Source of the DNA: a virus | Lineage: Duplodnaviria; Heunggongvirae; Uroviricota; Caudoviricetes | Length of the DNA: 8,892 bases | Reading direction: 5' to 3' (one strand) | Virus record (IMG/VR): IMGVR_UViG_2778261527_000002 | Shown here: positions 1-8,892 of the stretch, piece after piece | Layout of the letters: every line of letters begins with the position of its first letter | Position numbering within the stretch: the stretch's first letter is position 1 | The notes under the pieces: model-generated | The model's database searches: none | Told to the model about the DNA's origin: nothing | The model's input: the letters and a program-made list of their open reading frames with translations, nothing else | Translations under genes and position numbers: made by a program

Positions 1-1
1 G

Positions 2-67
2 TACGCCAGAGTGGGCGCGAGACGTTACGACAACTGGAAGCTAAAACTGGGGCAACAAGATATCTGA
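2..67 (+). CDS. 3' end of an upstream gene running off the left edge (…YARVGARRYDNWKLKLGQQDI*); product unknown
   Basis: Frame is open from the window start to TGA at 65-67, which overlaps the next ATG (TGATG), suggesting translational coupling. Only 21 codons visible. Confidence 0.3.
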   Translation, partial: YARVGARRYDNWKLKLGQQDI

Positions 68-366
68 TGAGCGTTCTTGCCAGAGAGCTGGTTGCCAGTG
101 GCGATGTATACAACTCTGGTTACGGGTTATTCCCGTCTGAACAGGCTCGTAAGGACTGGCAAAATGCCCGCAAAAAACTCTCAAGGGCAAAGCTGAAGAA
201 AAAAACATCTGTGGTTGATCCGGACCTTATCTGGTCGTTACCAGACGGAGAAATACGCCGCTATGACAGGCGTCTGAACATAATCTGTCGCGAGTGCCGG
301 AATAGTGAAGTTATGCAGCGTGTACTGGCTTTCTATCAGGGGAATTTTCAGGAGGCGGCGCAGTGA
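67..366 (+). CDS. hypothetical protein, 99 aa, basic, one CxxC motif (ICRECRN)
   Basis: Complete ORF in the track; its start overlaps the upstream stop and its stop overlaps the next start (GTGA at 363-366). No family recognised. Confidence 0.5.
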   Translation: MSVLARELVASGDVYNSGYGLFPSEQARKDWQNARKKLSRAKLKKKTSVVDPDLIWSLPDGEIRRYDRRLNIICRECRNSEVMQRVLAFYQGNFQEAAQ

Positions 367-563
367 GCAGGATTGACTACCAGGAATTGGCTGCTGCTAA
401 CGCTTTCCTAGCTGATGTACGGGCGGTGGCGTTTAACGACCTTTGCGCGGCGTTTGCCAGGCACGCAAAAGTTGCAGGACTGGATGATGCCGATACCGTA
501 ACGCTTAAGGAAGTGACAGAAGCATTGTTGCATTGTGCGGAACAGATTCGCGCGCCTGAATAA
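363..563 (+). CDS. hypothetical protein, 66 aa, Ala-rich, probable GTG start
   Basis: ORF in the track; GTG start overlaps the stop of the preceding ORF; followed by an AT-rich intergenic region. Confidence 0.4.
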   Translation: MSRIDYQELAAANAFLADVRAVAFNDLCAAFARHAKVAGLDDADTVTLKEVTEALLHCAEQIRAPE

Positions 564-658
564 TTAAATTTAGTGTTGTAAATAAAATTTAATCCTTAAC
601 CGGAGGGATTTCTGCACCCTCAGAACATCAGGAGGCCGCCCGAAAGGGCGGTAATGAA

Positions 659-841
659 ATGCGAAAGTTCAGAATAATTATTGAAACGGGAATAGCTGGT
701 GGAGATTTTGAGGATGTATTCGAAGTGGATGATGGTGCGACACCAGATGAAATACAGGACGAAGCAAAAGAAATTTTCTTTAACTACTGCAATTACTCAT
801 ATCACGAAATAAAAGATGAGGAGGAAGAACAAAATGGCTGA
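659..841 (+). CDS. small highly acidic protein, 60 aa (about 18 Asp/Glu, C-terminal EEEE)
   Basis: ORF in the track; AT-rich region and two hairpins upstream (603-621, 636-651); its last codons overlap the next gene's start (ATGGCTGA at 834-841). Confidence 0.5.
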   Translation: MRKFRIIIETGIAGGDFEDVFEVDDGATPDEIQDEAKEIFFNYCNYSYHEIKDEEEEQNG

Positions 842-1010
842 TTTTGGTTCAACTAAATACAACGTCAGTTTTGAAGAATGGCATGAACTGTTAATGGACT
901 ATGCAGAGTTACGCGGTGGAAGTGCCGCTGATGCTGAAGCATGGCGTGATGACTACGAAGCAGGAAAAACTCCGGTCGAAGCATATTGTGATGAGTGGGG
1001 CGATGAATGA
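834..1010 (+). CDS. small highly acidic, aromatic-rich protein, 58 aa (MADFGSTKYNVSFEEWHELL…)
   Basis: AGGAGG at 819-824 sits 9 nt upstream of ATG 834, so 834 is preferred over the track's 816 start. Stop overlaps the next start (ATGA at 1007-1010). Confidence 0.55.
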   Translation: MADFGSTKYNVSFEEWHELLMDYAELRGGSAADAEAWRDDYEAGKTPVEAYCDEWGDE

Positions 1011-1522
1011 GCGAGATTAATTATCAGGAAGGACATGAAACGGCAGGGCAGGCAAAACCAGTTGCATGGCGATATCGCTACGTGAAAAAAGGCATTACGG
1101 ACTCACAGGGGGAGCCGTGGGTTGGTGACTGGAAATATGTACCGACAAAAGAGGATTGCAACGACAGGCCGAGCTATGAAATTCAGGCGTTATTCACTGC
1201 CCCGCCTGTGCCACTGACATCAGAAGGACTGGTTAAAGCCGTGCGCTTTTATGAACAGGTAAAGCGTGAGAATCCACCAGTCGAAACAGGAGCATGGAAA
1301 GATGCTGTTGATTGGGTACTCAAAGAGGCCTGCAGTGCTGTCATTCTGGGTAAAGCCGACAACCCACCAGCTTCCGGCAATCAGGTTAGCGAATTAACAA
1401 TGTGGGTTAAACGACTGGTCAGCCAACTGAAAAAAGCCAAGCCGGACTGCAAATTACCGGAGAAGGCGATGGACTACCTGAAGCGAAACGGACTGATAAG
1501 CGTGGAGGATGTTTTACGGTGA
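1007..1522 (+). CDS. hypothetical protein, 171 aa
   Basis: Complete ORF, translationally coupled to the upstream acidic ORF by an ATGA overlap; last gene of the five-ORF operon. No family recognised. Confidence 0.6.
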   Translation: MSEINYQEGHETAGQAKPVAWRYRYVKKGITDSQGEPWVGDWKYVPTKEDCNDRPSYEIQALFTAPPVPLTSEGLVKAVRFYEQVKRENPPVETGAWKDAVDWVLKEACSAVILGKADNPPASGNQVSELTMWVKRLVSQLKKAKPDCKLPEKAMDYLKRNGLISVEDVLR

Positions 1523-1661
1523 GATAGTAAATGCATGTAATGAGACGGGGGGTGTGAGGGGAGGCTTCATCTGGATAGATCTTGCACCGTTCATATGTTA
1601 TAAAAACAATTCCTACTGTTAAATCGTTGTTTGTTTTAGTTGCTATATTTAAGGAGTGAAT

Positions 1662-1919
1662 ATGCAGTTAATTGTTGATTACCCAGATCATAACATTTAT
1701 TCATCTTTTGTGGATGCGGATGCTGAACTTCGAGAGTTAAATGGTGGGGCAGTAGTTGTAATAACGGTAAAAATACCTCTTACTAGCACATCGGAACAGT
1801 TGTTTAATAAATACACTTGCGGGGAAAGTCTTCGTATTAAATTGAGGAATGGCGATGAATGGAAAATGTATTTCGTTATGCTTGATGGAGGGCGCTATAT
1901 ATTTTCCTCGCACCTGTGA
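1662..1919 (+). CDS. hypothetical protein, 85 aa, in an AT-rich island
   Basis: Strong SD AAGGAG at 1651-1656 with a 5-nt spacer to ATG 1662 (preferred over GTG 1656 in the track). Local composition is visibly AT-rich compared with flanking DNA. Confidence 0.55.
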   Translation: MQLIVDYPDHNIYSSFVDADAELRELNGGAVVVITVKIPLTSTSEQLFNKYTCGESLRIKLRNGDEWKMYFVMLDGGRYIFSSHL

Positions 1920-1991
1920 TAAAAATGATGAGCCGAGACTGTATTTACGGGACGCTGAGAGAATACCATAGAAAAGCTTATCTAACTTAAG

Positions 1992-1997
1992 TAGAAT
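1992..1997 (+). promoter_or_regulatory. candidate -10 element (TAGAAT) for the hok/mok mRNA
   Basis: Lies about 6-8 nt upstream of the predicted hok mRNA 5' end (GCGGGTGCTTGAGG at 2003), which resembles the recalled R1 hok mRNA 5' end. No convincing -35 found. Confidence 0.3.
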
Positions 1998-2002
1998 TGC
2001 TG

Positions 2003-2016
2003 CGGGTGCTTGAGGC
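2003..2016 (+). promoter_or_regulatory. hok mRNA 5' fold-back (fbi-like) element, complementary to 2378..2392
   Basis: GCGGGTGCTTGAGG pairs with CCTCAACGCACCCGC in the 3' UTR (8 bp + 6 bp with a 1-nt bulge). Adjacent 5' hairpin CTATCTGCC/GGCAGATAG at 2016-2051. Confidence 0.5.
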
Positions 2017-2049
2017 TATCTGCCTCAGGCATGAACACCAAAGGCAGAT

Positions 2050-2123
2050 AGAGAAAAGCCCCAGTTAACATTACGCGTCCTGCAAGACGCTTAACATTAA
2101 TCTGAGGCTCAATCTATGAACGG
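2050..2123 (-). ncRNA. sok: Sok-like antisense RNA (antitoxin) of the hok/sok locus; ends approximate
   Basis: Minus-strand promoter with -35 TTGCCT (complement of 2153-2158), exact 17-nt spacer and -10 TAACCT (complement of 2130-2135), matching the recalled R1 sok promoter layout (TTGCGC-17-TATCCT). Predicted transcript overlaps the mok SD and start and contains a ~15-bp imperfect hairpin (2064-2099) followed by a U-rich tract. Confidence 0.45.
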
Positions 2124-2328
2124 CAAATCTAGGTTAGCCTCTTACGTGCCGAAAGGCAAGGAGAAGCAGGCTATGAAGCAGCAAAAGGCGATGTTAATCG
2201 CCCTGATCGTCATCTGTTTAACCGTCATAGTGACGGCACTGGTAACGAGGAAAGACCTCTGCGAGGTACGAATCCGAACCGGCCAGACGGAGGTCGCTGT
2301 CTTCACAGTCTACGAACCTGAGGAGTAA
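2116..2328 (+). CDS. mok: Mok-like reading frame (modulator of killing), 70 aa, in frame with and N-terminally extending hok
   Basis: ORF in the track starting 19 codons upstream of the hok ATG. An in-frame mok resembles chromosomal mokC-type loci as recalled, whereas R1 mok is out of frame. Confidence 0.45.
   Translation: MNGKSRLASYVPKGKEKQAMKQQKAMLIALIVICLTVIVTALVTRKDLCEVRIRTGQTEVAVFTVYEPEE
2130..2158 (-). promoter_or_regulatory. candidate sok promoter (-35 TTGCCT, 17-nt spacer, -10 TAACCT)
   Basis: Hexamers read directly from the reverse complement; position inside the mok 5' region matches the hok/sok paradigm. Confidence 0.45.
2173..2328 (+). CDS. hok: Hok/Gef-family type I toxin, 51 aa (MKQQKAMLIALIVICLTVIVTALVTRKDLCEVRIRTGQTEVAVFTVYEPEE)
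   Basis: Single transmembrane helix plus the conserved RKDLCEV…EVAVF…YE motif; near-identical to recalled HokD(RelF)/HokC(Gef). SD AAGGAGAAG lies upstream of ATG 2173. Confidence 0.85.
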   Translation: MKQQKAMLIALIVICLTVIVTALVTRKDLCEVRIRTGQTEVAVFTVYEPEE

Positions 2329-2335
2329 GAGACTT

Positions 2336-2357
2336 GGCGAGGGAGAAATCCCTCGCC
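2336..2357 (+). other. perfect 9-bp stem with GAAA tetraloop (GGCGAGGGA-GAAA-TCCCTCGCC) in the hok 3' UTR
   Basis: Exact inverted repeat read from the sequence, 8 nt after the hok stop codon; likely an mRNA-stabilising or folding element. Confidence 0.5.
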
Positions 2358-2377
2358 GCCTCTGATGTGTCAGGCAT

Positions 2378-2392
2378 CCTCAACGCACCCGC
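2378..2392 (+). promoter_or_regulatory. hok mRNA 3' fold-back element, complementary to the 5' end (2003..2016)
   Basis: Long-range complementarity, the hallmark of hok-family mRNAs. Confidence 0.5.
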
Positions 2393-2397
2393 ACTTA

Positions 2398-2417
2398 ACC
2401 CGCTTCGGCGTTTTTTC
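2398..2417 (+). terminator. candidate intrinsic terminator of the hok transcript (short CGC/GCG stem, UUCG loop, T6)
   Basis: ACCCGCTTCGGCG followed by TTTTTT. The stem is only 3 bp, so it is weak on its own; the same motif recurs in stronger form at 3063-3088. Confidence 0.4.
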
Positions 2418-2471
2418 CGTTGATTAACTCTAGTTATTAGAGAACCGAACTTTTATTGATGGGGCAGGGAG

Positions 2472-2864
2472 ATGAAGAAACTTGTTTTAGTCGCAGGTGT
2501 AATGATTGCAACAGTAATGTTGGGAGGGTGTGCAGCAAAGGTCGATCCAGCGTTGAAAGCAGAAGCAATGAAGCCACTAACATGTAATGATGAAAAGCAA
2601 TGTGACTTTTATTGGAAACGAGCGCAATTCTGGTTGGCTAATAATTCCTCATGGAAAATTCAAACGGCGACAGACACGCTAATTTCCACTTATAATCCCT
2701 CTCCAAATAGTCCATTCCTCGCTTATCAAGTGAGTAAAATGCCAAATGAAGATGGATCCTCAAGAATTTTCATCAAGCCTTTTTGCGATAATATGTTTGG
2801 CTGTCAACCAAACCCCTATCAGGCAGTTGTTTCCTTTAAAAACTTCGTTAAAACAGGGCAGTAG
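2472..2864 (+). CDS. predicted lipoprotein, 130 aa, Cys-rich mature domain, function unknown
   Basis: N-terminal MKKLVLVAGVMIATVMLGGC looks like a signal peptide with an L-G-G-C lipobox. GGGAG SD upstream of ATG 2472. Five further Cys in the mature part suggest periplasmic disulfides. Confidence 0.7.
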   Translation: MKKLVLVAGVMIATVMLGGCAAKVDPALKAEAMKPLTCNDEKQCDFYWKRAQFWLANNSSWKIQTATDTLISTYNPSPNSPFLAYQVSKMPNEDGSSRIFIKPFCDNMFGCQPNPYQAVVSFKNFVKTGQ

Positions 2865-3063
2865 TGTATAGCTTGGACGATAAATTATTAGTGAAAACGC
2901 CGTAAACCCTCACCCAATGTGGACTAAGCCTATCAAACATGACTGTGATGATTAGTCCGTAGTTGTTGCCTATGAAATCTGGATTGAGTCAGGGTTTAAT
3001 CCAATAATTATTCTATCGTTCCTTTACAAGTCCGGTATATTACTTTCAGTTTGTTTTAGCATA

Positions 3064-3088
3064 CCCGCTTCGGCGGGTTTTGTTTTTT
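3064..3088 (+). terminator. rho-independent terminator (CCCGC-TTCG-GCGGG stem-loop plus T-rich tract)
   Basis: 5-bp GC stem with UUCG tetraloop followed by TTTTGTTTTTT, at the end of a ~200-bp ORF-free stretch. Confidence 0.65.
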
Positions 3089-3160
3089 CCTGGCATTCTG
3101 GTTTACAATTCGCACGCCAGCCTGAACAACTGGCACCTGCTGCGCCAGCAGAGACAACCG

Positions 3161-3439
3161 ATGGCGCACGATACCAAATTACACAATTCTAATGATTCTG
3201 CCGTCTTTGCCAGCAGGCGCGGACGGCGTTTTCACGTATTCAAATCAGACTGGTTCCAGCATCCTCCATGCACTGAAGAGCAGGCGGAATGGATAATTCA
3301 GTGTTACCGCAGGCGCGGATACGAGGTTAAGAAAGCCCTCAGCCTCGATTATCGTCACTGGATAATCTATGTCAGGCTCCCTTATTCCGAACGCCCACCG
3401 CGCCCATCCCGCACATACCAGCAACGGATCTGGAGGTAA
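3161..3439 (+). CDS. hypothetical protein, about 92 aa ([16 protein letters not shown]…); may be a junction artefact
   Basis: The track ORF (3080..3439) begins inside the terminator T-run, so ATG 3161 is the more plausible start. No clear SD. Its 3' end overlaps the start of the J-derived ORF in another frame. Confidence 0.3.
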
Positions 3440-5174
3440 CGTGCGGATATTACTTCGACCTGTTCTGGTACCGGAGAAAGAAGCCATCGTGGATAACGGG
3501 GCGCACTTTGACGGTGACCAGAGCGGCACGGTGAATGGTGTCACGCCGCCAGCAGTTCAGCACCTGACCGCAGAAGTCACCGCAGACAGCGGGGAATACC
3601 AGGTGCTGGCGCGCTGGGACACGCCGAAGGTGGTGAAGGGGGTGAGCTTTATGCTTCGCCTGACCGTGGCAGCGGACGACGGCAGTGAGCGGTTGGTCAG
3701 CACGGCCCGGACGACGGAAACCACATATCGCTTCACGCAGCTGGCGCTGGGAAATTACAGGCTGACAGTCCGGGCGGTAAATGCATGGGGACAGCAGGGC
3801 GATCCGGCATCGGTATTGTTCCGGATCGCCGCACCGGCAGCGCCGTCGCGGATTGAGCTGACGCCGGGCTATTTTCAGATAACCGCCACGCCGCATCTTG
3901 CGGTTTATGATCCGACGGTACAGTTTGAGTTCTGGTTCTCGGAAAAGCGGATTGCGGATATCAGGCAGGTTGAAACCACAGCCCGCTATCTTGGTACGGC
4001 GCTGTACTGGATAGCCGCCAGTATCAATATCAAACCGGGCCATGATTATTACTTTTATATCCGCAGTGTGAACACCGTAGGCAAATCGGCATTTGTGGAG
4101 GCCGTCGGTCGGGCGAGCGATGATGCATCCGGCTATCTGGATTTTTTCAAAGGCGAGATAGGGAAAACCCATCTGGCTCAGGAGCTGTGGACGCAGATTG
4201 ATAACGGTCAGCTTGCGCCTGACCTGGCTGAAATCAGGACGTCCATTACGGATGTCAGCAATGAAATCACGCAGACCGTCAATAAGAAACTGGAAGACCA
4301 GAGTGCGGCAATTCAGCAGATACAGAAGGTTCAGGTTGATACAAATAATAACCTGAACAGCATGTGGGCTGTGAAGCTGCAGCAGATGCAGGACGGACGC
4401 CTTTATATCGCGGGTATTGGTGCCGGTATTGAGAACACCCCTGACGGCATGCAGAGTCAGGTGCTGCTGGCGGCGGACAGGATTGCGATGGTTAATCCTG
4501 CGAATGGCAACACAAAACCGATGTTTGTTGGTCAGGGTGATCAGATATTCATGAACGACGTGTTCCTGAAACGCCTGACGGCCCCCACCATTACCAGCGG
4601 TGGAAATCCACCGGCATTTTCCCTGACACCGGACGGGCGACTGACGGCGAAAAATGCGGATATCAGTGGCAGTGTGAATGCGAACGCCGGGACGCTCAAC
4701 AATGTCACGATAAATGAAAACTGTCGGGTTCTGGGAAAACTGTCTGCGAACCAGATTGAAGGCGATCTCGTTAAAACAGTGGGCAAAGCTTTCCCCCGGG
4801 ACTCCCGTGCACCGGAGCGGTGGCCATCAGGGACCATTACCGTCAGGGTTTATGACGATCAGCCGTTTGACCGGCAGATTGTTATTCCCGCGGTGGCGTT
4901 TCGTGGCGCTAAACATGAGCGGGAGAATAACGATATTTATTCGTCATGCCGCCTGATAGTGAAGAAAAACGGTGCTGAAATTTATAACCGTACCGCGCTG
5001 GATAATACGCTGGTTTATACAGGTGTTATTGATATGCCTGCTGGTCGCGGTCACATGACGCTGGAGTTTTCGGTATCAGCGTGGCTGGTAAATGACTGGT
5101 ATCCCACAGCCAGTATCAGTGATTTGCTGGTTGTGGTGATGAAGAAATCCACCGCAGGCATCAGTATCAGCTGA
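3369..5174 (+). pseudogene. J: 5'-truncated tail-tip host-specificity protein J (about the C-terminal half, with the receptor-binding end); J similarity starts near 3465
   Basis: From [16 protein letters not shown] onward the translation tracks the recalled C-terminal half of lambda J (e.g. [32 protein letters not shown]). The first ~33 codons are unrelated, the frame closes at a TAA at 3363-3365, and there is no SD at ATG 3369. Whether the fragment is expressed is unknown. Confidence 0.75.
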
Positions 5175-5193
5175 ATTTTATAACCCATATACG

Positions 5194-5219
5194 GGCGCCA
5201 GAAATGGCGCCTTTTTTAT
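5194..5219 (+). terminator. rho-independent terminator downstream of J (GGCGCCA-GAAA-TGGCGCC plus T6)
   Basis: Perfect 7-bp GC-rich stem, GAAA loop, followed by TTTTTTATT. Confidence 0.75.
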
Positions 5220-5241
5220 TGCAGAAAAGCGAGAGGTAATT

Positions 5242-5841
5242 ATGCGTAAAGTTTGTGCAGCCATTTTGTCCGCAGCCATCTGTCTGGCCGTATCCGGTGC
5301 GCCTGCATGGGCGTCTGAGCATCAGTCCACGCTGAGCGCGGGGTATCTTCATGCCCGGACGAACGTTCCCGGCAGTGATGATCTGAACGGGATTAACGTG
5401 AAATACCGTTATGAGTTTACGGACACACTGGGGATGGTGACGTCGTTCAGCTATGCAGGAGACAAGAATCGCCAGATTACCCGTTACAGCGATACCCGCT
5501 GGCATGAAGATTCCGTTCGTAACCGCTGGTTCAGCGTAATGGCGGGGCCGTCTGTGCGCGTGAATGAATGGTTCAGCGCGTATGCGATGGCGGGTGTGGC
5601 TTACAGCCGTGTGTCGACTTTCTCCGGGGATTATCTCCGCGTAACTGACAACAAGGGGAAAAAGCACGATGTGCTGACCGGAAGTGATGACGGTCGCCAC
5701 AGCAACACGTCTCTGGCGTGGGGAGCTGGCGTGCAGTTTAACCCGACCGAATCCGTGGCCATTGATGTCGCTTATGAAGGCTCCGGCAGTGGTGACTGGC
5801 GCACTGACGGGTTCATCGTGGGTGTTGGTTATAAATTCTGA
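5242..5841 (+). CDS. lom: Lom outer-membrane protein (Ail/Lom/OmpX family beta-barrel), 199 aa
   Basis: Signal peptide [25 protein letters not shown]-terminal aromatic residue (…GVGYKF), and a translation matching recalled lambda Lom. Sits between J and stf as in lambda. Confidence 0.9.
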
Positions 5842-5867
5842 TTAGCCAGGTAACACAGTGTTATGAC

Positions 5868-5895
5868 AGCCCGCCGGTTCAGGCGGGCTTTTTTG
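5868..5895 (+). terminator. rho-independent terminator downstream of lom (AGCCCGCC-GGTTCA-GGCGGGCT plus T6)
   Basis: Perfect 8-bp stem followed by TTTTTTG. Confidence 0.75.
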
Positions 5896-5905
5896 TGGGG
5901 TGAAT

Positions 5906-8892
5906 ATGGCAGTAAAAATTTCAGGTGTACTGAAAGACGGCACAGGAAAACCGGTACAGAACTGCACAATCCAGCTGAAAGCAAAACGTAACAGTACCAC
6001 GGTGGTGGTGAACACGCTGGCATCTGAAAATCCGGATGAAGCCGGGCGTTACAGTATGGACGTTGAGTACGGTCAGTACAGCGTTATTCTGTTGGTGGAA
6101 GGATTCCCGCCGTCACATGCCGGGACCATCACAGTGTATGAAGATTCCCGACCCGGTACGCTGAATGATTTTCTCGGTGCCATGACGGAGGATGATGCCC
6201 GTCCGGAGGCACTGCGCCGCTTTGAACTGATGGTGGAAGAGGTGGCGCGTAACGCGTCCGCAGTGGCGCAGAACACAGCAGCCGCGAAGAAGTCAGCCAG
6301 CGATGCCGGCACATCAGCCCGTGAGGCGGCAACCCGTGCGACTGATGCTGCAGGCTCAGCACGTGCAGCCAGCACGTCAGCCGGACAGGCCGCGTCGTCG
6401 GCTCAGTCAGCGTCTTCCAGCGCAGGAACGGCATCAACAAAGGCCACTGAAGCATCAAAAAGTGCTGCCGCCGCAGAGTCTTCAAAAAGCGCGGCAGCTA
6501 CCAGTGCCAGTGCCGCGAAAACGTCAGAAACGAATGCTGCAGCGTCACAACAATCAGCAGCCACTTCTGCATCCACCGCGACGACGAAAGCGTCAGAAGC
6601 TGCCACCTCAGCCCGGGATGCGGCGGCTTCAAAAGAGGCGGCAAAATCATCAGAAACGAGCGCAGCCTCGAGCGCCAGTAGTGCAGCCTCCTCGGCAATG
6701 GCGGCAGGCAATTCCGCGAAGGCGGCCAAAACGTCTGAGACAAACGCTAAGTCCTCTGAAACGGCAGCAGAACAGAGTGCCTCCGCAGCAGCAGGCTCAA
6801 AAACAGCGGCTGCATTATCTGCCAGTGCCGCGTCAACAAGTGCCGGGCAGGCCTCAGCCAGTGCCACCGCCGCCGGAAAATCGGCAGAAAGCGCCGCATC
6901 GTCCGCTTCAACAGCCACAACGAAGGCTGGCGAAGCCACTGAACAGGCCAGCGCAGCAGCGAGGTCTGCTTCCGCAGCGAAGACATCCGAGACGAACGCG
7001 AAAGCGTCGGAAACCAGCGCAGAATCCTCAAAAACGGCTGCCGCATCGTCCGCCAGTTCGGCGGCGTCATCGGCATCATCTGCGTCTGCTTCAAAAGATG
7101 AGGCGACCAGACAGGCATCAGCAGCGAAAGGCAGCGCCACGACGGCATCCACGAAGGCGACAGAGGCAGCTGGTAGTGCGACGGCGGCAGCTCAGAGCAA
7201 AAGTACGGCGGAATCCGCGGCAACGCGCGCCGAGACAGCAGCAAAACGGGCAGAGGATATTGCATCCGCCGTGGCGCTTGAGGATGCGAGCACGACGAAA
7301 AAGGGGATAGTACAGCTCAGCAGTGCGACCAACAGCACTTCCGAGTCACTGGCGGCAACGCCAAAGGCAGTAAAATCAGCCTATGACAATGCAGAGAAAC
7401 GTCTGCAGAAAGACCAGAACGGCGCTGATATACCCGATAAGGGACGCTTCCTGAACAACATTAACGCGGTCAGTAAAACAGACTTTGCTGATAAGCGTGG
7501 TATGCGTTATGTGCGGGTTAACGCTCCTGCAGGTGCAATATCTGGAAGATATTACCCTGTTGTTGTTATGCGTTCTGCTGGCTCAGTAAGCGAACTGGCA
7601 TCAAGGGTCATTATCACCACGGCAACGCGAACCGCAGGCGATCCGATGAATAACTGCGAGTTTAACGGGTTTGTTATGCCTGGTGGCTGGACTGACAGGG
7701 GGCGTTATGCTTATGGAATGTTCTGGCAATATCAAAACAATGAACGAGCCATCCACTCAATAATGATGAGTAATAAGGGCGATGATTTGCGCTCTGTGTT
7801 CTATGTTGATGGTGCTGCTTTCCCTGTTTTTGCGTTTATTGAAGATGGCCTGTCAATATCCGCACCTGGTGCTGATCTCGTTGTTAATGATACGACCTAT
7901 AAGTTTGGGGCAACAAATCCGGCGACTGAATGTATCGCGGCGGACGTTATCCTTGATTTTAAGAGTGGCCGTGGTTTTTATGAGTCCCATTCGTTAATCG
8001 TTAACGATAACTTGTCGTGCAAAAAACTTTTTGCCACAGACGAAATTGTAGCGCGTGGTGGTAATCAGATTCGAATGATAGGTGGGGAGTATGGTGCATT
8101 ATGGCGTAATGATGGCGCTAAAACTTACCTGCTGCTTACCAATCAAGGTGATGTTTATGGTGGCTGGAATACATTAAGACCGTTTGCTATTGATAACGCA
8201 ACCGGCGAACTGGTTATTGGAACCAAACTGTCCGCAAGTCTGAACGGTAATGCATTAACAGCAACAAAGCTGCAAACGCCAAGACTGGTTTCTGGTGTTG
8301 AGTTTGATGGTTCCAAAGATATTACTTTAACCGCCGCGCATGTGGCTGCTTTTGCCAGAAGGGCAACGGATACATATGCCGATGCGGATGGTGGCGTTCC
8401 CTGGAATGCCGAATCAGGCGCTTATAATGTCACCCGCTCTGGCGACAGCTATATTCTGGTTAACTTCTATACCGGAGTCGGAAGTTGCCGGACCCTGCAG
8501 ATGAAGGCGCATTACAGAAATGGTGGTCTGTTCTACCGTTCTTCAAGAGATGGCTATGGTTTTGAGGAAGACTGGGCAGAAGTTTATACCTCGAAAAATC
8601 TTCCACCAGAAAGCTACCCAGTCGGCGCACCAATCCCGTGGCCATCAGATACCGTTCCGTCTGGTTATGCCCTGATGCAGGGGCAGACTTTTGACAAATC
8701 TGCCTACCCGAAACTTGCTGCCGCTTATCCGTCAGGCGTGATCCCTGATTTGCGTGGCTGGACGATTAAGGGCAAGCCCGCCAGTGGTCGTGCCGTATTG
8801 TCTCAGGAACAGGATGGCATTAAATCGCATACCCACAGCGCCAGCGCATCCAGTACGGATTTGGGGACGAAAACCACATCGTCGTTTGATTA
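5906..8892 (+). CDS. stf: side tail fibre protein Stf, 3'-partial (about 995 codons, runs off the window end)
   Basis: N-terminus [31 protein letters not shown]… and C-terminal segment [76 protein letters not shown]… match recalled lambda Stf. Hand translation found no stop from 5906 to 8890. Confidence 0.9.
6250..7300 (+). repeat. low-complexity Ala/Ser/Thr-rich coding repeats (recurring [17 protein letters not shown]-type units) in the Stf shaft
   Basis: GC-rich imperfect tandem repetition visible in DNA and protein; it produces long spurious ORFs in other frames on both strands. Confidence 0.7.

Follow-up and report, generated by a model that had tools for sequence, protein, structure and literature searches.

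Small genes at the start of a prophage-derived window: a lambda Ren homologue, Ea22-like domain shuffles and a widespread acidic gene pair

The block studied here comprises positions 1-1522 of the window (the whole stretch of DNA that was analysed, 8,892 nucleotides). We consider it quite probable that this block is the accessory segment, equivalent to ren/nin of lambda, of a rightward (pR-type) delayed-early operon in an E. coli prophage of the Rac/Qin-like lambdoid type. It is real coding DNA with five co-oriented ORFs, and it represents an ordinary, highly mosaic set of small accessory genes just 3' of the replication genes, made up of a lambda Ren homologue, two shuffled Ea22-like pieces and a widespread pair of tiny acidic proteins. 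A previous inspection of the letters alone (hereafter the sequence-only reading) had found no product recognisable. Two of the five products are in fact members of Pfam families and all five fall into PHROG families, and what had stood as five 'unknown' ORFs thereby gains a recognisable layout, a result of modest importance. The block is also a clean example of how accessory genes of lambdoid early operons are reshuffled at conserved junctions between the pL and pR arms.

Genomic position, gene junctions and expression

A 100%-identical RefSeq genome carrying an intact reference prophage (L001) places the block (L001 11941-13522) directly 3' of the replisome-organizer gene (10830-11900), and the block is followed there by hok/sok, DUF968, RusA and the Q antiterminator gene (16859-17548). 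It thus has the nin-type location, between the replication genes and Q and co-oriented with both, and this context agrees with the earlier proposal of an early prophage operon running in from beyond the left edge of the window. The window's own prophage is defective, the region from Q to the tail genes being deleted, and the genes may never be expressed productively there. In six Rac/Qin-type phage or prophage records (L001, L003, L005-L007 and L009) the DUF977/LygF gene directly follows the replication module, and the stretch from there to hok and Q is filled by variable small ORFs. In a seventh record, L008, the acidic gene pair takes the same operon position, but a DUF977 gene is lacking.

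When the block is compared with the lambda gene order O-P-ren-nin-Q, the ren-nin region of lambda is found in the same place, right after the replication genes and before Q, and is likewise made up of small, dispensable genes that are closely packed and overlap; NinB-NinI, however, have no homologues among the genes downstream in the block, and Pfam and PHROG scans of all products revealed no homology to NinB-NinI. In the literature, ren and nin figure as delayed-early genes of the pR unit that the phage can do without (PMC10695390). Only 28 of 5426 E. coli genomes have the exact five-gene array, a rare combination, whereas its component parts are common, because the modules, as judged from sequence comparison, recombine at conserved junction sequences. 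Coordinates of the genes and junctions are collected in Table 1.

Table 1. Genes, junctions and leader in the block; coordinates refer to the window unless L001 is named.
Feature	Position	Strand	Details
DUF977/Ren-like gene ('LygF' in phage records)	1..366	+	3' 122 codons of a 141-aa gene; RefSeq CDS L001 11941-12366
Coupling junction	347-366	+	GGAGG 347-351, 7 nt, GTG 363 overlapping the DUF977 TGA 364-366
GTGA	363-366	+	DUF977 stop / GTG start of the 66-aa ORF
66-aa ORF, coiled-coil-less Ead/Ea22-like	363..563	+	RefSeq CDS; PHROG 27745 1.3e-43
Spacer and DUF7167 leader	564..658	+	95 nt; AT-rich part, GGAGG 631-635, GC hairpin 635-652
DUF7167 gene	659..841	+	60 aa, pI 4.05, net charge about -13; Pfam DUF7167 9.1e-13, PHROG 1997 7.9e-29
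58-aa ORF	834..1010	+	pI 4.05, net charge about -12; RefSeq CDS; PHROG 519 4.5e-23
ATGGCTGA	834-841	+	8-nt overlap, DUF7167 gene / 58-aa ORF
171-aa mosaic ORF	1007..1522	+	PHROG 660 1.9e-74 and partial PHROG matches; three parts
ATGA	1007-1010	+	Overlap, 58-aa / 171-aa ORFs

Four stop/start junctions had been quoted for the block, and all four strings are present, at 65-69, 363-366, 834-841 and 1007-1010. Three of them hold as gene boundaries: GTGA, ATGGCTGA and ATGA are annotated exactly in the 100%-identical RefSeq genome, and comparison of related sequences indicates that they are conserved far beyond chance. The ATG with its 8-nt overlap is kept in 78/80 viral contigs and the ATGA in 77/80, while GTGA terminates 56 of 66 DUF977 genes, with differing downstream partners; the linker motif of the 347-366 junction recurs 5' of an Ea22-like gene in L008. 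The fourth string, TGATG at 65-69, is ruled out as a gene boundary, its TGA (65-67) lying in frame 2 and its ATG being an internal codon of the DUF977 gene, and a false boundary is hereby corrected. The earlier view of ORFs with a common orientation, close packing and translational coupling is upheld, but not the view of one unbroken co-translated chain, as the non-coding spacer at 564-658 splits the genes into what appear, from their sequence, to be two coupled groups: DUF977 followed by the 66-aa ORF, and DUF7167 followed by the 58-aa and 171-aa ORFs. Ribosomes would move from gene to gene within these groups at the GTGA, ATGnnTGA and ATGA overlaps. The proposed check on conservation in related prophages was thus positive for the overlaps and largely so for the ORFs, four of the five being under purifying selection, with in-frame pN/pS values of 0.03 for DUF977, 0.10 for DUF7167, 0.10 for the 58-aa ORF and 0.30 for residues 1-115 of the 171-aa ORF.

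Other searches added little to the family assignments. The products gave zero matches in NCBIfam, and sequence searches of solved structures with all five returned chance matches only (designed repeat proteins and one weak GntR-type match). The PADLOC defence-system models gave zero matches for any product at E<=0.1, in a library that is without anti-defence proteins; the anti-defence and superinfection-exclusion roles suggested earlier are, the Ren homology apart, guesses. Rfam, at gathering and E-value thresholds, recovered hok/sok outside the block and no RNA family inside it.

A consensus scan of the + strand, which is weak evidence, detected no promoter- or terminator-like site in window positions 1-1600. 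In L001 such a scan placed a pR-like site at 10015-10042 and the next + strand signals only after the block. Judging from position and these scans, the genes would be silent in the lysogen and, after induction or infection, would be transcribed by read-through from the pR-like promoter 5' of the replication genes, in the manner of lambda ren and nin; a promoter that departs from the consensus could lie in the AT-rich half of the 95-nt spacer. The products would be dispensable modulators of early phage development and not enzymes. It is very unlikely that they are instead morons or lysogenic-conversion genes, expressed from the repressed prophage to a host benefit such as superinfection exclusion. 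PHROG 142, to which the first gene belongs, does carry the category 'moron, auxiliary metabolic gene and host takeover', the GC contents of the DUF7167 gene (0.37) and the 58-aa ORF (0.46) are below those of their neighbours (0.49-0.54), and the block persists in a defective prophage beside hok/sok. Moron behaviour, as it had been suggested earlier, is nevertheless at odds with a block that, by consensus scan, is neither flanked nor interrupted by promoter- or terminator-like sites, with genes that are coupled to or continuous with the replication operon at the delayed-early ren/nin position of lambda, and with the occurrence of the same acidic gene pair in a Stx phage, within its pL early operon.

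The lambda Ren homologue

The product of the first gene is basic and homologous to lambda Ren; it has a winged-helix domain at its N-terminus and, in its C-terminal part, the conserved motif NxxxxECRxSxxMxRVLAxY. The sequence-only reading had started a 99-aa protein at ATG67 and joined it by TGATG to a separate upstream gene, but it is one and the same DUF977 gene that crosses the left edge. Frame 1 is open from the first base of the window and reaches, in the reference genome, a GTG located 60 nt left of the window and preceded by GGAGG; the full 141-aa product covers positions 1-134 of 134 of Pfam DUF977 (8.5e-30), and the exact 141-aa sequence is present on 777 contigs. ATG67 is therefore Met43, and the start is the GTG. 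Among DUF977 copies, substitutions are located at third codon positions of frame 1, at the pN/pS of 0.03 given above. Domain searches of the kind recommended earlier yielded PHROG 660 for the 171-aa protein and DUF977/PHROG 142 for the first gene; the '99-aa protein' does not exist as such.

Both the DUF977 protein and lambda Ren match PHROG 142 ('Ren-like exclusion protein'), the former at 2.7e-48 over positions 1-115 of 116 and the latter at 1.6e-41. BLASTP of the DUF977 protein against lambda Ren (NP_040633) gave E=2e-6 with 33% identity over 57 aa, and the alignment contains a common TGAT segment and the pattern N[IL][IV]x[RK]ECRxSxxMxR[VI]LAxY. This assignment favours the earlier suggestion that accessory genes of this kind include exclusion-related functions. 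The AF2 model has a winged-helix N-domain, in which 10-residue blocks over residues 11-60 average pLDDT 87-93, and Foldseek of this model returned GntR/MarR/Zalpha/Rpa2-type matches; against BFVD the matches were generic winged-helix ones only and lambda Ren was not recovered. The two proteins thus share a PHROG, a winged-helix-type N-terminus and the C-terminal ECRxSxxMxRVLAxY motif, but their identity is only 31-33%, lambda Ren has 96 aa against the 141 aa of DUF977 proteins with their basic insertion of about 35 residues, and lambda Ren itself has no score on the Pfam DUF977 model.

Contacts between Ren and Rex have been found in two-hybrid assays (bioRxiv 10.1101/2021.04.19.439022; PMC3224144). 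Lambda Ren counteracts exclusion by Rex and makes contact with RexA/RexB, and the Ren-like protein would, by analogy, bind DNA or protein around the replication/exclusion interface; a difference is that the prophage of the block has no recognisable rexAB. A role mainly as a replication accessory factor, that is, as a winged-helix DNA-binding partner of the replisome organizer and not as an anti-exclusion protein, is possible although somewhat doubtful. The gene is always the next one after the replication module, whether this consists of an O-like gene alone or of YdaU+YdaV+YdaW, and the predicted winged-helix fold together with a pI of 9.8 would suit such a role; on the other hand, lambda can form plaques without ren when polarity on Q is relieved (PMC10695390).

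The species-wide scan for DUF977 returned Escherichia/Shigella loci only, plus contigs from probably mis-binned MAGs. Homologue lists obtained by word indexing were mostly >90% identical to the query, and the alignments built from them are shallow. Zinc binding through a CxxC motif is ruled out, given that the DUF977 protein has only two Cys, the first of which is Phe in lambda Ren; CxxC as a family feature, to which attention had been drawn, is reduced to the second Cys, the only one in common with lambda Ren. The name 'LygF' was rejected as a functional name, as it was simply transferred as a label from a prophage region of Salmonella Enteritidis, and the sole mention of DUF977 in the literature searched was in an unrelated Fic-domain survey.

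The Ea22-like domain shuffles

On the basis of sequence comparison, the 66-aa and 171-aa ORFs are Ead/Ea22-like domain shuffles, in which an MSxI(D/N)YQ signature is combined with an interchangeable C-terminal domain and the central coiled coil is missing. Ea22 is built of an N-terminus, a coiled coil and a variable C-terminal domain (CTD), and has a pro-lysogenic role (PMC10834534; PMC7093339). The two ORFs share the MSxI(D/N)YQ N-terminus with Ead/Ea22-like proteins (PF13935; lambda Ea22, P22 Ead), and bona fide members of that family (L004 gp13, L008 gp17 and P0077) carry the C-terminal domains of the two ORFs. They differ from the family in the absence of the central coiled coil, which is more than half of Ea22, and neither ORF matches Pfam Ead_Ea22 (PF13935) at E<=0.1. 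The solved CTD of lambda Ea22 is unrelated in sequence to their CTDs, for which there is no PDB match. Ead/Ea22-like genes belong to the region between exo and xis (early-left), whereas the 66-aa and 171-aa ORFs are in the rightward (pR) operon. Such pieces would tilt the choice between lysis and lysogeny or titrate partners of the full-length family members.

In the alignment, the 66-aa ORF has an Ea22-type N-terminus, MSRIDYQ, fused straight to a C-terminal domain of about 59 aa. It also matches the C-termini of longer PHROGs and is 82% and 74% identical to those of L008 gp17 and L004 gp13, which score 1.6e-09 and 3.5e-39 on Pfam Ead_Ea22, respectively. The 171-aa ORF consists of three parts. 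Its MSEINYQ N-terminus is followed about 10 residues later in the alignment by the core (residues about 17-115), which contains PVAWRYRY...LFTAPP plus helices, and a helical tail (residues about 119-171) is common to unrelated prophage proteins. According to a tblastn module map, the core recurs either on its own, as a protein of 119 aa, or as a C-terminal domain on Ead/Ea22-like proteins, and P0077 combines Pfam Ead_Ea22 and the PVAWRYRY core in one protein. The AF2 model of the 171-aa protein had a mean pLDDT of 52 and was discarded for the fold search.

The 66-aa ORF may be a remnant. The wider proposal, in which recombination between Ea22-like genes left this ORF, and perhaps also the chimeric 171-aa one, as non-functional debris that is open only because it is young, we regard as unlikely but deserving of serious thought. 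The 66-aa ORF is an Ea22-like gene minus the whole coiled coil; it shows no detectable purifying selection (pN/pS 0.8-1.0) and occurs in 133 of 5426 E. coli genomes, and the CTD of lambda Ea22 is reportedly inactive by itself (PMC10834534). At the GTGA junction, 23/66 loci have short remnant ORFs, for instance one of 27 aa ('MSEISYQAS...'), and the full 171-aa form is found in 295 genomes as against 1463 for its parts. However, the start of the 66-aa ORF is in frame and has an excellent SD, the ORF is free of stops and indels at about 15% DNA divergence, and PHROG 27745 consists of such short forms. A pN/pS near 1 is also obtained between two full-length Ea22-like genes, which argues that the domain is simply fast-evolving, and residues 1-115 of the 171-aa ORF are constrained.

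The acidic gene pair and its leader

The DUF7167 gene and the 58-aa ORF, each encoding a very acidic protein of about 60 aa, make up a fixed two-gene cassette that travels together with its own leader. The 58-aa ORF adjoins DUF7167 in 79/80 viral loci, and the cassette is present in about half of the complete E. coli genomes (2592/5426), which places it among the commonest uncharacterised prophage gene pairs in this species. In the Stx phage ArgO145 it is found in the early-left (pL) operon with the same hairpin and ATG. For DUF7167, the in-frame pN/pS of 0.10 compares with 3-5 out of frame. DUF7167 forms 79 representative clusters within 1.84 billion proteins, nearly all of them stand-alone proteins of 50-60 aa; the 58-aa ORF forms 70 clusters, the named ones being all from Enterobacteriaceae and with no fused domains. 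The 58-aa ORF begins 8 nt inside the DUF7167 gene, behind GAGGAGG. An alternative start at ATG816 is ruled out, the codon being ACG in most loci; because ATG816 is unconserved, the start is assigned to ATG834.

The third gene is a full-length member of Pfam DUF7167 and PHROG 1997, whereas the fourth aligns with PHROG 519 over the C-terminal half of that profile; these memberships name the two genes but explain nothing. No solved relative of DUF7167 was recovered by sequence search or with a 36-member profile, and the literature search gave no mention of this family. The acidic pair would bind a basic or nucleic-acid-binding target of the host or phage. An alternative is that the cassette, or even the block as a whole, serves anti-defence: the acidic proteins, made at once on infection or induction, would inhibit nucleic-acid-targeting immunity, for example as DNA mimics against restriction or another DNA-binding defence, and the Ren-like protein would counter an abortive-infection system. 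Net charges of -13 and -12 on proteins of about 60 residues, the strict joint inheritance of the two genes and their translational coupling, strong purifying selection, occurrence in early operons of both arms (pR-side and pL-side), the very wide distribution in E. coli prophages and the neighbouring Ren family, tied by its PHROG 142 label to escape from Rex exclusion, are all consistent with this proposal, but acidity alone is a weak predictor, sequence, profile and PDB searches gave no characterised homologue, DUF7167 is absent from the literature searched, and PADLOC gave zero matches, though from a library that does not include anti-defence proteins. We therefore rate an anti-defence module as improbable, and slightly more improbable still is the specific form in which the cassette encodes a hitherto unrecognised early inhibitor with two components, directed at a nucleic-acid-binding target of the host, e.g., a heterodimer that mimics DNA and thwarts restriction or another defence system. 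Within the block, the cassette is nevertheless the one practical lead and the sole part worth an experiment, being small enough for a quick anti-defence or host-takeover test.

The second coupled group probably starts translation on its own. GGAGG lies 23 nt 5' of ATG659, and most of the gap is taken up by a predicted hairpin (635-652) of 7 bp with a GAAA loop, which leaves 6 unpaired nt (653-658) before the ATG. The hairpin would shorten the effective distance to about 7 nt, within a spacing of 5-9 nt, and DUF7167 would thereby initiate independently via GGAGG. Split Shine-Dalgarno sequences with a bridging hairpin are known from phage T4 genes 38 and 25. The leader resembles them in having GGAGG far from the start codon and a GC hairpin filling most of the gap, but here the hairpin is a predicted fold only, with covariation within that of shuffled controls (the observed values are reached in 281-329 of 500 shuffles). 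An element for RNA stability or processing would be an equally good reading of the hairpin. It is present in both the MFE and centroid folds, and across 26 distinct variants 93.4% of cells pair, with one G-C to A-U double change and six variants mismatched at the same pair. The spacer sequence is conserved in 6/7 loci, and its last 33 nt are retained even in phage ArgO145.

Gene boundaries and place in the early operon

Within the early rightward operon, window 1-1522 is the accessory segment equivalent to ren/nin and an ordinary element of lambdoid prophage architecture, with an organisation that is well supported and an expression pattern that we infer. Five ORFs, all on the + strand, lie within the first 1.5 kb of the window. 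Given that window 1-3475 is a 100% match to the complete genome of E. coli strain 2009C-3133 (NZ_CP013025) and that its RefSeq gene boundaries coincide with them, three of the four junctions proposed in the sequence-only reading (GTGA at 363-366, ATGGCTGA at 834-841 and ATGA at 1007-1010) are real. TGATG at 65-69, the remaining one, is not a gene junction: the first window base already lies in an open frame 1, which extends upstream to a GTG start, which is preceded by GGAGG in the reference sequence left of the window. The TGA at 65-67, considered as a gene end, lies in frame 2 and belongs to an unsupported 42-codon ORF. Copies of the DUF977 gene carry substitutions at frame 1 third positions, and the exact 141-aa sequence is on record in 777 contigs; this product spans the entire Pfam DUF977 profile, of which the 99-aa protein described earlier, a fragment, covers positions 48-134 only. 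Nor do the genes form one unbroken chain, as had been claimed, since a 95-nt spacer (564-658) splits them into two coupled groups.

In L001, the intact reference prophage of strain 2009C-3133, the order runs from a divergent repressor through small regulators, a YdaT-like gene and the replisome organizer to the DUF977, 66-aa, DUF7167, 58-aa and 171-aa genes, followed by the 85-aa ORF, hok/sok, the lipoprotein, DUF968, RusA, Q, and the lysis and morphogenesis genes. The five-gene block thereby occupies the place that ren and the nin region hold in lambda (O-P-ren-ninB...ninI-Q); in lambda these genes belong to the pR transcript and are delayed-early and dispensable (PMC10695390). In five further Rac/Qin-type phage records DUF977 ('LygF') directly follows a replication module of either type, with variable small ORFs (Ea22-like, EaA, methyltransferase and others) and then hok and the Q module downstream. 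L008, a record in which the DUF977 gene is absent, has the acidic cassette (DUF7167 and the 58-aa ORF with their leader) at the equivalent operon position.

Leftward extension, to which the sequence-only reading had looked for the operon start and promoter, located the GTG of DUF977, and consensus scans predicted a pR-like promoter before the first rightward gene (L001 10015-10042). These scans detected no + strand promoter-like and no terminator-like sites in window 1-1600, the next + strand signals being in the hok/sok region, together with a strong terminator-like hairpin past the lipoprotein gene. This pattern fits a predicted read-through transcription of the block from the pR-like promoter.

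Features of the window and, for segments, their occurrence in 5426 complete E. coli genomes
Feature	Position	Strand	Source or genomes (at least 80% coverage; any match)
DUF977 gene, 141 aa	-59..366	+	RefSeq annotation of NZ_CP013025
66-aa gene	363-563	+	RefSeq annotation of NZ_CP013025
DUF7167 gene	659-841	+	RefSeq annotation of NZ_CP013025
58-aa gene	834-1010	+	RefSeq annotation of NZ_CP013025
171-aa gene	1007-1522	+	RefSeq annotation of NZ_CP013025
Segment, whole array	1-1700		28; 4288
Segment, 66-aa ORF	367-563		121; 133
Segment, leader + DUF7167 + 58-aa	564-1010		1754; 2592
Segment, 171-aa ORF	1011-1522		295; 1463
85-aa ORF	1662-1919		
hok/sok/mok locus	2004-2328		
sok (RF01794)	2004-2178		Rfam, 111.7 bits
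Mok/Hok ORF, 70 aa	2116-2328		Pfam HOK_GEF, 6.4e-22; RefSeq name hokD
Predicted lipoprotein, 130 aa	2472-2864		PHROG 16082, 2.6e-84
Terminator-like hairpin	3063-3078		

A Ren homologue and two Ea22-derived ORFs

Both the DUF977 protein and lambda Ren match PHROG 142 'Ren-like exclusion protein' (2.7e-48 and 1.6e-41, respectively), and direct BLASTP aligns the two over the C-terminal 57 residues (E=2e-6). Common to both in the alignment are a helix-turn-helix segment, 'TGAT', and the motif N[IL][IV]x[RK]ECRxSxxMxR[VI]LAxY, whereas Ren lacks a lysine-rich insertion of ~35 residues present in DUF977 proteins. The CxxC noted earlier is not a family feature, as lambda Ren has Phe opposite C116 and the DUF977 protein has two cysteines only. 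The protein is basic (pI 9.8), and its AF2 model (mean pLDDT 75; 10-residue blocks over residues 11-60 averaging 87-93) comprises three helices and a beta wing, for which Foldseek returned winged-helix domains of the GntR, MarR, Zalpha and Rpa2 types; probabilities reached 0.99 and isolated domains gave TM 0.6-0.77, but E values were 0.05 or higher. Toothman and Herskowitz, in 1980, reportedly described the Rex exclusion sensitivity of lambda ren mutants. Two-hybrid contacts of Ren with RexA and RexB are on record, and a link to replication has been suggested (bioRxiv 10.1101/2021.04.19.439022, PMC3224144).

Over the final ~59 residues of the full-length Ea22-like proteins L008 gp17 and L004 gp13, both of which match Pfam Ead_Ea22, the 66-aa ORF is 82% and 74% identical to them, respectively. 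Its residues 1-7 (MSRIDYQ) are the N-terminal signature of that family, and the coiled coil between this signature and the C-terminal domain is absent. The 171-aa ORF begins MSEINYQ, continues with a core (PVAWRYRY...LFTAPP and two helices) and has a helical tail common to unrelated prophage proteins. Elsewhere the core makes up an independent 119-aa protein, or it forms the C-terminal domain of proteins whose long N-terminal regions are of the Ead_Ea22 type or another. This ORF and DUF977 were the two products taken to structure modelling. As neither ORF reached the Ead_Ea22 threshold in the Pfam scan, both are called derivatives of the Ead/Ea22 family rather than members. The homologue alignments behind this analysis had little depth. 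Published descriptions of Ea22 give it an N-terminus, a coiled coil and a variable C-terminal domain, and a pro-lysogenic effect; the lambda C-terminal domain by itself was reported to be inactive (PMC10834534, PMC7093339).

The acidic cassette and coding constraint

At a pI of 4.05 each, the DUF7167 and 58-aa proteins carry net charges near -13 and -12, respectively. DUF7167 (60 aa) belongs to a small family: at 50% identity, 1.84 billion representatives include 79 clusters of it, and almost all of these are free-standing 50-60-aa proteins showing a conserved pattern; the 58-aa protein forms 70 clusters, the named ones from Enterobacteriaceae. Structure and profile searches returned no solved or annotated relatives of either. 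The cassette with its leader has a match in 2592/5426 complete E. coli genomes, in up to six copies per genome, and in Stx phage ArgO145 it lies in the early-left operon, upstream of an Ea22-like gene. It is the sole element of the block with some discovery potential.

In the leader, 23 nt separate GGAGG from the ATG, and a GC hairpin of 7 bp (GAAA loop) lies between; this unit is retained even where the remaining spacer is replaced. The hairpin is supported by folding, and 93% of cells still pair, with covariation no better than in shuffles. So folded, it would set the Shine-Dalgarno sequence ~7 nt from the DUF7167 start codon; a hairpin has likewise been reported to bring this sequence near the start codon in T4 genes 38 and 25.

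Genes and junctions are conserved, module by module, and the three real overlaps noted in the sequence-only reading are kept in related prophages. Among 80 viral contigs carrying DUF7167, the 58-aa ORF adjoins it in 79, with an identical ATG and 8-nt overlap in 78; ATGA leads into the following gene in 77, which starts MSEINYQE in 67 cases. The DUF977 gene ends in GTGA in 56/66 copies, and the ORF begun there varies by locus (a methyltransferase, several unrelated ORFs, short remnants), being the window-type 66-aa ORF in 7 loci.

pN/pS in the annotated frame was 0.03 for DUF977, 0.10 for DUF7167, 0.10 for the 58-aa ORF and 0.30 for residues 1-115 of the 171-aa ORF; both alternative frames gave clearly higher values for the last three and were incomputable for DUF977, where pS was zero. 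The 66-aa ORF gave 0.8-1.0 in every frame against the homologous domain of its two full-length relatives (window 384-560 versus L004 5836-6012 and L008 3983-4159). Because the relatives compared with each other likewise gave 0.8-1.0 in every frame, constraint on this Ea22-type C-terminal domain is not demonstrable by this measure. The open frame is kept and indels are absent in all three, and the domain is fast-evolving or under diversifying selection.

Module exchange and neighbouring features

The junction motif caGGAGG-N7-GTGAGC...ATTGACTAYCAGG recurs upstream of different partners, as does a second, ...GATGAATGAGCGAGATT..., and it is plausible that these are recombination points. The linker caGGAGG-N7-GTGAGCARGATTGACTAYCAGG is found at the DUF977 3' end (window 345-385) and at L008 3640-3700, there after an upstream gene other than DUF977 and before a full-length Ea22-like gene, and has the look of a portable sequence at which modules are exchanged. 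Experiments have shown that lambdoid phages undergo homology-driven exchange with defective prophages (PMC3945230).

The window's own prophage is defective. Window 1-3475 and 3468-8892, overlapping by 8 bp, match sites ~23 kb apart in the same 2009C-3133 prophage, which indicates an internal 23-kb deletion. Its junction (3468-3475, GTACCGGA, within window 3441-3475) fuses the first ~11 codons of DUF968, with the reading frame preserved, to a C-terminal portion of tail protein J (ORF 3369-5174). Gone with the deletion are RusA, Q, the lysis and head genes and most of the tail genes.

L008 (PP818812, 'Actinobacillus phage vB_Apl-pPE4') and L010, L012, L013 and L015, MAGs labelled Collinsella, Bacillota and Veillonella, contain DNA with 92-95% identity to the E. 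coli prophage region described here; these host or bin labels look doubtful, and possible explanations are contamination, mis-binning or a phage derived from E. coli. Several related loci also have the 85-aa ORF after the block, at identities of 93-100%; it lies in AT-rich surroundings and had no match in Pfam, PHROG, NCBIfam or PADLOC. Beyond it lie a complete type I toxin-antitoxin locus and the lipoprotein gene, whose product has a weak Cor-like match at its N-terminus (E=0.007); ~200 nt downstream of this gene is the strong hairpin ACCCGCTTCGGCGGGT, followed by a T-run. Both strands of window 6073-7338, within the tail-fibre N-terminal gene, hold long ORFs in several frames (335, 249, 172 aa and others), which points to a strongly composition-biased or repetitive stretch.

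What the first reader, a model, noticed from the sequence alone, without database searches (positions are those of the whole stretch)
659..1010. Two adjacent, translationally coupled, very acidic mini-proteins: candidate DNA-mimic anti-defence proteins
ORFs 659..841 (60 aa) and 834..1010 (58 aa) each have roughly 28-30% Asp/Glu, few basic residues (estimated net charge about -12 to -13) and many aromatics (F/Y/W). That composition is typical of phage and plasmid DNA-mimic proteins such as Ocr/ArdA-like anti-restriction factors and some anti-CRISPRs. They lie in a prophage moron region inside a tightly coupled operon. I recognise no named family, so they may be undescribed.
Basis: inference. 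Interest (0 to 1): 0.6.

Follow-up and report, generated by a model that had tools for sequence, protein, structure and literature searches.

The report
Two acidic early prophage mini-proteins
Two tiny, very acidic genes in an E. coli lambda-like prophage are real, conserved and widespread in phages and plasmids, and they look like decoy inhibitors of DNA-binding host proteins, but nothing yet shows what they target.

Summary
ORF1 (659-841, 60 aa, net charge -13) and ORF2 (834-1010, 58 aa, net -12) are real genes that overlap by 8 nt. They are under strong purifying selection (dN/dS 0.02-0.17).

They are not family-less. ORF1 belongs to Pfam DUF7167 and PHROG 1997. ORF2 matches PHROG 519.

They are not in a moron region. 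They sit in the delayed-early accessory region between the replication genes and Q. In a Stx2a phage the same cassette sits in the exo-xis region.

The pair occurs in 1748 of 5426 complete E. coli genomes. Elsewhere the two families travel separately. DUF7167 is found in Enterococcus, rV5-like and Klebsiella phages and in Pseudomonas plasmids. The ORF2 family is found in Ackermannviridae, P2-like, Mu-like and T7-like phages and on more than 400 IncI2 plasmids.

Acidity is conserved across both families; the aromatic residues form the hydrophobic cores. The AlphaFold models are a three-helix bundle (ORF2) and a beta-beta-alpha-beta fold with an acidic tail (ORF1). Neither resembles any known anti-defence protein above noise, and I found no literature on either.

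The DNA-mimic/inhibitor idea remains plausible but untested. These are ordinary-looking, uncharacterised accessory genes and reasonable candidates for experiment.

The parts
1..366 (+). 3' part of the DUF977 (YdaW/LygF-like, 'Ren-like') gene. It is the last conserved gene of the replication module; its true start lies upstream of the window.
   Evidence: Pfam DUF977, E 1.9e-17. RefSeq CDS 13941-14366 of L001 corresponds to window -59..366.
363..563 (+). 66-aa hypothetical gene (phrog_27745) with a GTG start that overlaps the DUF977 stop. Mildly acidic (net -5).
630..658 (+). Leader of ORF1. It holds AGGAGG (630-635), then a 7-bp G+C stem with a GAAA loop (635-641 paired with 646-652), then ATG at 659. 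If the hairpin forms, the Shine-Dalgarno lies about 6 nt from the start codon instead of 23. That reading is inference.
   Evidence: Sequence and RNA fold (z-score only -1.8). The intergenic stretch 560-660 is conserved in phages that lack ORF1 and ORF2.
659..841 (+). ORF1, a DUF7167-family mini-protein. 60 aa, net charge -13. Predicted beta(2-9)-beta(16-23)-alpha(29-40)-beta(46-51) fold with a disordered acidic tail (52-60).
   Evidence: Pfam PF23768, 48.5 bits against a cut-off of 24.4, and phrog_1997, E 7.9e-29. AlphaFold pLDDT 76.5. Family conservation. dN/dS 0.02-0.11.
834..1010 (+). ORF2, an acidic three-helix mini-protein. 58 aa, net charge -12. Helices at 13-27, 34-42 and 47-55. Core residues F13, W16, L20, Y23, W37, Y41, Y51 and W55. 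A conserved G-K-T-P turn.
   Evidence: phrog_519, E 4.5e-23; no Pfam family. AlphaFold pLDDT 88.5. 65 cluster representatives in 1.8 billion proteins. Conservation. dN/dS 0.03-0.17.
1007..1522 (+). ORF3, 171 aa (phrog_660), annotated 'ead/Ea22-like' in related phages. It is coupled to ORF2 by an ATGA overlap. The N-terminus MSEINYQ... is conserved, while the rest varies from 28 to 270 aa between prophages.

Best explanation
ORF1 and ORF2 are two unrelated, dispensable early accessory proteins of mobile elements.

Expression (inferred). After induction or infection they are made from the delayed-early transcript. That is the rightward operon here and the leftward exo-xis operon in Stx phages. 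Translational coupling should give roughly equal amounts of each.

Proposed mechanism (inferred). Each folds into a minimal rigid domain whose exposed surface is almost entirely carboxylate. Each acts stoichiometrically by sitting on the basic, nucleic-acid-binding surface of a host or rival-element protein and blocking it. That would make them electrostatic decoys in the manner of Ocr, ArdA, T7 gp5.9, T7 Gp2 or T4 Arn.

Candidate targets, in my order of preference:
1. a restriction- or BREX-type defence enzyme;
2. RecBCD;
3. an H-NS-type silencer.

What is shown: the genes, their selection, their folds at model level, the conserved acidity, the early accessory position and the distribution across mobile elements. 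What is inferred: any binding, any target and any phenotype. The two proteins probably act independently, not as a complex.
For: - Net charge is about -0.2 per residue, and the acidic positions are conserved across families that have diverged to 30-40% identity. In ORF2 they lie on the solvent faces of all three helices. In ORF1 they lie in the beta2-alpha loop, the helix and the tail.
- Strong purifying selection.
- Always in early, non-essential gene blocks: after O/P/DUF977 in lambdoid prophages; in exo-xis next to xis-int; directly after gpA in P2-like prophages, beside DNA methylases; in the early region of a Mu-like phage; and between DNA polymerase and exonuclease in T7-like phiKDA1. 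From my own knowledge, that last position is where T7 keeps gp5.5, gp5.7 and gp5.9.
- The cassette is optional. Phage 666R9 has the same leader joined directly to an ORF3-like gene.
- Wide host range. DUF7167 occurs in Enterococcus, E. coli, Klebsiella and Pseudomonas elements. ORF2 relatives occur in 198 phage records and 554 plasmids, 516 of them conjugative. This fits targets that are themselves conserved or mobile.
- No catalytic or DNA-binding family signature, and no match to defence-system models.
Against: - No homology and no convincing fold similarity to any known DNA mimic or anti-defence protein.
- No known anti-defence gene is a recurrent neighbour.
- On IncI2 plasmids the ORF2 homologue sits beside repA in a CaiF/GrlA-DUF1187-ORF2-SPFH-NfeD block. 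I could not show that this is the leading region, which is where plasmid anti-defence genes usually sit.
- DUF7167 has a sharply conserved polar patch (E9, T10, C44, N45, Y46). That points to a specific interface, not generic charge mimicry.
- High acidity alone is a weak predictor of function.
Confidence: 0.35

Rival explanations
1. They modulate phage development or host physiology (the lysis-lysogeny balance, induction efficiency, host survival), like the small proteins of the lambda/Stx exo-xis region. They would do this by binding a host regulator, not a defence system.
For: In the Stx2a phage ArgO145 the identical ORF1-ORF2-Ea22-like cassette lies in the exo-xis region. ORF2 relatives in Enterobacter directly follow Ead_Ea22 genes next to xis-int. 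Exo-xis genes are reported to alter lysogenisation and induction (PMC3824215, PMC6213356, PMC5575149, PMC10834534).
Against: No sequence similarity to lambda Orf60a, Orf61, Orf63, Ea8.5 or Ea22. Both families are also common in strictly virulent phages (Ackermannviridae, rV5-like, Herelleviridae, T7-like) and on plasmids, none of which makes a lysogeny decision.
Confidence: 0.2
2. They are accessory factors of the element's own DNA replication or recombination machinery. For example, they could be acidic adaptors that bind an exonuclease, an SSB or a replisome component, much as acidic SSB tails do.
For: DUF7167 genes overlap an exonuclease gene in Klebsiella phage VLCpiS11a and in Enterococcus phage MDA2. 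An ORF2 relative directly follows an Rv2179c-like exonuclease. ORF2 relatives sit right after P2 gpA, beside IncI2 repA and after the phiKDA1 DNA polymerase. ORF1 carries a disordered, compositionally conserved acidic C-terminal tail.
Against: The neighbouring enzyme differs from context to context, and no single partner family recurs. Early operons place most accessory genes near replication genes anyway. The cassette is dispensable between otherwise similar prophages.
Confidence: 0.2
3. ORF1 and ORF2 work as an obligate two-subunit complex, and their translational coupling reflects that.
For: The 8-nt overlap is present in at least 74 of 80 E. coli prophage loci in IMG/VR. The pair occurs in 1748 of 5426 complete genomes.
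Against: Outside E. coli lambdoid phages the two families do not co-occur. ORF2 follows DUF1187 on IncI2 plasmids (with the same ATGGCTGA overlap), Ead_Ea22 in Enterobacter and gpA in P2-like phages. DUF7167 is followed by unrelated genes in Klebsiella and Serratia. Both proteins are strongly negative, which argues against direct pairing. A profile comparison shows no relationship.
Confidence: 0.08
4. They are chance ORFs or decaying pseudogenes with no function.
For: The window comes from a defective prophage remnant.
Against: dN/dS is 0.02-0.17. The families span distant phages, with conserved cores and confident models.
Confidence: 0.01

Closest known systems
T7 Ocr (gp0.3) and ArdA, the classic DNA-mimic anti-restriction proteins
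   Same: Very high density of Asp/Glu (about 28-30% of residues, net about -0.2 per residue). Encoded by phages and conjugative plasmids. Expressed early. No enzymatic motifs.
   Different: No sequence or profile similarity, and neither appears among the top structural matches. From established knowledge, Ocr and ArdA are elongated dimers of 117-166 aa that copy the shape of 24-42 bp of bent DNA. ORF1 and ORF2 are compact domains of about 45-50 residues. Ocr is the first gene to enter the cell, whereas these genes are delayed-early.
T7 gp5.9 (RecBCD inhibitor), gp5.5 (H-NS inhibitor) and gp5.7
   Same: About 50-100 aa and acidic. They lie between the DNA polymerase and exonuclease genes, the same position the ORF2 relative occupies in T7-like phiKDA1 (the T7 gene map is from established knowledge).
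   Different: No detectable homology. From my recollection, not checked here, gp5.9 is a coiled-coil dimer, not a three-helix bundle.
T7 Gp2 (RNA polymerase inhibitor)
Lambda/Stx exo-xis small proteins (Orf60a/DUF1317, Orf61, Orf63/DUF1382, Ea8.5, Ea22)
   Same: The same genomic niche in Stx phages. Small, early, non-essential and poorly understood. ORF3 shares the Ea22-type N-terminus.
   Different: No sequence similarity, and the Pfam families differ. ORF1 and ORF2 also occur in virulent phages and plasmids.
Small acidic anti-CRISPRs (AcrIIA4, AcrIF2)
   Same: Compact acidic proteins under 100 aa that mimic DNA, encoded in accessory regions of mobile elements.

Membership tests
Pfam DUF7167 (PF23768), for ORF1 | Full-length match to the family HMM above the gathering score | tested here: met
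   48.5 bits against a cut-off of 24.4, E 9.1e-13, residues 2-53 on profile positions 1-60. RefSeq names the identical protein 'DUF7167 family protein'.
PHROG 1997, for ORF1 | Full-length profile match | tested here: met
   E 7.9e-29, residues 1-57 on profile positions 1-57. The family has no assigned function.
PHROG 519, for ORF2 | Profile match over the whole family profile | tested here: inconclusive
   E 4.5e-23, but only to profile positions 76-137 of 143. True relatives are stand-alone proteins of 48-65 aa. At least one longer sequence is a frameshift fusion with DUF1187 (P0141).
Any Pfam or NCBIfam family, for ORF2 | HMM match for ORF2 or its relatives | tested here: not met
   No Pfam hit for ORF2, and none shared by more than one of its 40 aligned relatives. 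No NCBIfam hit.
Ocr / ArdA anti-restriction families | Sequence or profile similarity to Ocr or ArdA | tested here: not met
DNA-mimic proteins (functional class) | High, conserved density of surface carboxylates | tested here: met
   Net -13 and -12. 13-20 columns are at least 60% acidic across each family and lie at non-core positions of the predicted helices and loops.
DNA-mimic proteins (functional class) | Carboxylate geometry that reproduces the phosphate backbone, and competitive binding to a DNA-binding protein | not testable with these tools
No complex prediction or binding assay was possible.
Anti-CRISPR loci | Adjacent aca-type helix-turn-helix regulator gene | tested here: not met
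   The downstream gene is always the Ea22-like 'MSEINYQ...' protein and the upstream gene is a 66-aa hypothetical. There is no HTH neighbour.
Prophage morons | Own promoter and terminator, giving a transcription unit independent of the phage operons | tested here: not met
   No promoter-like site on the + strand upstream of ORF1, and no terminator-like site anywhere in 300-2500. Counts are at or below the shuffled expectation. The genes are embedded in a chain of overlapping early genes. Consensus scans are a weak test.
T7 Gp2-like RNA polymerase inhibitors | Gp2 fold plus sequence relationship | tested here: inconclusive
Known anti-phage defence systems (PADLOC) | Match to any defence-system component model | tested here: not met
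   No hits for ORF1, ORF2, ORF3 or their neighbours.

The most novel reading that the evidence does not exclude
DUF7167 and the ORF2 family are two new, broad-host-range families of nucleic-acid-mimic inhibitors of bacterial immunity or DNA-end processing (restriction/BREX or RecBCD). They are carried by about a third of E. coli genomes, by mcr-1-type IncI2 plasmids and by Ackermannviridae and rV5-like phages.
Probability: 0.2. Interest if true: 0.7.

Novelty: new member of a known kind. Interest (0 to 1): 0.4.

Why it matters
If either protein disables a defence or repair enzyme, it would add a new, very small and very widespread anti-defence family. About a third of sequenced E. coli carry the pair. 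The ORF2 family also rides on the IncI2 plasmids that spread colistin resistance, and it occurs in Ackermannviridae phages. From my own knowledge, those phages are candidates for phage therapy. Such a protein would therefore bear on plasmid spread and on phage host range. At 45-50 structured residues it would also be an attractive scaffold for inhibitor design. If neither protein inhibits anything, they stay ordinary members of the large pool of uncharacterised early phage genes.

Tried and rejected
- Sequence and profile searches of both proteins and both family alignments against Pfam, NCBIfam, PHROGs, PADLOC and all PDB sequences gave only DUF7167, phrog_1997 and phrog_519. None has a function.
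- Hits of the ORF2 query to very large proteins (988-6207 aa) in the representative search are repeat proteins matched by composition. I rejected them after reading two of them.
- I tested homology to the lambda exo-xis proteins and rejected it.
- I tested whether ORF1 and ORF2 are paralogues and rejected it (hhalign probability 0.1%).
- Literature searches by family name, accession and peptide string, plus the supplements of one accessory-gene screen, found nothing.
- Guilt by association: gene neighbourhoods in 15-20 diverse contexts showed no recurrent known anti-defence neighbour.
- A viral-contig scan with the broad ORF2 alignment failed for lack of a conserved stretch. The narrower scan returned only E. 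coli prophages with ORF2 98-100% identical to the query. It was useful for cassette linkage but not for distant contexts.
- I looked for an independent promoter or terminator (the moron model) and found none.

Full report
**What is at the coordinates**

The window's left 3.4 kb is 100% identical to a lambdoid prophage of E. coli 2009C-3133. In that intact prophage the gene order is: cI-like repressor, cro-like regulator, YdaT, replisome organiser, DUF977, a 66-aa hypothetical, ORF1, ORF2, ORF3, a hypothetical, hokD, a lipoprotein, a hypothetical, DUF968, RusA and Q.

ORF1 (659-841) and ORF2 (834-1010) therefore lie in the delayed-early 'nin-like' stretch of the rightward operon. This is not a late moron region. 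Consensus scans find no promoter before ORF1 and no terminator in 300-2500.

| | length | D+E | net charge | F/Y/W |
|---|---|---|---|---|
| ORF1 | 60 aa | 30.0% | -13 | 13.3% |
| ORF2 | 58 aa | 27.6% | -12 | 15.5% |

ORF1 and ORF2 overlap by ATGGCTGA, and ORF2 and ORF3 overlap by ATGA. A GAGGAGG site 9 nt before position 834 supports that start over the in-frame ATG at 816. RefSeq annotates the same CDSs.

ORF1's own AGGAGG (630-635) lies 23 nt from its ATG. A 7-bp G+C hairpin with a GAAA loop (635-652) sits between them. If the hairpin forms, it would bring the two elements to normal spacing. This is inference, and the fold z-score is only -1.8.

**Are they real and unusual?**

Yes. dN/dS between diverged alleles is 0.02-0.17.

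In about 238 kb of fetched phage and plasmid DNA, only 12 of 974 unique 45-100 aa ORFs are as acidic. Most of those 12 are members of these same two families.

The pair is found in 1748 of 5426 complete E. coli genomes at roughly 90% identity or better.

**Families**

- ORF1 is a full-length member of Pfam DUF7167 and PHROG 1997.
- ORF2 has no Pfam or NCBIfam family. It matches the C-terminal half of PHROG 519.
- An exhaustive HMMER scan of 1.8 billion cluster representatives found 65 relatives of ORF2. Excluding fragments, gene-call extensions and the repeat proteins below, they are stand-alone proteins of 48-65 aa.
- The few hits in giant proteins are repeat proteins matched by composition.
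- The two families are unrelated to each other.

**Structure**

*ORF2.* The model is confident (pLDDT 88.5). It is a three-helix bundle with helices at 13-27, 34-42 and 47-55. The invariant or near-invariant residues are F13, W16, L20, W37, Y41, G44 and P47. Positions 23, 51 and 55 are always hydrophobic. So the 'many aromatics' are the core of the fold. Thirteen or so columns are at least 60% acidic and fall on the non-core faces of all three helices.

*ORF1.* The model is moderately confident (pLDDT 76.5). It is beta-beta-alpha-beta with a disordered acidic tail. Conserved features are:
- a basic N-terminus (R2, K3, R5);
- an acidic loop (24-26);
- an acidic helix face;
- a polar patch E9/T10/C44/N45/Y46, which looks like a specific interface.

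*Family-wide acidity.* Net charge is conserved: median -14 for the 50 DUF7167 members and -10 for the 40 ORF2 relatives.

**Comparison with known proteins**

- No solved structure is related by sequence or by profile.
- Foldseek against viral models finds only uncharacterised proteins from Erwinia, Dickeya and Pseudomonas phages.
- PADLOC finds nothing.
- There is no similarity to the lambda exo-xis proteins.
- I found no paper on either family.

**Distribution and context**

*DUF7167 (ORF1 family)* is found in:
- 114 phage records, including Enterococcus Herelleviridae, rV5/phAPEC8-like phages and a Klebsiella Guernseyvirinae phage. In two cases the gene overlaps an exonuclease gene.
- Klebsiella and Serratia prophages.
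- The Pseudomonas plasmid pWW53, beside a PRTRC cluster.

*The ORF2 family* is found in:
- 198 phage records, mainly Ackermannviridae of Salmonella, Klebsiella and Escherichia, plus T7-like phiKDA1, where it lies between the DNA polymerase and the exonuclease.
- P2-like prophages, directly after gpA.
- The early region of a Mu-like phage.
- 554 plasmids. More than 400 of them carry an allele 80-90% identical to ORF2; those listed are about 60-kb plasmids, and the one I inspected is IncI2. There it overlaps a DUF1187 gene by the same ATGGCTGA, in a block next to repA.

*Linkage.* In E. coli prophages the ORF1-ORF2 pair is fixed, in at least 74 of 80 IMG/VR loci. It is always followed by an Ea22-like gene whose N-terminus (MSEINYQ) is conserved and whose remainder varies from 28 to 270 aa.

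The same cassette sits in the leftward exo-xis region of the Stx2a phage ArgO145. It is absent from phage 666R9, where the conserved leader joins straight to an ORF3-like gene.

The pair is therefore an optional cassette. Outside E. coli the two genes are independent of each other.

**Interpretation**

*Best explanation (confidence 0.35).* The most economical reading is that each protein is a stoichiometric, charge-driven inhibitor of a nucleic-acid-binding protein of the host or of a competing element. Anti-defence is the most attractive subset of this, at about 0.2. The reading rests on class resemblance and context only.

*Rivals.*
- Developmental modulators of the exo-xis type (0.2). This is weakened by the families' presence in virulent phages and plasmids.
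- Accessory factors of the element's own replication or recombination machinery (0.2). This is suggested by the repeated exonuclease and replication neighbours and by ORF1's acidic tail. It is weakened by the lack of any constant partner.
- An obligate ORF1-ORF2 complex is unlikely.
- Spurious ORFs are excluded.

**Verdict**

The functional interpretation can be neither confirmed nor refuted with these tools. Its side claims (moron region, no named family) are wrong.

These are catalogued but uncharacterised accessory genes. They are ordinary in kind, unusually widespread, and a reasonable but unproven anti-defence candidate.

Noticed in passing
window 3441-3480 (junction 3468-3475): The window comes from a prophage remnant. 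Positions 1-3475 and 3468-8892 both match one intact prophage of strain 2009C-3133, where they lie about 23 kb apart. The junction is an 8-bp microhomology, GTACCGGA. The deletion removes the segment from DUF968 through Q, the lysis genes and the head and tail genes. It fuses the DUF968 start codon (GTG at 3441) in frame to the C-terminal part of tail-tip protein J. No complete genome in the collection has this exact deletion.
   Followed up: partly
window 2004-2328: A complete hok/sok type I toxin-antitoxin locus. The Rfam sok RNA lies at 2004-2178 (111.7 bits). HokD lies at 2173-2328, within a mok-like reading frame that starts at 2116.
   Followed up: partly
window 1007-1522, and loci L029-L108: ORF3-type genes keep a conserved N-terminus (MSEINYQEGHETAGQAK...) while their length and C-termini vary widely, from 28 to 270 aa. 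This suggests that recombination breakpoints fall inside this Ea22-like gene and use the conserved 5' end as a linker.
   Followed up: partly
window 834-841, and L008 9001-9008: The last two codons of the gene upstream of ORF2 (GGC TGA) lie inside the start of ORF2 (ATGGCTGA). This holds both after DUF7167 in prophages and after the unrelated DUF1187 on IncI2 plasmids. ORF2 therefore seems to carry its coupling signal with it when it moves.
   Followed up: partly
window 560-1100 against PP818812.1: A record named 'Actinobacillus phage vB_Apl-pPE4' is 99.1% identical to this E. coli prophage region. The stated host looks doubtful. The same doubt applies to an 'Enterococcus phage Efm 3-10' record, which carries an ORF2 relative scoring identically to those of Salmonella Ackermannviridae phages.
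   Followed up: no
window 5905-8892 (notably 6073-7338): The stf-type tail-fibre gene starts at 5905 and runs off the window. Its Ala/Ser-rich low-complexity stretch produces several long overlapping ORFs in other frames and on the other strand (for example 6303-7310 on + and 6403-7152 on -). These are almost certainly not genes. Tandem Repeats Finder reports no tandem DNA repeat.
   Followed up: partly
window 2472-2864: A 130-aa predicted lipoprotein (signal peptide ending LGGC) matches phrog_16082 and, weakly, a Cor superinfection-exclusion family. It may be a surface-exclusion moron sitting next to hok/sok.
   Followed up: no
window 600-1050: G+C content drops to about 41-42% over ORF1 and ORF2, against about 50% in the flanks. 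This is consistent with a mosaic insertion and with the GAA/GAT-rich coding.
   Followed up: no

Follow-up and report, generated by a model that had tools for sequence, protein, structure and literature searches.

The hok/sok locus is the textbook type I toxin-antitoxin system. Its paradigm, hok/mok/sok (parB) of plasmid R1, is plasmid-borne and mediates demonstrated post-segregational killing; for its mRNA a conformational-switch model has been described (PMC9841398). [quoted passage not shown] HokW is toxic, both RNAs were detected on northern blots and the locus aids phage release (PMC8621323). To these may be added hokD (relF) of the cryptic prophage Qin of E. coli K-12. The stretch analysed here (the window) comprises 8,892 nucleotides of a virus of the Caudoviricetes (IMGVR_UViG_2778261527_000002). 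Judged from its sequence, the region 1969-2416 very probably represents a complete and intact hok/mok/sok cassette of the hokD/hokW class. The locus type is already known and the cassette is an ordinary copy of a well-known module carried by many E. coli prophages, so that the finding adds little to the known biology of hok/sok. The cassette is unusual only in that its transcription terminator is interrupted by a small lipoprotein gene.

The initial annotation had suggested a complete hok/mok/sok locus inside a prophage. This assumption was borne out by identical DNA annotated as hokD in RefSeq E. coli genomes (100% identity), by 93% DNA identity to hokW/mokW/sokW of phage 933W over window positions 1987-2400 and by the conservation of the R1-type cis elements. 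Strains with the identical allele include E. coli 2009C-3133 and APEC E19025. The full model of Rfam family RF01794 (hok mRNA 5' leader, model positions 1-157) matched positions 2004-2178 with 111.7 bits (E=2e-25; gathering cut-off 59 bits), and an R1-type locus matches the same family. In R1, tac, its metastable partner, ucb, the mok Shine-Dalgarno sequence, mok, the sok promoter, hok, the 3' hairpin and fbi follow each other in the same order and spacing as in the window. Both 933W and the related Sp5 are Stx2 phages of E. coli O157:H7. The 933W locus is also prophage-borne and has the 29-bp sok promoter, the tac and fbi sequences and an in-frame mok in common with the window, but it occupies a different place in the phage genome. 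A further relative, the Rac-type prophage MN652886 of E. coli 442/2, is 92-93% identical over window positions 1942-2422. It possesses similar upstream hypothetical genes and annotated mok and hok genes, but there the hok locus is followed by rem instead of the lipoprotein module.

By contrast to the window, the K-12 copies had been said to be often described as decayed. This is correct for hokD, which aligns only from window position 2159 onward. K-12 hokD is likewise part of a lambdoid prophage, where it precedes Q-type genes, and is 96.5% identical over window positions 2159-2416, including the 3' hairpin and fbi, but it is truncated at its 5' end by relBE and devoid of the hok promoter, tac, ucb, the mok start and the sok -10 box. 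The window gives a clean and fully annotated picture of K-12 hokD before relBE replaced its 5' half. Intact cassettes are not unusual in E. coli, as at least 3281 of 5426 complete genomes carry at least 80% of the query 1940-2470. In a lambdoid (Rac-like) prophage of E. coli, the cassette forms a moron-like unit of approximately 430 bp, with replication genes on one side and nin/Q-type genes on the other. Its boundaries have remained sharp and conserved in hundreds of prophage surroundings.

The hok reading frame (2173-2328, plus strand) encodes 51 amino acids and matches Pfam HOK_GEF (PF01848) with E=6.4e-22 and 77.3 bits (cut-off 22); NCBIfam Hok models matched Hok only below their cut-offs. 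It is preceded by a Shine-Dalgarno sequence AAGGAG at 2158-2163. The product shares 50 of 51 residues with K-12 HokD (A46V) and 47 of 51 with HokW, from which it differs at the C-terminus (TVYEPEE in the window, VDYESEK in HokW), but only 22 of 52 with R1 Hok. According to the ORF list, the mok frame (2116-2328, plus strand; 70 amino acids) is in frame with hok and ends at a common stop codon, which equals the layout of the annotated mokW of 933W. Thus, both the toxin gene and the in-frame leader had been correctly called. Mok/Hok match PHROG 251 ('MokW-like host killing', 7.9e-32). By reading the sequence, a mok Shine-Dalgarno sequence GAGG was located at 2103-2106 (plus strand), 9 nt 5' of the mok ATG, which is paired in the fold of the full-length mRNA. 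An overlapping upstream mok frame with its own Shine-Dalgarno sequence, as is characteristic of the family, can hence be read from the sequence, and coupling of hok translation to it is putative. In MN652886, on the other hand, mok is out of frame with hok owing to an additional base in the sok -35 region, which is of the TTGACC type there. The hok frame also contains the motif TACG at Tyr47 (2311-2314, plus strand), a candidate site for TadA A-to-I editing that would convert Tyr to Cys. The sequence TACGAA is invariant across 21 diverse hok loci, and for hokC, hokD and hokE mRNAs editing has been stated for the cysteine position homologous to Tyr47 (bioRxiv 10.1101/2025.08.07.668861).

For hok and mok, a promoter was predicted at 1969-1997 (plus strand), consisting of a -35 box TAGAAA (1969-1974), a 17-nt spacer and a -10 box TAGAAT (1992-1997). 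With 9 of 12 consensus positions it was the sole sigma-70-like site detected by the promoter scan on the plus strand of 1850-2550. The -10 box is kept in most relatives; the -35 box lies outside the conserved cassette, whose start corresponds to 1980-1987. From these data we infer that the hok mRNA starts at about 2004. The 5' end of this mRNA harbors tac (translational activator), GGGUGCUUGAGG, at 2004-2015 (plus strand), which has different partners in the two modelled RNAs. In the fold of the full-length RNA, tac is bound to 2379-2391, and in that of the truncated RNA to AGCCCC (about 2057-2062). A third partner, GCCUCAGGCA at 2022-2031 (plus strand), would form a metastable 5' hairpin, a role described for R1 (PMC9841398). 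The underlying inverted repeat I6 (2007-2016 with 2022-2031) is 90% complementary and present in the centroid of the truncated fold. The ucb or anti-Shine-Dalgarno box, AGCCCCAG, is located at 2057-2064 (plus strand) and is predicted to pair with the mok Shine-Dalgarno region (2101-2108) in the closed form; this pairing occurred in both the MFE and the centroid structure of the full-length fold. When the full-length mRNA was folded alongside the 3'-processed species, as had been recommended, the MFE structures reproduced both R1-like conformations, a closed one (tac/fbi and Shine-Dalgarno/anti-Shine-Dalgarno pairing; z -7.3) and an open one (tac/anti-Shine-Dalgarno pairing; z -6.3).

At the opposite end of the transcript, the fbi (fold-back inhibitory) element, CCUCAACGCACCCGC, was identified at 2379-2393 (plus strand). 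A fold-back of 2003-2016 onto 2378-2392 had been claimed, and it was recovered as a pairing of 2004-2015 with 2379-2391 containing one bulge (dG -21.5 kcal/mol), together with a perfect complementarity of 2001-2009 to 2385-2393. Across loci, the tac/fbi complementarity lies at a constant offset, 45-56 nt past the stop codon, and it is maintained by compensatory changes (GGGUGC/GCACCC versus GGGCGC/GCGCCC; GAGG/CCUC versus GAGA/UCUC). The core differs between the window (GGGUGC/GCACCC) and R1 (GGCGC/GCGCC). Within the 3' UTR, the perfect 9-bp hairpin noticed earlier is indeed present at 2336-2357 (plus strand; arms 2336-2344 and 2349-2357). It is GC-rich and capped by a GAAA loop. The segment 2330-2365 containing it folds with -21.4 kcal/mol, and none of 200 shuffled sequences was equally stable. 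In the truncated R1 mRNA, the homologous last stem-loop protects against 3' exonucleases (PMC9841398) and, by analogy, the hairpin is the probable protector of the 3' end of processed hok mRNA in the window.

The full-length structure of the window was also projected on the 21 diverse hok loci. It was paired to 84.7%, compared to 38-46% in slid controls, and 44 pairs had changed on both sides (12-20 in the controls); the covariation score was reached by none of 500 shuffles. Among the individual helices, helix 1 (tac-fbi) was paired to 90% with four pairs changed on both sides and helix 4 (ucb/mok Shine-Dalgarno) to 83.9% with six such pairs, and six were also found in helix 16, the 9-bp 3' hairpin. 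The 5' ends of the loci were set by Rfam matches, as 30 divergent or truncated loci had escaped a regular-expression search for tac. In three loci, fbi was placed wrongly by duplex prediction; two of these (L020 and L042) were excluded from the alignment while the third (L005) was trimmed by hand. The latter is the R1-type locus used for comparison and not R1 itself, and R1 position numbers were not transferred because the published numbering (G105/A106 in the mok Shine-Dalgarno sequence) is offset by about 4 nt. The models thus predict for the window the long-range tac/fbi pairing with sequestration of the mok Shine-Dalgarno sequence by ucb, and the stable 3' stem-loop upstream of fbi, by which the family is characterized. 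A decayed pseudo-locus was rejected, since the elements are all present and covary. That they are kept in different genera, with compensatory changes, points to purifying selection acting on the RNA switch.

The antisense RNA was placed by transferring the coordinates of the annotated sokW of 933W (L002 1568-1638). The predicted Sok (2054-2124, minus strand) has a length of 71 nt and comprises a 14-nt single-stranded 5' tail over the mok start codon, followed by a long hairpin ending in GGGGCUUUU. Its predicted fold (-30.0 kcal/mol, z -5.6) shows the free 5' tail and the terminal hairpin. It is identical to SokW at 64 of 71 positions, but within the first 10 nt of the tail, which correspond to mok codons 2-5, six differ. 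Data obtained with SokW are therefore not transferable nucleotide for nucleotide. The Sok tail and the N-terminus of mok are a variable patch among otherwise near-identical cassettes, which may insulate hok loci coexisting in one genome (median 2, up to 10).

The sok promoter (2131-2159, minus strand) is composed of a -35 box TTGCCT (2159-2154), a 17-nt spacer and a -10 box TAACCT (2136-2131). Its hexamers are weak. They match the consensus at 7 of 12 positions and remained below the threshold of the generic promoter scan, and the generic pattern TTGN3-N17-TAN3T was found twice in the window with 4.2 occurrences expected, i.e. without enrichment. Motif strength was for this reason rejected as evidence, and the promoter call rests on homology (identity with the sokW promoter) and conservation. 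Of 133 loci retrieved, 64 share the 29-bp sequence without any difference, sokW of 933W among them. A lack of hexamer conservation in homologous loci would have spoken against the promoter, but A-11 and T-7 of the -10 box and TTG of the -35 box were invariant in the 21 diverse loci. The R1-type locus contains, by reading its sequence, the hexamers TTGCGC and TATCCT with the same 17-nt spacer at the homologous site, so that the exact spacing and the R1-like placement given in the initial annotation proved to be right. For Sp5, the primer YO-421 alters four bases at the sokW box, and the pro-less construct lost antitoxin activity (PMC8621323); according to our own reading of this primer, three of the four changes fall inside the -10 hexamer. 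A cis-encoded Sok whose promoter lies inside the 5' region of mok/hok, another hallmark of the family, is thus predicted at the sequence level.

By homology with R1 hok/sok and Sp5 hokW-sokW, the following mechanism can be proposed. The weak promoter with its -10 box TAGAAT would give rise to a stable mok-hok mRNA starting near 2004. In the full-length RNA, tac would pair with fbi (2379-2391), the anti-Shine-Dalgarno box (2057-2064) would sequester the mok Shine-Dalgarno sequence and the hok Shine-Dalgarno sequence would be buried in a local hairpin, so that this RNA would remain untranslated. As the 3' end is slowly trimmed up to the 9-bp hairpin (2336-2357), fbi would be lost, whereupon tac would pair with the anti-Shine-Dalgarno box and the mok start region would open. 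The abundant but unstable 71-nt Sok (2124-2054, minus strand) would then bind to the open form by means of the single-stranded 5' tail, which spans the mok start, block translation of mok and hence the coupled translation of hok, and cleavage of the duplex would follow. Once the supply of Sok stops, the 51-residue membrane toxin Hok would be made. Toxicity of Hok, its neutralization by Sok and activation on transcription arrest or when the element is lost are known for R1 and the 93%-identical hokW-sokW (PMC8621323) and may, by analogy, also be expected for the allele of the window.

A rather unlikely reading is that the locus, though intact in sequence, is physiologically silent, neither killing upon loss of Sok nor stabilizing the prophage, and that it persists by hitch-hiking and recent horizontal spread rather than through selection for a function. 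According to a preprint (bioRxiv 10.1101/2025.08.07.668861), the intact chromosomal loci hokA, hokB and hokC are reported to lack post-segregational killing, and rifampicin reportedly fails to activate chromosomal hok loci. According to the same source, the second cysteine of the toxin may need A-to-I editing, in the window at Tyr47. Moreover, the terminator is crippled, and the host prophage looks like a defective deletion derivative, lacking about 23 kb that its closest complete relative possesses. The role of hokW in phage release cannot apply as such. On the other hand, silence is difficult to reconcile with the preservation of all cis elements with compensatory changes across genera, with the sharp boundaries of the cassette and with the toxicity and Sok control of its relative hokW-sokW (PMC8621323).

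The initial annotation had put forward prophage maintenance or abortive infection as putative roles. Defense genes are frequent in prophages, and the cassette might instead act mainly as an anti-phage abortive-infection or exclusion module, triggered when a phage shuts off host transcription and Sok decays. Yet this is quite improbable. A reduced plating efficiency and plaque size of T4 in the presence of R1 hok/sok on a high-copy plasmid is cited in two sources (PMC8621323; bioRxiv 10.1101/2025.08.07.668861), but this effect required high copy number. Furthermore, no PADLOC model matches Hok/Mok or the neighboring genes, hok is not enriched near defense systems (bioRxiv 10.1101/2025.08.07.668861) and the only prophage hok studied helps phage release rather than blocking phages (PMC8621323). 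The preferred reading of the locus remains that of an intact hok/mok/sok cassette.

The 3' end of the cassette deviates from its relatives. A U-tract terminator had been claimed here, and a T6 run is in fact present at 2411-2416, but the stem in front of it (2401-2410; CGC-UUCG-GCG) is a remnant of only 3 bp with -3.1 kcal/mol, and 53 of 200 shuffled sequences fold as well. The terminator scan found nothing at 2398-2416. This segment, ACCCGCTTCGGCG followed by TTTTTT (plus strand), is a shortened version of the family terminator ACCCGC-TTCG-GCGGGT; relatives have ACCCGCTTCGGCGGGT instead. The terminator is intact in K-12 hokD (-11.8 kcal/mol) and most relatives, whereas the intrinsic terminator that hokD-class loci typically have right behind fbi is lacking in the window. 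Hence, the locus can be called regulatorily intact with regard to the R1-type tac, ucb, mok, sok promoter, hairpin and fbi, but not with regard to the terminator. Because of the defect in the canonical terminator, 3' ends may be formed differently than in R1, and fbi may be removed at a different rate. A terminator behind fbi is not universal in the family, since 933W is without one; there, fbi is followed straight by unrelated sequence, in the window by the truncated terminator and the lipoprotein insertion.

The terminator is split by an inserted 665-bp module (2411-3075, plus strand), flanked by a 13-bp direct repeat of ACCCGCTTCGGCG at 2398-2410 and 3063-3075; in empty-site relatives, window position 2410 is joined directly to 3076. 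Beyond the module, an intact family terminator ACCCGC-TTCG-GCGGGT followed by TTTGTTTTTT (3063-3088, plus strand) equals the terminator and flank of the empty-site cassettes, and it was the only terminator-like site found by the scan in 2400-3500. The module contains a reading frame of 130 amino acids (2472-2864, plus strand) with an LGGC lipobox (phrog_16082). The lipoprotein matched nothing in Pfam, NCBIfam, PADLOC or PDB, and PADLOC, NCBIfam and PDB sequence searches with it and the neighboring ORFs gave nothing usable. The terminator variant was also considered as a one-off sequencing or assembly error, which was rejected because 251 complete genomes contain the junction between hok and the insert, and in 236 of these it is at least 99% identical.

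Hok transcripts probably run on in part to the intact terminator at 3063-3088. It is a serious possibility, if short of an even chance, that the cassette has a second job, its promoter and stable transcript expressing the lipoprotein gene in lysogens as part of one unit that ends there. This would fit the arrangement of the 13-bp terminator repeat, with a 3-bp upstream and an intact downstream copy, and the promoter scan detected no promoter-like site in 2417-2471. Among the 5426 complete E. coli genomes examined, 254 possess the insert and 251 the junction, and in both phage records containing the lipoprotein gene it directly follows hok. In a modelled read-through RNA of 1085 nt, the closed hok domain was unchanged. 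However, the promoter scan is a crude consensus test which an internal promoter could escape, some of the transcripts might still end at the T6 run with its UUCG-capped 3-bp stem, and the gene could alternatively be expressed by read-through of phage early transcription coming from upstream. More speculatively, and in our view doubtful, the insertion with its 13-bp duplication of the terminator hairpin would have turned the hok transcript into a hok-lipoprotein operon, in which the constitutive hok promoter would drive a lysogenic-conversion lipoprotein and the longer 3' extension would alter the rate of fbi trimming and hence the activation of the toxin mRNA. The insertion may be used to ask how the position of the 3' end affects hok mRNA activation, and it exemplifies, on a small scale, how one moron builds upon a second.

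The locus is a common system that was known and annotated before, and its identification as a complete hok/mok/sok locus in the initial annotation was correct. What can be added is limited to a corrected terminator anatomy, a lipoprotein insertion and the clustering of differences from sokW in the Sok recognition tail. By homology, it is established as a Hok toxin gene predicted to be under R1-type RNA control, cognate Sok included. Over the 531 bases from 1940 to 2470, identity is 100% with chromosomal loci that carry the annotation hokD in E. coli 2009C-3133, APEC E19025 and IZSBS22. This query matched 4725 of 5426 complete E. coli genomes, 3281 of which contain a place with at least 80% query coverage (median of two places per complete genome). 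The cassette was also matched by 79 phage records including 933W (93.3% identity), whose record annotates hokW, mokW and a 71-nt sokW RNA. Since the alignments start at 1980-1992 and stop at 2410-2422 in most of 132 fetched loci, this is a discrete cassette of approximately 430 bp, present in many contexts. Contrary to what its name suggests, Rfam RF01794 is a model of the structured 5' leader of hok mRNA; it matched 2004-2178 on the plus strand with 111.7 bits (gathering score 59). By contrast, hokD of the K-12 Qin prophage is directly adjoined by relE and can therefore be aligned from 2159 on only. Missing from it are the hok promoter, the 5'-end element tac, the anti-SD box (ucb), the start of mok and the -10 element of sok, all of which are present in the window, and the contrast originally drawn with K-12 hok copies is thus correct.

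Both claimed reading frames were confirmed. The ORF at 2173-2328 encodes a 51-aa product with a Hok/Gef domain (Pfam PF01848, E=6.4e-22). The mok ORF (2116-2328, 70 aa) starts 19 codons 5' of the hok start and keeps its frame, with GAGG 9 nt ahead of the ATG, an arrangement also seen in the annotated mokW of 933W. Evidently, conservation does not extend to the Mok peptide sequence, in keeping with a role of mok in translational coupling alone. In a Rac-type prophage of E. coli 442/2 (L003, MN652886; 1676-1889 versus window 2116-2328), the -35 region of sok has one additional base (TTGACC type, not TTGCCT); through this base, mok and hok are out of frame in part of the cassettes, while other cassettes have them in frame. 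TACGAA at 2311-2316 (Tyr47 codon plus GAA) is unchanged in 21 diverse hok loci. [quoted passage not shown] A single periplasmic-side cysteine (C30) is encoded in Hok; editing, if it occurs, would provide a second one.

The sole sigma-70-like site reported by a promoter scan of 1850-2550, TAGAAA-17-TAGAAT at 1969-1997, is correctly positioned for a putative hok mRNA start near 2004. The conserved cassette starts at 1980-1987, i.e. between the -35 and -10 elements of this promoter; TAGAAT moves with the cassette and the -35 element comes from the upstream context (TAGAAA here, TTTGCG or TTGGCG elsewhere). Hence, the strength of the hok promoter may vary with the context of insertion.

On the minus strand, the proposed antisense promoter was recovered with both hexamers, TTGCCT (2159-2154) and TAACCT (2136-2131), and a spacer of exactly 17 nt. 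Its 29 bp are identical to the sokW promoter and unchanged in 64 of 133 fetched loci. Compared to the consensus it is weak (7/12), a generic promoter scan of 1850-2550 did not report it, and a generic sok hexamer pattern was not enriched across the window. The initial annotation had regarded non-conserved hexamers as an argument against the locus. This argument fails because all of 21 diverse hok loci (Escherichia, Kluyvera, Citrobacter, Pantoea, Erwinia, Kalamiella, Photorhabdus and an R1-type plasmid) share TTG of the -35 element and positions A-11 and T-7 of the -10 element. For phage Sp5, hokW and sokW RNAs were both visible on northern blots, and a pro-less construct with substitutions around the sokW -10 element lost protection against HokW, which was partly regained with sokW in trans (PMC8621323). 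As read here, primer YO-421 of that study alters four bases at the sokW box, three of them within the -10 hexamer.

The coordinates of the predicted Sok (2124-2054, minus strand) were taken over from the annotated sokW, there being no indels between both sequences. It comprises an unpaired 14-nt 5' tail, whose sequence is complementary to the region around the mok start codon, followed by a long hairpin ending in GGGGCUUUU (fold of -30.0 kcal/mol, z -5.6). Six of the seven differences from sokW lie within the first 10 nt. Variation of the tail could insulate co-resident hok loci from one another's Sok RNAs. The stretch 2114-2130 (Sok 5' tail and mok codons 1-5) is a variable patch in otherwise near-identical cassettes (AAATCT, ACACGT, ACATGT, AACATA and others).

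In the R1 model, the full-length mRNA is closed by pairing of tac with the fold-back inhibitory element fbi and of the mok SD with ucb; in the 3'-trimmed open form, tac pairs with ucb, exposing the Sok target and the mok SD, and the model is completed by a metastable hairpin at the 5' end and by the last stem-loop, which protects the trimmed RNA (PMC9841398). Folding of 2004-2416 yielded the closed form (-167.2 kcal/mol, z -7.3), in which RNA nucleotides 1-12 pair with 2379-2391, AGCCCCAG (2057-2064) forms a helix with CUGAGGCU (2101-2108) and the hok SD is part of a local hairpin. This fold and the perfect complementarity of 2001-2009 and 2385-2393 bear out the fold-back described initially, as does the match of 2336-2344 and 2349-2357 the perfect 9-bp hairpin in the 3' UTR. 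For 2004-2362, the MFE structure pairs tac with AGCCCC (z -6.3), and the centroid contains a metastable hairpin at 2006-2032. The best partner of the first 14 nt sits 45-56 nt past the hok stop codon in 20 of 23 loci. Compensatory differences between tac and fbi were found (GGGUGC/GCACCC versus GGGCGC/GCGCCC; GAGG/CCUC versus GAGA/UCUC and GAAG/CUUC). When the full-length structure of the window was projected onto a 21-sequence alignment, 84.7% of cells were paired, compared to 38-46% in controls with partners slid by 1-3 columns, and 44 pairs (controls 12-20) had changed on both sides; the covariation score was reached by none of 500 shuffles. Overall, the margin is large even though the structure came from one aligned sequence and is somewhat favoured by this.

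The U-tract terminator of the initial annotation, on the other hand, is not a real hairpin-plus-U element. The remnant before the T run has only a CGC/GCG stem of -3.1 kcal/mol, equally good folds arose in 53 of 200 shuffles, and a terminator scan gave no match at this site. Nearly all relatives possess ACCCGC-TTCG-GCGGGT followed by a T run, and in K-12 hokD this family terminator is intact (-11.8 kcal/mol). An intact terminator, together with the flank that other cassettes typically have (…GGGTTTTGTTTTTTCCTGGCATTCTGG), occurs at 3063-3110, and in five empty-site relatives, 2410 is joined directly to 3076. Thus, the hok terminator hairpin of the window is interrupted by a 665-bp insertion, which has the 13-bp direct repeat ACCCGCTTCGGCG on either side (2398-2410 and 3063-3075), the terminator copies around it (2398-3088) being crippled upstream and intact downstream. 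The crippled terminator does not disqualify the locus, since 933W likewise has no hairpin terminator 3' of fbi and hokW-sokW is functional.

The insertion harbors one ORF (2472-2864, 130 aa), whose product has an LGGC lipobox in addition to a signal peptide, matches phrog_16082 and gave no match in Pfam, NCBIfam, PADLOC or PDB. Among the 5426 complete E. coli genomes, 254 contain the insert and 251 the hok-insert junction; in both phage records carrying the lipoprotein gene, it lies directly 3' of hok. As the promoter scan revealed no promoter-like site in 2417-2471, co-transcription with hok is plausible. Modelling of a 1085-nt read-through RNA left the closed hok domain unaltered.

Positions 1-3475 are 100% identical to a lambdoid prophage of E. 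coli 2009C-3133, in which hok is located between replication-region genes (replisome organizer, DUF977, DUF7167) and DUF968-RusA-Q. At 3468-3475, about 23.3 kb of that prophage are skipped and the window resumes in the 3' portion of J, the tail-tip gene, with lom and stf next. Due to this jump, Q, the lysis and head genes and most tail genes are missing, and the prophage looks defective from its gene content. R1 hok/sok stabilises plasmids through post-segregational killing. At high copy number it partly excludes T4 (cited in PMC8621323 and bioRxiv 10.1101/2025.08.07.668861), hokW-sokW brings lysis forward and leads to a twofold release of Sp5 upon induction (PMC8621323), and intact chromosomal hokA, hokB and hokC mediated no killing (bioRxiv 10.1101/2025.08.07.668861). 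For a prophage unable to form particles, the likeliest options would be that the locus stabilises the element or that it has no role at present, with no ranking between the two.

At the deletion junction (3468-3475, 8 bp overlap), the beginning of a DUF968 gene, identical to that in the 2009C-3133 prophage, is fused to the 3' portion of J, which creates a chimeric ORF (3369-5174). Near-identical E. coli-type hok sequences on very short contigs labelled Acinetobacter idrijaensis (L021, 275 bp) and Xanthomonas pisi (L026, 431 bp), and one of 96% identity in phage record PP818812 (named Actinobacillus phage vB_Apl-pPE4), are probably due to contaminated or mislabelled records rather than to a genuine host range. 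In the loci of Erwinia sp. CGal63 and Kalamiella (L047 1050-1197 and L049 1162-1189), the start of hok mRNA is preceded by CRISPR-DR4 repeats at a distance of about 100-240 bp.

Follow-up and report, generated by a model that had tools for sequence, protein, structure and literature searches.

A putative outer-membrane lipoprotein moron in the hok/sok terminator of a lambda/HK97-like Escherichia coli prophage

The small gene at positions 2472..2864 of the window, by which we mean the whole 8,892-nucleotide stretch of viral DNA analysed here, is very probably a mobile moron coding for an outer-membrane lipoprotein of an uncharacterised family. Its assignment to a lambda/HK97-like prophage of E. 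coli is well supported. The explanation taken as a whole, a mobile moron lipoprotein that acts at the envelope, with exclusion of other phages as the favoured activity, is a plausible one that we would place somewhat below an even chance.

The lipoprotein and its gene

The genes and cassette elements given below with window coordinates lie on the plus strand. According to the ORF list and its translation, the gene (2472..2864) encodes a precursor of 130 amino acids and a mature protein of 111 amino acids (12.6 kDa), and the product is identical to RefSeq WP_000737636.1, where it is labelled 'hypothetical protein'. At the N-terminus, K2 and K3 are followed by a 14-residue hydrophobic core, LVLVAGVMIATVM, and then by the lipobox L-G-G-C20. 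The signal peptide with its lipobox (MKKLVLVAGVMIATVMLGG, then C20; 2472..2531) contains a PS51257-type pattern at residues 10-20 and conforms to the PROSITE PS51257 rule in having a charged n-region, an h-region and a Cys within residues 15-35, and the lipobox Cys is invariant in 52 diverse homologues of 32-81% identity. By every rule-based criterion applied the product is thus predicted to be a bacterial lipoprotein, and the pattern match and the invariance of C20 bear out the signal peptide with lipobox that an earlier note on this DNA had proposed. The residue at position +2 directs lipoprotein sorting in the Lol pathway. Sorting to the outer membrane is predicted in the present case, because this residue is Ala, not Asp.

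The translation contains five Cys (C20, C38, C44, C105 and C111), and not six as had been counted in the earlier note. In the 52-homologue alignment four Cys are invariant or near-invariant, arranged as two CX5C motifs, and these four are probably disulphide-bonded, either as C38-C44 and C105-C111 or as cross-pairs. The AlphaFold model of the lipoprotein has a pLDDT of >90 across residues 31-130, and the mature domain is modelled as a compact alpha/beta, helix-grip-like fold. The loop at residues 74-83 has different alleles (SPNSPF and PQYDAR).

The ORF is a real gene under strong purifying selection. Its dN/dS against orthologues of other genera is 0.07-0.12, with synonymous sites saturated, and the family, which extends over Alpha-, Beta- and Gammaproteobacteria, comprises 1,141 cluster representatives at E<=1e-3 and 532 at E<=1e-10. 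A dN/dS of around 0.1 together with the latter 532 representatives rules out a chance ORF.

As to the nature of the family, the PHROG profile phrog_16082 matches residues 1-130 over profile positions 1-130 of 130 (E=2.6e-84). This profile matches all of the 52 diverse family members and phrog_4186 matches 48 of the 52; both are annotated 'unknown function', being automatic clusters without description, domain definition or experimental data. No Pfam family, Lambda_Bor included, was found for the lipoprotein at E<=0.01 and none for diverse homologues, NCBIfam likewise gave no match for it or for diverse homologues, and the defence models of PADLOC-DB 2.0 gave nothing at E<=1 for the window protein and four diverse homologues. 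Searches of PDB sequences with the single protein and with the 52-sequence family profile reached a best E-value of ~0.5, and Foldseek returned nothing at E<=1e-3 in PDB or BFVD. The earlier statement that the product is assignable to no known family agrees with the lack of a match in Pfam, NCBIfam, PADLOC and PDB, and a literature search on the family found no paper for any member.

The cassette and its insertion site

The gene is part of a cassette of ~650 bp, in which a short leader, itself conserved, precedes the ORF and an untranslated stretch runs from the ORF to a terminator, and this cassette is inserted in the terminator of a hok/sok locus in the early nin-type region. The mok/hok toxin frames of this type I toxin-antitoxin locus lie at 2116..2328 (Pfam HOK_GEF, E=6.4e-22; phrog_251), and the sok/hok 5' RNA element lies at 2004..2178 (Rfam sok RF01794, 111.7 bits). 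Alignment with phage Evi sets the left boundary of the cassette at a crippled upstream copy of the hok terminator (2398..2418; ACCCGCTTCGGCG-TTTTTTCC, without GGTTTTG), which no longer folds (-5.5 kcal/mol, z = -0.12). The right boundary, found by terminator scan, is the duplicate of the hok terminator, an intact intrinsic terminator at 3063..3088 (ACCCGCTTCGGCGGGT and a T-run) that folds at -13.1 kcal/mol (z = -2.25) and is identical to the single terminator of Evi. The related phages Evi, 813R8 and 640R1 match in the flanks only and lack the cassette; in the alignment, the cassette-free order of Evi is hok, one terminator and a rem-like gene. The rem-like small gene, which natively follows the cassette, is found at 3162..3439 of the window by alignment and is annotated at the homologous position in 689R5, 042 and E6.

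Within the cassette, the leader TTTTATTGATGGGGCAGGGAG (2419..2471), which includes a purine-rich ribosome-binding region at 2461-2471, moves with the gene; the upstream-region alignment, covering six independent contexts, shows that it is conserved across unrelated insertion sites. Relatives have an extended -10-like box, TGnTAGGAT, of which the window copy has a degenerate form (TATTAG), and no sigma-70-type site was found at 2330-2471 of the window. The untranslated 3' part (2865..3062), in which Rfam found no match, is variable in the alignment, with a deletion of 68 bp in phage 606R7. Read-through from hok is plausible, because the upstream terminator copy no longer folds. We infer that in the lysogen, with this copy destroyed, the lipoprotein gene is probably read from the constitutive hok promoter, and that after induction it is probably transcribed as part of the early rightward operon.

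The base composition of the gene deviates from that of its surroundings, as the earlier note had remarked in calling it AT-richer than the tail genes. Its GC content is 40.2% (GC3 36.6%), against 54.5% in J, 55.8% in lom, 51-56% in the window neighbours and 50.9% in the whole window. In five other enterobacterial contexts the values are 36-41% in the gene and 46-55% in the flanks, and the GC content of the gene lies 10-15 points under that of its flanks. Two relatives have terminators of their own directly 3' of the stop codon (L009, 8440-8461; L012, 8403-8422). The concept of the moron goes back to HK97 gene 15 (Juhala et al. 2000; see PMC3594210 for a review). Most of the defining features are found in the present cassette, namely extra DNA that is present or absent among related phages, deviant base composition and its own terminator downstream, and the gene can be called a moron, as was proposed before. 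The locus provides a clean, datable example of moron capture at a terminator hairpin.

Native position and the 22-kb deletion

The gene had been described as lying between the toxin-antitoxin locus and the tail genes. This is correct for the window, where hok/sok is upstream and J, lom and stf are downstream, but the arrangement is not the native one. In comparison with E. coli E6, 21,964 bp between two copies of GTACCGGA are absent from the window, and BLAST of the window against E6, with both breakpoints inspected, places the deletion junction at this 8-bp microhomology (3468..3475). At the junction, ydfU breaks off at codon 11/12 and J takes over at codon 592, which produces an in-frame YdfU(1-11)::J(592-end) fusion ORF (3441..5174, from the fusion translation). 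The match of this ORF to NCBIfam lambda_TipJ is limited to profile positions 592-1163, and the fusion is a remnant of the tail-tip gene J rather than a functional tail gene. It is this deletion of 22 kb, fusing ydfU to the middle of J, that makes the lipoprotein gene adjoin J and the tail genes in the window. The parental order in E6 is hokD, the lipoprotein gene, the rem-like gene, ydfU, rusA, Q, lysis, head, tail and J, with ~21 kb between the lipoprotein gene and J, and in all 56 of 56 E. coli-type viral contigs the gene stands directly after hok in the early nin-type region. The locus shows that prophage decay can produce misleading gene neighbourhoods.

Distribution and genomic contexts of the family

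The cassette was detected in 254 of 5,426 complete E. coli genomes (4.7%), always in the chromosome and with an intact reading frame of at least 95% identity. The pattern-based genome scans used a degenerate DNA pattern for C-D-N-[MLI]-F-G-C-x-P and cover part of the family only. The family is well represented among environmental Proteobacteria and the phages of these bacteria (Thiobacillus, Rhodanobacteraceae and Caulobacteraceae). On ColE1-type plasmids of 2.5-4.6 kb in Salmonella, Citrobacter and Enterobacter, the largest ORF of the cargo is a homologue with 42% identity. Apparently chromosomal, syntenic homologues are situated beside gshA in Caballeronia and Ca. Burkholderia, and another homologue (L077) is an orphan that looks non-phage-borne. 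In some members the domain is combined with PDZ or LysM domains in a fusion protein.

The tail-tip module and the slot behind a CI-type repressor are classical places for prophage exclusion or conversion genes. Homologues are found in both. Tail-tip homologues, which occur in Enterobacter, Pantoea and Pseudomonas as well as in several uncultured phages, are 0-4 genes from J. In Enterobacter the homologue is flanked by the tape-measure gene and M, whereas Pantoea and L074/L075 have it between I and J. In L072/L073 it precedes I-J at a distance of one or two small ORFs, and in Pseudomonas genomes and viral contigs it has K on one side and I-J on the other. One homologue lies within a GTA-like tail module. 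In four other contexts (L079, L107, L124 and L088) the homologue is directly downstream of, and co-oriented with, a CI/HTH-S24 repressor, and in L095 one small ORF separates it from the integrase. Altogether, at least a dozen phage and plasmid slots have received the cassette in repeated, independent captures.

Comparison with known systems

Close counterparts among known systems are Llp of T5, Cor of T1, phi80 and N15, and Rtp45 of Rtp, which are likewise phage lipoproteins with a Cys-bearing mature domain. They are periplasm-facing outer-membrane lipoproteins encoded beside the gene for the receptor-binding protein (PMC9586334, PMC12685063). The present family has the same adjacency directly in Pantoea and L074/L075 and at a distance of 1-4 genes in Pseudomonas, L072/L073 and Enterobacter, but does not have it natively in E. 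coli, where placement in the early region would give early expression like that of Llp. The mature window lipoprotein, with 111 amino acids and 12.6 kDa, is larger than these proteins of ~60 amino acids and ~6-7 kDa (61 residues for Llp and ~6 kDa for Rtp45; PMC9586334, PMC12685063). Llp has a single disulphide tying its termini, whereas the window lipoprotein has four Cys in two CX5C motifs. The comparison with Cor, Llp and Bor by homology and structure, which the earlier note had suggested as a check, speaks against kinship: neither a Pfam nor a fold match was obtained, and the structure searches found no fold likeness to the solved Llp, to Rtp45 or to other phage lipoproteins. Homology to Cor (phrog_1119) was rejected, since the match (E=0.0071) has no stretch that passes alone and is confined to residues 1-44, mostly signal peptide.

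Bor and Lom of lambda are also prophage-encoded outer-membrane proteins of the moron type, and Bor is a lipoprotein; however, Bor has no homology to the window protein, differs from it in size and predicted fold, and adjoins the lysis genes. HK97 gp15 belongs to a moron of the tail operon, brings about superinfection exclusion and has chromosomal homologues (YebO) (PMC3594210). The present family resembles it in being an addition relative to sister phages, with deviant GC content, terminator hairpins, occurrence in tail operons and an envelope protein as product, and in having chromosomal homologues outside prophages. On the other hand, gp15 is a small inner-membrane protein and not a lipoprotein, the HK97-type site is in the late operon whereas the E. 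coli cassette is in the early region within the hok terminator, and a promoter of its own, as in HK97-type morons, is not evident in the window copy.

Among helix-grip outer-membrane lipoproteins, Flpp3 (DUF3568) and the N-terminal domain of BamC resemble the model at the level of the fold only, with 11-13% identity and Foldseek E-values of 0.01 or worse, and eukaryotic KA1 and START-like domains score equally. Some other roles could be rejected. An o-spanin of the Rz1 type, which is a short Pro-rich lipoprotein whose gene accompanies or overlaps an i-spanin gene in the lysis cassette, does not fit a gene outside that cassette with no i-spanin partner and with a folded domain of 111 amino acids; in 689R5, 606R7 and the E6 prophage, separate Rz/lysis genes are found at other positions. 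The export signal and lipobox speak against a virion structural or assembly protein, and an antidote to Hok was rejected because sok RNA is already encoded at the hok locus.

Proposed function and alternatives

From the outer membrane, the lipoprotein would display its 12.6-kDa domain in the periplasm, and it would most likely act at the envelope, benefiting the lysogen or the infected cell. Our best guess at the mechanism, a tentative one made by analogy, is superinfection exclusion, in which attachment of the lipoprotein to an outer-membrane receptor or entry component, on its periplasmic face, would keep related siphophages from adsorbing or delivering their DNA. Such an action would be functionally analogous to that of Llp, Cor and Rtp45, although the fold is unrelated and larger. 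In favour of exclusion are the recurrent tail-tip and repressor slots and the carriage as plasmid cargo, which suggests independent selection. Several points count against it: sequence or fold kinship to the known exclusion proteins is absent, the size is double that of Llp, Cor and Rtp45, the E. coli gene is not beside a receptor-binding gene, and some members look chromosomal (Caballeronia, Ca. Burkholderia and L077). A convincing promoter belonging to the gene itself did not turn up in the window copy either. Tail operons commonly receive morons of any function, which also weakens the case, and the PDZ and LysM fusions of some members indicate a more general periplasmic role of the domain.

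If exclusion is the function, the target is perhaps an entry component that is conserved, rather than one particular receptor, since lipoproteins of 70-85% identity accompany quite different J proteins across genera. A further point against exclusion is that the lipoprotein does not appear to be strictly coupled to the type of J: 640R1, the single informative comparison, has the same type of J receptor-binding domain (93% identity) without the cassette. Both cassette-carrying phage records stop before the C-terminus of J. A conserved entry component as target would mean a broad-spectrum block of siphophage infection.

Some of the same observations would suit a conversion factor for host fitness or virulence, which changes the envelope to help the lysogen irrespective of phages (by serum or complement resistance, adhesion, or tolerance to stress or antibiotics), like Bor and Lom of lambda. 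It would share the moron architecture, the relatives behind a repressor and in other prophage-expressed slots, the small-plasmid cargo in Salmonella, Citrobacter and Enterobacter, the chromosomal versions and the presence of lom in the same prophage, 2.4 kb downstream of the lipoprotein gene in the window. We regard this as rather unlikely, as homology to Bor and any Pfam match are absent, the resemblance in fold is faint and unspecific (KA1 and START-like domains reach equal scores), and the family is common in environmental Proteobacteria, where host-associated virulence traits are not expected. The chromosomal, syntenic version in Caballeronia and Ca. Burkholderia might alternatively point to a functionally neutral passenger, a housekeeping-type periplasmic lipoprotein that hitch-hikes on phages with no phage-host role, and it would be in keeping with this that a promoter of its own was not detected in the window copy and that the gene is present in no more than 4.7% of the complete E. 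coli genomes. However, strong purifying selection (dN/dS of ~0.1 between genera), a frame intact in 254 E. coli genomes at an identity of at least 95%, and repeated independent capture in at least a dozen phage and plasmid slots make such a passenger very improbable.

Small ColE1-type plasmids typically carry bacteriocin and immunity genes. A homologue is the largest cargo ORF on tiny plasmids of this type, and the gene could encode a periplasmic inhibitor or immunity protein in the manner of T4 Spackle or the Ivy/MliC-type inhibitors. Its targets would be incoming bacteriocins, type VI effectors, or the muralytic enzymes of phage tails or endolysins. The two conserved CX5C motifs could make disulphide-closed loops, relatives are fused to peptidoglycan-binding LysM and PDZ domains, and the homologue of Pseudomonas phages follows K, which encodes a JAB and NlpC/P60 peptidase. 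Nevertheless, no adjacent toxin, effector or bacteriocin gene was found in the ~30 contexts examined, and the structure searches matched neither Ivy, MliC, PliC, Cmi and Spackle nor any immunity family significantly. An orphan immunity protein would explain the tail-tip and repressor slots no better than exclusion does, and we consider this possibility distinctly unlikely.

Returning to superinfection exclusion, it is conceivable, if doubtful, that the whole family represents a widespread prophage and plasmid class of periplasmic outer-membrane exclusion lipoproteins that was previously unrecognised, in which a helix-grip domain of 12 kDa with a pair of CX5C motifs would be a fold new for the role. 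Were exclusion indeed its function, the few exclusion lipoproteins known so far would be joined by a structural class that is both new and exceptionally widespread. It would help to explain failures in phage host range with ~5% of E. coli and with many Pseudomonas, Enterobacter and Pantoea lysogens, and it would provide a handle on an envelope component required for siphophage entry. For annotation, a curated family covering phrog_16082 and phrog_4186 is warranted.

The lipoprotein gene and its family

The ORF at 2472–2864 lies on the plus strand and encodes 130 residues, exactly as placed by the earlier note. Its product begins with two lysines followed by a 14-residue hydrophobic stretch and the lipobox L-G-G-C20, which satisfies a PROSITE PS51257-type rule and bears out the signal peptide proposed there. 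The precursor contains five cysteines (C20, C38, C44, C105 and C111) rather than the six counted before. GC content is 40.2% (GC3, 36.6%); the window as a whole has 50.9%, the J remnant 54.5% and lom 55.8%, so the gene is indeed AT-richer than the tail genes. A chance reading frame is ruled out because dN/dS is as low as 0.07–0.12 against orthologues in other genera (Enterobacter and Phytobacter), and also by remoter orthologue pairs, in which synonymous sites are saturated and dN is still 0.12–0.25. At the sequence level, a selected gene for an exported lipoprotein is well supported. It already has a database entry, WP_000737636.1, labelled hypothetical protein, for which a literature search found no published paper.

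The protein matches phrog_16082 over its full length (E=2.6e-84) and, weakly, phrog_4186, two families annotated as of unknown function; it matches no model of Pfam, NCBIfam or PADLOC, in agreement with the earlier view that no known family is assignable. When tested, it did not qualify as a Cor, Llp, Rtp45 or Bor protein, as a spanin or as part of a PADLOC system; the Cor PHROG match (E=0.007) is restricted to residues 1–44, mostly signal peptide, and the product is not a homologue of Cor, Llp or Bor, which the earlier note had cited as examples. The family spans Alpha-, Beta- and Gammaproteobacteria, and an exhaustive profile search with a cut-off of E≤1e-3 recovers 1,141 cluster representatives of it (532 at E≤1e-10); phrog_16082 is matched by all 52 diverse aligned members. 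The lipobox residue C20 and C38, C44 and C105 are invariant in the family alignment, and C111 is almost invariant; the cysteines of the mature domain make up two CX5C motifs, and W48, W54, S59 and T73 are also conserved. A confident AlphaFold2 model (pLDDT >90 for residues 31–130) begins with a short strand and a long helix, continues with an antiparallel sheet of four strands and closes with a helix at the C terminus. The protein is predicted to be anchored in the outer membrane, facing the periplasm, because Ala occupies position +2 under the Lol rule, and the four conserved cysteines would fit an oxidising compartment.

Most members are standalone lipoproteins of 125–135 residues, and some have a C-terminal PDZ domain, DUF4124, a Pro-rich tail, a tandem duplication or, on Acinetobacter plasmids, an N-terminal LysM domain. 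In the Acinetobacter baumannii locus L008 (4776–5345; ~110-kb plasmids), this peptidoglycan-binding domain replaces the lipobox, and the fusion is conserved on a large MOBP plasmid group (126 plasmid records).

The prophage and its deletion

Upstream of the gene lie the hok/mok toxin gene (2116–2328; Pfam HOK_GEF, E=6e-22) and the sok RNA element of the hok locus (2004–2178; Rfam RF01794), and downstream lie a lambda-type J gene reduced to its C-terminal half (a match to profile positions 592–1163 of 1163 only), lom and the side-tail-fibre gene stf. The reported place between a toxin–antitoxin locus and tail genes is thus right for the window as read; the position next to the tail genes, however, is the product of a 21,964-bp deletion and not the parental order. 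In the alignment, the window departs from every relative at about position 3476, shortly after the first ydfU codons. E. coli E6 (NZ_CP104539.1) carries the same prophage undeleted, in the order hokD, lipoprotein gene, rem-like gene, ydfU (DUF968), rusA, Q, tRNAs, lysis genes and, further on, terminase, head genes, tail genes, J, lom and stf. Window 1987–3475 and 3468–8892 are 99.3% and 99.7% identical to E6, where a gap of 21,964 bp separates them. The octamer GTACCGGA is found at both breakpoints, a single copy being left in the window at 3468–3475, which is the junction of an in-frame fusion ORF, YdfU(1–11)::J(592–end), at 3441–5174; the lost segment reaches from ydfU to halfway through J. 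The order hok, lipoprotein gene, rem, ydfU is present in 56/56 E. coli-type viral contigs carrying the gene, none of which has J near it, in the induced phages vB_EcoS-689R5 and vB_EcoM-606R7, and in E. coli strain 042. Since these contigs, phages and strain keep the parental order together with E6, the adjacency to tail genes is an accident of prophage decay.

Two other regions of the window drew attention. A block of small ORFs at 353–1986, including a phrog_660-like 171-residue ORF (1007–1522), is absent from the otherwise 99%-identical E6 prophage, which has a QueH (epoxyqueuosine reductase) gene at the counterpart site, a mosaic swap in the nin-type region. The stf gene (5906–8892) continues past the window end, and its Ala-rich repeat region (~6150–7350; 61% GC, strong AT skew) gives rise to spurious long ORFs, both on the opposite strand and in other frames.

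The cassette and its expression

In the window, one copy of the hok terminator stands on each side of the cassette that holds the gene. The downstream copy (3063–3088) is intact (−13.1 kcal/mol, z = −2.25), and the upstream copy (2398–2418), without GGTTTTG, has lost its hairpin (−5.5 kcal/mol, z = −0.12). In the related but cassette-free phage Evi, hok is followed by a single terminator ACCCGCTTCGGCGGGTTTTGTTTTTTCC (−14.7 kcal/mol, z = −3.0) and then the rem-like gene; matches of Evi and two further related phages (813R8 and 640R1) are confined to the two flanks of the cassette region, and the insertion is seen to be roughly 650 bp between the terminator copies. Comparison of the upstream regions from six independent gene contexts shows a recurring CCCGCTTCGGYGGGTTTT-type hairpin and, after it, a leader some 55 nt long that ends in TTTACTGATGGGGATAGGGA. 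Because both elements move together with the ORF in these contexts, capture of the cassette via recombination at short terminator homology is suggested.

Relatives have a TGnTAGGAT box resembling an extended −10 element. As the window copy is a weaker TATTAG, no sigma-70-type site upstream of the window gene passes a promoter scan and the upstream terminator is destroyed, transcription would most likely come by read-through from the hok promoter and the early rightward operon, with expression in the lysogen through the former and early after induction. The upstream terminator copy being unable to fold, hok transcripts probably run on for about 650 nt across the lipoprotein gene; this extension might also upset the regulation of hok mRNA by 3′ fold-back.

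Of 5,426 complete E. coli genomes, 254 carry the cassette at 95% identity or more, in each case on the chromosome. The GC content of the gene is 10–15 points under that of its flanks in every enterobacterial context, and in tail-module contexts its own terminator lies immediately 3′ of it. That the gene behaves as a mobile accessory cassette is well supported, and its features fit the published definition of a moron (PMC3594210), except for an own promoter, which is putative.

Genomic locations of relatives

The locations of relatives are the most informative evidence. Homologues lie between the tape-measure gene and M in Enterobacter hormaechei (81% identity), between I and J in Pantoea ananatis and two viral contigs, L074 and L075 (73–76%), beside an M-like gene in a Phytobacter prophage remnant (69–70%), and within the tail module of an uncultured GTA-like siphophage (31%). 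Five viral contigs and two Pseudomonas species genomes have members of a separate subclade (HMM E from about 1e-33 to 1e-36), with the gene between K and I in the order tape measure, M, L, K, lipoprotein, I, J. Close homologues follow a YafO toxin gene in contig L072 and a Bro/antirepressor gene in contig L073, with one and two small ORFs, respectively, before I-J. In both, a second, unrelated lipoprotein ORF (L072, 6374–6784; L073, 6332–6679), with a signal peptide ending LSGC or MVGC and no Pfam match, overlaps the family gene at its 3′ end, just upstream of I-J, making a two-lipoprotein cassette.

Other relatives are in the lysogeny module. The gene is directly downstream of a regulator and co-oriented in L107 (HTH repressor-like), L124 (S24-containing) and L088, and is one small ORF from the integrase in L095. 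In the Thiobacillus prophage L079 (5707–7827), cI (HTH plus S24 peptidase), orf217, the lipoprotein gene and an SNase-domain gene form a tight, partly overlapping string; encoded side by side in a repressor operon, the nuclease and the putative exclusion lipoprotein could belong to an exclusion module of several parts. Recurrence in two classical slots for prophage conversion or exclusion genes, tail-tip and lysogeny module, is thus well supported.

The family is also found elsewhere. ColE1-type plasmids of 2.5–4.6 kb in Citrobacter and Salmonella have as their largest cargo ORF a homologue with 42% identity, WP_032201349.1, which is also on an 8.6-kb Enterobacter plasmid with transposon genes; a Rhodanobacteraceae genome has the gene inside an island of IS elements and toxin–antitoxin genes. 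Apparently chromosomal members are an orphan (L077) and those that neighbour gshA, found in Ca. Burkholderia crenata and in two strains of Caballeronia udeis. The Caballeronia and Burkholderia members are longer, with a Pro-rich C-terminal tail (L159, 2551–3144; L171, 3009–3746; L160, 4530–5090), and lie directly downstream of gshA in L171 and L160. This looks like a syntenic chromosomal version, possibly the ancestral source of the phage genes.

Possible function

The gene is an uncharacterised prophage moron for an envelope lipoprotein, and it would most plausibly work like the exclusion lipoproteins or like other envelope proteins encoded by morons. Llp binds FhuA and Rtp45 binds LptDE (PMC9586334, PMC12685063), and HK97 gp15 offers a precedent of an exclusion moron in a tail operon with chromosomal relatives (PMC3594210). 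By analogy with the first two, the lipoprotein would protect at the level of the envelope, binding a receptor or entry component from the periplasmic face of the outer membrane and excluding superinfecting phage. Such superinfection exclusion is the preferred mechanism, though a tentative one. Against it, the lipoprotein has no homology to any known exclusion protein and is twice the size of Llp, Cor and Rtp45; the E. coli gene is not positioned near J, the same J receptor-binding type is present in a phage without the cassette, and different J proteins are paired with near-identical lipoproteins. The chromosomal members and those fused to PDZ or LysM domains hint that the function in the periplasm may be a broader one. 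A fitness role like that of Bor or Lom is rather unlikely, a periplasmic inhibitor or immunity role is more doubtful still, and a neutral passenger is the least probable of these readings. No mechanistically surprising feature has appeared so far, and the gene is a good candidate for experimental testing because the family is broad and its genomic slots are consistent.

Almost all variation among 70–85%-identical homologues is held by one surface loop, residues 74–83 (nt 2691–2720), the least confident stretch of the mature-domain model; it occurs as two allele types, SPNSPF/APNSPL and PQYDAR/PGSDAR, and is a candidate specificity determinant.

Follow-up and report, generated by a model that had tools for sequence, protein, structure and literature searches.

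Why does the homology to the tail-tip gene J begin so abruptly in the middle of this stretch of DNA, fused to sequence that does not encode J? The stretch analyzed here, which we call the window, comprises 8,892 bases and is the complete draft contig NKDH01000052.1 of the E. coli assembly GCA_002456195.1. An earlier note had placed a recombination junction at about position 3465 and offered two readings of it: either a defective prophage remnant or a foreign cassette that had replaced the upstream tail genes. Our analysis very probably settles this question in favor of the remnant. The window can be assigned to a defective E. coli prophage of the lambdoid, Qin/Rac-like type, in which one internal deletion joined codon 10 of a DUF968 gene to codon 592 of J at the 8-bp sequence GTACCGGA. 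The features of the window are collected in Table 1.

Table 1. Features of the 8,892-base window (positions refer to the window)
Feature	Position	Strand	Evidence or remark
DUF977 gene, 3' part, and several small early-region ORFs	left end of window	+	
hok/sok type I toxin-antitoxin locus	2004-2328	+	early-right region, retained left arm
sok-family RNA	2004-2178		Rfam RF01794, 111.7 bits
hokD CDS	2173-2328	+	annotation carried over from the 100% identical reference prophage
Predicted lipoprotein gene, 130 aa	2472-2864	+	retained left arm; phrog_16082, E 2.6e-84
Intrinsic-terminator-like hairpin ACCCGC-TTCG-GCGGGT and T-run	3063-3088	+	upstream of the nin-region genes
nin-region ORF, 92 aa, intact	3161-3439	+	WP_024168546.1 (hypothetical protein in intact relatives); phrog_1212, E 4.9e-36
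DUF968/HNH gene remnant	3432-3467	+	Shine-Dalgarno GGAGG 3432-3436, GTG start 3441, first 9 codons VRILLRPVL
Deletion junction, 8-bp microhomology GTACCGGA	3468-3475	+	three-way alignment
Tail-tip gene J, 3' part (codons 592-1159 and stop)	3468-5174	+	100% identity to 2009C-3133 gpJ residues 592-1159
Chimeric in-frame ORF DUF968(1-9)::J(592-1159), 577 aa	3441-5174	+	frame arithmetic, translation
lom (Ail/Lom outer-membrane protein), intact	5242-5841	+	retained right arm
Side tail fiber gene stf, 5' 2,987 bases, runs past the window end	5906-8892	+	PF08400, PF21446, PF07484; retained right arm

All convincing genes of the window lie on the + strand. Within the hok/sok locus, a 70-aa ORF (2116-2328) corresponds to the overlapping mok-like frame. 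The locus is kept in a defective prophage and may stabilize the remnant. The product of the 130-aa ORF carries a lipoprotein-type signal sequence (…MLGGC…), has no match to any Pfam family and falls into phrog_16082, a group of unknown function. Its gene is annotated as hypothetical in both intact prophages described below, where it is conserved as a moron-like gene between hokD and the nin region. The terminator that had been noticed ahead of the junction is present, and its hairpin is identical in the intact prophage (0 mismatches in the alignment over 1-3467). The overlapping 92-aa ORF reported in the same place also exists. Its normal position is just ahead of DUF968; phrog_1212, to which it belongs, is of unknown function, and a Pfam search with this ORF found nothing. 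On the other side of the junction, lom is flanked by terminator-like hairpins at 5193-5212 and 5868-5889. Between 6300 and 7300, stf has a GC content of ~0.61 and an AT skew of up to +0.4, and spurious long ORFs lie within the gene in other frames or on the opposite strand (e.g., 6303-7310 on the + and 6403-7152 on the - strand). This part of stf probably encodes a repetitive stretch of the fiber shaft with biased composition.

We mapped the junction by a megablast comparison of window positions 2400-5200 with 5,426 complete E. coli genomes and 50,697 phage records. Thousands of matches to J were obtained, every one of which started at query position 1069, i.e., window position 3468, and none of which reached further upstream; the start of J had been estimated correctly to within 3 bases. 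No match spanning the junction was detected in any of the complete genomes (0 of 5,426) or among the 50,697 phage records, and the exact 40-base junction pattern had no match in a contig collection containing one genome per species. Carriers were located via the 601-aa product that gene callers assign to the fused frame. The same junction is found in four assemblies (GCA_904809585.1, GCA_904810055.1, GCA_002456195.1, and the Logan assembly of ERR3062200), with 0 mismatches between carriers and window over the compared bases, and by their sequences the carriers look clonal. One of the carrier contigs has a length of 71.8 kb.

A three-way alignment with the intact prophage of E. coli 2009C-3133 (locus L001) resolved the breakpoint to the base, as the earlier note had proposed. 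The window follows the left reference through position 3475 and the right reference from position 3468 on, without any inserted bases in between. The sequence GTACCGGA stands at both parental endpoints (L001 9105 and 32422) as a short direct repeat, of which a single copy is left in the window. Elsewhere in the reference, this 8-mer occurs once on the same strand (L001 21821, in the capsid gene) and twice on the opposite strand. Since the computed probability of a microhomology of at least 8 bp at a random join is only ~1e-4, we regard the 8-bp overlap as a mechanistic signature. The left endpoint is located 27 bases into the DUF968/HNH gene, in codon 10, and on the right the J gene (1159 codons) is entered at the first base of codon 592. 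A search of the junction for microhomology or IS remnants had also been suggested. The former is what we found, but not the latter: there is no IS end, recombinase site, or other repeat at the junction, and both flanks are 100% identical to the reference prophage.

Where does the DNA upstream of the junction come from? Window positions 1-3467 match 43 complete genomes over at least 80% of the length of this arm, three of the genomes at 100% identity, and in these 43 genomes the upstream arm stands ahead of an intact DUF968 gene. In strain 2009C-3133 (NZ_CP013025.1), window positions 1-3475 correspond to 4299637-4303111 with 100% identity (position 3467 to 4303103), and positions 3468-8892 align from 4326421 onward with one mismatch before position 8494 (J arm, 4326421-4328153). 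The two arms are found on the same strand and in the same order, 23,317 bp apart. Strain APEC E19025 (NZ_CP126931.1) shows equal identity on both arms and the same arrangement, with the arms separated by 21,979 bp; the size difference between the two prophages is accounted for by an ISVsa5 insertion in 2009C-3133. The RefSeq gene order in 2009C-3133 begins with exonuclease, dicB, ydfC, ydfB, the repressor region, ydaT, replisome organizer, and DUF977, followed by hokD, the lipoprotein ORF, the 92-aa ORF, DUF968, rusA, Q, tRNA-Ile, and tRNA-Thr. It continues with holin, lysozyme, spanin, HNH, ISVsa5, terminase, portal, protease, and capsid genes and ends with connectors, tail genes, tape measure, M/L/K/I homologues, gpJ (1159 aa), lom, stf, tfa, and the chromosomal zinT. 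The DNA upstream of the junction is, judged by this alignment, the replication/hokD/nin (early-right) region of the same prophage in its native order and orientation. Calling it unrelated sequence was correct insofar as it does not encode J, but not in the sense of foreign DNA.

The zinT-adjacent prophages of 2009C-3133 and APEC E19025 thus share both 100% identical arms and the gene order with the window, but in contrast to it they still contain the 22-23 kb between DUF968 and J, and their J gene encodes all 1159 aa. Moreover, they adjoin zinT, whereas the carrier contig L002 (GCA_904809585.1) probably has its prophage at an ssrA-type att site. The ISVsa5 copy of 2009C-3133, an IS10-type element (L001 15371-16579 of NZ_CP013025.1), lies between the HNH and small-terminase genes and is absent from APEC E19025. 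Because of this insertion, the "intact" reference prophage of 2009C-3133 may itself already be defective in packaging.

Compared to its closest intact relatives, the prophage seems to have lost about 22.0-23.3 kb, whereby the exact length and content are read from these relatives, the carrier element being mosaic (see below). By their gene order, the deletion would have removed the rest of DUF968, rusA, the antiterminator gene Q, tRNA-Ile and tRNA-Thr, the holin, lysozyme, and spanin genes, the genes for terminase, portal, protease, capsid, head-tail connectors, tail tube, and tape measure, the gpM/L/K/I homologues, and the hub half of J. We infer that this deletion was not homologous, site-specific, or IS-mediated. 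Eight bases are below the length needed for RecA-mediated recombination, and the shortness of the homology suggests a RecA-independent event. Such an illegitimate recombination at short homology would have occurred either by microhomology-mediated end-joining after a double-strand break or by slippage of the replication template. An adjacent deletion mediated by an IS element was considered and rejected, since no IS abuts the junction. ISVsa5, the single IS of the reference, is found 6-7 kb within the deleted segment and is missing from E19025. The deletion is recent, because the arms have not diverged from their intact relatives (0 mismatches in 1-3475 and 1 in 3468-8493) and lom, stf, and tfa are still intact.

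A prophage reduced in this way would be unable to activate late transcription, to lyse the cell, or to build particles, but would keep the immunity/replication/hokD region and the J'-lom-stf-tfa end. At the locus, of which we viewed some 10 kb to the left and to the right of the junction and to which statements on gene absence refer, the 21.8-kb L002 runs from recE to tfa without Q, lysis, terminase, or head genes and without tail genes upstream of the J remnant. In L002, stf is complete (1132 aa) and followed by tfa. The N-terminal half of J and the rest of the tail module are missing, as had been expected: codons 1-591 of 1159 are gone, and so are the upstream tail, head, and lysis genes. 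Both arms map to one intact prophage, and the interpretation as a recombination junction in a defective prophage remnant holds.

We then asked what the fusion encodes. The J reading frame is closed upstream by the TAA at 3363-3365 exactly as described before, and the 33 codons from this stop to the junction show no similarity to J (blastp, E<=10), in agreement with their description as non-J sequence. The stop of the 92-aa ORF is located at 3437-3439. In the RefSeq record the DUF968 CDS starts at 4303077, equivalent to window position 3441, and this GTG start is supported by the phrog_96 profile, which aligns from DUF968 residue 1. The join is in frame and leads to a chimera of 577 aa from the GTG at 3441, while gene callers start at the ATG at 3369, giving 601 aa. 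This in-frame fusion to the first nine DUF968 codons had been missed before, as had the 8-bp microhomology. The DUF968 domain itself (PF06147; YdfU-like HNH endonuclease) comprises residues 160-343 of the 351-aa protein and is absent from the window, where only codons 1-9 are left. A split J with an N-terminal partner upstream had been named as a case that would speak against the remnant. This does not apply, since the 92-aa ORF has no blastp similarity to J and is assigned to phrog_1212. The frame directly preceding the junction was likewise rejected as such a partner for lack of similarity to J.

The Pfam domains of the lost part of J, FNIII-A_GpJ (PF24801, residues 86-207) and Phage-tail_3 (PF13550, 330-496), are absent from the ORF in the window. 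The retained part contains Ig_J (610-714, E 3.6e-42), Ig_J_second (716-818, E 5.2e-40), Phage_Tail_Tip (872-1000, E 3.1e-31), and Ig_GpJ_C (1029-1159, E 1.8e-39). Compared to a functional gpJ, the FNIII/Ig pair, the fiber, and the C-terminal receptor-binding domain are present, but the N-terminal hub domains are not. Instead of gpM/L/K/I-type genes, the upstream neighbors are hokD, the lipoprotein ORF, the 92-aa ORF, and the DUF968 stub. The J protein of the reference prophage is colinear with lambda gpJ, the tip attachment protein (PDB 8IYK, 8XCG-8XCK), over residues 1-836 and in the C-terminal fiber/receptor-binding domain. Lambda gpJ consists of hub domains, a long linker, FNIII-1, FNIII-2, a helical shaft, a central straight fiber, and the receptor-binding domain (PMC11101478). 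Placed on this layout, the breakpoint falls into the linker between the hub domains and FNIII-1. All hub domains are lost, and the entire fiber part, from FNIII-1 and FNIII-2 through the alpha-helical shaft and the central straight fiber to the receptor-binding domain, is kept. Unlike lambda gpJ, the J of the window lacks all hub domains (residues 1-591), which build and close the tail tip, and the product of the chimera is therefore predicted to be unable to build one. A promoter scan found no sigma-70-like site on the + strand between the terminator (3088) and the start at 3441. Because of the missing hub domains, the one-in-three chance of an in-frame join, and the lack of a promoter-like site on the + strand, we regard the in-frame join as an accident and the chimeric ORF as a putative pseudogene remnant.

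The carrier prophage has a composite history. In L002, the homology to the zinT-adjacent references stops near the end of tfa. For the 3' end of stf, tfa, a GIY-YIG gene, a cytosine methyltransferase gene, an EcoRII-type endonuclease gene, and a 3' fragment of ssrA, the match is with the prophage next to ssrA in strain G749, the J of which is only 94% identical to that of the window. The window differs from the 2009C-3133 prophage at 16 positions, 15 of which are crowded into 8494-8830, in the last 400 bases and within stf, and this cluster marks the start of a recombinant tail-fiber segment. The prophage in L002 ends at the 3' ssrA fragment (20680-20724), which is followed by AT-rich island DNA, whereas the intact prophage ends at zinT (L001 38855-40444). 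The carrier prophage is thus a mosaic with an exchange point in the 3' part of stf and probably sits at ssrA. The EcoRII-type endonuclease gene of L002 (19238-20445) contains a 1-bp deletion leading to a frameshift relative to the intact G749 gene (L008 22839-24047). No such damage affects the neighboring cytosine methyltransferase gene (L002 17770-19203), which is intact, and the pair resembles a restriction-modification system on its way to an orphan methylase.

Could the junction have arisen in some other way than by a deletion within one prophage? The window is a short draft contig of 8.9 kb, and prophage repeats frequently break or mis-join assemblies. But an origin from mis-assembly or a chimeric read has next to no probability: the identical junction in four independent assemblies, which come from different projects and assemblers and include the 71.8-kb contig, excludes such an artefact for practical purposes, and the 8-bp overlap is far below assembler k-mer sizes. 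Replacement of the upstream tail genes by a foreign cassette is extremely improbable as well. The GC content does fall from ~0.6 in J to ~0.4-0.5 upstream of the junction, and the genes found there have nothing to do with the tail. However, all 3,475 upstream bases belong to the DUF977-hokD-nin region of the same prophage, to which they are 100% identical with the native order preserved, and the 43 complete genomes carry this arm before an intact DUF968 gene. The mosaic nature of the carrier, with the left arm and J'-lom of the zinT type and the 3' end of stf, tfa, the restriction-modification genes, and the ssrA fragment of the G749 type, gives somewhat more room to an illegitimate join between two different prophages of the same genome, or between a resident prophage and a phage entering the cell. 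We nevertheless consider this unlikely. Both arms are 100% identical to one intact prophage, colinear and in the same orientation, in two unrelated strains, and the J part shares just 94% identity with the G749 prophage. The mosaic boundary lies ~5 kb downstream of the junction, in stf, where lambdoid phages often exchange by homologous recombination, and a chromosomal deletion from zinT to ssrA would take out hundreds of kb of the core genome.

A different objection accepts the deletion within one prophage but takes the chimera for a selected, expressed gene. Its product would be a free central-fiber/receptor-binding protein that benefits the host by receptor masking or is available to recombination as a host-range module. 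In favor of this reading, the frame is preserved across the fusion together with the native Shine-Dalgarno sequence and GTG start, the position of the breakpoint in the linker leaves every fiber domain whole (scheme of PMC11101478), and isolated C-terminal fragments of gpJ are able to fold and to bind LamB (PDB 8xcj, 9wca; PMC11101478). But chance alone gives an in-frame join one time in three, the stretch between the terminator at 3063-3088 and position 3441 contains no sigma-70-like promoter on the + strand, and transcription of the nin region in a repressed lysogen needs pR and N. In addition, the protein lacks a signal peptide that would take it to an outer-membrane receptor, the carriers are all identical, and the chimera is carried by 0 of 5,426 complete genomes. 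Selection for such a gene is therefore very unlikely. The same low probability applies to its most specific form, in which the chimera is translated from the DUF968 start, folds as a free trimeric fiber with a working receptor-binding domain, and is kept by the host together with lom-stf-tfa, for example as a decoy with receptor-binding activity, as an exclusion factor, or as a host-range cassette that incoming lambdoid phages could acquire by recombination.

For annotation, the deletion within a single prophage means that the 601-aa "J" gene on these contigs should be described as a pseudogene that has lost its 5' part and is fused to a DUF968 stub, and that the prophage belongs among the defective ones. 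Events of this type are already known and form part of the ordinary decay of prophages. What the locus adds is a base-resolved and very recent case, in which one microhomology-mediated deletion strips the Q, lysis, packaging, head, and tail genes while the immunity region, hok/sok, lom, and the tail-fiber genes stay. The junction sequence could be used as a lineage marker for the carrier clone. Beyond annotation, the significance is small.

A literature search on microhomology in defective prophages returned nothing relevant, but deletions of this kind are known from E. coli in the laboratory. Deletions of tens of kb occur at microhomologies after double-strand breaks; those described span 12.9-35 kb, part of them at microhomologies (PMC4872102), and A-EJ deletions of up to 40 kb are cited there (Chayot et al. 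2010, as cited in PMC4872102). Like the deletion in the window, these microhomology-mediated events (alternative end-joining) comprise tens of kb and keep a few bases of direct homology once; unlike it, they are laboratory events that start from a defined double-strand break. Incomplete prophages preferentially lose the genes for lysis, terminase, and portal but retain those for tail fibers (PMC7744054), and the loss and retention pattern observed here matches that statistical report.

The best textbook parallel is the cryptic prophage Rac of E. coli K-12 (recE ... ydaW, rzpR', trkG, ynaA, lomR', stfR, tfaR). Like the prophage of the window, Rac is lambdoid, and keeps a left part with recE, immunity, and replication genes and a lom-stf-tfa right end; internal deletion has cost it the head genes and most of the tail genes. 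The stfR of Rac and the stf of the reference prophage share 96.5% identity. We considered ynaA of Rac as a second truncated J, but it has no similarity to J and is a tape-measure fragment. The deletion in Rac was a separate event with endpoints of its own: on the right it ends within lom (homology from L001 34400), where ynaA is joined to mid-lom. Unlike the window, Rac carries trkG and an IS5 insertion, whereas the deletion described here has its endpoints in DUF968 and J and has not been followed by further decay.
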